From NCBI GenBank assembly GCA_002811645.1, contig PDIP01000028.1, positions 127,105 through 191,104 on the forward strand: 64,000 nucleotides of DNA. The letters run 5' to 3'. The notes under the pieces were generated by a model. It was given only the letters and a program-made list of their open reading frames with translations, had not been told where the DNA came from and did no database searches. The stretch is from Corallochytrium limacisporum Hawaii (lineage: Eukaryota; Protista; Pluriformea). Each line of letters opens with the position of its first letter. Within the stretch, counting starts at the first letter, position 1. Position numbers and translations under genes: made by a program. Positions 1 through 64,000 of the stretch are shown here, piece by piece.

Positions 1-3000
1 AAATGCTGTTCGAAAGGTAATTTGCAACACTATGATCTAATGATCATTCAGCCTTCGAGTACCAGACAGTCTATCACGCAGGCAGGGCGACTAAATGGGA
101 ATTGCACCAAGATTTACGACAGTCTACCATCTTCGCGGTTGTGCTACTTATCATACTCCAGCTTTCGTGCGCCAACCACCACTGTGCTCTGTCCGTGTAT
201 TGAATGGATGTCTCACACCACATCTTGTTTCGTGTGCTCTTGGGAATATGAAACACAGGTGCCAGTGGTCCTCCCTACTGCACACTCAATTGGTTCTCCG
301 TTTCGCTTCACGTACGAGAACTGGAATGGGACCCGCGCTGGAGAACAAGAAGGAAGGAGAACAAAATCTGCACACCCAGCCGACCATAAATCAACGGCGG
401 AAAATGGAGCGGGTGGGGAACGAGCCGTGCAAAATGGCGGGAGACGAGAACGCCAGGGGAAAGGGGAGGGGGGGGGGGGGGGGAAGAATTGCGATGAGCT
501 CTGCATACACTTTCAGTACTACCAGGATTGGGATGCGAGCCCACGCAGTGGGCGTTGGACGAATCGAAGTATTTTGCATCCAAGTAACAGCTTTAGATTT
601 GTACGGGCTATTCGTGCGTCATGATGGAGCCCGTAAGAAAAATCTTGGCCGTACGAAATGTACATGGAGAATAATGCAGATGCGTACTTCTTCCTTGCTG
701 CACACTAATTTGGATAGGAGCTGATACACACTGCTTGGAATTTGCTTTGTTTGAAAGTTGTTGGCTGGTACTCCAGCGTATCTGCCATTAGGAATCCGAC
801 GCCTGCCATCGGACATGACATAATGCCATCGTATATGATCGCAATTCAAGAGTCTCCATAAAGGTCCATCCCTAGCTGATTGCCATCAGAGCATCGTACT
901 GAATCAAGGGTAAGGTGTTGTTATCACACACGGATACGGCAAACTTGCTTTCTCTTTTGATGGTCCGTGTCATAGAACGTTATTATCGCGAAGGAGTAGC
1001 TCCGGTGCTCGTACACCGATATCCCATGTCCTGCCATGTCAGAACTCACCGTGAACCACACAACACAATGAGGTAGCGGGAGTCTCTGTGCGTGTTGTCT
1101 TTGCACAGGACAACATTCATCACAGGACACGACAAGATCACCAACAGGAACCTAACAAATATCAACATGTCTGTGCATATTGATCACGAACATCAGTTCC
1201 ACTGCTCACCGGCAAGCCAATTTCTCAGCTCTCGGGTGGGACCTGCATCTCTGATCTATGGCCACCTTTCCCCGCCCCTCAATCGATTCCGTATTTTGAC
1301 ACTTTGATCGCCCCCTCTTTCTCGGCCCGTCTCCGCTCTGGGCGATCGAATTATATTCACATAGCAAAAATAGTGGTATTCCTTAGATTAACGAGACCCC
1401 GGGGGAGCGAATAAGGCCAGGTGGACGAGGTTGCCAAGTGATTCCGCTCGCTCGACTCCGCTCGTGAGGGAGTTTGGGTGGTCCCCTACTGAGTTGTAGA
1501 GAAAGTGGCCACGCCAAAGGCCCCCTTCCCCGCACCAACAAGGAGGGAGAGGGAAGGAGGAAAATTCTGTCAACGGAGTCATAGAATTTATCTGCCCCCC
1601 CCCCCCCCCCGGGGGTCGGATATCCAACGGGGTGCTGGGAGTGGGCCTCACACTGCGGGCCGCCGAGCAAAATTGGGGTTTGCTGGTCCCCCCGGGGGAA
1701 GCTGGCATTTCAATTATATATCCGGAGTTTCTTTTAAATCAGCCTCACCTCCCTTGCCCCCTCCTGGTGATGCGTATATTTCAAAGAAGTAGGTATAAAC
1801 AATTCAGGTATTGACGAGAGGGTGGTCAGGAGTCTATTTCTATCCCCAACCCCCTCGGGGTCGGGGGTTTGAGGCGGGTCCGCTGCGGGCCTTAAAAAAA
1901 TTCGCCCTTCCAACACACACAGTTTCTGCTCGCCCCACACACAGCCCAACCCGTCACACATGCACGGCTCAGCTAAAAGAGGTAAGGCACCGCAGTAGCG
2001 GTGGAGCCCAGCACTTCGACACCCCTTCCCTGGTTCTTACTGTGCGGTTCCTCCATAGACAACATATCAATACGTTTCAGAGTCCGCCACTATATGTCAC
2101 ATGCGCTCCTTGCTTCCCGTGATCCTGATGTTGACGTTGAGAGATGGAGTCCGCAGGAGAACGCAGTACATTAAGTATGGAGAATTCCAAATCCTTTGCA
2201 CCAGGACTTCGACCGTCCTCCCATGTCTCCACACTTCAATGGAAATCCTCGGCAATAAAGGGTGACCTACGCACTGAAAAATGACATCGCCTATTTTGAA
2301 CCTGTGAGAGCGATTTCACCACATATTTACCATACACCCGACGGACCGCAAGATAGGAGGTTATTGAAAAGGGAGGTGTGTGCGGACCTGCCTATGTCTC
2401 TATTACCCGTCCTTTCAGTTTTGCACACAGCTCACAATTGCACCGGGTGAGTTGGCGGTTGTGCCCAACCGCATACTAAAACACCTGTGACTCAGAAACT
2501 CAAGAATCGTCGGGACAAGCATACCCGCAAAATGCAGCAGGCTGTGGTCTTCGCTTTCGAATTAAGTCCGTTGATTATGTATGTCTTTCCCCTACCATTT
2601 TCGGATTCATTCGCTGCGCTGCCTCCCTGCACGGGCGATCGTTTTACCCCAAGCATCGTGCGCTCTTGCACTGGATGATTAATTCTCGGTACCCTTAATC
2701 CACATATTTACTATAGAAACGAAGCGATAGATGTCGGGCATCAAGCTCTGACATTAAGGTCCTATCGAACTTCAGAACACCTGCCCTTTGAGCTGGCTGC
2801 GGTTGCGTTTCTGGAAAGCGGTGGTGCACGACCCCCGGGGCGCGGGGGGAAGGGAGAGTCGGGGCATTTTTTTTCTCTTTTAGTGCGTTCCATTCTCGCG
2901 TTTTGGAAGGGAGGGGTGTCAGCCAGCGCTTCAATCCCGGAAGCGGCCAGGCCTGCAAGCAGCAGCGGGGCAGCCCGCTTATCCCTGGCTTGCAGCTGTG

Positions 3001-3770
3001 AGTCTAAAAAATTATGCAGTACGTTCAGTTCTGAGAACTCCTATGGGGAAGTTGGGAGTACGTTTTAGACCTTGCGTTTTTCTGCCAGCCCAGCCCCGAC
3101 CAGGCGCGGCGTTCGCCCCCCCCCTCCCCCCCCACCTCTCCCGGGCACGAAGACCCACGCAGTTGCAGCCAACGCAACGACCTTGAAAAAAATTTGCGCG
3201 AACAATTGGATACGTGTTGTCCGGATCGAGCTCATTGTCACCGGCGAAATCAATACTTAATAAACGATCTGGTGGTGTACCTTGGGATGTGCCTGCAGGT
3301 ATGCAACCGGGCGAGAGGGACGTGCCTACCCTAGTGCCCCGGGGGGAATGGACGTGCATAATTTTTTTTGGTCCGCCCCCCAGCAGTCGTGCAATTTCAA
3401 GGCAGAAGAAAATGTACCGCAAACTGAGTCGTGGGAAGAGGAAGAACCCCCGGGCTGACCTAGAATGATCGCCAAAGACCAAGAAAACCCCCTATTGCGT
3501 TCCCCCCCCCCCAAACGACAATCAGTGATAGAGAACGGAAATCGATCGGAAGGGGAGAAGTTTTCCATAGTTCCAGTACTAAAATTGTTATGAGCTGGTT
3601 CCTCCTTTTGACGGCACAAGCCACCTGATTACGACAAAAATCACGAAATGGTCAGGACATGGCCGGTTTGTTTAGCACATCCCGTTGGGTTTGTCCATAG
3701 TTTCTGTGTTCGTACACGCATTTGCGCATTGTTTTCTGTGCGAAATAGTTTTGGGCTACTTGAAAACCTC

Positions 3771-3777
3771 TATAAAT
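3771..3777 (+). promoter_or_regulatory. Candidate TATA box upstream of CDO1
   Basis: TATAAAT about 120 nt upstream of the CDO1 ATG. Confidence 0.4.
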
Positions 3778-3893
3778 ACAAGTAAATTGCAGCTGTTTTC
3801 GGCGCTCTAGAACATTTCTAATTCGTGCGATTTGCGGTGTGACAGGAGTGGTATTTAACCGTGTCCGAATAGATCATTATCAGATTCTACATT

Positions 3894-4619
3894 ATGAGTA
3901 ACCAAGCATTAGAGAACACTGGCGTTTCTGTTACTGCCAACGGAAAGATGACCTGCGATCAGCATTGTCACGTGTCCACTGAGTGTACCTGCAAGCACTC
4001 TTCGGGTAAGCGCTACTGCCTCGGCGGTATGGGTCCCAACGTCTGCAAGGAGGCACCGGTGCCAAAGAACCTCGTGGAATTGCAGGATCTGCTCCGGGAG
4101 GCTCTGAGCAGTGAGAGGGGTGACATTGATTACATCTTGGCAGTTATGGCAAACTACGCGTCCAACGCGGACGACTGGAAGCAATATGCTTTCTACGCTC
4201 CTCACAGATACACTCGGAATCTGGTTGATGTCGGCAACGGTGCGTACAATCTCATGATCCTTTGTTGGAGTGAAGGTCAGGCTAGCAGCGTACACGACCA
4301 TGCTGATAGCCATTGCTTCATGAAGCTGCTTGAGGGTGAACTGATTGAGGAACTGTACGAAATGCCCGAGGACCATGATGGTCGGGACGAGAGTCTTACC
4401 CTGCGTTCCAGAACTACTCTGGAGAAGAATGCTGTAGCTTACATTGACGACAAGATCGGTCTGCACCGTATGGTCAATGCAAGCCACACCCGGAGAGCTG
4501 CATCCCTGCATCTTTACTGCCCTCCTTATGACAAATGCAAAGCCTTTGATGTCAACACTGGCCACGCCAAGCGCTGCGGCAACATCGTCTTCTACTCACA
4601 AATGGGCGAGAAGATTTAG
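3894..4619 (+). CDS. CDO1: Cysteine dioxygenase type 1 with Cys/His-rich N-terminal extension
   Basis: YTRNLVD-GNG-YNLMILCW, HDHADSHCFMK (iron His ligands and cross-link Cys), LHRM and SLHLY motifs. Confidence 0.95.
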   Translation: MSNQALENTGVSVTANGKMTCDQHCHVSTECTCKHSSGKRYCLGGMGPNVCKEAPVPKNLVELQDLLREALSSERGDIDYILAVMANYASNADDWKQYAFYAPHRYTRNLVDVGNGAYNLMILCWSEGQASSVHDHADSHCFMKLLEGELIEELYEMPEDHDGRDESLTLRSRTTLEKNAVAYIDDKIGLHRMVNASHTRRAASLHLYCPPYDKCKAFDVNTGHAKRCGNIVFYSQMGEKI

Positions 4620-5187
4620 GTGCCACCCAACAAACAACAGACATCATGGAGCATCATCCATCCCAACACAGATCTGACTTTTAGCATACTACTTTAAGAT
4701 TCGCATCACTGACATGCAAGTCTATCAATATTAAAAATATTCTGAATCCGAAATCTCATCAATAAGGCCATCGTGTATCCACGCCCACAAAACTCACCCC
4801 CCAATCCCAATTTTCACATACGGTCTCTCGAATTTCCCCAACCCCGTTTTCCGGTTGCCGGTTGGTACCGCCCCATTCAAGAGGTACATTCAATATTGTT
4901 CCCTACTCTGTCAGTGTCTTTCTACCGGCCATGCAGTAACCGCCCCAATGGACCCACCCATGAGGAGGTACCACTGGCACTGAGTTCAATTGGGCTGTTG
5001 CAACACAGGTATTCAATCTCTCAAGGCAGACAAGAAGCTTATGGGATTCGCGACATATCAAATTCGGGACGCTGTTTAGTTGTATGGCTATTTGTGCTGA
5101 CTTTCTGCGACCGATCCGACCAGACAGACATATCGCCAACCCCCCTTGGCGCATCGCCTTTGTGCACACAATACAGACAGCTTCAAG

Positions 5188-5700
5188 ATGGCTGCAGAAG
5201 AACCGGAAGATTTTCCTAAGGAGCTCAAAAGCATTTTGGCTAGTTTTGATGATGCCCTGAAGGAAGCGGAAAGTAAGATCAAAGTGATTGTGGAGAATGA
5301 AACGCAACAGACACGGCAGAAGCTCTCTCCCATCGAGCAGTGTCAACTAGAACTGTCATCAGCGTACGCAATGAATGCATTGTACTATGTATATCTGCGT
5401 ACGCAGGGTATTGATCCTGCAGAGCATCCTTTGATGGCGGAAATAGACCGGGTGAAGACCTACATGGAAAAGCTGGAGGAAGCACGAAAAGAAGCCGAGG
5501 AGAAGGGTATTGAGGTGCCTCCACCACTGGTCTCGGCTGCCACAACTAGGCGGATGATGGAGCGCGTGCTCAAGGATACGGGTATGACCGAACCAAAAGA
5601 TGACAAGGAGCAGACTGACAGAAAAGATAGCAGCAAGAAGCACGCCGCCCCCGATGGCGATGGGTCGAAAGGCTCCAGGAAGAAGCGGAAGAAGAAGTAA
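5188..5700 (+). CDS. C1D: Nuclear nucleic-acid-binding protein C1D / exosome cofactor Rrp47
   Basis: LSPIEQCQLELSSAYAMNALYYVYLRTQGIDPAEHPLMAEIDRVKTYMEKL matches the Sas10/Utp3/C1D domain; basic C-terminal NLS RKKRKKK; first ATG at 5188. Confidence 0.9.
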   Translation: MAAEEPEDFPKELKSILASFDDALKEAESKIKVIVENETQQTRQKLSPIEQCQLELSSAYAMNALYYVYLRTQGIDPAEHPLMAEIDRVKTYMEKLEEARKEAEEKGIEVPPPLVSAATTRRMMERVLKDTGMTEPKDDKEQTDRKDSSKKHAAPDGDGSKGSRKKRKKK

Positions 5701-5838
5701 CAGATACCCAACTGTATCATAAAGTCTCTTCGTAGTATCATAAGCATTAGATGCAAGTGTAAATACAAATGTTAATAAACCAAGGCTCTATTGGTTCGCT
5801 AGTACATACTAGACTTAAGCTATCGATACTAGTACAGT

Positions 5839-6231
5839 TTACTCGGCGATGGTATCAATGAACTGGGCTAGCTTGATGTCGCGCTCAGACAAACCACCGC
5901 AGTCGTGAGTGGCCAAGGTGATCTGGACCTTGTTGTAAACATTGAACCATTCGGGATGATGGTCCATCTTTTCAGCCTGCAGAGCAACCCGGCTCATGAA
6001 TCCCCAGGCCTGAATGAAATTCTGGAAGACAACCTCGCGGTAGATGGCATCACGGCCTTCAACCATAGTCCACTTGGGGATCTTGGCCAGCTCCTGGGAG
6101 CGAATGCTGTCCTCAAGCTTCTGCACCATCCTGCTGCTATAGTATCTTAAAGTAAGGGGCACTTTCAAAGTATGAACAGGGCTGGCCTCGCTTGCAAGTC
6201 TGACAGTCGTCAACAGGATACTCATTAGCAT
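5839..6231 (-). CDS. PCBD: Pterin-4-alpha-carbinolamine dehydratase, possible mitochondrial presequence (second ATG at 6129)
   Basis: [47 protein letters not shown] signature. Confidence 0.95.
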
Positions 6232-6984
6232 CGTGTTGGCTCTTTTGCCACATTGATCTGCACAACTGGCAATTCCTTACGCTTTGTATAGGTACTTGAA
6301 CATACAACTTCACAAGGAGAATGACCTACTCGTGCGCATAACAAACGGATTGAAAAATGTTTCAATTCATGGATCCGTGGGTTTGCTGCGGCGTATCTCC
6401 GTGTCTGCAGTGGATCATGGCAAAGCATCTTCGAGTAGGGACTACACCTCATAACCCCCCCCCTCTCATTCCATCAGTTCTGGGCCGTGGGACAATGAAA
6501 CAGCATACATTCACTATAGCCATAACCGAGAGCGGTCTTCACCTAAATATATTATCTGAATCAATGACTATGTAAACCGTTACTGCAGTCTGCAGAAGTG
6601 CGCAACTTTGGACGGACCGAACATTGAATCACCCCCTCCTCATGATTCTCCTTCTCTTTCCCGAGTACCACAAAGAAAGTTTTGGGAAATTGCGGAGGAA
6701 GTATATTTCCTAAAAAATAACGTCCCGTTCAAAGAAACTACTGCCGCCCTGCTACCGGTTAGGAATGAAGCAAAAAATTGACTTCGCGAGCCGTGGGTTG
6801 GGGGGGGGGTTCCGGGGTTGGAGGGGATCACAAAATGGAGCACGAAGCCCCAACCCCTTCCCCCAACACCACCAGTGCAACTGCCGGGAGCCCACGAAGC
6901 AAGGGAGGACACCCTGTCCGGGGCGCAGTAACAAAAGGGTCGGAGACAGGGGGTGAGAGACACAGCCAGCCCTCTGGCGTATGC

Positions 6985-6999
6985 GTGTGTGTGTGTGTG
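6985..6999. repeat. (GT)n microsatellite
   Basis: gtgtgtgtgtgtgtg in the PCBD/PTP divergent spacer. Confidence 0.7.
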
Positions 7000-7694
7000 C
7001 ACAAAGGGACAATGAATTCAACACACCCTTGCGTGACACCAAGGGGAAGAAAACAAAGAAATGAAAGCCGTTCGTAAAGTCTGTTCAGTATTAACGGTTC
7101 ACTGCAAATCTTTCGGTCGCCAAAACAAGCAACTCGGGAGGGGCCCGAGGAGGGGAAACCGAACGGGAACGAATGGACTGGTCCAAGTGTCTACCTGCGA
7201 GGAAAAACACCCAGGCTCGATACACACACTGCAAACCCAGTCACATTAATTGCACGACCACAGCCTTTCATCTCTCCCTCTGCTTCGGTCTACCCATACT
7301 TGGCCTGGAAGAGATCCATAGGAAAGGAAGTATCTCGCCGGGGTTACTTCATCTCTGGGGCATCTCGGTGGAATGGCTGTGGTGGTGACGCGGTGAATTT
7401 TTTGGGTCCTGGTTGACCTGCCTGCTAGGTCATTGTGTGAATACCTGCTTTCTATGATGCACAATTCTTTAGCAATGTCTACTCACGCTTCTTTGCGACT
7501 GGATTGTAGAGAAGGGATGCTTTGACTTGACCAGCTGTTTGCGTACTTGAACCTAATGGCTTGGATGCGTGTCTAAGATAGTCCTGTTGTCGCTGCACAT
7601 ATGATCCTGGATTGAAAGGATGTATTACAGAACTTCACCAGAGAAAATGACCTAACGGAACACGCAATACCACGAACACCCGTAGAGCACAAAC

Positions 7695-9338
7695 ATGAGC
7701 ACAACACCGGAAGTGTTCCGTAAATTCCTGAACCTAGGAGGAAAAGAAGGACAAGTGGGCAATAGAGGCGGTATGGGCAACAATTCAAGTTGGAGTACAA
7801 ACAATAGCCTACCCTCACGATCCTTTGGATCTCGCAGTCCATCTCCGAACTGGAGGACTACTCAGGTCAGCCCTATCTCGGACTTCTTTCGGCCAGAGAT
7901 CCGGGATTCTGTGCCACAGAGCGGAAGCGCATACGAACATATTTTGCAGCAATGGGACTACATGAGTCGGAATGGCTTGGAGAGCTGGAGGAGACAATAC
8001 GATAGCATTGAGGATGGACTGTGGATAGACGGCTATCCTTCTATGTCTATCGCTATGCAGAATCCCAATGCGAACCGTTACATTGATATTTTGCCGTTCA
8101 ACAGTACTCGAGTCACTCTGAAAGAGCCTGTGGCAGAGACCGGTTCGCAGTATCCACCAACGGATTATATCAACGCAAACAGTGTAGTAGTGAAGTTTGG
8201 CAATCGTACATATCACTACCTTGTCACACAGGGACCAATGGCAAGCACGGTGAATGCATTCTGGCAAATGGCTTGGGAGCAAGGCTCACTTTCTATTGTC
8301 ATGATTACTCGAGTCCAGGAGAGGGATCGTTTGAAATGCGAGGCTTACTGGCCTGCTGAACTCGGAGAAACAATGCATGCAGGAAATATTTCAATCAAGA
8401 TGAACAAGAAAGTAGACAAGGGAGACTGGATTGAGCGTGAGTTTCTAATGCAGAACACCAACGAGAAATCGGGGAACACCTCACCGAGGACTGTTGTCCA
8501 GTATCAGTATGTCGCATGGCCCGATCACGGTGTGCCAGAAACAACCGGTGCCGCGGAGAAATTCGTTTCCCGAGTTCGGGCGGTACATGACAGCCGCAGC
8601 AAGGCTGTTGTTAGCCCTATGGTTGTGCACTGTAGTGCGGGTGTGGGTCGTTCAGGATGCTTCTGTGCGCTGGACGTCAATTTGGACTACTTGCGACTCA
8701 CGGGTGGCAGGGATCCGTTCCCCTTGTCTGTTGCTGACCTTCTGCGTCACTTCCGCAAGCAGCGGACAACCCTGATCCAGACTGTAGACCAATTTATCTT
8801 TACCCATGCAACAATTGCGTGTGCCGCAAGAAAATACGTAGATAGTGGAAAGGCTAAAGTTAAGCATGCGCAGCTTTTGGATCGAACGCGTATCATTCAA
8901 TATGTGTCCAACCCAGGATCTCATGCTGCATTGACGGACGGCAACAAGAACAAGGGAGACAGTCACATGCTGATTATGAATCCCAGTGTCTTATCGCTCG
9001 TCCAGGTCGGGGACAAGCAGGCGAGTTTTCGTGAATCCTTTGAAATGTGCATCGCAGGAACTGAATATCCGAGTGAACGGATCATTTCAATGTCCCTTAA
9101 GGATAGAAAGCGGATGTCGACAGCTGTCCAAAAGCTTCGCTTCACCATCGCTTCACTCCTCGCCATTCCCATTGCGATTATATCGATCGTCACGGTACTC
9201 CTCGCACCTACACAGGGCCGTGCGATTCTTCAGGATGGTAGCCGGGCGCTGAAGATGATCGTTCTCCAAGCAAAGAGCTACATTACCGGGGTATTGTTTC
9301 CTCAAGACGGCGGAATACCAGTTGACACCCATGAATGA
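7695..9338 (+). CDS. Classical non-receptor protein tyrosine phosphatase with C-terminal membrane anchor (PTP1B/TC-PTP-like)
   Basis: NRYIDILP, DYINAN, TQGP, FWQMAWEQ, KCEAYWP, WPDHGVP, VHCSAGVGRSG, QTVDQF; hydrophobic FTIASLLAIPIAIISIVTVLLAP near the C-terminus. Confidence 0.92.
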   Translation: MSTTPEVFRKFLNLGGKEGQVGNRGGMGNNSSWSTNNSLPSRSFGSRSPSPNWRTTQVSPISDFFRPEIRDSVPQSGSAYEHILQQWDYMSRNGLESWRRQYDSIEDGLWIDGYPSMSIAMQNPNANRYIDILPFNSTRVTLKEPVAETGSQYPPTDYINANSVVVKFGNRTYHYLVTQGPMASTVNAFWQMAWEQGSLSIVMITRVQERDRLKCEAYWPAELGETMHAGNISIKMNKKVDKGDWIEREFLMQNTNEKSGNTSPRTVVQYQYVAWPDHGVPETTGAAEKFVSRVRAVHDSRSKAVVSPMVVHCSAGVGRSGCFCALDVNLDYLRLTGGRDPFPLSVADLLRHFRKQRTTLIQTVDQFIFTHATIACAARKYVDSGKAKVKHAQLLDRTRIIQYVSNPGSHAALTDGNKNKGDSHMLIMNPSVLSLVQVGDKQASFRESFEMCIAGTEYPSERIISMSLKDRKRMSTAVQKLRFTIASLLAIPIAIISIVTVLLAPTQGRAILQDGSRALKMIVLQAKSYITGVLFPQDGGIPVDTHE

Positions 9339-10011
9339 CATATCATCTACTCTGTACTTTCTTTGTGATCCATAGAATACATTTCATCATCGTTGTAATT
9401 CACCCAGTATCTATGTGTCCATGGTTCCTTCCACGGGCAGCTTGGCAGCACACTGTGATATTGCAACTCCTTTTACCGAAGACAGCTGGTGACCCAGCCC
9501 TTTGTCGACGCGTACACTTCCTAGGCTTTGGCGGACCCTCCTAAAAATAGTGCTGTCACCCACCGGTACCCTCAGTACTGCGCACTGGGGTTTGCTGGGA
9601 TAGGCCAACACCGCTCCGGGTCGCGGTTTTCGATTAGCCGATCCGGTTTCGGTGCTGGGCGTATGGATTGTACCTTCACAGGGAAAGGTTAAGCAACTCT
9701 CCCTCTCATCAGTGCCCCCCCCCCCGGGCACTTTTCTTCTTTCATTTCCGTAGTGAGAGTACCGAATTTCCTTGGGTGGGTTCAGAGCGTAGGGACTCCC
9801 TTGCCTACAGAAGGTAAATCACGCCCGGGGAGGAGGGAGACTACGCAAGCGGTGGAGACGACAGGTACAGCCGACGATGGGAAGGTGGGACCTCTAACGA
9901 ATACATCAGCATCTTCCGAACCGAGTAAGGTACTTGAGACGATACCTACCATTGGAAGAAAAAGAGGAGGAATTGATACCTAACGCTTATCTCCGGAATA
10001 ATCTCTACCAA

Positions 10012-11109
10012 ATGGCCTCGTCAACATTAAGACAGACTGTTCAAAACCTGTCAAAGATGAGTGAGATCTACACTATCTTTGGTGCTCCAGGTAGTCCATA
10101 CACCCTGAAGGTGCGCGCGGCCTTTAGATATAGACACATTCCGTACCAATTCGTGATCATGGGTGGTATGTGGAAGAATGATGTCATGGCCAAAGTTAAG
10201 GTACCGGTGATCCCAGTAGTGAAGACTCCAGATGGCGAGTATATGAATGACTCAACACCTCTGCTACTCAAAATGGAGAAGCTCTACAGGCCCGGATTTA
10301 AATCTTTGGCCCCTGAACAATCCAACAATGCGGTTCATTTCCTTATTCACTTCTTGGAGGATTTCGCGGATGAATGGTGCACCAAGGGCATGTTCCACTG
10401 GCGATGGTTCCGAGAACGAGACGGACGCGATGCTGCGCGGTGGCTCGTAGCGGATCAAACACTGGGTCTGGTTGATCAGCAGAGCAGCGAGGCGCTCGCT
10501 AAAGATTTCTTTGAGCGCCAGACAGGCAGAAATCCTATTGTCGGTGTGACTCCAGCAAACCAGAATATGATTGAAACTACAATGTTCAAAGTGCTTGATG
10601 TCGTGGAGAGTCTGTGTACGGAAGCGGCCGGTGGACCTTACCTGTTCGGCACGGCGCCTACTCTCGCAGATTTTGCTCTGTATGGCCAGATTTCGCAGTT
10701 CATTGTCGATCTGACGATTATGGAAACCGTGCGAGAAAAATATCCATACAGCTACCGCTGGATTATGATTCTGGACGATGTTAGCGGTGTGGATGGGTCC
10801 GTGGCCAAGACAGTTGCGGAGATCCCAAAACCGACTATGGATCTGGTAGCATTGGCGGCAGAGGTATATCTGCCGTTTTTGAAAGCCAACGCCCTGGCTA
10901 TGCAAGCTGGAGAGAAGAGCTTTGAGTTCTCCGCCCGTGGTATGAACTACAAGCAGAACACGTTCAAGTACCAGGTTCGCTGCCTGCAGGATCTACGCCA
11001 ACGCTACTCTTCCCTGAATGAGACCGATCAGAAGGAACTATTGTCCGTCCTACCGAGCAATCTTCATACACTAGTGGAAGAGACCCTGGGCTCTCGAGCT
11101 AGGCTGTAG
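10012..11109 (+). CDS. Glutathione S-transferase-like protein (bacterial-type subfamily) with C-terminal PTS1 (ARL)
   Basis: GAPGSPYTLKVRAAFRYRHIPY, IPVV, MNDST, EDFADEW, YLFGTAPTLADFALYGQ; ends SRARL*; first ATG 10012. Confidence 0.82.
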   Translation: MASSTLRQTVQNLSKMSEIYTIFGAPGSPYTLKVRAAFRYRHIPYQFVIMGGMWKNDVMAKVKVPVIPVVKTPDGEYMNDSTPLLLKMEKLYRPGFKSLAPEQSNNAVHFLIHFLEDFADEWCTKGMFHWRWFRERDGRDAARWLVADQTLGLVDQQSSEALAKDFFERQTGRNPIVGVTPANQNMIETTMFKVLDVVESLCTEAAGGPYLFGTAPTLADFALYGQISQFIVDLTIMETVREKYPYSYRWIMILDDVSGVDGSVAKTVAEIPKPTMDLVALAAEVYLPFLKANALAMQAGEKSFEFSARGMNYKQNTFKYQVRCLQDLRQRYSSLNETDQKELLSVLPSNLHTLVEETLGSRARL

Positions 11110-11209
11110 GTGATCCTTGTGCCTGCCCTTCTTTAGGAATACACCGTTACGTAGGACAGTCAAAACATGTAATGCCTTTTATATATGATGCAGCTGGGAT
11201 TGTTACCAT

Positions 11210-12247
11210 TTACTTTCGTCCGCGAGTCTTTCGCGTCGACGCAAGGCCGCTTTCGGCAGCAGCCCGGCGCTTTGGGAGCACACGCTCCGGCGATTCCGGC
11301 TCCAGCTCCTTCTTTGCTGATCGTGGAGGACTCTTTCGTGTCGGAGAGGCAGCACCGTTCCTGCTGCTTTTCTTTGGTGCAACATTGCTGGTGCTGCTTT
11401 TGGGGGCCGTGGACGCCTTCTTTGGCTTGATCAGCGGTCCCTTTGGTAGCTCCATGGTAGGAATGAGTCCATACCGGTAGACAATTTTCGCATCGGTACG
11501 TTTGAGGGCCCGCACGCGGACCACGCTCAGCAATACCACAGCGCCGTAGCTGCCGTAGCCGGTCAAACAGTGCCACCAGGCATGCAGCTCAAGGAAAGGT
11601 CCAAAGGGCTCGATTTCCGCCCGCAATGCCCGCAGTTCCTCACAGAAGATGTTGTCAATATTCCAGAGCAGGAAACCAGTGCCGTAAGCACTGACGCTGT
11701 AGTACATCAGCCGACGAGCATCCTCCATCTTCTTGGTCTTTGTGTGATCCACGCCCTGATAAGCCAACAACACGACACCGATTCCGTAGCACACAAAAAA
11801 GAACTCTGATATCTCCAGGTACATGTACCCAGCCCAGCTGACAACCACGTACGCCACCAAACCCACAGCCCATTTCTTCGATCTGTCGCTGAAAGCATTC
11901 GGCGGGTCCTTGTATGAGACACTACAGAATAGGAAGGCAGCGGCGGTGAAAATCATGGGGAATTCATCCATCATCTGCCCCTCCATAGACAGTGTACCGT
12001 GGAACCAAGCAGAACCGGCACCCGTAATCAGAATTGCCAGATACGCAAGATCGAATCGCGTCTCAAGACCGAGACGGCGCACCTCAAACATGCCATAGAT
12101 GGCTAGAGCCATGAAAGATAAATTAGTGATCGTGTTCCAGAACTCTGCAATGTAATGTGTCACCCGGTAATTGAACTCACACCAGTCCAGGTAGGCCGTC
12201 CGGGGGCCCCAGTACCAGTGCTGCTCTGCCTCCTCGAAATGCTTCAT
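11210..12247 (-). CDS. ACER3: Alkaline ceramidase (ACER3/Ypc1 family) with long basic tail
   Basis: YWGPRTAYLDWCEFNY...IAEFWNT, GSAWFHGTL, QMMDEFPM, LWNIDNIFC, LHAWWHCLTG; several TM helices. Confidence 0.93.
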   Translation of the reverse strand: MKHFEEAEQHWYWGPRTAYLDWCEFNYRVTHYIAEFWNTITNLSFMALAIYGMFEVRRLGLETRFDLAYLAILITGAGSAWFHGTLSMEGQMMDEFPMIFTAAAFLFCSVSYKDPPNAFSDRSKKWAVGLVAYVVVSWAGYMYLEISEFFFVCYGIGVVLLAYQGVDHTKTKKMEDARRLMYYSVSAYGTGFLLWNIDNIFCEELRALRAEIEPFGPFLELHAWWHCLTGYGSYGAVVLLSVVRVRALKRTDAKIVYRYGLIPTMELPKGPLIKPKKASTAPKSSTSNVAPKKSSRNGAASPTRKSPPRSAKKELEPESPERVLPKRRAAAESGLASTRKTRGRK

Positions 12248-12818
12248 GGCGCTGTATCTTTCCTTAATCGACTGTTGTTATGAAGCCTTTCCAATACACA
12301 TCAGTTGATCCTCTGTGTGATATGATCCATCGGTCGCAAACTTCAAATACTCTTCTGGGGCCACGCTCTGCGCACTTTCGCAGAAGCCTCTGCGGGCCGA
12401 GGCAAAGCCCGCGATTTCCACCCGGGCACGTCGATGAGTGCCCTTTTCGTTCGCCTCCGCCGCACCGCAATAGCTGGGCGCTCGGGGCAACTCTTTTCTT
12501 TTTCTCTCCTTCCCGCCAAAAACCGGCCCCTAAAGGAATTATCGAAATTTTCAATTGCTAGTGTCTTTTGCGGACACAAATTGCGCGAAATACAGCGGGG
12601 TCCTTTCCCCCCCCCCAACCTCCCCTTGAGGGCACGATGGGGAGGGGAGTCGCTGGCAAGCCCGATCAATGACGCAGGTGGAGCAGAACGGGTCTCCTGC
12701 GGATGTTTAGCTCACGATGCGTTGTCATCATGACGCTATTGATATGTACACTCACACCAGCCCGTACAGGAATTTAAATGAGTCTATCTTCTTCATATTC
12801 GAGGAATCATGAGGATGC

Positions 12819-15800
12819 ATGTCGTCGGAGCTTTCGACTGCGGGAAAGCACTCTCGAGGAATGGGAACGATTCTAGGCCGATCGGCTCCACAAATGCCTG
12901 ATAAGGCAGTGACTCAGGAACGAGATGGGGGTAAGAAAGATGAGAAGATCATGCATACACCAATGCGTGGTAAGACAATGACAAAGAAACGCAATCGAAG
13001 CAAGGAAAATGAGGAGATTATGGCTCCGTCGAAGCGTGGTACGGCGGTGAAGAAACGTGCTCATGGCAAGGAGAATGAGGAGAGCATCGTCAGAGATGAA
13101 TGGCAAATAAGCAAGCTCATGCATGCCAGATCTTTACCGGGTTATGTCATCATGAATATACAGGATCTGCCGCAGAGTGCGCAGATCCATAGCGGAGCAC
13201 CTAGTGTTAAGAAGAAGAAAATAGTCTACGCTCCAATGGAAGTCGATGAGGAGGAAGATCGCGAGGTTGAGTGTTGCGTCATCGAGTGTAATGTAGTCGG
13301 TGTTCAGTATTACACCGGCCTGTGTGATAAGGGCGAACATTTGCTCCTGGTGAGGGAACCCAACAACCCCCATGACAAGTGGGCAGTGAAAGCATGCAAC
13401 ATGAATGGGGTGCAGATTGGACACCTACCCAGAGCGTTAGTGGCGCATCTGGCACCGCTTATGGACGAAATGGTTGAAACGCTAAGGTTGGCACCATGTA
13501 CAAACCGGCCACCAGGTACATATGTAATGCCGATAAAGATCACTGTGTATTGTCCCATGTCCCGACTTCGTACAATCCAAGGTAAATTGGCATTGGCGCT
13601 CAACGCGTATGGCGTTAAGGACATTCGGATGGGTGACGGTAGTGGGTCAACGACGAGTCTGCGGCGGAGTGCCCTTGGGTCCATGGACAGCTCAGAAATG
13701 TTCACTCCCTTGGTCCCATGGGAATATCAGCAATACGTTCCGCAACCCAAACACATCACAACTTCAATGTATCTTCATCAGAGAATCGCGCTGTTGTGGA
13801 TGCAAAGAATGGAAATGTTTCGGCATGTGAAACAGGTTTACAAGGATATGGACCAAATTTTCCTTAGAAACGTAACCGACAAGGACATGCGTCCTGTGAT
13901 TCAGGGCTGGCAGGAACGGCACGGAATCTTCTACAACATTTCTAGCAATCAACCAACCCGCGAGAGTCCGCTTCTTCTACGCGGTGGCATTCTAGGAGAT
14001 GACATGGGACTTGGAAAGACGTTAGAGATCATCTCGTTAATCGTCTGGTCAATAGACAAACAACGAGAAGATCAAAGGGAAGGGGTCACGGGCCCGACCC
14101 TCGTGGTCGCCCCACTGTCGGTTTTGTCAAATTGGTCCAACCAAATTACGCAACACGTGTCCCAGTCGACCAATCTGCGGGTCCTTGTCCATCACGGTGC
14201 GACGAGAGCGAAGGCATATACATCTGATAAGAACAGGAAAGTGCTTGCTGAGACTGATGTAGTAATTACAAGCTACGAAACTTTGGCCTCGGACTTTGCT
14301 GGTGGTCGAAGGGAAGAGAAGAGTACTGTATCGAGTGGCCTCTACAAGACAGAATACACAGGAGGCTTCTTCCGCGTCATACTCGATGAAGCACACATCA
14401 TTCGAAACCTCCACAGTCAACGTACGAAGGCATGCATTGCAGTGCCTGCGAGTCGTCGTTGGTGTGTAACTGGGACGGTAATGCTGAATAGCATCAACGA
14501 TGCGCAAGCCCTTTTCGCCTTCCTTCGCCTGAAACCGTGGTGTGAGGATGGCTTCTGGACGCATAAGATCGGTGCTCCTTGTAGAATGGGGATCGCAGAT
14601 GGGTTCCATTGGGTTCAGTGCTTAATGCGCACCTACTGCCTTCGCCGTCACAAGAACATGATGATTCCAGGAAGGGATGGAGGATCTGAGCAGCCCCTTG
14701 TTGACTTACCATCCAAGACGATCCGGGTACAGTCTATTGACCTAAACGAGCAAGAGATGGAATGGTACACCACGGTGTGGGAGCAGGTCTTAGATACTCT
14801 GAGTGCCATGGCAGAAGGGCGTGCTTCTGGTAAGCAGCCTACCGTGAGCCCTATGACCGCTGTTCTGGTGTATCTAACTCGTCTGCGGCAGTTGTGTTGC
14901 TCAATGGCTCTCCTACCGCATGCAATGAGGCAGTCCCTGCTGCGGGGACGGAATGTAAAGCTGCTGGAAGATGTCACTCAGCAATGGCTCATGCTTGAAA
15001 GAACCCAGGGCAAGGAATTTGCTGAAAAGATGCGAGATGCATTGATGAAGAGCGCAGATGAAGACGAATGTGTTATTTGTCTGGAACTGGGCAGTACCGT
15101 GATTACTCCATGTGGCCATTGCTACCATAAGCCCTGTATCATGGAATCGCTGAATGTCAAGGAATCTTGTCCCTTGTGCCGTACCCCGGTCACACAGAAC
15201 GATCTGCTGGAGAAACCAGTTGACGTGGAAGACCTTGATAGGGCACGCGAGGAGGAGCAGGCGAAGTCTTCAGAGCGCGAGAGGCGTGTAAGGGAGGAAC
15301 CAAGTTCCAAATTACTCGCTGGTCTCAAATACGTTCAAGAACACCAAAAACGAGACCAGATCATCGTCTTTTCTTCATTCCGAACCTTCCTGGATCTCTT
15401 CAGCGATGTGCTACACGAGCACGAGATCCGGCATGGCATGATTGTTGGCAGCATGAACCTTAAAGAACGCGAACGCAACCTACAGCATTTTCAGGATGGT
15501 ACTTCACGCGTTCTGTTGATCAGCCTCAAGGCGGGCAGTCTCGGCATGAATCTCGTGACCGCAAACCACGTCCTTCTCATGGACCCGTGGTGGAATGTTG
15601 CCGCGGAGGAACAGGCCATTGACCGCGTTCACCGTCTCGGACAGCACAAGGATGTGCATGTCACGCGCTTCTGTGCAGCAGGCACTATCGAAGATCGCAT
15701 TCTCGATGTCCAGTGGATCAAGAATCGCAGTATTCGGTCTGTCTACTCTGGGCGGAAGAAATCAAGGACAGACCTTGTCAAGGAACGGCAGGCGCTGATG

Positions 15801-15863
15801 GGCGCGCTTTTTGGGGACAACATTGTCCAAAAAGTATTCGGTCAAGAACGAACTCGAAGATAG
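12819..15863 (+). CDS. HLTF: HIRAN-SNF2-RING helicase/E3 ligase (HLTF/Rad5 family)
   Basis: HIRAN (VVGVQYY...REPNNPHD...IGHLP), Walker A GGILGDDMGLGKT, DEAH, RING inside the helicase, SLKAGSLGMNL, QAIDRVHRLGQ. Confidence 0.88.
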   Translation: MSSELSTAGKHSRGMGTILGRSAPQMPDKAVTQERDGGKKDEKIMHTPMRGKTMTKKRNRSKENEEIMAPSKRGTAVKKRAHGKENEESIVRDEWQISKLMHARSLPGYVIMNIQDLPQSAQIHSGAPSVKKKKIVYAPMEVDEEEDREVECCVIECNVVGVQYYTGLCDKGEHLLLVREPNNPHDKWAVKACNMNGVQIGHLPRALVAHLAPLMDEMVETLRLAPCTNRPPGTYVMPIKITVYCPMSRLRTIQGKLALALNAYGVKDIRMGDGSGSTTSLRRSALGSMDSSEMFTPLVPWEYQQYVPQPKHITTSMYLHQRIALLWMQRMEMFRHVKQVYKDMDQIFLRNVTDKDMRPVIQGWQERHGIFYNISSNQPTRESPLLLRGGILGDDMGLGKTLEIISLIVWSIDKQREDQREGVTGPTLVVAPLSVLSNWSNQITQHVSQSTNLRVLVHHGATRAKAYTSDKNRKVLAETDVVITSYETLASDFAGGRREEKSTVSSGLYKTEYTGGFFRVILDEAHIIRNLHSQRTKACIAVPASRRWCVTGTVMLNSINDAQALFAFLRLKPWCEDGFWTHKIGAPCRMGIADGFHWVQCLMRTYCLRRHKNMMIPGRDGGSEQPLVDLPSKTIRVQSIDLNEQEMEWYTTVWEQVLDTLSAMAEGRASGKQPTVSPMTAVLVYLTRLRQLCCSMALLPHAMRQSLLRGRNVKLLEDVTQQWLMLERTQGKEFAEKMRDALMKSADEDECVICLELGSTVITPCGHCYHKPCIMESLNVKESCPLCRTPVTQNDLLEKPVDVEDLDRAREEEQAKSSERERRVREEPSSKLLAGLKYVQEHQKRDQIIVFSSFRTFLDLFSDVLHEHEIRHGMIVGSMNLKERERNLQHFQDGTSRVLLISLKAGSLGMNLVTANHVLLMDPWWNVAAEEQAIDRVHRLGQHKDVHVTRFCAAGTIEDRILDVQWIKNRSIRSVYSGRKKSRTDLVKERQALMGALFGDNIVQKVFGQERTRR

Positions 15864-16395
15864 ACATGTGTAAGAATTTATGTGGTTAGTTTAATTAGAT
15901 ATTTGTTACTTTACGAATGATTCTTTAGGACGAATGCAAACAATGTTGACTACGAAAACAATTCAGAGAATGCTTTGCCGAATATGGGTTTGGCTGCGGT
16001 TGGTTCACGCCTGGTGAACGCTGCATCGTCGGCTGACGACTGCAGACAGGGGACCATCGCGGACTTTTCTGTGTTAGAGATGTGGAAGTGAACTATCGCA
16101 GAGCCCACTGATATGGAAGTAAATGGTTTGGTGTTGATGTTCAGCACGGGAACATGCAAAGATGGATTGGGGATACTAGGAAAGGCCGATTGCCGAGGTA
16201 ATTGATTTACGGTCAAAGGGCTGGTCAGAAAATACTAAACATTTTGAAGGGAGAACGAAGCAAATGAGCTGCCAAGATGGATTCGGCGGGGTTGGGATGA
16301 CGATCATCTGAAGATAGTGCAGGTCCTGCAGTCCAATCATAGGCTAGCTACAGAAGTTCTAGGTTCTGGCCTTCTGATGGAGTTCCTTGTCTTTC

Positions 16396-19300
16396 TCACT
16401 GTAGCTCGTTCAAGGGGGCAATCTGGTTGATGTAAACACCTACCATGCCATTGTTGAAGATAAGGTGCCACTCCCACGGCTTGAACACCGCCGGAGAGAC
16501 AGCAAAGGTATACTCCTGCGCGTTGGATGACACCAGCACCGACCAGGGTTCGTCGTCAGTGGAACCTTTCCAACGGCGAGGAAGCTCCAGAGTGAAGGTC
16601 TCAAAGCCGGAGACACCCAAACTTTCAGCGCTGGTGCCATCGGTGAAGAGCAGCGGTAGAATGCCGTAGGCGATCAGCCCCTTGCGGAAGTCCTCACCGA
16701 AAGACTGAGCAATGATGGCCCGCACACCGAGCTCCCGGCATGACTTGACCGCCCACTCACGGCAATTTCGCATGCCAAAGTCACGGCCACCAAGAATAAT
16801 TACATCGACATCTTCGCGGCGGTATCGGGCAGCCGCTTCGTGAATGGGCATGACTTCACCAGTTGGCAGATGCATAGTTTTGCCAGCTATGTTCTGGCTT
16901 TCGTTTGCAGCAGAATTAGTGGCATCGTTTCTACCACTGTAATGGCCACGGGGACTGCCGTAAGAGTCACTCTGACCCGTAGGCATGCTGTAGTAGCCGC
17001 TAGCATTTGCACCGGTCCATTGCTGACGCTGATTGGAGGAAATGTGCTGATGATGTTGCTCTTGCATAAGTAGCCGATTGCGAACAATGGCACTGGCAAA
17101 GGCAGCACGGATCATCACCTCGTGGTTCGCACGACGACTACCATAGGAGCCGTATTGTCGATTCTGTAGACCGAGCGACTTGAGGTATAAACCACTCGCA
17201 CTCTGTCGACGAATCATGCCTGCCGGAGAGATGGCGTCACAGGTCACACTGTCACCAGCAAAAAGCAGGCAACGTGCCCGCCGGAAAAGACGGTTGACCA
17301 TCAGTGCTTCGGAAGAGCTCCGGCCAGCCATGCCGTCAAAACCAAGTTGACGAACCGCGCCACGACTTGGACGCAATTCTGTGGATTCCGGATCCCAGGG
17401 ATACATTTCGAAGCGTGGGCACTGCAGAGAGTCCCATAGGCGGGTGCCTTCTGCGATGCGGCAGGACAGGTCCTCGACCAGCGAGGGCACTACCACGGCC
17501 GATTCCACCGCGCGAATCTCCTCACGAGACGGCCATAGGTCTGCCAGGAACACTGGCTCGCCGGTCTCCGCGTCAAAACCAAGTGGATCGGTGGCAAAAT
17601 TAATGTTTACGGTGCCAGCCAGAGCGTAGGCTACGACTAAAGGTGGTGATACGAGGTATGCTCCTCGAGTGGACGGATGTACGCGGCGTTCGAGCTTCCG
17701 GTTACCGGAGAGAATACTCACGGCCACGATGCTTTCCTTGGCGATCGTTTCATCGACTTCAGGCATTAGCGGAGCGGTCTCGCTGCGGCATACAGCGCAG
17801 CCAAAACCGGCATTGTGGAAGCCAAGTTGTTCCAAGTGGCGCAGAACTCCGGAATCTTCCAGGTACGACTGCACAGTACCGCCGCCAGGGGCAAGCTGTA
17901 GACGAATGTGCGGCAAGGGCTTGAGACCGCGCTGGAGGGCAGCTTTGGCAAGAAGACCAGCACCGAGCATGACGGTTGGATTGGACGCGTTGGTACACGC
18001 ACTGATGGCCGCAATCACGACACTACCGTGCCTCAAGTGCACGGGGCGCTCAATGTTCTTCTTGCCCGTCCAGAGAGTGAGTTTCTTCTTGCCATCCTCC
18101 AGAGTCTCCTGCTGAAATTCCTCAAGATATTGAGGTACCTGGCTGGCAGTCATGCAGCGACTGCGAAATTCCTCGGGCAAACAAACGACAGTGTCCAGGC
18201 GTTCGTCATCCACACCAAAACCAATCTGTGGATTTGGGTCCGTAAGTGCCTTTAGGAAGGTCTCCTGCATGTCTGTCACGGCAATACGATCCAGAGAGCG
18301 ACGGGGACCACTGCAAGTGGGCTGCACCTCAGTAAGGTCTACCATCTCCAGGCGGGTGTAACGATGACTCAGTTCGTCCGCGGTCTCAGTCTTCAGGTCC
18401 TTTTGGCTCCTGTACAGGCCCAGACACTTGAGTAGGTCCTTCACAATATCAACACTCTCCCACGGAGAGGACGCATCGGTAGCATCGTCCATCTGTGAAG
18501 TGGCCGAACTTCTAGATCCAGCGCAAGAGCCCACAATCTCGCTAAAGCTGGAATCGCCCTTGCTGTTCCCGAGCACAACCCAGTGGCGTTTCTTTGTGGC
18601 CAGGCGACTCTGTTGCAAATGCTGTGATGCAATGTCGTCGAATGGGAAGAAGGCGATCTGTGCGTCGTACTCTCCACACATGTGTGCCACAGTACATCGG
18701 TCAGCCACGCTCAGATTGCTCACACCAGGACCAACAAACTCAACAATAGCCCCATTCAAGGATTTGATCTTCAGACGCTTGGTTATGGCAAGTACAATGT
18801 CTGTGGAGGTCGCCAGTGGATCTACGTCGCCGTGCAGGTAGACGCCGACCACATCACGTATGGACAAAGGCAAAGACAGACCGAACATTGCCATTTCTGC
18901 GTCCAAAGATCCCACAGACCAAGCCAGCTCACCCAATCCGTTGATCAGACCGACGTGGCTGGCATTGCCGACCAGAATATCAGGGTACAGGAACGCATCT
19001 TTGGAGTTCCCGTTATTGCTGTTCCCGAAGGACCCACTCTTACGCAGACGGCTCGTTAGTACTCCAGCCAGGTCACTGGTACCGCCAACGCCCACCTCGC
19101 CGCTGCCTGTGCGGATAGAGCCGGCATTGCTCACTGACGTGCGATTCATTACAACCTGTGCCATGCGCTCCAAATTTACCTGGTGCACAATACCGCAGTC
19201 GGGAGGTGTGACGTTCACGTTTTCCATCTGCCGACTGGCCCACTTCAGCAGACGGTACATCTCCTTGCTCTGCTCAAAGTTTGCAAGCTGGGCACGGGTC

Positions 19301-20193
19301 ATAGCGGCCTGGAGGGTGGTTTTGTCCTGTAGCGGACGTGGAATGTCTTCGATCTGTCCAGTACTCCCCTTGACATTCCGATCACGACGGGAGGGGGACG
19401 AGTACATCCCACTGTCTTCATTGACGGATCCCATGTGACTTGAGTCTTCATAGTCGCCACCAAAGGAATAGTTTGAGGAGCGGTCACTGGCCCTGCTCCG
19501 TGTGCCAGTGGAACGGTGAGTCTGGGAGCCTCCAACACTGGAGCCTCCTCCGACACTGCTGGTTTCACTGCCTCCACCCATAACGCTACCTTTCTTGGTT
19601 GCACCACTGCCGCCGTCGAGGAGAATTTCTGTGGGGATCACCGGACGGATGGTACTGACATCGCCACCCTGCCTGCCCACTTCCTCCCGAATAACAGCGA
19701 TGTCCATGATGGCATTTACGGCTGCATAGTCCTGCATGACCACCTGTGAAGGAGGGATGGCCAGATCGATAGTGTGTCTTACGTCCTTGGCGGTGATCAC
19801 TCCTGAGGACGCGCTGCTTTCTCTTGCTGCACTTACGGCGGCGACGTGCTTTTCCCAATTGAGCAGGCGCTGGATGTCAGGATGATTTTTTACCTCTCCA
19901 ACTGATGGGGCATGGGTTGGATCCAGACCACCGCTGCTCATTGTCGCAAGCAATTCGTTAGCCACCCGGCGCACAGTAGCCTCTAGAATGATCTTGAGCA
20001 CATACGGATAGTTCTTGAGCTTGTCCGCGCCACCAACAATCGTCTCTAAGTCGATGTGATGGACCTCAATCTTCTGTCGCTTGACGATGGTGACTGATCC
20101 GCTCTTGGTCAATTTGTGTGTGCTCGACCTAGGAGTGGTAGCTTCCCTCGTAAGGGCTACTGTCCGCTCGAAGCTACCGCACAGCTTCGTCAT
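16396..20193 (-). CDS. Iron regulatory protein / cytosolic aconitase homolog, IRP2-like, predicted catalytically inactive
   Basis: HQVNLE, TSTDIVLAITK, VEFVGPGV, HGSVVIAAISACTNASNP, GFGCAVC, SGNR, SPPLVVAYALAG, YGSRR; active-site motifs altered; several low-complexity insertions. Confidence 0.9.
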   Translation of the reverse strand: MTKLCGSFERTVALTREATTPRSSTHKLTKSGSVTIVKRQKIEVHHIDLETIVGGADKLKNYPYVLKIILEATVRRVANELLATMSSGGLDPTHAPSVGEVKNHPDIQRLLNWEKHVAAVSAARESSASSGVITAKDVRHTIDLAIPPSQVVMQDYAAVNAIMDIAVIREEVGRQGGDVSTIRPVIPTEILLDGGSGATKKGSVMGGGSETSSVGGGSSVGGSQTHRSTGTRSRASDRSSNYSFGGDYEDSSHMGSVNEDSGMYSSPSRRDRNVKGSTGQIEDIPRPLQDKTTLQAAMTRAQLANFEQSKEMYRLLKWASRQMENVNVTPPDCGIVHQVNLERMAQVVMNRTSVSNAGSIRTGSGEVGVGGTSDLAGVLTSRLRKSGSFGNSNNGNSKDAFLYPDILVGNASHVGLINGLGELAWSVGSLDAEMAMFGLSLPLSIRDVVGVYLHGDVDPLATSTDIVLAITKRLKIKSLNGAIVEFVGPGVSNLSVADRCTVAHMCGEYDAQIAFFPFDDIASQHLQQSRLATKKRHWVVLGNSKGDSSFSEIVGSCAGSRSSATSQMDDATDASSPWESVDIVKDLLKCLGLYRSQKDLKTETADELSHRYTRLEMVDLTEVQPTCSGPRRSLDRIAVTDMQETFLKALTDPNPQIGFGVDDERLDTVVCLPEEFRSRCMTASQVPQYLEEFQQETLEDGKKKLTLWTGKKNIERPVHLRHGSVVIAAISACTNASNPTVMLGAGLLAKAALQRGLKPLPHIRLQLAPGGGTVQSYLEDSGVLRHLEQLGFHNAGFGCAVCRSETAPLMPEVDETIAKESIVAVSILSGNRKLERRVHPSTRGAYLVSPPLVVAYALAGTVNINFATDPLGFDAETGEPVFLADLWPSREEIRAVESAVVVPSLVEDLSCRIAEGTRLWDSLQCPRFEMYPWDPESTELRPSRGAVRQLGFDGMAGRSSSEALMVNRLFRRARCLLFAGDSVTCDAISPAGMIRRQSASGLYLKSLGLQNRQYGSYGSRRANHEVMIRAAFASAIVRNRLLMQEQHHQHISSNQRQQWTGANASGYYSMPTGQSDSYGSPRGHYSGRNDATNSAANESQNIAGKTMHLPTGEVMPIHEAAARYRREDVDVIILGGRDFGMRNCREWAVKSCRELGVRAIIAQSFGEDFRKGLIAYGILPLLFTDGTSAESLGVSGFETFTLELPRRWKGSTDDEPWSVLVSSNAQEYTFAVSPAVFKPWEWHLIFNNGMVGVYINQIAPLNELQ

Positions 20194-21012
20194 GGTCGAC
20201 TACTGATATTGAAACTAAACAACTACTTCGATTCTAACCCACTCTATGTCATGGTGAACGCCTGTAATCCCGTATCCTTTCTCTATGCAGCAACTTCCTT
20301 TTCATCGATAGTCCAAATTCTCAATTCTCCGATATTGCTACAAACAGTATGCGGTTTTGTCAGCAAACACTACTTCCTCGATCCTTATACCATTTCAGTA
20401 CCAAATGTCGAAGCGTGTGAAGTGGGACTCTCTGTTATGCCGGAAGAACTCTACAAAGCATTCTCCTACGTAATCCAAACCCATATACATTGGTACTGAC
20501 GCACATCCCGCCAAAGCCAAGTTCGATCGACGACCTCCACACTGGGTGGAATTCGCACGCGTCGTGTCCCGGGTGTCCACTCCCGTCGTGCCCAAGCACT
20601 CAATCGCCCTTCAGTGCACGGTATGCGCTTTGTCAAATTTGGAATGTGTTGGGCACTTTTTTGTGCCAGATCATCTCGCTCAGTTGAAGGAAAGTCCAAC
20701 ACCCGCTCCACCCCCTCCCCCAAAAAAAACTGTGGCTGACATTCTAGACCTCAAGGGTGGACACCAGAAAGCAAGTGGCCATTGCGTTTCGTCATCGAGG
20801 CAAAATAGTTTGCGGGCGCGGGCGAGGGTGCGATATAGCGAACGAGTACGAAGTGACTTTGTATGGGCCGCCGGAGGGGCCATGTGAGAGCTTGGAGCGG
20901 GCGCAAGGGTGTGTCTCGGCTCTTACCGGTCCCGGACACTACTAAACACAGGCTCACAACAGTACCACGGGGGTATTGGGGAACTCCCCCCCCCCCGGGG
21001 GGTTTTCTTCTC

Positions 21013-21062
21013 CTTTTTTCATTTAAAACCGACCGTACTTTTTTCACTTAAAACCGACCGTA
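21013..21062. repeat. 25-bp tandem duplication (2 copies, 1 mismatch)
   Basis: cttttttcatttaaaaccgaccgta / cttttttcacttaaaaccgaccgta. Confidence 0.9.
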
Positions 21063-21387
21063 AGGCCGCCCCGAGCAAAGGGGTCCATATAGAGGACGAA
21101 AGGGGAACTTGAAACAGCCACCTCGGGCGGGGGACATGGGAGTTGGGAGTCTATTTTTGATAGTTAATTCATGATAATTTAGGGTTTAGTTTATTTTTGC
21201 TTTGCCCCGGGACGAACGCACGCCCGGTAGGGCCGTGATTGCTCATCCTCGGATCGTTCGATACTTGCATCTTTTTGTTGCGATAAGTGGTTAACCATTT
21301 CGCACCGCCATCTGATACTTTATACTCCTATGACTTTCGGCTGCGCTTCCAGCCGAAACTGAGCCCTGACCTAAACATTCTTGATTT

Positions 21388-22172
21388 NNNNNNNNNNNNN
21401 NNNNNNNNNNNNNNNNNNNNNNNNNNNNNNNNNNNNNNNNNNNNNNNNNNNNNNNNNNNNNNNNNNNNNNNNNNNNNNNNNNNNNNNNNNNNNNNNNNNN
21501 NNNNNNNNNNNNNNNNNNNNNNNNNNNNNNNNNNNNNNNNNNNNNNNNNNNNNNNNNNNNNNNNNNNNNNNNNNNNNNNNNNNNNNNNNNNNNNNNNNNN
21601 NNNNNNNNNNNNNNNNNNNNNNNNNNNNNNNNNNNNNNNNNNNNNNNNNNNNNNNNNNNNNNNNNNNNNNNNNNNNNNNNNNNNNNNNNNNNNNNNNNNN
21701 NNNNNNNNNNNNNNNNNNNNNNNNNNNNNNNNNNNNNNNNNNNNNNNNNNNNNNNNNNNNNNNNNNNNNNNNNNNNNNNNNNNNNNNNNNNNNNNNNNNN
21801 NNNNNNNNNNNNNNNNNNNNNNNNNNNNNNNNNNNNNNNNNNNNNNNNNNNNNNNNNNNNNNNNNNNNNNNNNNNNNNNNNNNNNNNNNNNNNNNNNNNN
21901 NNNNNNNNNNNNNNNNNNNNNNNNNNNNNNNNNNNNNNNNNNNNNNNNNNNNNNNNNNNNNNNNNNNNNNNNNNNNNNNNNNNNNNNNNNNNNNNNNNNN
22001 NNNNNNNNNNNNNNNNNNNNNNNNNNNNNNNNNNNNNNNNNNNNNNNNNNNNNNNNNNNNNNNNNNNNNNNNNNNNNNNNNNNNNNNNNNNNNNNNNNNN
22101 NNNNNNNNNNNNNNNNNNNNNNNNNNNNNNNNNNNNNNNNNNNNNNNNNNNNNNNNNNNNNNNNNNNNNNNN
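21388..22172. other. Assembly gap (785 N)
   Basis: Run of N bases. Confidence 1.
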
Positions 22173-23002
22173 ATAAATAATCATATAAATCACGATCCGG
22201 TATATATTTTCGAACGAAAATTTTGGTTGGATACGGAGTATACATTCAACTCAGAGGATAGTACCAGTACCATATATCGCTCTCTTGGAGTGTGATGATG
22301 ACGATGCCTGGTGGGGTGTTTGCTCTATGGAAACCGAAGATCTCAAGAAACACGTTCGGCAGCAGAGTACTCATGATCAGCAGAGTGTGGCGGACATCTA
22401 TTCAGGCAGCAGATAAAAAATGGGCTGAGTGTAAGAGGATTGAGCAGGGCTGGCCAGGGATCAGCTGACTGCCTGCCCCCTCTCCCTATATCGGCTGAGT
22501 AAGAGCAGCGCTCCCACCGAACTGCAAGCTCATTTCCCCTAAAGACCCGCCCGGTTATCCTTCTCCGTCCACTTCCCGCTGCCCCGTGCTCAGACCCAAA
22601 CGCACCTGGTTTTTCGTGCCACGGGCCTTGCTTTGCCTTCCTCACAGTCATCGCCGTATATTCAATATGAAAATATTCCAAGCGATGAAAGCCGTCCGTG
22701 CATTATCAGTGGGGGGGGCCCGGGGCGGGGGGGGCAGACGCGGACGGTGCGGGACAGAGAACGGTGCCAGTGTTCTCAAGGATGGTGGTTAACTATGTCG
22801 CATCAATCACTCAGATCGCAGCGCTTCCTCGCCCCTCTACATCCACGTATGTGTCATTTCTTCGGTATAGAAGACAGCGATGCGATTTATTTATAGATGG
22901 TCAGCTGACCTAGAAAAGATTGAGCACCCTATCCTATCGCCTGACAGGCCTGCATTGGGTATTAAAGACGAACCTTGACTGTGTAGACTGGCCAAGGAAC
23001 GG

Positions 23003-24235
23003 ATGATCCGCAGAGCTGCACTACATTTGCCTGTCCCACGACGCCGTTTGGTGCCACTTTCTGTTCTTCCTGTCACATTTACTAAAAGTCGATCCACCGT
23101 AACCTGGGATTCTCAGCGCTCGCAGGAAAAACGAATGCCTAGTACGATGGCTGCAAACGTGGAGCTCAAGGAAGAGACGGTCACTATGGTGCCGGATCTC
23201 CAGGCTGCCGTAGTGGCCGCCGGTTTCGGAGATAGACCTCCACCCTGTGCTGCTGCCTTGAAGCACTCTTTTGACACATTGACAGATAAGGAATTGACTA
23301 CCACGGCTGAGATCGAGGGTACCAGAATTCGCGGCATTGGCGGAGATTTTATTAGCGGTGGCATGATGGTGGCACACTTGGATAACACTTTCGGACCACT
23401 CTCATTCTTCCGCGGTCCACGTCCGTCTGTGACCGCTCAGTTGAGCTGCATGATACTGATGCCGATGCCTACTAACACCCCAATGAAAGCGTGGGCCAAG
23501 ATTACAGAACAGACCCGCCAAAACATATTCATGGACGGACAGATCATGGACGAGGACTCGAGAGTGTTTGGTTTCTCATCCAGCAGCAATCGCATGGTAC
23601 CAGAGCAAATTGCAACAAAGGCTACCGGCTTCTTTGTCAGTGCAGTGGAAAGCTTCTACACTATGTACTTCAGTATTTTTGGCAAGCCGGCTCAGCTATC
23701 GTACAAAGTGAAACCAAGGGTACGTCTTGAAGCCAGCGGTAAACCGATTTTGAAATCCTTACCACCAGCCCTGGAAGAAGCAATCAAGGATGCTACTGTT
23801 CTGGATTTTCTGAGCGGAGAGTTTGTTGCGGTCAACGCCGGTGATGGTGAGAAGATTTGCGATGGCCCCTGCCATGTTGGTAACGAATCCATCACTAGCA
23901 CGAGTATCCGCTTTCCCAACCAGAAGTCCCTGTGGAACCCTCTGAACAGCTACCAGGGCGGCTTCGTGGCCACATGCATGTCCACCGCCGCCGAAGCAGC
24001 AGCGGTTCTATTCTTCGACGGCATGGGCCAGGGCAAGAGGCAGTTCTTCCTCAGCAATATCAACATCTACTACCAGCGTCCTGTCAACAAGAACGTCAAG
24101 TACATTATTGCCAATAGTCGCATTATATGCGGTCGGGAGAATGGTGAGCTTGTCTGGGAGGGCACACTGCACAATGATGACGACGAGGGTAAGCTGTGCG
24201 CCTTTGCCAACGGAACCATCCGCACAGTCAACTGA
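23003..24235 (+). CDS. Double hotdog-fold acyl-CoA thioesterase (PaaI/THEM-like), probable mitochondrial presequence
   Basis: Two hotdog repeats: GDFISGGMMVAHLDNTFG...VTAQLSC and WNPLNSYQGGFVAT...NINIYYQRPV; Arg/Ser/Leu-rich N-terminus lacking acidic residues. Confidence 0.7.
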   Translation: MIRRAALHLPVPRRRLVPLSVLPVTFTKSRSTVTWDSQRSQEKRMPSTMAANVELKEETVTMVPDLQAAVVAAGFGDRPPPCAAALKHSFDTLTDKELTTTAEIEGTRIRGIGGDFISGGMMVAHLDNTFGPLSFFRGPRPSVTAQLSCMILMPMPTNTPMKAWAKITEQTRQNIFMDGQIMDEDSRVFGFSSSSNRMVPEQIATKATGFFVSAVESFYTMYFSIFGKPAQLSYKVKPRVRLEASGKPILKSLPPALEEAIKDATVLDFLSGEFVAVNAGDGEKICDGPCHVGNESITSTSIRFPNQKSLWNPLNSYQGGFVATCMSTAAEAAAVLFFDGMGQGKRQFFLSNINIYYQRPVNKNVKYIIANSRIICGRENGELVWEGTLHNDDDEGKLCAFANGTIRTVN

Positions 24236-24309
24236 AATGGTAATCTATTTTTCTTATTGTACATTAAATCTCCCTTAGTAAGTAGAAGTTTTATCCTTCA
24301 TGGACCTAT

Positions 24310-26079
24310 TCAGAGCTCCGCCTTGTAATCGAAGAGTTCCGGGGTTGCCGGTGTCGGTTCGGGCTGCTTGATTGGTTCTATAGGCGGAAGGTGTTCGGCA
24401 CCGCAATGCAGATCTGTTGCCGGTTTAAAGCCACTCACCAACTCTCGCGTATCCGCAAGACAATCTCCCAGGCCCTGCAGGAATTGATACCCCTGCAAGG
24501 TCCCACTCATCAACGCTGAGTTGTGACGGGTCAGCCCCATTAGTTTTGCAGCCGGGTCAGCTTCTGCGAGCATAACGGTCAGCAGCATCCCATTCTCAGG
24601 TCCATTACACTGTGTAAGGTCGATGGCATCGAAGCGATATGTCCGCATGTCTCGGTACTGTTGCGAAGCTCTCCACGCATTTGACGTTTGCTGTGCACCG
24701 GTGGCCGTCTGAAGAAAGTAGTTTTCCACTTCAATGATACTTACAAAGCATTGTTTCATATCTTCCGACACACGAATGGCTGGATTGAAGCCCGTCACAC
24801 TAATTTGCCAGCGGGATCCGTCAGTCAAAAAGACACCACGGCTCCAGCTCTCTTTCTGAATCGCAGTTTCCAGGAACGGAGAGGACCACTGCACACGGCC
24901 GGCCAACGACAGGCCACCACGATCTTCAACGTATCGCGTCAGCTCAGTGCTCACACTACTTCGCAACGACGGTAGATCGTACGGCATAAACGCAACAGTG
25001 CGCAACAGTGAAGGGAAAGTAGCTCGACCACCGCGTCTCACGATACTGCTGACATCCAGTCCTCCATCAAGCAATCGCTCAGTGGAAAGCATGCTCTGCA
25101 GGTTTACACCGGTAAGCACCTCCCAAGACGATTGTAGTTCTGGCCCTTCCTCTATGCTGCGCACCATCTGCGCGTAATCACTGCCAGTGAGCCAGGCGGC
25201 ACCAATGTCGACCCCATCCGACCTTGCGTATCGTTGCGGGTACCGTTCGTAGGTGTCCATTGCTGGATTGGTCACAAACACAAACGTTGCTCGACTAGCA
25301 TCCACACGCCTGAGCTTCGATGTTAAGGGTAGCGACCCCGTTGGACCAGTGACGTGGTCATTGTCGTTGGTGTCCTGTGCCTCTGTCCTCCATGGCTGCT
25401 GTCCCCCGCTTTCCTCGTAGGCCACCTCAAAGACTGGACCGCCCTTCAGCACACTCTGCAAGATGCGTGCAACATCGCTATGTAGCCGGCCATGAAGCGG
25501 CCTACATGACTCGATTTCATCAAATGCAATCACAGCGTATGGGCACCGTTCCAGGGCCTGACCAATTTCCCTTGCAACTTGGTGGTACCATGCTTCACTG
25601 TACCCACCAGTGTCGCAGCTGAAGTATAATGTTTCCGCTGATGCAGGCGTCTCTAAGAATAACGAAGCAGCTTGACGCTGTATGATCCAATCTTTGCCGA
25701 AGACCCGCCGCAATAGGCGGGTCTTTCCGACAGCAGTGGGCCCTACCAGGAGAAACACCGCTGGAGTAGCATTCACTGACCCAGATGAACTGGAATCAGC
25801 TCCATGCCATTCCCAAGTCTTTTCTTGAAGCACTTTCGATATCGTGTTTACTACATGCACTTGAGTACCGAATCCTTCCTTCAAAGCGTTTCGGCGGAAA
25901 GCATCGCCAAGACTTGGATTTGCTCGGCATTTACCCATCAAGACATCAGTGGCAATAGTCTTTGCGATCCCAACGGCACTGCCAATCAAGTCACTCACTA
26001 CTGCATCCGTCTGCATACAATGTACTAGTACCAAAAATATGTATAACAGTGTCCACCAGGGACGCTGTCGCAACCGCAT
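24310..26079 (-). CDS. Torsin-like ER-luminal AAA+ ATPase with signal peptide and KDEL-like KAEL end
   Basis: Signal peptide WWTLLYIFLVLVHC; FGTQVHV, Walker A GPTAVGKT, CPYAVIAFDE (Walker B), ATFVFVTN (sensor 1), VAFMPY; ends YKAEL*. Confidence 0.7.
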   Translation of the reverse strand: MRLRQRPWWTLLYIFLVLVHCMQTDAVVSDLIGSAVGIAKTIATDVLMGKCRANPSLGDAFRRNALKEGFGTQVHVVNTISKVLQEKTWEWHGADSSSSGSVNATPAVFLLVGPTAVGKTRLLRRVFGKDWIIQRQAASLFLETPASAETLYFSCDTGGYSEAWYHQVAREIGQALERCPYAVIAFDEIESCRPLHGRLHSDVARILQSVLKGGPVFEVAYEESGGQQPWRTEAQDTNDNDHVTGPTGSLPLTSKLRRVDASRATFVFVTNPAMDTYERYPQRYARSDGVDIGAAWLTGSDYAQMVRSIEEGPELQSSWEVLTGVNLQSMLSTERLLDGGLDVSSIVRRGGRATFPSLLRTVAFMPYDLPSLRSSVSTELTRYVEDRGGLSLAGRVQWSSPFLETAIQKESWSRGVFLTDGSRWQISVTGFNPAIRVSEDMKQCFVSIIEVENYFLQTATGAQQTSNAWRASQQYRDMRTYRFDAIDLTQCNGPENGMLLTVMLAEADPAAKLMGLTRHNSALMSGTLQGYQFLQGLGDCLADTRELVSGFKPATDLHCGAEHLPPIEPIKQPEPTPATPELFDYKAEL

Positions 26080-26927
26080 GGTTCTGTCTCTTGGTCCTCA
26101 GGACGGCTATCCACCTGTCATTTCTAGTCTCGTACCCGTAGGGTCTCGGATTACTCTAAAAAAGAAACACAGAGGGTAATCAAATGTCTATCATGTATTT
26201 ATTCTATGATATCTGTTCTACCTACACAAGTAATCGCTCACTAGCCGATTGAGCAGATATGGCCAAGATGTCACGCACTGCCACCTCACCGTATCCGCGC
26301 GCCGCCACTGCTGCGCACCACCCCCTCACCGTTGGTGCTTCCTCTTCCCCCCTCCCCCGGGGGGGGGGGGCCGATCTCTGACCCGCTCTCCTGGGCCAGA
26401 TTGATTTTCTGATTGATCTGCACGTTTGATTTCCGTATAGGCGAATCGAGCCATAAACAAACAGCCAGTGGAGATCAGGTGAGAGGGAAAGCCACGGTTG
26501 GTATGTGTATATGTGAAGAAACTTCGATACTGAAAAAGTAGAATTGGATATGTGGGAGGTATCCCTCATGGTTTTGGGGGTCCTCGAAAGTGAAAACAGG
26601 TGGTGTGTGCCTCCTCGCTCTTGGCCCTGTGCGCCAAGTGGGAACCAATACCCCACAACACACAGGTGCACCAATCAGCCCAGGGCCGGTTGCCTGTGTG
26701 TCTCTATCTTGTGAAAGCGTACCCCGTGTCAACGATATGAAAGTCTTGACGCGTGCTTGTGTTTTGAATTAGAACGCTCTTTTCAATATGGACAGATACT
26801 AGAATCTGATCATTCTGGTCTGGTATTTGAAATCCTGGTTTACAGGAATGGATAAATTTCAAAGCAAGAAACGCCAACGGGATGGACTCTGTTCACACAG
26901 ATATTGTACCACTTTAGTTGATTCAAC

Positions 26928-27434
26928 ATGTTGAGCCGATTTGCACTTCGGAACCGGGCCACTATTAACCGGGCTGTGTACAGCGCCCGCCGCTTCTACG
27001 CTGCTGAGGCTGCCGAGTCTACTGTGCCTGAGGGAAAGATCCAGCTGACTTTTGCCAGCGCTCGCGAGGGATATTTCGAGAAGGCCATTGTCCAGCAGGT
27101 TATTGTCCCCGCCGATGAGGGTAACATGGGTATTCTGGCCAAGCACGTTCCCACCCTCGGAGTGATGCGCCCTGGTGTGGCTACTGTGATTGAAGACGGT
27201 GGACAGGAAACCAAGTTCTTCGTGTCTAGTGGCACTATTACCGTCAACCCAGATAGCACCGTGCAGATCCTTGCAGAGGAGGCTGTGCCCCTGGACCAGC
27301 TGGATGCTGGTAAGGCCAACGAAGAGCTGAACAAGGCCCAGAGTCTGCTGAACGCTGCTAGCGATGATGTGGCTAAGGCCAAGGCCCAGATTGAGGTTGA
27401 TGTATTTACCGCCATGGTCAACTCTCTCAAGTAA
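26928..27434 (+). CDS. ATP5F1D: Mitochondrial ATP synthase F1 delta subunit
   Basis: Presequence, GNMGILAKHVPTLGVMRPGV, KFFVSSGTITVN, VQILAEEA, AKAQIEV. Confidence 0.97.
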   Translation: MLSRFALRNRATINRAVYSARRFYAAEAAESTVPEGKIQLTFASAREGYFEKAIVQQVIVPADEGNMGILAKHVPTLGVMRPGVATVIEDGGQETKFFVSSGTITVNPDSTVQILAEEAVPLDQLDAGKANEELNKAQSLLNAASDDVAKAKAQIEVDVFTAMVNSLK

Positions 27435-27925
27435 TTTTTCGGGATTAACTCTGCAAAGATTTTACATACAAATATCAAACATTTTCGCATACTACATTCG
27501 AGAACCAAAATGCATGCTCGTGGGCTAAATCGATAGTGATGTAGGGAGCTAAAGCAAGGATGCACCGGTGTGTGAAAGCCGTTTACAATGAATCATCATT
27601 GGCATTCCATATGAATCAATGTGACTTGCTTCTTCCTCCTCCTCGTGTATGGGAAATCACTAAGTAACATTTGCTGCCCATCTTTTCTTGTCTCTTTTGT
27701 CTCCAAACCTCGTTTACGTGACTTCTTTATGCTACAGGTCAGTCGAAGCTATCGCGGTTTTATAGGATGTATTTGTTTCATGACCACTGCTGTGTCCTTG
27801 TTTGCCATTCGCGAAAGTGGCATGTTGATGATTATATGTAAAGGATGCAGCAATATATGGATATCATTTGTAGTACACGAATGACAGAACTGCAATGATC
27901 ATAAAAGAATATGATGACGGTAGGC

Positions 27926-29056
27926 CTATGACTTCACCTTCGGAGACTTTCCGTTCACTTTGGTCTTACCGTTGACGCTGTTCTTTAGAGAAGTTCCCTT
28001 TCCCCTGTTTGCACGCATGACAGTTTTCTTATCTTCTCGGATGTCATCACCTTCTTCTCCGAGCACAATACTACGGTAGGCAATGCGACTAATCAGGTAG
28101 CTCCAGTAGATGTGGATGACCTGCAATGCGGTCAACCATAGCACGAAGAACGTGTAGATGGTAGGACCGGGCCAGTCAGGGACCATGGTGCCGTAGACAA
28201 CGCTCATCAGGACCTTTGTAGGGTAGAAGTACAAACGAGTCACCACCCAGACAGCAATGAACGTGGCGAAGCAACAGTCACCAAACCTTCTCCAGAAAGC
28301 ACGCTCGCGTCTCATTCCCCGTGCTTGCGCGCTTTCCTTCAGGTATACGGTCATCTTTGATGTCTCCAGAAATCCATCAGCGGCATCGTGCACGAAGAGT
28401 ACGGTAATACAAATCCAATGATAGTTATTACCCCAGCCGAATGTTATAAGCAGAATAGTGAGAAGGTGGTGGACTACCATGAGCTGCGAGTCACCACGCT
28501 TTGCATCCATGTAGTAAACACCCCAGATAGCATAAAAGTAGAAGGACAGCTGTGCCACGCACATCCAGTAAACCTCGGGGGGCTGCTGGACGCCAGGACC
28601 GTACGGTAACTCCAGCCACATGTATGTAGGGTCCTCCCACAAGTTGTGCTTCTGGATTATGAGCCACTCAAGGCCCACCATGGTCATATAGTACGTTGCC
28701 TTCCACATGCTTTCGTCCCATTTTAGGGCGTTCTGACTCTTTGCCGATGGCTCCGTTAGGTTCAGGGCCCGTGCAAGCGGGCGGCTGATCAGGGTATGAT
28801 ACAGCGGTCTCACGAGTGCCCAGATGAAAGTACAGACCAGCAAGTGCAGCAAGCGCTCTGACGAAAGATCAATGTGGAAATTTTGAATTTCCCAAGCCCA
28901 CCATGCTGCCGGGTCCTTATATGCCCAAACGATCCTCTCTATCCAATAAGGATACGCTTCCATAAACAGGAAACGATACGCTTCGCCGATCTGTGCCAGA
29001 GACTCCATGACTCTCGGTATACACTCTGCATTTACTGGTGAAAAACTTTTTGACAT
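27926..29056 (-). CDS. CERS1: Ceramide synthase (LAG1/CERS1-like, TLC domain)
   Basis: KWDESMWKATYY, Lag1 motif RGDSQLMVVHHLLT...VLFVHDAADGFLETSK, TRLYFYP, DDIRE; first ATG 29056 (track start 29095 is TTG). Confidence 0.92.
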   Translation of the reverse strand: MSKSFSPVNAECIPRVMESLAQIGEAYRFLFMEAYPYWIERIVWAYKDPAAWWAWEIQNFHIDLSSERLLHLLVCTFIWALVRPLYHTLISRPLARALNLTEPSAKSQNALKWDESMWKATYYMTMVGLEWLIIQKHNLWEDPTYMWLELPYGPGVQQPPEVYWMCVAQLSFYFYAIWGVYYMDAKRGDSQLMVVHHLLTILLITFGWGNNYHWICITVLFVHDAADGFLETSKMTVYLKESAQARGMRRERAFWRRFGDCCFATFIAVWVVTRLYFYPTKVLMSVVYGTMVPDWPGPTIYTFFVLWLTALQVIHIYWSYLISRIAYRSIVLGEEGDDIREDKKTVMRANRGKGTSLKNSVNGKTKVNGKSPKVKS

Positions 29057-30791
29057 GGTAGTTATGTCTTTCAACTTTGAAATAGCCTTGCACAACTTCC
29101 AGCAGACGCGGTACTATCTGTCGCTCCCTGCTGTGCTACCAACCAATGTCTGCCTCCACAGTCGAGAACTTGTATCACCGTGCGATCACAAGTGTCACGG
29201 GGAGGAAGTAGACCATACGCTGCTCACGAGTGTAGAGGTGACGCGCAGGGCCAATTTAATCACCATTGCTCAGAGTCGGTGACAGAATTAGAAGGTCGCT
29301 ACTCTTCGCGCTGCGGCAGCCACACCATGGTCACCCGCAGGAACACGCGCCCGCTGCCACTCACTCTTTCGTGTGCCAACCCCCCAAACTGAAATGTTAC
29401 AAAGGCAGCCTGGGAAGCAGGGGAGAGAGAGAGGGGCGGGGGCGTGTTTTGGGGACATACCCCCCCCCCGGGGGGGTTGTTCCGGCCTTTGCCAGGCGAC
29501 TGACACAAAAAGAAAAGGGGGTCACACTGTGTGCACTGACCACCCGCAGTATTCTTGGTTTGAACTCCCAAGGAAAAAAGCGCGAACTGAGTATCAGGTA
29601 TGGCCCAGAGAAAGTATAAAAAGAAAAAGGCCAAAAAAAAAGGGGGAAGCGGCAGCGTGTGTCTAAAGACACACCGACGGAAAGGGAAGTGCGAAGCGAA
29701 AGAGAACGGGACGAAGAGCGAGTGTTCGAGATGGGCCGGGCGGACAGTGATCGAAATCTCATAGCAATACCACTCTTCTGCTGGTTTGATGAAAGGTGTA
29801 ATTTTCTTAAGTTTCCCCTGGCCGCGAGCAATTGGGAAAAATTATGTTAAGAAAAATTAGACCGAAAGACTGGCTTTTTTGGGGGGGGGAGGAACCAAGA
29901 AGCTCACGTCTCAGTAACCAAAAATAGACCCCGCGACCCACGGGACGCATTGGTGAGAAATTACAAGTAAGTACCGTTGGTACCGTCCAAAAGCCTTGGG
30001 CCTGCGATTATCTTTGCAAACAGAGGAAAAAAATAAAGGAGAAAGGCACCACCATTACCACACGTGAAAACCAACCCCTCCCTTGGCGGGGTAGCCACTA
30101 CTTTAGAGAAAGAAGGGGTCATCAAAGACCCGCCAAGGGTCATTTCGAACGGGCAGTGTGGTACGAGTGCTACTGCCGTGAACCTCTCTCGCTGAACCCG
30201 GGGGGACACAGTGTCTGGCAAGGAGACAAAACGGCAGGGCACCAAGGCTTTTACGAGTGGGCTGGCTCTGGTTCCGGATCCGGCGGGGGAAAAAGGTGTG
30301 GGTGTCCCAGTCGTGCGCAAAGCAGAAGGAAAAATTTTTTTCTTATATATATTCTCTCCAGCCATGGATCCGCGGCAAGTCAGTTTGGGCACCTGAGCGA
30401 GAGGGCCGGAACCTCTCTCCCTCCCCCCCCCTTCCTTTTGTCGCTCGGTGTGGCGAGGGAGAGTGTAATAATTAGGCCCCCGTACCTGCTGTATCCATCG
30501 CGCGCGAAAAGTTTGGGCCAGGGAGGGCGAGCAGTCAAGAGGGAGATCGATCGGCACTGAGTTCTCCAAGCACTTCGCCGTGTACCTTTCTCTGCGCTTC
30601 GTATGTGCGTGCACACGTTGCCTTGAAAGAAAGGTGCACATCGTATTACACGATGATGTTGTGAAGATTTTTTTGCTAACCCGGAATGTAAAACATGTGG
30701 CTGGTATTTGAAACAGAAGTGTATTGTCTACGAGGTTGGAGGCGCTTTTGCTCTCTGTACAGCGATCCATCCTGCCTACTTACACTGCTTT

Positions 30792-31457
30792 ATGATCAGT
30801 ACCAAGTATCGAGTATTCTTACGCTCATTTCATACAACTGAGAAACGGATCCCATCTGATATTTTCCAGAAAGTCATGCCCGCCGTGTCCCAAGTCGAAG
30901 CTGGCTCGACCCACGCTGATAACATGAACATCACTCCAAAGAAGCGTAAGGAAACCGAGCCCAGCATTGAGGAATCTTCAGCCAAGGTTCAGGCTGTCGA
31001 AGCTGCTCCTGTGGCAACCCCCGAAAGCTTCGGTCCTCTTCAGGTCAAGCTGTGGTCTGATAACGCGAAGCTGCCAGCCCGAGGATCCTCCCACGCCGCC
31101 GGTTATGACCTGTACGCGGCCGAAGACCGCACAATTGAGGCCCAAGGCAAGGCCATCGTTCCCACTGATATTTCCATTGCTGTCCCTGCTGGCACCTATG
31201 GCCGCATTGCTCCACGTTCTTCTTTGGCATGGAAACACCACATTGACGTCGGTGCTGGAGTGATCGACGAGGACTACCGCGGAAAGGTCGGCATTGTGCT
31301 CTACAACTTGGGCAAGAATGACTTTGAAATCAAGAAAGGTGACCGCTGCGCCCAGCTGATTTTGGAGCGGATTATAACTCCTGAGGTGGTGCAAGTTGAT
31401 GAGCTAGTTGAGACTGACCGTGGCGCAGGAGGTTTTGGGTCCACTGGTAAGAACTAG
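30792..31457 (+). CDS. DUT: dUTP pyrophosphatase with two in-frame ATGs (30792 and 30876)
   Basis: [42 protein letters not shown]; NLS PKKRK. Confidence 0.97.
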
Positions 31458-31580
31458 AACAGCATGGTAGGTAGCGGATGTTCATCAAGAAGAAAGATGA
31501 CGAGTCTCTGGCAGTCCCATCAACACCACAAAACTACTTTATAAAAGCAATCTAGTCCTTCGTTCGTTTATGTCTAGCCA

Positions 31581-34500
31581 TTAGTTGCACAGATCCTCCA
31601 ACGTCCGCTTCACCGATCCTGCAAAGTCCTGAGAAGATGCCCTGATTTCAATTTCGATTACGTTTTGATCGTAATCGCTCTCTTGGGCACGGACATACAC
31701 CCGCCCAGCCGCATTACCCACTGATGCAGCAGCATAGCCGCTGCGGTGCATGGCTACCTGCAGAAAGACGCGATGGAACAAAGGACGGCGGACGAAAGCA
31801 TGATCCAACCGTTCGAGGGTCCAATTTTTGCGCAGAATCATAGACTCTCGACCTTTTAGAATGCGCCATTGTTGGGCAAAGTCGTGCTCAAAAACCTGAG
31901 GCATTGGCCGGAGGAAATCTGCGAAGTGCAGAGTACACGGCACATTCGTCACAGTGGACGTGCCATCGGTTGGATCGAGTACGGTGACCTCGAGAGTCAG
32001 GCGCGGGAGAATGTCGTCCGTATCATCGCTAGGCTCTATGTTGCTCCGTTCATTCCAAGCAATGCTGAAACACGCACTGCTCTGGTCGGTCCCTGGTCGG
32101 AGGTGGGCCACAGCACTAGATTCCCGCGTGGGATCAAAGTTGTCCTCGTCAGGGGAGCGCTCGAGTTTGGTTATGATAATCATTGAAGGTTGTCCCGAGA
32201 TCACGCCAGATGCCTTGAGACCGAGCACGAGTCGCTTTCCTTTCAGAGGATCTCTTCCCTTGACGCGTCCGTCCTTCGCACAGCTAAATTTCAGCACTAG
32301 ATCATGCTCCCGCCAAATGCGCACAAGCGAAAGCGAGGGGAATTCCGAAAGCTGGGTTGGTTTGGACTGGCTGCTATCCAAGGAAAAGACAGCCGAGTAC
32401 ACTCCTGACCCTTCGTTGCCGGTCATCGACGATGGAGGGACGTGGACATCCAGGCCGCCCGAGGACCCGCTCAGTCGACCTGGGGACTGGGAACGAAGCA
32501 GGCTAGAGCCACTGCCACGACGTCGCGGGGACATGGCGCCGCCCATCGACGATAGTTCTCCAAGGAGGCCTGTGTCCTCACCTGCTGACATTGTTAGACC
32601 GACGCTGGCTTTGGACTTGACGGGAACCAGCGAAACGGGCTCCGTGCCTGAAGAGGCGACTTTGGGGCTGAGCTGGAGAGCATCAAAGGCGTCTCGAGTT
32701 CTTGAAATGCTGCCTTGGCGGCTGCTGCTGTTGCTCGAGCTCACGTCCAACTTGGCTGGCTCCTGGTTCTCTTCTTCCTCTTCCTCCTTTAGACCCGCAA
32801 ACAGCTCGCGGGCAAGGTTTCTCTTACGCTCCTGCTTCTCTCGAAGCTTCTGCTGTTCGAGGGCAAGCTGTTGGCGCTCACGTTCCGCGCGCTCCGCAAC
32901 TTCCTGTTGTTGGCGCTTCTGCTTTTCTTGTTCACGCATGTGATCCTCGTCTCGGGATTGCACGTTTGAGCTCAGAGGTGACCGGTTTCTAGGGAGATGC
33001 GCTGCGGCAGCTTGGCGTCCTGGTTGGCTTTGTGCCAGACTCACGTCAATATGTGCCTCGACAGTAGACGCTTGTGAAGCCAGTCGCTGCTTCGATGTCT
33101 GCAGGTTAAGGAGGTGACTTTCAACTAGTGATCCACCCTCATCGAAGAAGTGCGCAACGCCGGTGACATTGGACGGTGGGTTCGTATCGGAGGCTTGAGA
33201 CGTGTTCAAGGCTTCTTGTGTGGAAACGGAACTTTCGCTCACGTTATCCGGAATGTGGTGCTCCAGACGAATATCTGTTGGAGAAATGTTGGCTACTGAA
33301 GGGCGATGAAGTTCGCTTTCCCGGGTTAGAAAGTCGATCAGACCCTCTTCAGTCAGGGCATCTACTGCACCCGCACTATGGGCAGAGTTCACCATTGGAG
33401 GCACCGCGATTGAGCTCTTTAGAGGAGTAAATTGGATTCCCGTGACAGAGAACGCAACCTCTAGATTCACCAAGAGACCCTGCCTTTGATTGGGGCGCAC
33501 AGTGTTGATCTTTCCCAGGCAAGATTGATATAGTTTTTTCACACCCTCGTCGTCTCCTGCCTCACTCTGCAATGTTCTTTGCAAAACAGTGTAGATAGCG
33601 GATAGTAGAATTATCAACTCAAAGGGGCTGAATGGTGCAGACCTCTTGTTCAAAAGTGCCGTCAGGAGCGACACGGGCTTGTCTTGTGGCTTCGCAGCAT
33701 GACAGGTATACCACACAAGAATCAAGAACCGGAACTTGTTGTTTGTACCTGATTGGTTTTCAATCATCTCCTGAATTGCAATGATGAATTGATCGCTAAG
33801 GCCGGGAGGTGCTGAAACACATAGATCCGCAATGGTCTTCAGCACTCTTTGGAAGTCAGCGTCTTGAACGCCGATACACTCAAGGGTTTGCCAGTCAGCA
33901 TGTCGAAGCGATCCGCCACAGTATTCGCACAACTCCCAAACTGCTTGCATGAGGGACTGTAACTCCGTGAGGTACGTCTCAGCGACCTTCCAACACAGAT
34001 TGAACGTTTGCTCCGCGTCGGCTACGGTGTAGGTAGACGGGGAACGTTTACCGTTGATGTTCTTACTGACGTCCCTCATTTGGCGTTCCAGGGTGCCCAA
34101 CATTACCTTCAAAATAGCTTGTGCGTTGTCCTTGTTGGCTATGCGGAACAGCACTTCCAATGCGGCACTGTTAATAAGTGGATCGGCCTCTTCGTCCGCC
34201 TCACCATCAAGGCAATCTACAACTTCCATCCGAAAGGAAGAGATGATGTCCAATGGCACACTGTTCATCAGCTTAAGTCCCTTCCATCGAAGATTTCGGC
34301 TGGGCGAAGACAGGAAGGATCTGATTGCCTCTTTGACAGCCCCAGTTAGCCCTTCAACCTCTTTCAGCGACTGATGGGCAGCGCTGTAGAGAAGTACAGC
34401 CTCACTAATAATCATGTATGCCATGATTGATGTCTTTGGAATGCGTCTTAGTGATGTCATCAGCGTGGACGCAAGCTTCTCACTGCTCATGTCCTCGTCT

Positions 34501-35666
34501 GTCACCCTGAACACTTGCACAATATCAGCAATCAGGGCCAGTAGATTGGAATGAAGGAAAGGTCTTGTAAGTCCTTTGTGGCCTCGTCGGCTTGCCTGGT
34601 CTCCTGAAGGACTCTCGCTGCCAGATCCGACGTCTCTCATGCCTGTAGCATTTCCTTCGGACAGATCCACAGACAGTTGACACAACTGATCTAGCAATTC
34701 TCTAAAGATATTGCCCAGTCGCTGAGAGGGACTAATATTTTGAGCTGCCATGAATCTCATTAGGTGGCGCATTGCTGCTATCACCGAGGCACGCACGTTC
34801 CAGTTGGGATCATTGAGACGAGATCGAATTGTCCATGTGCTCTCTGCTAGCTTGTCGTCAATTGAAGCGAAACTCCCTGTGCGGGTGGCTTCGACCACTG
34901 CAGATTCAATCTCCATTAGGGTCAATTTCCCGGTGACGTATACTGCTCGGGCTCTCACTGCTGGCCGTGGGTGATCAATAAGCTTTCCAATAACCGGCAA
35001 AATTTGTGATACGACTGCAGAGACATCGATTCGCATCGACCCAATCAATCCTAATAGCAGACGTGACTCAATCAGGTCATCCTGCTGCTTTGTGGGGCTA
35101 ATGACCGCGGGTTCTGATGTACCGTTCGATAGTGAACTGCTGGCCTGACTTCGCTGATCACTGGAAAATGCTATAGCTGAATAGTTCAGGTCTTGCAGTA
35201 TACTATTAATGACCAAATACTTTAGATCTTCCGGGCCCTGTGGTATCAAAAGCCCCGCCCCAAGGTAGCCTATCCGTCGTTCACGTAGACTGTACTGATT
35301 TCCGGTGAGTTTAATGCTAGGCACGAGCGCAACAGAAGGCACATCCGAAATAAGACCCATAACATGCAAACAGATCGCCTGCTTTAGTAATATTTCTTTC
35401 GCCGGCAAAGGTTCCTTCATGAGCCTCTGAATATGCTCGCGCGCTGCTGTGGTGGGCGATCCATTCGGTGACGCTGCAGATCTTTGTATACTCTCTAACA
35501 GTTCCCCAGGTTTTACGGACGCTCCATCGCCGCCACGCGCGGAAAGCTCTAACTGGGCGACAACTGTGTGCCACAGCCGTTGAGCAGCCAGTTTTTCACC
35601 GGCTGGGGTGGTCGTAAGCGCAATGGCTTTGAGCGGATCATCATACTCACTCTTATGTGTACTCAT
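31581..35666 (-). CDS. AP4E1: Adaptor complex large subunit, most like AP-4 epsilon
   Basis: Adaptin_N features LRERRIGYL...LVINSILQDL, NLRWKGL, VVDCLD...DPLINSAALEVLFRIANKDNAQAILKVML; long hinge containing KRNLARELF; C-terminal appendage-like region. Confidence 0.7.
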   Translation of the reverse strand: MSTHKSEYDDPLKAIALTTTPAGEKLAAQRLWHTVVAQLELSARGGDGASVKPGELLESIQRSAASPNGSPTTAAREHIQRLMKEPLPAKEILLKQAICLHVMGLISDVPSVALVPSIKLTGNQYSLRERRIGYLGAGLLIPQGPEDLKYLVINSILQDLNYSAIAFSSDQRSQASSSLSNGTSEPAVISPTKQQDDLIESRLLLGLIGSMRIDVSAVVSQILPVIGKLIDHPRPAVRARAVYVTGKLTLMEIESAVVEATRTGSFASIDDKLAESTWTIRSRLNDPNWNVRASVIAAMRHLMRFMAAQNISPSQRLGNIFRELLDQLCQLSVDLSEGNATGMRDVGSGSESPSGDQASRRGHKGLTRPFLHSNLLALIADIVQVFRVTDEDMSSEKLASTLMTSLRRIPKTSIMAYMIISEAVLLYSAAHQSLKEVEGLTGAVKEAIRSFLSSPSRNLRWKGLKLMNSVPLDIISSFRMEVVDCLDGEADEEADPLINSAALEVLFRIANKDNAQAILKVMLGTLERQMRDVSKNINGKRSPSTYTVADAEQTFNLCWKVAETYLTELQSLMQAVWELCEYCGGSLRHADWQTLECIGVQDADFQRVLKTIADLCVSAPPGLSDQFIIAIQEMIENQSGTNNKFRFLILVWYTCHAAKPQDKPVSLLTALLNKRSAPFSPFELIILLSAIYTVLQRTLQSEAGDDEGVKKLYQSCLGKINTVRPNQRQGLLVNLEVAFSVTGIQFTPLKSSIAVPPMVNSAHSAGAVDALTEEGLIDFLTRESELHRPSVANISPTDIRLEHHIPDNVSESSVSTQEALNTSQASDTNPPSNVTGVAHFFDEGGSLVESHLLNLQTSKQRLASQASTVEAHIDVSLAQSQPGRQAAAAHLPRNRSPLSSNVQSRDEDHMREQEKQKRQQQEVAERAERERQQLALEQQKLREKQERKRNLARELFAGLKEEEEEENQEPAKLDVSSSNSSSRQGSISRTRDAFDALQLSPKVASSGTEPVSLVPVKSKASVGLTMSAGEDTGLLGELSSMGGAMSPRRRGSGSSLLRSQSPGRLSGSSGGLDVHVPPSSMTGNEGSGVYSAVFSLDSSQSKPTQLSEFPSLSLVRIWREHDLVLKFSCAKDGRVKGRDPLKGKRLVLGLKASGVISGQPSMIIITKLERSPDEDNFDPTRESSAVAHLRPGTDQSSACFSIAWNERSNIEPSDDTDDILPRLTLEVTVLDPTDGTSTVTNVPCTLHFADFLRPMPQVFEHDFAQQWRILKGRESMILRKNWTLERLDHAFVRRPLFHRVFLQVAMHRSGYAAASVGNAAGRVYVRAQESDYDQNVIEIEIRASSQDFAGSVKRTLEDLCN

Positions 35667-36291
35667 TGTAGATTAGCCAACTGGAGTATTCCAATGACGG
35701 GACCCTAGGCACACTTGTCACATTGTTGCTACCGATATCGACAACCTCGACCTACGTTTATTTCGCTTGCATCACTATACTTTTTTCCAATTAGTTCCGG
35801 ATCATATGCGCGCGATGGTCCCTTGATATCAATTCTAGCGTGCACATATCATGGTCCATACGCAGTCGGCCTCTCTCTAACACCCGTCCGAGCCGGCTCC
35901 AGATAGAAAGGACGAGGCAGGGAGGGTTCCGGCCTCCCCTCAAATTTGCGCCGCGCCTCCGGAACACGGCGCAGACAAGCGGCCCCCTTCTCCCCCTCCC
36001 CCCAACCCTCCCTTCCCCGCGCCCAAAAAAATGAGGGTTGGGGCAGATGGGGTAGGCGGGCCTTCACCTGAGGCACGCACAGGAGACGCGTCTCAGCAGG
36101 GTCGACCATCAGCGTGCCGTGTAGACTGCTCTCTGTTCCACTATGTTGATCAGCTCCTTGAACAATGTCTTCTCTGCTTCCATAGATGGCTCACCTGTTC
36201 AGTGAAATATCAAGGCTAAGGTAACTACGTGATGCGATCATGTGGATTTGACCCGCCTTTTGGCAGAAGCTAGAAACGCAAAGATACTGGC

Positions 36292-37491
36292 ATGAGCTTC
36301 CGTCCAGTTCCGCTCAAAAGTCCAAATTTGGAACGAGATCGCTGGACCATTATTGAACACGTGGATTTTACGTTCTTAGAAGAGCACTTTGAACGGAACA
36401 GACCGCCGCTGTGTTGCATCCAAAACGAGACGCGTTCCGACAACAGGAAACTGGCACCGATCATTGCGGCACTGCGTCTGGAGAAGGATGGGTATGAGCT
36501 AAGGATTTGTTTCGATTGGCACTACATCTACACAGAAAGGATCATCGGCAGTCCCTCACTGTTTGCGCGAAATACAGAATGTAATCGCAGCAACGACGAG
36601 TTCGAAACAGTGGACGCTCTGATCGCTGCATTAAAGGAGGCATTTGCCGACATTGAACAGTTCTCGTACGGACACGAAAGACGACCAACTCTTCAATTGG
36701 TTGCGGGATCACACGAACACACAAGTGTTAAAGAAGAGGACGACTCGGCGCAAATAATCTTGAAGATTCATTGCAAAAAGCCATACGAATTCAAATGGAC
36801 TTGCAAACTGAAACGGGACACTGAAACCAACTTCCTGCGGACAGTTTTGATACCGGAACGGTACGCTTTGAATATCCTTGATCAGGCATTGATCCAATTT
36901 GATAAGAGTGTGGGCGACCTGATTGTACCCGAAGTATCCAACAAGCGACCATATTCTGTGCGCTCCCTTTGGAGATCTTGTCTTCGGGATCAGCTGAAAA
37001 ACTCCCTGCCTGAGGACGCCACACAAGAGGCATCTGTGTCGCTAGATCGGCACCTTGGATCTCAGCAGTCTAGCACGTCACAACTGACCTCGTCGCAAGT
37101 TCTCAGTCATATGAGTGCACTTGACTCTGCGCTGGACTTTTTCCACCAGATATTCGGAGATCGGATCGCAAACAATCGCCGAGGGAACGATAGTGTGAAA
37201 GGGAAGGAGGAAGGGTCGGAGGCAAGAGCCGAGGTCGTAGACGAACAAGTGGACAACAAAATCGGCTCGCTATCTGACGTTGACGAGGACATTGCTATTG
37301 CTCAGGACGCTCTCAACACAACAGCGAGTCTGCCGACGGCAACCACCATCGAACAGCCACAACCGCAAGGAGTGAACCCTCGACGGCAAGGATCTCAGCA
37401 ATCCAACACTCCAACACAGGAACCAAGTGAAGAAGTAGAAGAGGACAATCGCGTGAGGAAAGCTCGTAGACTTCTCGGTTTTGGTCGATGA
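36292..37491 (+). CDS. NHEJ1: XLF/Cernunnos-like NHEJ factor
   Basis: Head-domain pattern GYELRICFDWHYIYTE...ARNTECN...LKIHCKKPYEFKWTCKL...FLRTVLIP; basic-hydrophobic C-terminus RKARRLLGF resembles the XLF Ku-binding motif. Confidence 0.55.
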   Translation: MSFRPVPLKSPNLERDRWTIIEHVDFTFLEEHFERNRPPLCCIQNETRSDNRKLAPIIAALRLEKDGYELRICFDWHYIYTERIIGSPSLFARNTECNRSNDEFETVDALIAALKEAFADIEQFSYGHERRPTLQLVAGSHEHTSVKEEDDSAQIILKIHCKKPYEFKWTCKLKRDTETNFLRTVLIPERYALNILDQALIQFDKSVGDLIVPEVSNKRPYSVRSLWRSCLRDQLKNSLPEDATQEASVSLDRHLGSQQSSTSQLTSSQVLSHMSALDSALDFFHQIFGDRIANNRRGNDSVKGKEEGSEARAEVVDEQVDNKIGSLSDVDEDIAIAQDALNTTASLPTATTIEQPQPQGVNPRRQGSQQSNTPTQEPSEEVEEDNRVRKARRLLGFGR

Positions 37492-37501
37492 TCTGACAAT
37501 C

Positions 37502-38992
37502 ATGACTGGGAGAGCGCTATCGCAGAAAAGGTCAAGTCAAGGATCCCCGCTTCGGAGTAAGGCGAGGGGGACAAAGTCCCAGGGGAGATCCCTTGCAGGG
37601 TTTAGCGGAAAGAAGAAGCCAGCCTCAAAACGTGGGTCATCATCCATTTCGTCGCCTCTGGGATCGTCCGTGAACAAGTCAAAAAAGCGTGTGACATCAC
37701 CGGGCATCAGTCTGTCACAACCAAAGCGTGCGATACATCGCAAGAGTGCCCTCTCACAAGCGCCTTCGCGGACCCAGCAACAGGAGCGCGATGAGCAAGA
37801 GATTATGGAAGAAGTCCTACGCGATTACAGTCTGGGAGTTGATGTCAAGACTGAGCTGCGGAAGTCGATTGCAGGTGGTGCAATGAATATGAACTTCCCA
37901 TCGTTCACAACCCTGGTACAACAGCAAATTATTGCCGATATTGAGCACTGCATGGATAGCGGACGGGTGAATGAAATTGGCGTCCATCTGGCCAGACTTC
38001 TACCGGTTGTGAGGCTTCATGTAGACTTCATTTACTGCTGGGGTCGGGCGCTCTTTCTATCAGCTCTTGCGGCTAGCCGTCATCATAGAGGAGGGCTCGC
38101 GGACGATGTGTCCATGACAACTTCCGTTGCATTGCGGTTCCTCCGGCGCTTCCTGACCTTGGCCTCCAATCGACCGCGCACTGACCTAGCGCTGGAGATT
38201 GCTGCGTTCTACGCTAAGTATTTCTCCTTTGAAGATCTCCTGGCGTTCATCACGCCCATCATTGCAAATGAACCGTATGCAAGCGATCCGCGCTTCCATG
38301 CCCTGGTTGGATTTGCCAAGAATCTGGGCCAGAGACCGGGCTCTGGTGACAACGATCTTCGGTTTGCTGTAATCAACATTGATCGTGGCAGGACGGCTGC
38401 CATGGCAGCTGCATGGATCAGCAGCCAACTGCAGAACATTACAAGCAGTGATGACCCGAAGCCGCTTGAGCAGCTGCTGGCCATTTGCATGCTTTCGCGT
38501 GCTGCACGGAGCAGAGTCTTGACTCAGCAAAGACTCGGTCGAGACTTCCGCCTGGATCGACTCGTTCTGACTCTGTTGCATGACACCCGCCTCCAATCTG
38601 ACCTGCCCTTGGCCAAGACCCGAGAGGTCGCCATTTTAGTCGCGTGTCGCGAAACCGACCCGTCCTACGTTCCTGCTTCATGCAGCATGGTAGAGAGTAT
38701 GTGGAATGAAGGCTATCTGAGCACATACGAGGCTTTAGAAATCTGCGTGGATGCGCTTTCCCCGGCAGTGACTTACATTGAAAGTCAAGCTGCTGACGAG
38801 GACGCAGTTGCCATGATTGCTGCCTACGCTGTATTTGCAGCCCGGGTTCTGGAGGCCGAGATTGAACAAGGCCTGTGGACAGATCCGGTTGAGCTCTGGA
38901 CCTTCTGCGGCGGATTAGAGCTGCCTGAGAGTGACACAGAGGAGTTCCAGAAGCTCAGAGATGTGCTTCTAGGCAAGAAATTCAAGTTGTGA
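37502..38992 (+). CDS. Helical-repeat protein, possibly RNA Pol I core factor subunit Rrn11/TAF1A
   Basis: Very basic N-terminus; IEHCMDSGR and IIANEPYASDPRFHALVG resemble Rrn11-family blocks; the 496-aa ORF is clearly coding but the family call is tentative. Confidence 0.45.
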   Translation: MTGRALSQKRSSQGSPLRSKARGTKSQGRSLAGFSGKKKPASKRGSSSISSPLGSSVNKSKKRVTSPGISLSQPKRAIHRKSALSQAPSRTQQQERDEQEIMEEVLRDYSLGVDVKTELRKSIAGGAMNMNFPSFTTLVQQQIIADIEHCMDSGRVNEIGVHLARLLPVVRLHVDFIYCWGRALFLSALAASRHHRGGLADDVSMTTSVALRFLRRFLTLASNRPRTDLALEIAAFYAKYFSFEDLLAFITPIIANEPYASDPRFHALVGFAKNLGQRPGSGDNDLRFAVINIDRGRTAAMAAAWISSQLQNITSSDDPKPLEQLLAICMLSRAARSRVLTQQRLGRDFRLDRLVLTLLHDTRLQSDLPLAKTREVAILVACRETDPSYVPASCSMVESMWNEGYLSTYEALEICVDALSPAVTYIESQAADEDAVAMIAAYAVFAARVLEAEIEQGLWTDPVELWTFCGGLELPESDTEEFQKLRDVLLGKKFKL

Positions 38993-39100
38993 AGCAATAT
39001 ACATTACATCCAATGGTTGAGGCCTGCTCCAATTTTGATATGGTTTATTATCATTTCAACATATGTTCACAACCGAATTTCGGCGCCACTGCAAGAAAGT

Positions 39101-40021
39101 CTATCCGTGGGTCTCACCAACCTCACCAGCCACACGTTTAAACTCCTTCATGTTGGTCGCTTCCGCAGGCTGTCCGAGGAGGATAAGCTCTTCCATAGTG
39201 GTGACATCGCCACCGCCCTGGTTGTCCTTGATAAAGAGCAACAGGGAATGTACATTCTGAAATTTGACAAACTGTAACTCTCGAACACCGCTTTCAATGC
39301 CCGGGACGAGGTCCTTGTCGGTCAGATCGAATTCCTGGGTGGCGGCCGCGGTTTCCGCGTCCTCGAATTGGAGCATGTGGATCGGGTTGGCAAATAAACG
39401 GACATGCTTTGGCCCTGTTTCCTTGTCTGTGGAACTAATCTTGATCGAGTGTAGACGCATAGGCTGCTTGAAAGGGATACTGATCAGCAGTTGCTCATCA
39501 CAATCACTCTGCAGACAGCCCGGTGCTTTGCCTAGTGCATTACGCAATGGCTTCGTATCGTCTTGATTAAGGCACTCCATCTGTGAATCGTCAATGTACT
39601 CCCGGATGTTGATAAATTGCTTGCCGTAGCTCTGCACGCCCTCGGGATCAGCGCCCTTGTGCATGGAGATCGTCCCCTCGAGCTTTTCTGCGTTTGCTCC
39701 TGAGAAAGAGGTGACCTTTGCCTGGTCTTTGAAGAACACGAAGGTCGGGGTAGAGGTTACACCGTGGGCTTGCGCAGCGTCTGGGTTAACTTTTACGTCG
39801 ACCTTCAGGAAACCCACACCCGGATACTTGTTGCTGAGTTCATTAAAAACCGGTGCGATCATCTGACACGGTCCGCAGGTGGCTGAGGTGAAGTCAATCA
39901 CGATCAATTTTCCTGCCCCAGCATTGTTGATTTCACCGGTCAGCTCGTCAGCTGTTGTTATGTTTTTCACCGGCATACTTGTCGAGGATATGTAACCAAC
40001 GTCTTCTGATGTGGCACTCAA
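39101..40021 (-). CDS. TXNL1: Thioredoxin-like protein 1 (Trx + PITH)
   Basis: CGPC thioredoxin domain followed by PITH (ECLNQ, LQSDCDEQLLI, FVKFQNV, ATNMKEFKRVAG). Confidence 0.95.
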   Translation of the reverse strand: MSATSEDVGYISSTSMPVKNITTADELTGEINNAGAGKLIVIDFTSATCGPCQMIAPVFNELSNKYPGVGFLKVDVKVNPDAAQAHGVTSTPTFVFFKDQAKVTSFSGANAEKLEGTISMHKGADPEGVQSYGKQFINIREYIDDSQMECLNQDDTKPLRNALGKAPGCLQSDCDEQLLISIPFKQPMRLHSIKISSTDKETGPKHVRLFANPIHMLQFEDAETAAATQEFDLTDKDLVPGIESGVRELQFVKFQNVHSLLLFIKDNQGGGDVTTMEELILLGQPAEATNMKEFKRVAGEVGETHG

Positions 40022-43000
40022 TCATCAGACTACAAGTAATGACTGAGTAGTTTGAACTTGGTTGAATACCACCACGTACGGAACCACCAAACTCAGCCGA
40101 AACAAAGAATATGGTATTCCTTCGTCGAACCAGGCCATGTTGTTCTCAACCGAATGGTCACCTCCTCGAAAGAGTCTGAATGTGCCAGATCTGCAATAGA
40201 GCGGGCAACAGCAACGGTACACGGTGTTCTCTGGAGCCCCTTGGCGCCCAACACACTCTCCCCTTGGCAATTCGCGAACAACAGCTCTCTAGAAGAAAAA
40301 GCCGACTTGGGGGGGGGCCATCCCAACGCAGTCCCTCCTCCCTCCCACCGGTCTCAGAATACAGGAAATACAAGTGTTTAGCCCAATCACATGAATCGAA
40401 ACAGGGGCCTATTTAATCCGAACCCGAGTAGAAAATTGACACTGAGCACACAGCTCGCAGTAATTGGAGTCTGGGGCATCTGTTTACCCAGAATTCCGTT
40501 TCCAGCCACCTATAATACCGCAGCCCCACGCAACCCCCACCACTAAGGAACGGATAGGAGCAACCCTTTTTTATTTTGGCCAACGCTCAAGGGTATTGGA
40601 AGTTTTTGTTTTCCTGGCTGTGAGAGGGGAGGGCAAAGAAAGTGGGGAACAGGACTTTGCGAGCGAGTCCCAAACTCATTTACCGGGGGCGCCACCCTCC
40701 GCACGGTCGGCAACAACCGCCGGAAACCATTGTCTGGGGAGAGACAATTCCTTGGTTTTCTCATCGAGGCCTCCCCCACCTGCAAGATGAAAAGAGGGAG
40801 GGAGGGGTGGGGGGAGGAATCCATATCGAAGGCGAGGCAGGCCTACCGAACAAAGGGATCTATTTCCCTTCTTTCGGGGCGTTCCCCTATCCGCCTCAGC
40901 TTGTTCCCCCGGGGTTCTTATGGTTCCTTTGTTGCTAGTTGAGGAATGTGTGTATAAGGTATGCCTGCCTCAGCGGGCAGTGTCCACCCGGGGACGTAGG
41001 CAATCCCCGCTCATTGTCCACTGCTGAAGAGTCCGCACAAAGTGCGACGCCACGTAATGGGTTCCCATCAATCTTAGCGTGCAAGGAGTAGTGGATGTTT
41101 TTACTGGAGTACCACACGTGAGCTGAATAACTTTGTTGCTTGTCCTTGACCATAGTGCGTAACCAGTACCTTATCTTGGACTTTGCAGTGCTCGATATTC
41201 TCTGCGGGATAGGGCTGGCTCAGCAACACTGACACCCAGGAACATTTCATTTGCTCGACGGCGCCGATCCAGAGAGTAGCGGACAAACAATAAAGTCGCG
41301 CATTTGTCTCCCACCAAGCGGGAGGGAGGCCGAGGCGGGTATGAGGAATTCCCTGTTCCAATAACACGATGTCAAATTCGGGACCATTGCTGGGAGCTTG
41401 TACTCACGGACGAAGATTGTATGAGGGCAACAGACGGTCAAAAATCAAAAGGCATGAGTTGCTTTCTCTCTCGGTCTGCGTGCTCTCTAAATCTGGCCGA
41501 CCAAACACGTTGACTGTCAAATTCCGAAACAAGAGTCAGCAAGTTGAGTCAGTGCACCCCGTAAGTTCCCGAAAACGATCGGCCAGCTTACTTGTCATCG
41601 TCATCAGCCGCTGTGTTCTCTGACAGGCACTCCGCCGTTTAGCCCCATCAGCGGCCTTTCAAGAGATGGATAGCGGTAGTCCAAACAACGTCGCACTATC
41701 AAAAGTTAATGACACCAACAACAGTTTTAGCCCTATCAATGAGTATATGATTTGAAAAAGGGCTATGTCTGGTACAAGAGCTGATGTGTGTGTACATGGG
41801 AGTTCAGAACGATAGCGCCAAGGTCACGTCGCTACCTAATCCTTACCGCCCACATACACAAATTAAATAAAGTAGTAGTAGATTGGGGATCTGAATTGTT
41901 TCAAGTACATATCAAAATCGTGTACGTTGTCTACCTCTCGGGACAAAGTGAGAAAAAGTCCCCACAATATCAGCAGCGCGTGAGCTGAAGCCGAGCTTTA
42001 ATATGCCGCCCCCCCCCCGGCCCTGGTGGACTATATAAAGTCACTGTTGTGACAATGGCACTTCTCAATTGACTCTCTCGTACGAAAACTAAGCACTATT
42101 GCTGAGTGTTGGCGGGCTTGAAAGAGAGGCGGGCGTGAACGCGCAATTATGGAGATTAGACAATGGTACGGCCCAAGACAATTCCCGTTGTGCAACCAGT
42201 GCCAGGTTCGCACTACCACACTCTGACCCTACGATCAGAAAATGAAACTCAATAACATTGAAGCAGAACGTTATGCCTGCGGGTGGCGTAAGGTCCGGTA
42301 CTGCGCTGAGGGTACCGCTCCTGTAAATACCGCGAGAGCCTCTGTATCACGAAACTAAACCGCACGGGGTACAGAACTTTGCAATTGCTGGAGCATTGTG
42401 CGTTTGGGAGACACCACCTTTCCGGATTGGATAAGTATGGCTCCAGAGTCTTGTCGGTGTGTGTCACCAGACAACCCCTTTAGACTTCGGATGTTTCTTT
42501 CCTTCGACGAGCCCCAGCTCCCCCCCCCTTCCGGGTGGACCGGAACCACAGGCTGACCAATGCCCCAAGCTGGATAGTAGCGGTAGATACTAGTATTGAG
42601 ATCGACGAAAATTTTCCTCTGAGCACCCATCCTTACACCGGTACCGATACCTAAAACTAACACAGAGCCTAACATGCAATGTTCACTCGGTGAGAGCTTT
42701 ATGCGCCAGGCCTCCGGCTCCCCCGGTTCTACCAGTTTCGACTGGGCTCACAAAAATAGCCGTTGCCCACACGCACTCTCCTAGCGTACAGTTGCGTGCA
42801 GAGCATTTTTTTGCCCTTCGAGGTTCTGTTCGGTACCAATCCTCGCGGACCGGAGCTTTCAAGAGGGAGGGAATGGCTTACCGGGAGCAGTGTTCCCTGC
42901 TGTCCGCGTAGACAAATGGGGAAAGGCGAATAATTTACATGAAGATTATCATGGATGCTCTGAATGCTTTGGTAAGTGTCTGTGGAATGTTCTCGCCGTA

Positions 43001-43268
43001 TAAACCAATGGTCTTCGAAATAATGCGCTTGTCCTGGTATTTGTCGGTAACGCACCCTGTCGGAAGCTATTCTTTGTTTCTTCTCTCATTGGAAGAATCT
43101 TTTTGACATACAGTTCCGGGAATGGGAAACATAATGAATTAGGCGGATTGTGTAAGCCAAGGTGAAGAGGCCGAGACACAAGGAACCGGAAAGACACATT
43201 GACTTGAAGTGAGCAAGGGACTGTAAATTACAACGCACGGGGAACAAAACCTGCCAACAGACACCACA

Positions 43269-43847
43269 ATGGTGCAGGGTGCACACTCTGTCATGGCCAG
43301 CCTCTTTGAGGATGGCGGAAAAATGGCCCAACACAAAGCCCTTGTCCGGATGGGGTTAGTGGGAAAATGCAACATCGCCCTTGGTGAATTAAGTGTGGAA
43401 AACTTCAAGAACGAAGAGGATTTGAAGCCGATGATGGATTTAATCTTCGAAGATTTGAGCGAAGCATACACAGTGTACACATACCGATTTTTTATCGTCA
43501 ACTGGCCCCAGTACACTTGGATAGCACGGTACAAAGGTAAAATTATTGGGTGTGTCCTTACAAACCTTTTTGAGGATGATGGGATAAAGCAAGGTTACAT
43601 TGCCATGTTAGCAGTTACGAAATCGTATCGTCGCAATGGCGTAGGTACTGCCCTCGTGAAGTGCGTTCTCGACCAATTGATTGCAGATGGCGCAGATGAG
43701 ATAGGACTTGAGACTGAAGTCATCAACAGTCCTGCCATTAGGCTGTATGAATCTCTTGGGTTCTCTAAAGACAAACGTCTGATTGCACACTATCAGGACG
43801 GAAGCGATGCCTTCCGTATGAAGCTGTGGCTAACCGAACCTCAGTGA
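43269..43847 (+). CDS. NAA30: N-alpha-acetyltransferase 30 (NatC catalytic subunit, Mak3-like)
   Basis: DLSEAYTVYTYRFFIVNWP, GYIAMLAV, RRNGVGTALV, LETEVIN, LYESLGF.KDKRL, DAFRMKLW. Confidence 0.88.
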   Translation: MVQGAHSVMASLFEDGGKMAQHKALVRMGLVGKCNIALGELSVENFKNEEDLKPMMDLIFEDLSEAYTVYTYRFFIVNWPQYTWIARYKGKIIGCVLTNLFEDDGIKQGYIAMLAVTKSYRRNGVGTALVKCVLDQLIADGADEIGLETEVINSPAIRLYESLGFSKDKRLIAHYQDGSDAFRMKLWLTEPQ

Positions 43848-44029
43848 GTAATCTGTTCAATTATTCTTACACATTGATTCCATTATCATCGTTTGAGCAT
43901 AACATCCGTACATAGCATCCATCCATATCACAATACAGCTCTAAATTTTATAACATTTTATGGTTGAAGAATCGTGGCTTAATGTTGGTGTACAGTGGAA
44001 CCTCTACTTAAACATGCGTAATCATCTTC

Positions 44030-44602
44030 CTATGCTCCCTTAAGTGCATCGACAGGCTGGAATTTGACCACAAAGGTCTGCGGCTGGACTTCAAATGACG
44101 CTGCAGCGCTCAGGATGTCTTCAATGTTTGGTCGGAGCTTGTCCAAGAGCTCATTATCAACGGTCTCTGGGGCCTTGAGGCGGTCTGCCACGGACCCTTT
44201 CGCGGGTGCTGATACGAAACTGTGAACCTCTTCAGGCCACGAGTCCACCTTGAGCAGTCGCTTGAAGTATTCATCGGCTCTTGCCATTGCTTCGTTACCT
44301 TCCAGAGCACCCACAGTCGCTGTTGTGTCGATCATTGTGTCCGCAGCCTTCTGGATGATCTGTCGGAAGAACGCTTGCTCAGCCTGATATCGATCTGTGT
44401 AACTGTGGCTGTACTGTTGAGAGTTACTCTGAAGAGGCCCGCCTCCATTCTCCTGGCCAGATCCAGCTACTGTGGCACTATTTTGAGGTGCAGCAGCGGG
44501 CACGCTCTGCGGTGTCCCCTGTGCGGCATTCTCTCCGCCCTGGCCTCCGGCCCGCTGCCGACTCTCGGCCCGGTCAGAGCTTTTTCCCAAGTTGCACCCC
44601 AT
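44030..44602 (-). CDS. LAMTOR1: Ragulator subunit LAMTOR1/p18
   Basis: N-terminal MGC lipidation motif; EQAFFRQIIQKAADTMID block; C-terminal FVVKF. Confidence 0.75.
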   Translation of the reverse strand: MGCNLGKSSDRAESRQRAGGQGGENAAQGTPQSVPAAAPQNSATVAGSGQENGGGPLQSNSQQYSHSYTDRYQAEQAFFRQIIQKAADTMIDTTATVGALEGNEAMARADEYFKRLLKVDSWPEEVHSFVSAPAKGSVADRLKAPETVDNELLDKLRPNIEDILSAAASFEVQPQTFVVKFQPVDALKGA

Positions 44603-45309
44603 AGCGTATAGGGCCTGATCCGTAAAGGCTTATGATATGTTTTGGTTGCTACGTAGCAGTATGCTCGAAACCTTGTCGGGTCAAGTTAGTTCCTTGTCAC
44701 GAATGAGCTCGCAGAATCTTACTACAAGCAAGTCCGGCACACCTTTACATATTCTATTGGCTGATACTCTGAGAAATTGCTCATACATATTCCGCTTTGG
44801 TGTAGAAATTGACAGTTGGCTTCTTTAAAACACCTGCAGTCTGATCTGGTACCACTTTCAGACTGCAAAAGGAATCGAGTTCTCGCACACTTTAGGCGTC
44901 GGTTATTTACGCATTGTTTGGCTTTTTCCTCTCTTCCTGCGCTGGGGGGCCTCTGGGCCCCAACCTCCCTCGTTAGTTTAGGGAGGTGAGACCTCCCCTC
45001 GAACACAGACCATTCAGGGGGATGGTCTGCACCGCTACCGATTTTGTACCCGATCCCTCTCTTTGACCGCCGCTGGTGAGTGCGGGCCGGTCCGAGGCAA
45101 CGCGAGGATCCATAGCAAGTTTTACAGTCCGATGTCCCTGTGGTTCTTCTGTTCGTCTGAACTCATTTTGGTCGAAGTTTTGAACTTCTCTTTCGTTGCC
45201 TTAAGCATCCTCGTGTGGGTACGTAAGAGCAGCGGAAACCTCCGTCTCTTAAGGATGGATACCAATGAGTTGTGCGGAATCGTGAAGGTGAAGTTGAGGA
45301 AATATAACA

Positions 45310-45912
45310 ATGGCTTTCAAGACCAGGAAGAAGAGAAATCAGACTTCTTCTTCACGGACACTGGATGTAGAAGATGATGTTACCATAAAGACTCAGCTCG
45401 AAGGCGCACAGGACGGAGAAGAGAATGATTACGAGCATCCAGTTGAGGAACTGGACGACCTCAAATCCCACCAAAACCTGAAACGGCGAAAAACAGGCGT
45501 GGGTGCCACCGACGCTCATACTGATCGAGGAACAGACATGAAAGAGAAGGATTCTGTAGATGACTATTTGAGCGGGAAGTCATTTCGCAAGTTCGTTCCG
45601 GAGCAAGAAGAAGTCAACAAGGACAAGAGAACCGCAGCAACCCAGAAGGCTTCCCTCCTACATGACCGGATTCTGTCTGCCTTGGAGGAAGGAGCAGAGG
45701 ACGATGACTCTAGCAAACAGAAGCCTGGCCACAAAGTCCTTAAGCGAGATCAGACTGACGCGATGTATACATTGCCGGAGCATCTAGTAGGAAAGGAACG
45801 AAAGAGTCCAAAAAACGTCATTGACCCGAAGGATCCGAACCGTATGGTACCCAAAGAACTATTGCGAAAAGTACCAGAGGTTCAGTTCGGGCCCCAGCAG
45901 GGAAAATCATGA
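45310..45912 (+). CDS. C9orf78: Splicing factor C9orf78/Tls1 homolog, apparently C-terminally truncated
   Basis: LKSHQNLKRRKTGV, MYTLPEHL and LLRKVPEVQFG resemble conserved family blocks. Confidence 0.65.
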   Translation: MAFKTRKKRNQTSSSRTLDVEDDVTIKTQLEGAQDGEENDYEHPVEELDDLKSHQNLKRRKTGVGATDAHTDRGTDMKEKDSVDDYLSGKSFRKFVPEQEEVNKDKRTAATQKASLLHDRILSALEEGAEDDDSSKQKPGHKVLKRDQTDAMYTLPEHLVGKERKSPKNVIDPKDPNRMVPKELLRKVPEVQFGPQQGKS

Positions 45913-46004
45913 CCCAGGGAACAGCCTTAAAAATTACAATGTTAAAGAAGAATTTGACGACGACTCTTTGTTGATTTGTTTTGATACTGCGTCGGCAGCG
46001 AGAC

Positions 46005-46529
46005 CTAAGGGCCTGCTTCGGCTCCGATCTCTTTGTTTGTGTCAGTTTTTCTGATAATGATACCGTTTTGTTTTTCCATGGACTCCCGAAGCTCTGCCAA
46101 ACGAAGATCAAGGCCCGCGATCTCTAGAGCTAGTTCAAGACACCTTTTGTAGCACTTTTGTGACTGGCGCAGACTTTGAGGAACCAGTACACCAAACCAC
46201 AGCAATGGGTCTCGGCGATGCTTTGCGACGTTCTCCGACCCTGTTATTTCTTCCAATTCTTCGTCTGTGTAGGTGCACTCTGACAGGCTCATGGTGTTGT
46301 CCTCTACATCCAATGCAACCTTGGGAAACATGAATTTGGGATACTGAGACGGTCCTATTGTGTTGCCACCCTGATACTTCCGTGCCTCTGCCATGAACAC
46401 GCCTGCTTCACTTAGCAGAGCATTAAGTTTGCGCTGCCGTGCCGCCCTGTCGGCATACAGCTCAAAGTATGAATTAAGGTCCTGATCCAAGGCCTCCTTC
46501 AGCTCTGTCATATCCAGTGCTTCCGGCAT
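46005..46529 (-). CDS. CCDC115: V-ATPase assembly factor CCDC115/Vma22
   Basis: GVFMAEARKYQG, DPLLWFGVLVPQSLRQSQKCY; first ATG 46529. Confidence 0.9.
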   Translation of the reverse strand: MPEALDMTELKEALDQDLNSYFELYADRAARQRKLNALLSEAGVFMAEARKYQGGNTIGPSQYPKFMFPKVALDVEDNTMSLSECTYTDEELEEITGSENVAKHRRDPLLWFGVLVPQSLRQSQKCYKRCLELALEIAGLDLRLAELRESMEKQNGIIIRKTDTNKEIGAEAGP

Positions 46530-47781
46530 TCTGACCACAATAGTTCTTTATCTATACAAATACAAGGAAGATTGGCAAGGTGCTTCTCTTAATTTACAAG
46601 ATGTATCTTGCAATAACTACCAACACATGTTTTGGTAGCCGCATTTTGAAAATCTTTGTTGGAGAGCCACTCCACAATTCCCGTGCACAACATGAGCAGT
46701 GACTCCAAAGGCCCACGTCAGAACTTTCACTTCAGAGAAGGTAGGGAAAGCAGCTAGCCACTTTATTATAAATAGACTCCCATTATTTGATTCGAATATT
46801 ATTTCTGTTGCCCGGCACACCGAAGCCCGGCAACTCCGGTGGTAATTGGCTGGTGCGCATCCACGCTTTCCGCCCAAACAATAAGCCAGCTTTTATGGAC
46901 ACGTCCCGTCGCCCATGATAGGGGATGATTAAATACTTAACATACTGATATTCGTAGGCAACATGGTGCACCTATGTACAAGCGTGGATGAGGCTGAAGT
47001 TATTCAATTGCGCGGTGGCGGGAAATATTCTAAGAGCAAATGATGAGGCACTGAAAGTACGGGGCATTTTTCCAAAGAGACGATGATATTTTTGCTTTTC
47101 CGAGACCATCCCCGGCCAGGCAAATGTGGAACACGAAAAGATACCTCCCTCGCCGCCACAAACGCGCACGTTCGGCCCTTGAAATACATAAAGTATTGAA
47201 ATTAATCTCACCGTTTTCCTGGAAATGGCAGTGACGTCTGCAGCCGAGGAGGTAAGAGGAGCCTCACACCGCGGACTGGAACATCACCACAGCGGCGCCC
47301 GATATCCTTCACCGGTTTTGGGTACTGGGGAATGGGGGGGGGTTTGCGAGAAGGGGCCCCTACGCCTTTGGGCGCGGAAAGTACCCGCAAGAACGTGCCA
47401 AACGGAGCACCGCCGGTACTTGTGCTGTGCGTTTTGTGTACGTTGTTAACGCTGTTTTGGCCTGAGACTCCTTCCAGCGTTCGTGCGTGTGGAGCCTGCC
47501 AATGAAGCAGGCAGAGGTTGCTTTAGGCTCGGTTGCAGCGATGAGAGCACCTTCTTGTTTGACGATTGGAGGGTTCAGCGGGAATGGCTTTTTTTGAGAA
47601 GTGTCCTTACCTTGTCATCCTCTTTTGAAATGCTTAGTGACTAGGTATTTAGAACAAAATGGTTGCTGAAACACGGTGATCATCTCCTTTGGCATGCATG
47701 AATGTGACTAGATAAGCGGTCGGTACCGAGTGAGCTCGTTGAACGCATCCTCTCCGGGAACCTCTAAAAGTTCAAATCGTC

Positions 47782-48669
47782 ATGCCCGCGATGAGCTGCT
47801 TCTCGTGCGGGTCGGTACAGGAGCAAAAGAAAGCTCCTTTGTCCAAAAATCTGATCGGAAACCCTACAAATTTTGTACACACAACACACCTGGGACGCAA
47901 TGATGCCCAAGGAGGAGTTGCTGCATACACTGCCCAGCAAATGCAAACAAAGGGCGGCTACACAGGCGCTAAAGTTGCACCCGAGCCCGGCGCAAGGGCT
48001 GCAACACGGCCAGCGGGGGCTGTCAAGAAGGTTGAGCAACCGAAGCCGGTGCAACCCAGGAAGAGTGCCACCGAATTGCCTCCGCCTCCTCCAGTCTCCA
48101 CCACGGCTGCGGCTGTCACTGCTGCAGTGGCAGATGATGCTGTAGTCAGCGAAGAAGAGGTAGAGTCAGTTGTTGAAGCCGTTGATCCTGTAGAAATTAA
48201 GAAGCAAGATTCGATCCCGTCTGTGGAAGATTCGGTACAGGATGTCAGGGAAAATGTGGCAGAGTCGACTGAGGAAATTCAGACCAAGGAGCGAGTTGAG
48301 GGTCCAAATATCGCTGACCCTCCCACTCCGGCCCCTACGCCTGTCGAATTCAGCTTTAAAGACATTCCATCCGCAGTTGAGCAGGCTCAAGCCGACATGA
48401 ACGCAGCGGTCGACGAAGCTTTGGAAAAGACGGATGCACACGCTGACGAGGAGGAGACCACCTTTGTTGCAGAGACAGTTGAGTCTGAGTCGCAGAAGAG
48501 CGAGGAAGCCGACGTCGAGGACATCAAGGAGAACGTGAACGAGTGCGACGCAGTGAACGAGTGCGACGCAGTGAACACTGTCGAGGACGCAGTGAATACT
48601 GTCGAGGACGCAGCGGCAGAGGAATCTAAAGAGGAAGAGGAGGATGAGGATGGGGGCATGGATGTTTGA
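47782..48669 (+). CDS. CDC42SE: CDC42 small effector (SPEC)-like CRIB protein with long acidic extension
   Basis: N-terminal SCFSC, CRIB IGNPTNFVHTTHLG, QQMQTKGGY (SPEC homology), then about 230 aa Pro-rich then Glu/Asp-rich tail. Confidence 0.75.
   Translation: MPAMSCFSCGSVQEQKKAPLSKNLIGNPTNFVHTTHLGRNDAQGGVAAYTAQQMQTKGGYTGAKVAPEPGARAATRPAGAVKKVEQPKPVQPRKSATELPPPPPVSTTAAAVTAAVADDAVVSEEEVESVVEAVDPVEIKKQDSIPSVEDSVQDVRENVAESTEEIQTKERVEGPNIADPPTPAPTPVEFSFKDIPSAVEQAQADMNAAVDEALEKTDAHADEEETTFVAETVESESQKSEEADVEDIKENVNECDAVNECDAVNTVEDAVNTVEDAAAEESKEEEEDEDGGMDV
48535..48612 (+). repeat. In-frame coding tandem repeat (2 x 18 bp + 2 x 21 bp)
   Basis: gtgaacgagtgcgacgca x2, gtgaaYactgtcgaggacgca x2, encoding VNECDA x2 and VNTVEDA x2. 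Confidence 0.95.
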
Positions 48670-50971
48670 TTTGACGACCGCATACCTATACTCCGCTAGA
48701 CCTCACCCCTGAGAATCATCTATACCATACTCACCAGTTCATCATCCATCATAGTCTGAAATTCGTATAAACGAATACTGTATGTATCATCATTGTCACT
48801 TTTGCAACCACTCTCAATACCGTCCCTACGCGTATGCTAGTATCCCATTCGCTCACGCGGCCAGGCCCCTGTGCGGGGATCTTTGAAAACAGTCCCACTT
48901 AGAGCTTCCGTGAACATGTTGCGGACATGCCCTTCAACCCTTTTCCGACTGAAGATGTGCACGCTAAAAGTGTACTCTCGCACCGCTCTTCTCCGCTCCC
49001 AATGTACGTGTGCAATTGGTCCTCTGTGCGGAAAATTCACCCGGTCCGGAAGCTCGCCCGCCTCTGACCGACACGCCTCCGCCCGTACTGACGCTCGGTT
49101 GGGCTGAGGGTTTTTGTCTGTTTCAATTTTTTCTTCAAGCCACCACCGCGGTTAGCATTAAACTTTTCAGTACATTCAGTACCGGATGTGGACTGACCTG
49201 CCCAACCCAAGGGTCATGCCCTTTGCTCCCGGCAGGTGAAAAAAAAAAGTGGGGTTGCACAAGAATAGTTAATGTAGGGGGATCTCCCGCTTGAAAAATT
49301 GAGAGCAGCTCTGCCAGGGCAGCTGTCCCTGGGGTTACGAGTCAGTATTGAAAGTACCGGGCGCCTCCGCGAAAACCCTCCGCACCCCCCCATCCCTACT
49401 TTTTATACATATACGGATTCCAATATAGAACTATCTATATGCGTATTTTAATTAAGGTAAATCTATAATATATATACTGAACTATTGTAAATATGGATGA
49501 CCCCACCATGGCGTGCCTTCCCGAACACGCAGCCTGGTTCTGGCGATCCTCAGAGGGGAGCGGGCCCGGACGCGAGTTCTTGAGACCCGCCTTCCCATCT
49601 CTCCCCCCCCCCCTCCGTTCCCCTTTGCACCAATCGCGTTCTACATGCTAAAGTACCTAGTGTACTAGTTGTCCGTGACTGGGTCAAGACTGTGGCAAGC
49701 AGAGGCGATGCGGCCGGACAAAAAAAAGTCCAGCCAGGTGGAATTTCCACTCTGTCCCAAGAAAAACGCCACGGCCAGAGAAAGGAAAAAAAAGGAAAGG
49801 AAAAGGAAACCATCGGTCGTGGCCCAACTAGCGCGCATACTGAATGAAGGGAAAAGGTACGACCTTCGGACGTGCACGAGCGCCTTTGCTGAAACAATAA
49901 AAAATACTCTCGCTCTCTCGATCTCTCGCTCTCTCTCTCGTCTCCCCCCCCTCCTCCCCTCCCCCTGTAAATCCGTCACCTTTCATACGGCAGACTCTTG
50001 ACAGTCCGAAGAAGATGGGAAAGTTCATTGGCAGTCATATCTTTACGACAGATCGGGTACCGGATAAGTTAAGCGGGAGGACATTAAGCGAGGGCGGTCG
50101 CTCACGTTTGGTCTTCCCAAGAGTCTCACAAGCCAAAAATGCCAAAAAAAAGAAAAGCAAAAGAAAACCCCAATCGGCACAACTTTTGTCCGGCTCGTCA
50201 TCGGGTCCTGACCAGCACAGGAGATAGCGGCAGCAGGGGCCCCATTGGTTTCCCCTATATTTTTTTTCTTCTCCTTTGTGGCCCTCCCACCTCCCCCCCA
50301 CCACCCCGTCTTTTTCCTTTCAACGGACGGGGTCCCGACTGAAATGAATGTGTAAGAAAGAGGGAGAACCCCCCCCTTTCCCGTCACCCGGGGTTGAAGT
50401 GGTAAGGAAGGGGAGGGGGGAGTTTGCTGTGTCGGTTCAGTGGAGAATTGAACTGATACTGTACTGAACCCAGTGTGTACTGGCAAAGGGGAGGGGCCCC
50501 CCGGGGGGGGGGGGGGTTGACGAAGTGTCCTCAACTGGGGGGGGTTTTGGCAAAAAAAAAAGTTGGATCGAAGGAGACCCTGTTGATCGGCTGGCGGATG
50601 GAGGTGCGGAGCAGGTTCCTACTTTTTGGTGCTGCACTTTGTGGCTTGTTTAGTTCCGCCTCCGCTTTACTGTTTCCTGTGCTGTTGCGATATTATCATG
50701 TGAGACGTGCAAATTGCGTGTCTCGTGAGCCGATCTTGGTATGAATACTCGGACGGTTTCGCAAGGTATGGAAGGCGCAGCGACAAGCACAGACGAAGAA
50801 GAATCCATGGCTTTGCAAAGAGTAGTCGTGTTCGCAAGTTAAGTCAGATAGGAGGTCATCATGACATAGAACAGACATTACAACTCCATCCAGAGAGTTA
50901 GGAAACTGGGGGAACACGATCCAATTTCTAGTTTCATTTGATAGTTAGTTAGCACTGCAGAGACTACAGGC

Positions 50972-53900
50972 ATGGAAGCTGCAGGAGCCATAACGGGTGT
51001 CGGCAACACCCAAAACGACCGCAAACATGCGTTTGAATGGCATACCTATGCTAAATGGTCCTACTGTGGGGTATGTTCGAAACTGATGTGGGGATTCCAC
51101 CGACAGGGCTTGAAATGTAAGGAATGTGGACTTGACGTTCACGACCACTGTGTAAGACTTGTGCCAAAGTGTCTTGGAGCAGATGTAGTGGCCAATATGG
51201 GAAACCTCAGAGACAGAAAGGCAGCTGCTATCCAAACTTTACGCAGCCAAGAGTTCCGGGACGTCGCGGTCACCATTGTGAGTGCAGCCAACTTGGCAAA
51301 GAAGCAAATGTTCCATACCCCTGACCCGTTCGCGGTGCTTGACGTGGATGGAAAGATCACTGAGACCCCTCCTTGCATACGTACGCACAGTCCGGTATGG
51401 AACTTTAAGCAGATAGTGGCCATCAAAGAGGATTCAACGATAATCATCCACATCTACGACAATAAGAAGAAGATTAACGGTGGCAAAGACGATGGCTTCT
51501 TAGGTATGGTGGCTGTGCCCTTCACTGCATTCTCACAGATGAGTCTCCAGTCTGGTGCGACGATTGCCTTTCGGTTGAAGAAACGGACAGCGAATGACAC
51601 GGTTACTGGTATGGTCGTGCTCAAGATGAAGTATACTGGTACCGCAAAGAAACAAGCCACTGGGTTGGAAAGGATTGTCAAGTCACAGATTATTACGACC
51701 GGGCGAAGGAACCGCCATGTGAGCATGTCTGGCCTGGGCGATAGTTTAAGCAAAGAAGACGAAGATCCACGAACTCCACGCGATGACATTAATGTGCACC
51801 ACCTAACCGTGGTGGACGAGAATGTCATAGATGAACACCTTGAAGCTGATGCCCTCGACATGGATGACCAAGAGTACGCAATTAGCCTGTCAAAACTGGG
51901 AACGAGTCCTGGTGCGCGTAGCTACATCAATCCAGATTTCGAAGTGAGGTTACGCGATATTGCTGCGGAACAAGACGTCAACCTGCCGGCAGGATGGAAA
52001 GAAGAGGTTGATGACACGGGCCGGACTTACTACGCCAATCCAAAGAACCGTGAAAGCTCTTACACGGTACCTACCACAGAGCTCAAGACAAGGACGTACA
52101 AGAGCCATAGGCCTGAAATTCTTGCTCAGGCGGCCAAGGCGGGGGAGGAGAAGCTTACACATGAACACATGCCTGACTCCGCGCTTCGAGGTCAACACTC
52201 GCGCCAGGGATCTCTGAGTTCGATAGATGCCAGAGAGCTTCAAGGACCGAGCCATTTGGTGCCAATGGTCCTTCCTGCACCGGAAGCAAAGACTCTCGAG
52301 GGCGACGGCATTGTTGTGCGCTGGTTGCACCCTCATTTCGTAGGAGAGGAGAATGGCAAAGCCAAGGATGTGGTGACTCCGCAGATGCAGAACCTCGAGT
52401 ACACTGTGTATGTTTGGCAGGAAAATGAATTGGAGTCGGATCTGGATATTGTCTACAAGGGACAGGACACAGAGCATCTCATCAAAGGGTTGGTACCGGA
52501 GCGTCCTTATCAGTTCGTAGTGAGCGTCAAGAACAACTACGGAGTGTCTGATCTGAGCCCCCCTTGCACACAAGTGGTGGCTCCGAAACGTAAATCACGC
52601 AAGGAGAAGGAAGCAGAGAAGCGGGCGGCCCAGGCAGAGCACGATAATCGTCCACATTGCCCGTTCATGATGGCTGGATTCTGCAGGTATGGCAATCGCT
52701 GCCGATACAGTCACGGGGCCGGCTTGCAGACTGAAGACGATGTGATGGTTGCGCTCATGGCGGCGTCCCTCAACGAGGATCCCAATGCGGGATATGCCGC
52801 TGCCATTGCAGCATCTCTGATGGATCAACAGAAACGCAAGGCACCCATCAATGCGGAACATATGAGCACGTTTCAACGTCATCTGCACAAGAAGGTGTCG
52901 CGATTCCGCAAGGACCTACCGAGGAAGAAGGGAGAGGTGCACATAACCATTGACCGGGAGAACGTCGTCGAGAGCTCGTTGAAGCAATTGACGGAGACAT
53001 CCACAAAAGAGCTGCGTAAGCGTCTGTTTATTCATTTCAGCAACGAGGGAGGCCTTGATTACGGTGGTTTGGCACGTGAGTGGTTGTACCTTCTCAGCCA
53101 AGAACTCTTTACACCGTTCTACGGGCTGTTTGAGTACAGCAAAAGCGACAACTATACGCTGGAGATCAATCCCAACTCAATTCTCAACAAGGACTGTGTG
53201 CCTTACTTCACCTTCATCGGCTGGATCCTAGGTATTTGCATTCTTCATGGTCAATTCATTGATGCGGCCTTTGTGAAGCCTTTGTACAAGCGTATGCTGG
53301 GCAAGCCCATCGAACTAGCAGACCTGCAGAACGTGGACCCTTCCTTCCACTCCTCCTTGTTGTGGATTCTGGACAACAGCATAGAGGGTGTGCTGGAGCT
53401 TACCTTCTCCGTAGATGCGGATCAGTTTGGTGAGGTAGATACTGTGGATCTTGTGCCGAACGGTCGGAGCATACCCGTGACTGATCAGAATAAGGCAGAG
53501 TTTGTCAGTCGTGTTGTGCAGTGGCGGGCCACCCGCAACACAGAGAAACAATTTGATGCTATGATGACTGGTCTAAAAAGATTCGTGCCACCGGATTCAC
53601 TAACGAGTTTTGATGAAAAAGAGTTGGAGATTCTCTTATGTGGCCTGCGGAAGTACGATCTGGACGACTGGAAGAAGCATACCGAGTATAAGGGCTTTGA
53701 GCCAGAGGATGCAATCGTCAAGTGGCTGTGGGAACTACTTGAGGAATTCGGACGCGACGAGCAAGGTAGATTCCTTCAGTTTGTGACCGGCACGTCTCGG
53801 GTACCCTTAGAGGGCTTCCAGGCACTCGCTGGCAGTGATGATCGCCAAAAGTTCTGTATCCAGAAGCTTGAAGGGGCCACGGACCGGTTACCGGGGAGCC

Positions 53901-54007
53901 ATACGTGCTTCAACCGTTTCGACTTGCCTGAATACGGCAGCAAGGAAGAGCTCAAGGAAAAGCTTGGCAAGGCAATGGATGGCTTTGAAGGCTTTGTGGA
54001 CGAATGA
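50972..54007 (+). CDS. NEDD4/Smurf-family HECT E3 ligase with C1-C2-WW-FN3-CCCH-UIM architecture
   Basis: C1 zinc finger, Smurf-like C2 (LAKKQMFHTPDPFA), WW (LPAGW...GRTYY), FN3, CCCH (CPFMMAGFCRYGNRCRYSH), HECT (EGGLDYGGLAREW...LPGSHTCFN). Confidence 0.92.
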   Translation: MEAAGAITGVGNTQNDRKHAFEWHTYAKWSYCGVCSKLMWGFHRQGLKCKECGLDVHDHCVRLVPKCLGADVVANMGNLRDRKAAAIQTLRSQEFRDVAVTIVSAANLAKKQMFHTPDPFAVLDVDGKITETPPCIRTHSPVWNFKQIVAIKEDSTIIIHIYDNKKKINGGKDDGFLGMVAVPFTAFSQMSLQSGATIAFRLKKRTANDTVTGMVVLKMKYTGTAKKQATGLERIVKSQIITTGRRNRHVSMSGLGDSLSKEDEDPRTPRDDINVHHLTVVDENVIDEHLEADALDMDDQEYAISLSKLGTSPGARSYINPDFEVRLRDIAAEQDVNLPAGWKEEVDDTGRTYYANPKNRESSYTVPTTELKTRTYKSHRPEILAQAAKAGEEKLTHEHMPDSALRGQHSRQGSLSSIDARELQGPSHLVPMVLPAPEAKTLEGDGIVVRWLHPHFVGEENGKAKDVVTPQMQNLEYTVYVWQENELESDLDIVYKGQDTEHLIKGLVPERPYQFVVSVKNNYGVSDLSPPCTQVVAPKRKSRKEKEAEKRAAQAEHDNRPHCPFMMAGFCRYGNRCRYSHGAGLQTEDDVMVALMAASLNEDPNAGYAAAIAASLMDQQKRKAPINAEHMSTFQRHLHKKVSRFRKDLPRKKGEVHITIDRENVVESSLKQLTETSTKELRKRLFIHFSNEGGLDYGGLAREWLYLLSQELFTPFYGLFEYSKSDNYTLEINPNSILNKDCVPYFTFIGWILGICILHGQFIDAAFVKPLYKRMLGKPIELADLQNVDPSFHSSLLWILDNSIEGVLELTFSVDADQFGEVDTVDLVPNGRSIPVTDQNKAEFVSRVVQWRATRNTEKQFDAMMTGLKRFVPPDSLTSFDEKELEILLCGLRKYDLDDWKKHTEYKGFEPEDAIVKWLWELLEEFGRDEQGRFLQFVTGTSRVPLEGFQALAGSDDRQKFCIQKLEGATDRLPGSHTCFNRFDLPEYGSKEELKEKLGKAMDGFEGFVDE

Positions 54008-54185
54008 AACCACTAGGAATAGAGCTCCCCTGTTGCATCTTGTACGGCTTGAGTAGTTTCAGTTTAGTTTCTATTATATTTATAATCGGCTTGTATCACT
54101 GTTGAATTGAATTTAGTTGTACAAATTTTATGTGATCAGCTTCAGATGTCGCTTGTCGACTGGTCATCAACGCAGCTGACAATAG

Positions 54186-57100
54186 CTATCCGAAGATGGG
54201 TGACCCCTCCTTAATGGGTAGTCCAGTCTCGGGATGCTGCCTGGGATCGCTCTCAACATCGAGCATGACCATGCCCGGTGCCACATTATTCGGCGCGTTG
54301 GTAACTGACCGGAGATTCAGTCCAACCATGCGGATGCGCAGATCTTCCACCTGAGTTGTCTTCAGCCACGGCGTGTTCACTTGGACGGTAGTGGACTCTG
54401 ACGGCAGCAGTGTCACGCAGTTATCAGACCAGAAGACGGGTAGGAGACGACATTGGTCGCGGTACCAGAGCTGCGCCTGCACGCACATCAGCGGGTACTT
54501 CTCGGAAGAGTTTGAAAATGTCACGATAAGAGGAGGACAATCCGACGGATGTGGGTTGCTGCTGAAGTTTGGTCTCACCAGTGGCCGCATCACGGACACA
54601 GTCATATCGCATTTGGGCATCTTGGCGAAGACACTGAGGTCGATATTCTCTTTGCCAGAGCCAATACCACGGTGCCAGTAGACATTGCGTGACAGGAGGA
54701 ACTGGGTCGTGTCGACATCAGTTGGCTTCGCATTGGCCCGCAATTCGAGGCAAACTACAACTGCATCCTTCAGACGCCTCCAGACGTTGCCTTCATCATC
54801 CTCAGATCCAGTTTTTACTGCACGCAGGGTCGACATGGGACCAGAAGGGAGGGGCAGGTTCTGCCATGTGAACGTCTCAAGCTGTTGTGTCCCTACAAAC
54901 AAGCGCTTGACGATAAGGTCTAGCGTAGACGCCTCCGATACCTCACGATGCGCAATTACAGATATGCTGTAGTCGTCTTCATTCAGCATGACATGCACTG
55001 GTTCACAGGCCTTCCGAGTGGCGTACAATGCAGCACAAGGCTCCATATCGTGATGGTATAGCTGCCACACGAAAGATGGTTGCGCTGGGTTTGACATCCA
55101 CACAAAAACTCCACGGCATGGATCGTTTAGCGCGGCCAGACGACCCTCGAACAGGGCTCGGTGGCTCTCGTAGCAAGCGACAGAGCCCTTCAACGCAAAA
55201 TCACGTGCATTGCGGAACTCTCCGTAACGCTGTGCCAAGTCTGCCGGGAAGGTGTCGCCGCGGGAAGCGCCCCGGGCCAGGTCGCGGTGCGCCCATGCAT
55301 CAGTGATAGCGTTCAGGTCCAGATCGGTGTCAGGGAGCATGCCACGAATGCTCTGCCACGAGGGGATGCTCACGCTGCCGATTTCGCTTTTGGTAATCTC
55401 GTTCTCAGAGTCAAAGTGGTAGTAGGCCTGTGGTGGTCGCCAACAATATGGCCCTCCGCTCTGAACACCGAGGCTCGGTGGTGGAGAAGTCGCCATTTGA
55501 GCTCGTGGGTGCTGCGGTGGGGGTGCCCCAGGTTTCCCGCTCGACGAGACATATGGCGTCCCCGTAGCCCCGAAGGTAGCCACAATGCGCCGGAGACCAT
55601 CGTCAAGAAGCGGAGGTGGATAGCCCTCGTTCCGTCCGCAATACAAGAGTACGCACGGGTGGCCACCGAAACGCATAACTTTCGAGCGTGCATTGTCGAG
55701 ATAGATGTCGGACCTGAGCGGATCGGGACCATCCGAAGGGTTTGGTTGAAAGAACTCGTCCCAGAGCAGCAGACCGTGCCGATCGCAGGCATCGTAAAGT
55801 GCTTCACTTGTGCTCTGTCCAACCCAGTTACGGATGAGATTCAGCCCAGCGTGGACATGGTAAGCGACCCGCTGATCAATGGCCGCACCGAAGATCCGTT
55901 TCAGCCCTTCGTCCATGCCCCAGTTGCCACCGCGCAGAAAGAGCGGCACGCCGTTAATGCTCACGGCGAGGGGCCCATCCCCAAGCTCTCCAGATCCACC
56001 AACGCTGTAGTGAAACTTGCGTACGCCGAAGACCACGCTGCACGGATTTGTAAGGACCTTGGGAACCCTATGGAGGCTACCAATTCCACCACGTCTGGCT
56101 GGAGGAAGCTGTAATTGGACTGTTAGCCGGTAGAGCGGCTGGCTCCCGAGGTCATGAGTCCACCACAGCCGCGGATGCTTCATAAGCAATGCATTGGCAC
56201 AACCAGTTGATCGACTGTTAAGGCGCAAGTGGACTACCGGGGATGTGTCGGATGGTAACTCAGTCTTGGGGTCTAGGCGGTAGCGGAAGGTACCCACTGG
56301 AGAAGTGGGATCTGCCTCGGTGGTGATGATCCCAACGAGATCCAATGGATGAGGGTCACCATCAGTTCTGCGCAATTGCGTCAGCTGTAGTCGAACCTCT
56401 AGTTCCGCTGCTAGTGGCAGATCAACTTCACTGGATTCAGTAATGTCATCCTTGTGATTCTTACCATTCCATTCTGGACCTAATCTGTGCTTTTCTGGCT
56501 TCCGCAAGGCCAGTGTACTCAACCGCACTGCATCTATGGCGTACCGCACGTGTTTGTCGCTCTTGGCGGTGTGAATCTCAACTCGAACAGGCTGCCAGAT
56601 TCCAGTGTTACGGTCGTGAATAGCAGTCAACCAGTCCCATCCAATACTGCACAGAAACGTCGGGCCGTCTTTCGCCGTGTCGCCGCCATTGCGTCCCATA
56701 CCATCACGGATCGTGTGTCGATGGGGAACTCCAGGGTTGGGCTGTGGCGAAACTTTGAGAAGAATGCTAACTGTGTCATCAGTGTCATCGTCCATATTAT
56801 GGCTATGGTAGTTTCTGCGTCGCCAATAGAACTTTCTCTCCTTGAAAGCTCCGACTGTAGAACCGATTCCTTGTCCATTTACAACAAACTGTCCTTCGTA
56901 GTTAATGCCCTCGAATATGAACGTAAGTCCTGTTACGTCGTTAGGATCTGTATTGGGATCCAAATCTCGAATGCGAAATGTTTTTGCGTAGGTCCATGAC
57001 TGTCTGCAAATGCTATCTGGAATGCGATCGTTGTTGTAGCCAACTAACGGTTCGTCGTAGACACCATTGACTACCAACGTGTGTAGGACGGTACCTGGTA

Positions 57101-57260
57101 CGGCGGCTGGTATCCAATCGTCATTGTACTGTAGTTTCCATCCATCACAGAAATCTACTGTATTTGTCACATCTATGATACGCACACTGTTGTTGTCACC
57201 ATTTGGCTCAGAGCCATCTTTGCGCCAGCACAGCGCTGAAAGGCAACCACGGCCGAACAT
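54186..57260 (-). CDS. Glycoside hydrolase family 2 (exo-beta-D-glucosaminidase / endo-beta-mannosidase-like)
   Basis: VPGTVLHTL, FEGINY, GWDW...DRNTGIWQ, FGVR, RGGNWG, NLIRNWVG, YDACDRHGLLLWDEF, YCGRNE, SEIG, WSDN. Confidence 0.9.
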   Translation of the reverse strand: MFGRGCLSALCWRKDGSEPNGDNNSVRIIDVTNTVDFCDGWKLQYNDDWIPAAVPGTVLHTLVVNGVYDEPLVGYNNDRIPDSICRQSWTYAKTFRIRDLDPNTDPNDVTGLTFIFEGINYEGQFVVNGQGIGSTVGAFKERKFYWRRRNYHSHNMDDDTDDTVSILLKVSPQPNPGVPHRHTIRDGMGRNGGDTAKDGPTFLCSIGWDWLTAIHDRNTGIWQPVRVEIHTAKSDKHVRYAIDAVRLSTLALRKPEKHRLGPEWNGKNHKDDITESSEVDLPLAAELEVRLQLTQLRRTDGDPHPLDLVGIITTEADPTSPVGTFRYRLDPKTELPSDTSPVVHLRLNSRSTGCANALLMKHPRLWWTHDLGSQPLYRLTVQLQLPPARRGGIGSLHRVPKVLTNPCSVVFGVRKFHYSVGGSGELGDGPLAVSINGVPLFLRGGNWGMDEGLKRIFGAAIDQRVAYHVHAGLNLIRNWVGQSTSEALYDACDRHGLLLWDEFFQPNPSDGPDPLRSDIYLDNARSKVMRFGGHPCVLLYCGRNEGYPPPLLDDGLRRIVATFGATGTPYVSSSGKPGAPPPQHPRAQMATSPPPSLGVQSGGPYCWRPPQAYYHFDSENEITKSEIGSVSIPSWQSIRGMLPDTDLDLNAITDAWAHRDLARGASRGDTFPADLAQRYGEFRNARDFALKGSVACYESHRALFEGRLAALNDPCRGVFVWMSNPAQPSFVWQLYHHDMEPCAALYATRKACEPVHVMLNEDDYSISVIAHREVSEASTLDLIVKRLFVGTQQLETFTWQNLPLPSGPMSTLRAVKTGSEDDEGNVWRRLKDAVVVCLELRANAKPTDVDTTQFLLSRNVYWHRGIGSGKENIDLSVFAKMPKCDMTVSVMRPLVRPNFSSNPHPSDCPPLIVTFSNSSEKYPLMCVQAQLWYRDQCRLLPVFWSDNCVTLLPSESTTVQVNTPWLKTTQVEDLRIRMVGLNLRSVTNAPNNVAPGMVMLDVESDPRQHPETGLPIKEGSPIFG

Positions 57261-59577
57261 AAGGTCAGGAACCAGCGAGATGCAAACCCGGTGCTGTAGT
57301 TCTCAGTCCATGAAGCACTAGATCTCGTCTGCGGGTGGTTTCGTGTCTCAGACTAGCATTGCCTGAAAAACGTAGAATCGTGACAGACATGGCAAGCGAA
57401 AAGACCGATGTTGCTCCACTACAAAGGAGCCTGTCACATCGCTTCGCATTCGAACGATCGAGGGTTCCTGGCAGGCAACTTTGCCCACCGGTTCTCAATG
57501 AGCCTGGGCCTTCGCGTACCCTAACCCAAATCTACCCCACCCATCATCAGCCACAGATACTCTCTCTCTCTCTGTCCAGCTCCTGGGTGTTGCGGGGGTT
57601 TCAATAAACGGGGGCCTAATTTATGTTCCGTTAACTCAAACTGATCAATTCCCTCTGCCCCCCAAGCAACTGGGGGGATTAGCAATGGCTCCTTGAGTAC
57701 TTCTTCTATGAGGCGACACAAAATCCTTGCGACATGGCTCACATCGAAGGAAGTAGTAGAAGGGAAACAAAATGCGCATTCAGTCCAAAGAGAGAGAAGG
57801 TCGAGAAAAATACTTTAGGCCCCCCCCTCTGCACAAGCGGCACAGGCCGGCCTAATGTCGGGTCCCGGGAGTCCAATTTGTCATTTGATTTTTGGTATGT
57901 TTTCTTTTTGATCCACATTGGGAAGATATATAAGTATAGTACCATCTATTGAAGCATGTATATAGTAACCGGAAAACCTATAGGCAGCGTCTGTTTTGAT
58001 GATGATCCTGACGACACCCTTCGTGCCTGAGATGAGTGTGCACTCTGTGCGAATACCTCGGGAATCATAGCAAACCCTGCCGATCACCTACTTTTTCATC
58101 GGGTAGTAACGCGCTCTCGACACTCACTTCTGGTTGATTGGGTACTGAAAGTCGAATATCGGGAAACTGCGTGCGCTCTTTTGGAACGAAAGACGTGGCC
58201 TTCGTCGCTTGTCCACGTACCACACAAAACACACAGTTTGACGTTTCAGGAGCGCATACGTAGACCGGCCGAAGCAGGGATTAGCTTGCTCTGCGCGCAC
58301 CGCCCAGTAGCGGTACAATTACGCGCCCGCCTACTTGTGTGGGTACTTTACTCATCAAATTTCGACTCTCCGCATCGCCCGTCGATCGATGCCATTCCCT
58401 GGAGCACAGGAACTGGCCAAGGGGCAGAGGATGCGAAGAAGACGAAAGAAGCTGCCTGAACTACGTAGTGTACGAAGTTCGAGGTAGACGCCTACATGCT
58501 ACCATCACAGTCACATCATGCACAGGCGACACGCACAGAAGTGCACACAAAACACATCCCACGGCTGATCGAGCACAGAAGGTACAGTGGGGCTGGGACG
58601 GCGCAAGCTTTTTCACAGAACAGCGCGCAACCAAAACTGACAATCAACTTTTAGTATCAACACTACAGGACACTGACGAAGCTTTTCCACCGGCTCCCAT
58701 TCGCTTCCGTTTCCAAAGCGAAACCGAATTTCAAACGGAGCCGTACCTAGAAAGAAGAGACGAAGCTCACGATTTCATTTTCTTGCGCTCTGTGGCAAAG
58801 TAGAAAAAGAGCAACCCCCCCCCCGGCGCTCTCTCCTCCCGCTCCGCACAGCAGCGGAAAAATTCCACCTTTTTCCCGGAGGTCCGTAAAGGACGCAACG
58901 TCTGTTGTCCACCCACCTACACTTAATCCATTATTCCATCCACGCATTTATCAAACCAACCATGTCGTAACCATTCAACCCACAGTATTTCTGTTTCTTT
59001 CTTTCTCGCGTCCGTAGACAGGCGGTGCATTAAACCGTTCGTCGCGTTAGGTGGGCATGTGTGAGTTCTTCGCTCTGATTTGTTTCGTGAGCTTCCAATC
59101 CTCATACTTTATCCAAAGCTCTCCTTGGGTCCGGTCTGTGGTTCTGTGGTGGCGACGACAGCCGTGCCCTCGTTGATTTGATCTATCAATATTGGTCGCA
59201 CACTGGTACTGACAGTCTTACAAGCCAGCATTGGATGGATGGATTGTGATGATGATCAGCCATTGTCAAAGGACACGGGGAACTAAGGCTATAACGGGTG
59301 CTGCGCAGTCGTGCCTCGAACCGTTTTAGGACACGATACTCCCCTCAGCACGGGCCGGTAAACCCCTATCAAAAACCAATTTGGTTCAAGCATTCCCGGG
59401 GTCAATTTTTCGTTTCCGTCCCGTGAGAACGGGGTTTGACAAGGAATTCGATAGTGGAACTATTGTACAATTTCCGGCAAGCGATGTGGATTTGAAACCT
59501 CTCTGAAACTGTTTCTGCGTTCTCGATGCGGTTTGCCCTTGCGCAGTAGGCAGTGTTTGTAGTTGTTGGTTGTCCCT

Positions 59578-59614
59578 GAGAGCGAGGGAGCGAGCGAGGG
59601 AGCGAGCGCGCGAG
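59578..59614. repeat. GAGC/GAGG simple repeat
   Basis: gagagcgagggagcgagcgagggagcgagcgcgcgag. Confidence 0.7.
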
Positions 59615-62600
59615 TTTACAGGCACTCCTCCAAAACAAATTCTTAGTTGTTCGACATGAACAGTTTTGGATGACTCCCAGCATTCTTGGGCGCTTATCGT
59701 GCGATTGTCTTCCACTACGAAGAATGCGAATAACGTGGCGGCATCAACAGTGGGTAGAGACGGGTGCACTACCGCAACACTATACGTTCGTCCTTAACTC
59801 ACAACCTCTCGGTTTGCGTGCTTCATTCGACGCACCCTTTGGATGCGGCCAGTTTCCAATTTGGGATTCACTGATGAAGCGGCCGTGCATGCATACCAGT
59901 GAGAATCAAGGGGCCCAAGACGGAGCAATTGTTGTGAATGAGTAGCAAAAGTGGACACGTTCGACCATTAATCTCATCACGCCTTTACTACTGCATCTCC
60001 GCAACTGACTCTGCTCTATGTCACAATTTTACCACCCCAGAATCTGCCTGATCTTCCCATTCTTGTTGTGTGACATGCAACAACAATGGAGTCAGCATGC
60101 TTGTGTTCATATTGATCGAGGCGCACCGAGAACACTTTCTGACTGAGCGCAACTATAGCGATGCATTCTCAGCACTCATGCAATCACCAGCTGATCTATG
60201 TATCTGGGCATGGTGTGCCGGGGTATCAGTTAGGGCTACGTCCCTGTTCCCCATGCATTATTTCCTTTGCCATTCTAGTTGATGATGGTCAAGAGCGTAT
60301 CGGTAAGCAAACTAACGAAGATAATACTTAAAGATCAAGGTTCGGTTTGTGTGTTTGTGTGGACTAGACTGGGTTTGTTGTTTTTGATAGCGATGACGGT
60401 AGATGAATCCCTTTGATGCGCGGTGATGGCCACCGTACCCAATTGGAGCACGCTGGAATGGAAAACACCACAGATATGGGGCCTAATCCAGTGGAGACAT
60501 GTGGGACCCAAGGATGGATGGCCGCGCTACGCACTGGGACGTCTACCAACAGCGGAGCAATGTGCCCGCCAGGAGGTCGAACAACGACTGCAGAGCCTGC
60601 CGAGAATGATCCGCGGACAGTTCTTCCTCAGGCCACTAGTTGTTGATATGTGTCAAATACGTGCTTGGATGTTCTGGTGCTGTCGCTTTGTGAGTGGCAC
60701 TGCTAGTTCTCATCGATCATCAACATACCCACAGTCGAAAACTGGATACCAGCCGTTGGTGTTATGCGCTCAAGACATGTGAGCGATTCGTTGTTGATGG
60801 TTGCAAATGATGCGATTGGGGCATCATGGCGAACAGGAACCGAGCCATGGAATCAACTAGCCCGTGTGTGCATGGCCGAAGATGGCAGACAGGGAGGACG
60901 ATACGCAGGGATCACTACAGATGCGGATAATGCGGCGGCTTACGCAAAAGACACAGGGTGTACTTGGCCGCAAGGAGCGCACCCACGAACGAGATTGGCT
61001 TTCGTCTGGGGCGTGGTTGGATCTAGTAGTACAAAATATGTCGCATAGAGACCCTGGACTACATACAAATAGTATCGAACTGTCAAATTTAGGAATTTTC
61101 AAGACCTATCCATTAGTATTTAAGGAGCAGAGTCTCATACCCACCAGGTCCTTACGCCAGTGTATGTTCCAAAAGGAACAAAGGCCCGATGAGAAAAATG
61201 CAGGTCATTTAGTATTAAAATGGACCTGGCTTTTTAGGGTTTTCGGGGGACAAAGGTGTGAACGGTACATCGTTTTTCTGCGCTCGTCGCGTACATCAGC
61301 CCACGAATCATTCTTCTTCGGTTTCCGTTCCCCAGTGCTACCAAAATTGACTACCAAATTATTTTCAAAATAGAATGCATAGTACCCTACGCGTCTAACA
61401 TTACACAGCTTAATTCACAAATTCAATTCAACAACAAACGCAAAAAAAAAAAAAAAACTGTCGGGAAAAAAACTGGGGCACGCAATACAACACCACCAAA
61501 AAAAAAAACAAACAAAGACGGCAAAGGAAAAAGGACCACCTCCCACATTTTGTCGGACTGGCATTAATCTCAAATTCTCTCCTGGACTCATAAAAATCTT
61601 ACCATCAGTGCCGGGCATTCTTTGTCACTCTGGTGCGTGCACGGCAGATCAATTCATCCAATCACTTGTGTCCCCTGCTCTTAGTCAATCAGTCCTTCCT
61701 AATGTCTGCCATCTATTTTCAGGGGTTCCCATGCTCCGACCACCATTTCTGTGGTCCGGGCAGTCCAAGGTAATTTCTGTGGTCGGGTCGCTCGGTTCCC
61801 GCCCCGTGTTTTGTCTACCTGTCGTCGCCCAAGACACATATGACCTGAGTAAAAAGAGTCACATTGTTTGACGAAATCCTGGAGCATTGGATGGCATGCA
61901 CATGGGAATGTGTCTGTGTGATATGGACTGGGTGCAAATCCAATACTGAAAGAATAGCCTGTCCACTCCGGTGTCAGTCAAAATTAAGTGGAGCACGCAA
62001 GCAAAGACGTCGCTGCTATCATCAAGACAGCCCCGCTTCTCACAGTCCACGCTAGTGGTTTGTGGGCAGGGCGGATATTGTCTAGGTCCTTTCTCCAATA
62101 TTAGGCAATAGATTTATTATGACCATATGTAACACTCTGGGAAACAGGGGATTTCACCCTGTTTGCGTCTCCCAATATTCGCTGTATTAAGTCCAGGAGC
62201 AGACCACAGGCCGAGAAAACCAGAAACAAAAATACAGATAAATGACGTATATTCAGTACTCAATCGTGGTGAAACCCATGTATGTTCAAAATCTATTTCA
62301 CACAAGGTCATGCCACTAGCCCCGACTGTTCGTTTGCCATAGCTCGTATGAGACCGATCGTTCAAACTGTCTGCACTCTGGGGCCACACAGTACTAAATA
62401 TATGCTTGTTTTTTCTGGTCCCACCCCAGGAAGCCGCCAGTTGGACTCACTGGCTGCACCAGCCAGCGAGACAGGCGCACACCGAGTCCGTTACGTCCCT
62501 ACGCGCTCACCCGCGGACGGACACAGCCGGGGGTACTGTTTTGGGTATCGCGGATCTCGGAGCTCCACCGCGTAAAGGCGCCATTATCCTATGTGGTACC

Positions 62601-63134
62601 CAAACAACGGAAACTCCGCTGGGACAATGGGGGTGTTGATTTTTGTGGCTGGTCTCTCTACTTTAACTTTATCTGTTCCTCTACTGACCGTAGTGGCGAC
62701 AGGCAAGGGGATGCGATGAGAGATTAGGACCGCTTTGCTGTTGTCGGACAAGAAAAGAGGAGACACAGAAAAAATGACTACCGTGTTGATTAGAGAAAAG
62801 GTCAGTACTTTTAATACTGACATGTAAGAGGAACGGCGTGCCTGTGAGGAGAAAATTTTCTTCAGGACGAGACTTAGCTCTCCTTCTTGTCAGTCTCCGC
62901 AGGTAGCAGAGTTCCCCCTTTCGGTTGCTGAGGAACTTTCTGGTAGCGCGGGCACACAGCCCGCCTGTTTCAGCGTAGATACCGGAAAACCGCTCCCGCG
63001 ACTGTACCATACGGAAACCGCCCTTGGAAAGTATGTAACAAGGGGACGAAAGGGCCTTACTCCTTTTAGGCAGTGTTATGATGAAATACTGCCGGGAGAT
63101 TTGTGTGACAAAAATGCAAAGGGGAGGGAGGGAT

Positions 63135-63175
63135 AGAGAGAGAGTGTGTGTGTGTGCGTGTGTGAGTGAGAGAGG
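63135..63175. repeat. Compound (GA)n(GT)n microsatellite
   Basis: agagagagagtgtgtgtgtgtgcgtgtgtgagtgagagagg. Confidence 0.7.
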
Positions 63176-64000
63176 GAAGGGTTCGTTTTGCTCACAAGTC
63201 ACCCCTCAGTTTCTGCACGGCTTTCTGATCGCGGGCGGAACCAAGTCGTTTCTCGCTCTCCAGTCGACCGAGGAACCATGGAGAGAAGACAGGAGCATGT
63301 TAATCGCATCAGTGACGAATGCTGACAGGTCATTGGGATGTGGGTGGGGTGGAACTTTCTCATGATGAACCATGGTCGCTTTCCAGTTATCACCGCCCGT
63401 GTCTCTCCTAAGGAAGGCTTGTGCTTACTGGCATGCCACGGATCAATAGCGATGCGCCTACCAATCCTCTTACGCGTTTGTTTTGCACGACTGACTGCGC
63501 AGCATGGCACAGCACGAACGATGACCGCGAACGTAGCCTGCTCGACAGCAAGCGTACGCCGTTCGTAGTCAGTGTCATCCGCGTGTGGTGGAGTGCACGC
63601 TTGCGCGCAGCAGAGTGCATGTGTGCTCATCCCTGCGAAAAATAAAAGCCCGATCCTGGCATCAACATTACCTGAAAGAACTGTTGTACATACCCCCTGA
63701 TCTCTGTAGCGTGTGCGCAAACGTCGTCGGCTCTTTGGCCCAATTTCCGTGCCATCCCCGCGTGTCTGATATTTTATTGCTCCACAAATCTTGTTCAACT
63801 TGGTAGGCCAGCTGTTCTCGCAAACTGTGCCTGTGTGCCGATTTTGATGCTCTCGTGTTTCAATGCCCAGTACCACCCTCTGTCTGGGAATATTGTATCA
63901 AATCTACTCATTTTGATTTAGCTCTGCCGTCGCTTGGGAGAGCGGGAAAATTTTGACAGATTCGAACTCAGCACCCTCGAATGTATAACTGTGCCAATCT

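What the first reader, a model, noticed from the sequence alone, without database searches (positions are those of the whole stretch)
16396..20193. IRP2-like pseudo-aconitase: catalytic residues lost, Fe-S ligands kept
Seen in sequence, using human IRP1 numbering from memory: DHS becomes DGG (catalytic His126 lost), TDSHT becomes NASHV (Asp205 lost), TTDHISP becomes TCDAISP (His679 lost), and GAGSSRDW becomes GMRNCREW (catalytic base Ser778 to Asn, codon 16765-16767). All three [4Fe-4S] ligand Cys (SACTN, GCAVC) and Arg536/541/713/780 remain, and the 1265-codon ORF is intact. Established: vertebrate IRP2 is aconitase-dead and has Asn at the Ser778-equivalent site. TSTDIVL and CSGP are animal-IRP-like spellings. 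Inference: a dedicated iron/Fe-S-sensing regulator, possibly RNA-binding, in a unicellular organism. This would mean an IRP2-type post-transcriptional iron system older than animals, or a convergent one.
Basis: partly seen in the sequence, partly recalled or inferred. Interest (0 to 1): 0.85.

Follow-up and report, generated by a model that had tools for sequence, protein, structure and literature searches.

The report
Enzyme-dead iron regulator outside animals
A single-celled relative of animals has turned its only copy of the iron-regulatory-protein/aconitase gene into an apparently enzyme-dead protein that keeps its RNA-gripping and iron-sulfur residues, and its mitochondrial aconitase gene carries a matching iron-responsive-element-like hairpin, which suggests that this animal way of controlling iron use may be older than animals.

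Summary
The genome is Corallochytrium limacisporum. The intact 1265-codon ORF is the only IRP1/AcnA-type gene found in it. It has lost His126, Asp205, Asn298, His679, Ser778 and Ser779, and keeps the three cluster cysteines and all eleven listed IRE-contact positions (9 match animal IRP1, 2 conservative). It appears transcribed, and 14 of 14 coding differences in a second strain are synonymous, so it is not decaying. (1) IRP homologues of Sphaeroforma, Creolimax and Capsaspora show the same split: catalytic residues drift, RNA contacts and cysteines stay. (2) The 5' leader of mitochondrial aconitase, a classic animal IRE target, carries a CAGUGU hairpin with a bulged C. The scan had noted it separately (s1-564589); I verified it (chance about 1e-3 or less). 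It has a 6-bp rather than 5-bp upper stem, and ferritin has none. 'IRP2-like' holds for function only: no CPFH insert, no Arg536Lys, no FBXL5, and Asn778 is not general in IRP2. Best reading (0.55): an Fe-S-gated translational repressor. RNA binding, cluster and loss of activity are all untested; the tree cannot separate shared origin from convergence.

The parts
16396..20193 (-). Intronless ORF, 1265 aa, IRP1/AcnA-type pseudo-aconitase; the only gene of this type found in the genome
   Evidence: AlphaFold model pTM 0.79, best experimental fold match IRP1 2B3X
15867..20323 (-). Probable transcript span, unspliced: about 130-nt leader and 460-530-nt trailer
   Evidence: contigs of two runs guessed to be RNA start and end near the gene limits; 20324-21000 is uncovered
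19612..19617 (-). Asp193-Gly194: IRP1 Asp125 kept, catalytic His126 replaced
19300..19614 (-). Ser/Gly-rich disordered insert (aa 194-298), at the same surface loop as the IRP2 insert but with no Cys and no CPFH motif
18961..18963 (-). Ala411 in place of Asp205
18769..18771 (-). Lys475 in place of Arg269 (contact to IRE loop U17); conservative
18682..18684 (-). His504 in place of Asn298
18286..18312 (-). Ser628 and Arg636 = Ser371 and Lys/Arg379 (contacts to IRE loop A15, G16), kept
17989..17997 (-). Cys733-Thr-Asn = Cys437 (cluster ligand), Thr438, Asn439 (RNA contacts), kept
17788..17799 (-). Cys799 and Cys802 = cluster ligands Cys503 and Cys506, kept; the residues that follow are changed
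17683..17700 (-). Arg832 and Arg837 = Arg536 and Arg541 (substrate and RNA binding), kept
17224..17238 (-). Asp986 kept (Asp678), Ala987 in place of His679, Ser989-Pro990 kept (Ser681, Pro682; pocket for the bulged C)
17131..17133 (-). Arg1021 = Arg713 (stacks on the bulged C), kept
16753..16767 (-). Asn1143-Cys-Arg-Glu-Trp: catalytic Ser778 and Ser779 lost; Arg780 and Trp782 kept; Asp781 to Glu
20244..20305 (-). Two upstream ORFs (18 and 2 codons) in the probable leader; function not tested
   Evidence: leader extent

Best explanation
A dedicated, enzyme-dead iron regulatory protein that works like the RNA-binding half of animal IRP1. When cytosolic iron-sulfur assembly is adequate it holds a cluster on Cys733/799/802 and stays closed. 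When iron or clusters are short it opens, grips the CAGUGU loop and bulged C of a hairpin in the 5' leader of mitochondrial aconitase mRNA (perhaps a few others) and holds back translation of that iron-costly enzyme. Shown here: fold, lost catalytic residues, kept cysteines and RNA contacts, purifying selection, single copy, the hairpin and its rarity. Inferred: no catalysis, cluster binding, RNA binding, the hairpin lying in the mRNA, repression and iron dependence.
For: Residue map. Over three unicellular lineages, RNA-contact plus substrate/RNA arginine positions are identical in 34/39 against 154/270 for other near-invariant polar positions (p=2e-4); catalysis-only positions 18/39, no better than background. 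With cluster-adjacent contacts left out: 17/21 identical, 21/21 with conservative changes (p=0.04 and 4e-4); for this protein alone 7/7 against 53/92, p=0.04. Arg269, Ser371, Lys379 and Ser681 are needed for IRE binding, not for catalysis (PMC4693282). 14/14 synonymous strain differences. Hairpin at L001:3074-3101(-), loop 81 nt before the start codon: 4-bp lower stem, bulged C, 6 Watson-Crick pairs, CAGUGU plus one A; relaxed IRE class 1.35 per Mb in simulated background, none as good in 20 Mb; the only sense-leader hit in 400 kb of held sequence. Mitochondrial aconitase is a known IRE target (PMC3048577); 6 of 53 animal-clade aconitase leaders fetched have such hairpins, two with the same extra A.
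Against: The upper stem has 6 pairs, not 5, so the bulged C is out of register; Rfam IRE models do not report it and my geometry was relaxed after seeing it. It does not fold better than shuffles (z -1.4). No IRE at ferritin, SDHB, ALAS or four Nramp genes; no second strong copy in the genome. Most RNA-contact residues are also invariant in bacterial AcnA, so they may be structural. The three lineages may share one history, so the pooled p-values overstate independence. IRP2 keeps the same cysteines without a cluster (PMC3048577), and the stretch after Cys506 is altered here.
Confidence: 0.55

Rival explanations
1. Non-RNA sensor or scaffold: the holo-protein senses Fe-S or citrate (held by the four kept arginines) and acts through proteins, for example in the nucleus as Drosophila holo-IRP1A does. 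The hairpin is chance or a relic.
For: All cysteines and four substrate arginines are kept; five disordered inserts could bind partners; nuclear holo-IRP1A acts without RNA binding (PMC6884552); only one candidate target RNA.
Against: Does not explain Ser371, Arg379, Ser681 and Lys/Arg269, nor a rare hairpin in exactly the aconitase leader; Sphaeroforma and Creolimax have Arg541Glu and two new arginines in the substrate pocket.
Confidence: 0.2
2. True IRP2-style control: a cluster-free RNA binder whose amount or cysteine redox state, not a cluster switch, follows iron.
For: IRP2 keeps the three cysteines without a cluster; IGNSG after Cys506 is lost; only one CIA2-family gene was found; two uORFs in the leader.
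Against: No FBXL5-like gene: two hemerythrins, neither with an F-box; no CPFH motif; cysteines kept in all four unicellular proteins despite 30-39% loss of other invariant positions.
Confidence: 0.12
3. Still an enzyme, with a changed substrate or chemistry (an Fe-S hydro-lyase using other residues such as Cys1144 or His504).
For: Fold, cysteines, Gln86, His178, Ser206, His207, Glu302, Asp678 and arginines are kept; strong purifying selection.
Against: The acid (His126) and base (Ser778) are both gone; Ser642Ala is the classic inactive aconitase (PDB 1C96 title; own knowledge); all six other aconitase-family proteins of this genome keep DSH and Ser at this site; the relatives lose different catalytic residues, not one new set.
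Confidence: 0.1
4. A decaying leftover of cytosolic aconitase with no current job.
For: Very long branch; only 65% of near-invariant positions kept.
Against: 3.8 kb open frame; 14/14 synonymous differences, P about 2e-9 under neutrality; apparent transcript in two strains; matching relatives.
Confidence: 0.03

Closest known systems
Metazoan IRP1 (ACO1, cytosolic aconitase / IRE-binding protein 1)
   Same: Four-domain fold, about 40% identity in aligned parts, cluster cysteines, all listed IRE contacts; groups with animal IRPs in the free trees (SH-aLRT 97-99).
   Different: Catalytic His126, Asp205, His679, Ser778, Ser779 and Asn298 lost; five long inserts; candidate RNA has a 6-bp upper stem; ferritin has no IRE here.
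Vertebrate IRP2 (IREB2)
   Same: Aconitase-dead IRP; insert at the same loop; Asn at the Ser778 site as in human IRP2; cysteines kept.
   Different: No CPFH/Cys-Pro insert, Arg536 kept, many more active-site losses, no FBXL5, and no active IRP1 paralogue found beside it; IRP2 nests within vertebrates.
Degenerate IRPs of Sphaeroforma arctica (SARC_01936), Creolimax (CFRG5972T1) and Capsaspora owczarzaki (XP_004349259.2)
   Same: Same split: His126, His679 and Ser779 lost in all; cysteines, Arg536, Arg713, Arg780, Ser681, Pro682, Trp782, Thr438, Asn439 kept. Databases name them ordinary aconitase or IRP1; I found no paper on their degeneration.
   Different: Only 31-35% identical; different further losses (Ser778 kept in the two ichthyosporeans). 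The Capsaspora N-terminal model looks doubtful. Whether these genomes hold an intact second copy or an IRE was not testable.
Bacterial RNA-binding aconitases (B. subtilis CitB, E. coli AcnA) and protist IRP-like aconitases
   Same: AcnA family; RNA binding by the apo-form (own knowledge; IRE-like bacterial RNAs noted in PMC3048577).
   Different: Those are active enzymes; this protein is not, by sequence.

Membership tests
AcnA/IRP subfamily of aconitases | Aconitase plus C-terminal swivel domain, closer to IRP1/AcnA than to mitochondrial aconitase | tested here: met
Active aconitase | Three cluster cysteines (437, 503, 506) | tested here: met
   Cys733, Cys799, Cys802
Active aconitase | Catalytic His126, Ser778 and supporting Asp205, His679, Ser779, Asn298 | tested here: not met
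Active aconitase | Citrate/isocitrate turnover | not testable with these tools
   needs purified protein
IRP1 (IRE-binding) | IRE contacts Arg269, Ser371, Lys/Arg379, Thr438, Asn439, Ser681, Pro682, Arg713, Arg780, Asp781, Trp782 | tested here: met
   9 match animal IRP1, Arg269Lys and Asp781Glu conservative
IRP1 (IRE-binding) | Orthology to animal IRP1 | tested here: inconclusive
   free trees 97-99 SH-aLRT with animals; a place outside the sampled eukaryotes is not rejected, p-AU 0.48; no fungal, plant, amoebozoan or choanoflagellate rows
IRP1 (IRE-binding) | Reversible cluster switch between enzyme and RNA binder | not testable with these tools
   the enzyme half is lost by sequence
IRP2 (IREB2) | Cys/Pro-rich 73-aa insert with CPFH | tested here: not met
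   insert at the same site has no Cys
IRP2 (IREB2) | Lys at the Arg536 site | tested here: not met
   Arg832
IRP2 (IREB2) | FBXL5 (hemerythrin plus F-box) in the genome | tested here: not met
   two hemerythrin genes, no F-box in either; draft genome, so absence is not proven
IRP2 (IREB2) | Branches with vertebrate IRP2 | tested here: inconclusive
   not in any free tree; held together lnL 15 lower, p-AU 0.061; with one IRP2 row p-AU 0.68; all four unicellular proteins plus IRP2 p-AU 0.105
Iron-responsive element (aconitase leader hairpin) | CAGUGH loop | tested here: met
   CAGUGU, followed by one extra A
Iron-responsive element (aconitase leader hairpin) | Unpaired C and lower stem | tested here: met
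   bulged C, 4-bp lower stem, -8.6 kcal/mol
Iron-responsive element (aconitase leader hairpin) | Five-pair upper stem between C and loop; Rfam RF00037 or RF02253 match | tested here: not met
   six pairs; no Rfam match
Iron-responsive element (aconitase leader hairpin) | Lies within the mRNA 5' UTR of an iron-using gene and binds an IRP | not tested

The most novel reading that the evidence does not exclude
The IRE/IRP system is older than animals: the holozoan ancestor already had an IRP that bound a CAGUG hairpin, with mitochondrial aconitase rather than ferritin as an early target, and unicellular holozoans (Corallochytrium, ichthyosporeans, Capsaspora) kept only the regulatory half, once or several times, long before vertebrate IRP2 did the same.
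Probability: 0.4. Interest if true: 0.9.

Novelty: new variant of a known kind. Interest (0 to 1): 0.8.

Why it matters
A review states that IRE-containing mRNAs are found only in metazoans and that the ferritin IRE is the probable prototype (PMC3048577); a sponge study places the origin in early animals (PMC7034838). An enzyme-dead IRP under purifying selection plus an IRE-like hairpin at a classic target in a unicellular holozoan would move that origin back, change the order in which targets were acquired, and show that the moonlighting enzyme was resolved into a pure regulator more than once. The question is directly testable: one protein, one 28-nt RNA, in an organism grown in axenic culture (PMC5560861). 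Five literature searches pairing IRP/IRE terms with unicellular holozoans or IRP2 evolution found nothing on this, though most subscription papers are not in the library.

Tried and rejected
Second intact ACO1/AcnA in this genome: none found by Pfam or protein search. Canonical IREs: Rfam IRE_I best hit 19.6 bits inside a coding region, opposite strand; IRE_II none; strict and relaxed scans of ferritin, Aco2-like, Lys4, SDHB, ALAS, four Nramp loci and the gene's own UTRs negative. A hairpin just before the ferritin start is no better than shuffles (z -1.4). No shared k-mer among iron-gene leaders. FTR1 not found. A region search for more unicellular pseudo-IRPs returned only Creolimax; no choanoflagellate protein was retrieved. 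The Capsaspora locus is not on record. The careful (bootstrap) tree did not finish, so supports are SH-aLRT from quick trees. P0532 was a clustering artefact. Three wanted papers were not held and one PMC id was a wrong guess.
Full report
Source. The genome has 24.11 Mb in 286 contigs and long intronless ORFs. Its mitochondrial aconitase is recorded in EukProt as Clim_evm13s62, and size and intron poverty match Corallochytrium limacisporum (PMC5560861). This is a unicellular holozoan, a relative of animals. Neighbouring genes (tyrosine phosphatase, ceramidase, HLTF-like helicase, thioesterase and others) have no link to iron, as expected in a eukaryote.

Observation. The ORF at 16396-20193 (-) is open for 1265 codons and belongs to the AcnA/IRP branch of aconitases. 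The predicted structure has a confident core (pTM 0.79) with five disordered inserts, and its best experimental match is human IRP1. Asn298, Ser779 and the IGNSG stretch after Cys506 are also changed. The cysteines and four arginines are kept. The loss of His126 is the least certain, because an insert opens at that point and one alignment fills the column with an insert His; the residue next to Asp193 is Gly. That loss of His126 and Ser778 abolishes catalysis follows from established aconitase chemistry (own knowledge; Ser642Ala structures). It was not measured.

Single copy and alive. The genome holds mitochondrial aconitase, an Aco2-like gene, a homoaconitase-like gene and three further family members, all with DSH and the catalytic Ser, but no other IRP/AcnA gene was found. 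Contigs from two runs guessed to be RNA cover 15867-20323 without joints and stop at the gene limits. One run is another strain: its 14 coding differences are all synonymous third positions, P about 2e-9 under neutrality by simple site counts. The gene is therefore under purifying selection although the enzyme residues are gone.

What is kept. The IRE contacts of IRP1 listed in PMC4184891 and PMC3048577 are all present, with two conservative changes. The protein keeps only 65% of positions that are near-invariant in active enzymes, and only 51% of the polar ones. A search of 1.8 billion representatives, named, and a profile search turned up degenerate IRPs in Sphaeroforma arctica, Creolimax and Capsaspora. 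Across Corallochytrium, Sphaeroforma and Capsaspora, catalysis-only positions survive 18 of 39 times, like background (154/270); RNA-contact and dual arginine positions 34 of 39 (p=2e-4); cysteines 9 of 9. Leaving out contacts next to the cluster gives 17/21 identical and 21/21 allowing conservative changes. Caveats: most of these residues are also invariant in bacterial AcnA, and the lineages may not be independent.

A candidate RNA. Rfam models and a strict 5-bp scan found no IRE. At G000:C62, L001:3074-3101(-), 65-92 nt before the start codon, lies a hairpin with a 4-bp lower stem, a bulged C, six Watson-Crick pairs and a CAGUGU loop with one extra A. A relaxed IRE class that includes it occurs 1.35 times per Mb in simulated background, and nothing as good occurred in 20 Mb; it is the only sense-leader hit in 400 kb of held sequence. 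Over the roughly 3 kb of UTR where an IRE would be expected, chance is about 4e-3 for the relaxed class and below 2e-4 for this quality; the class was widened after seeing the hit. As a control, 6 of 53 aconitase transcripts of the sister clade (one identified as cnidarian; the rest presumed animal) have IRE-type hairpins, two with the same extra A. Against it: the stem is one pair too long for the usual spacing, ferritin has no IRE, and no second strong copy exists in the genome. Residues around the C pocket are changed here (Asn685Met, Gly777Arg, Ser778Asn, Ser779Cys, Asp781Glu); that they fit the longer stem is speculation.

Not IRP2. Human IRP2 has Asn at the Ser778 site, but bat IRP2 has Ser and differs from IRP1 only by Arg536Lys among 21 active-site positions, so the shared Asn carries no signal of kinship. 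The first insert sits at the loop where IRP2 has its insert, but lacks cysteines and the CPFH motif, which IRP2 shares with long isoforms of invertebrate IRP1. Neither hemerythrin gene has an F-box. In trees, IRP2 nests in vertebrates (99), and the four unicellular proteins join each other (96, with a long-branch warning) inside a clade with animals (99). Alone, the query falls with animals (97) at an unresolved place. AU tests do not reject a union with IRP2 (p 0.68, 0.061, 0.105) or a place outside the sampled eukaryotes (p 0.48). Sphaeroforma and Capsaspora share several non-conservative changes (Asn707Ala, Ser779Pro, Arg802Asp, Ser806Arg), which hints at one old pseudo-enzyme lineage, but convergence after loss of catalysis is not excluded. 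Because animal IRP1 is active, either an ancestral duplication or repeated loss is required; which one is open.

Mechanism and verdict. Most likely (0.55) the protein is the regulatory half of IRP1 on its own: cluster-bound and closed when iron is plentiful, open and bound to the aconitase leader when it is scarce. Rivals are a non-RNA Fe-S or citrate sensor like nuclear holo-IRP1A of Drosophila (PMC6884552; 0.2), cluster-free IRP2-style control (0.12), a changed enzyme (0.1) and decay (0.03). It works like an IRP, belongs to the AcnA/IRP family, fails the tests for an active aconitase and for IRP2, and its RNA fails one defining feature of a canonical IRE. I rate it a new variant of a known kind, interest 0.8, because IREs are held to be animal-only (PMC3048577) and the claim can be settled with one protein and one short RNA.

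Noticed in passing
L001:3074-3101 (-) = G000:C62, about 34626-34653: IRE-like hairpin in the leader of mitochondrial aconitase; central to this report but outside the window.
   Followed up: yes
P0282, P0289, P0296, P0304, P0310, P0342, P0354, P0287, P0294 and others: Long isoforms of invertebrate, amphioxus and lamprey IRP1 (cnidarians included) carry an insert ending in CP(F/Y)H at the site of the IRP2 '73-aa' insert, so that insert looks older than vertebrates.
   Followed up: partly
P0128/P0280 (Tigriopus), P0126, P0158, P0160 (Gordionus), P0129: Further IRP-like proteins without Ser778, several with the CPFH insert and intact RNA contacts: possible independent IRP2-like duplicates in copepods and a horsehair worm. 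P0126, P0158 group with Tigriopus by sequence; P0129 is unassigned.
   Followed up: partly
P0125, P0274-P0279: Bat IRP2 has Ser, not Asn, at the Ser778 site.
   Followed up: yes
L038, L046, L067, L074, L077, L085 (5' leaders): IRE-type hairpins in mitochondrial aconitase leaders of unnamed, probably invertebrate, metatranscriptome contigs.
   Followed up: partly
L007 (G000:C11), L003, L005: An isopropylmalate/isocitrate dehydrogenase domain fused to an aconitase-family protein (1044 aa), with two unfused relatives; possibly a leucine-pathway fusion.
   Followed up: no
L018 (G000:C74): SLAC1-type channel fused to a hemerythrin domain; noted before by the scan (s1-562666).
   Followed up: partly
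L024-L027 and G000:C76: Five Nramp genes and no FTR1 match; one animal-type ferritin; one CIA2-family gene.
   Followed up: partly
window 50972-54007 (+): HECT ligase with C1, C2, WW, FN3-like and CCCH zinc-finger matches, an unusual Nedd4-like architecture.
   Followed up: no
window 21388-22172: 785-base run of N about 1.2 kb upstream of the gene; does not touch the ORF or its probable leader.
   Followed up: no
G000:C84:51458-51490 (+), C154:45909-45941 (+), C247:48353-48385 (-): Three weak matches to the hairpin model (E 0.15-1.1); context not read.
   Followed up: no
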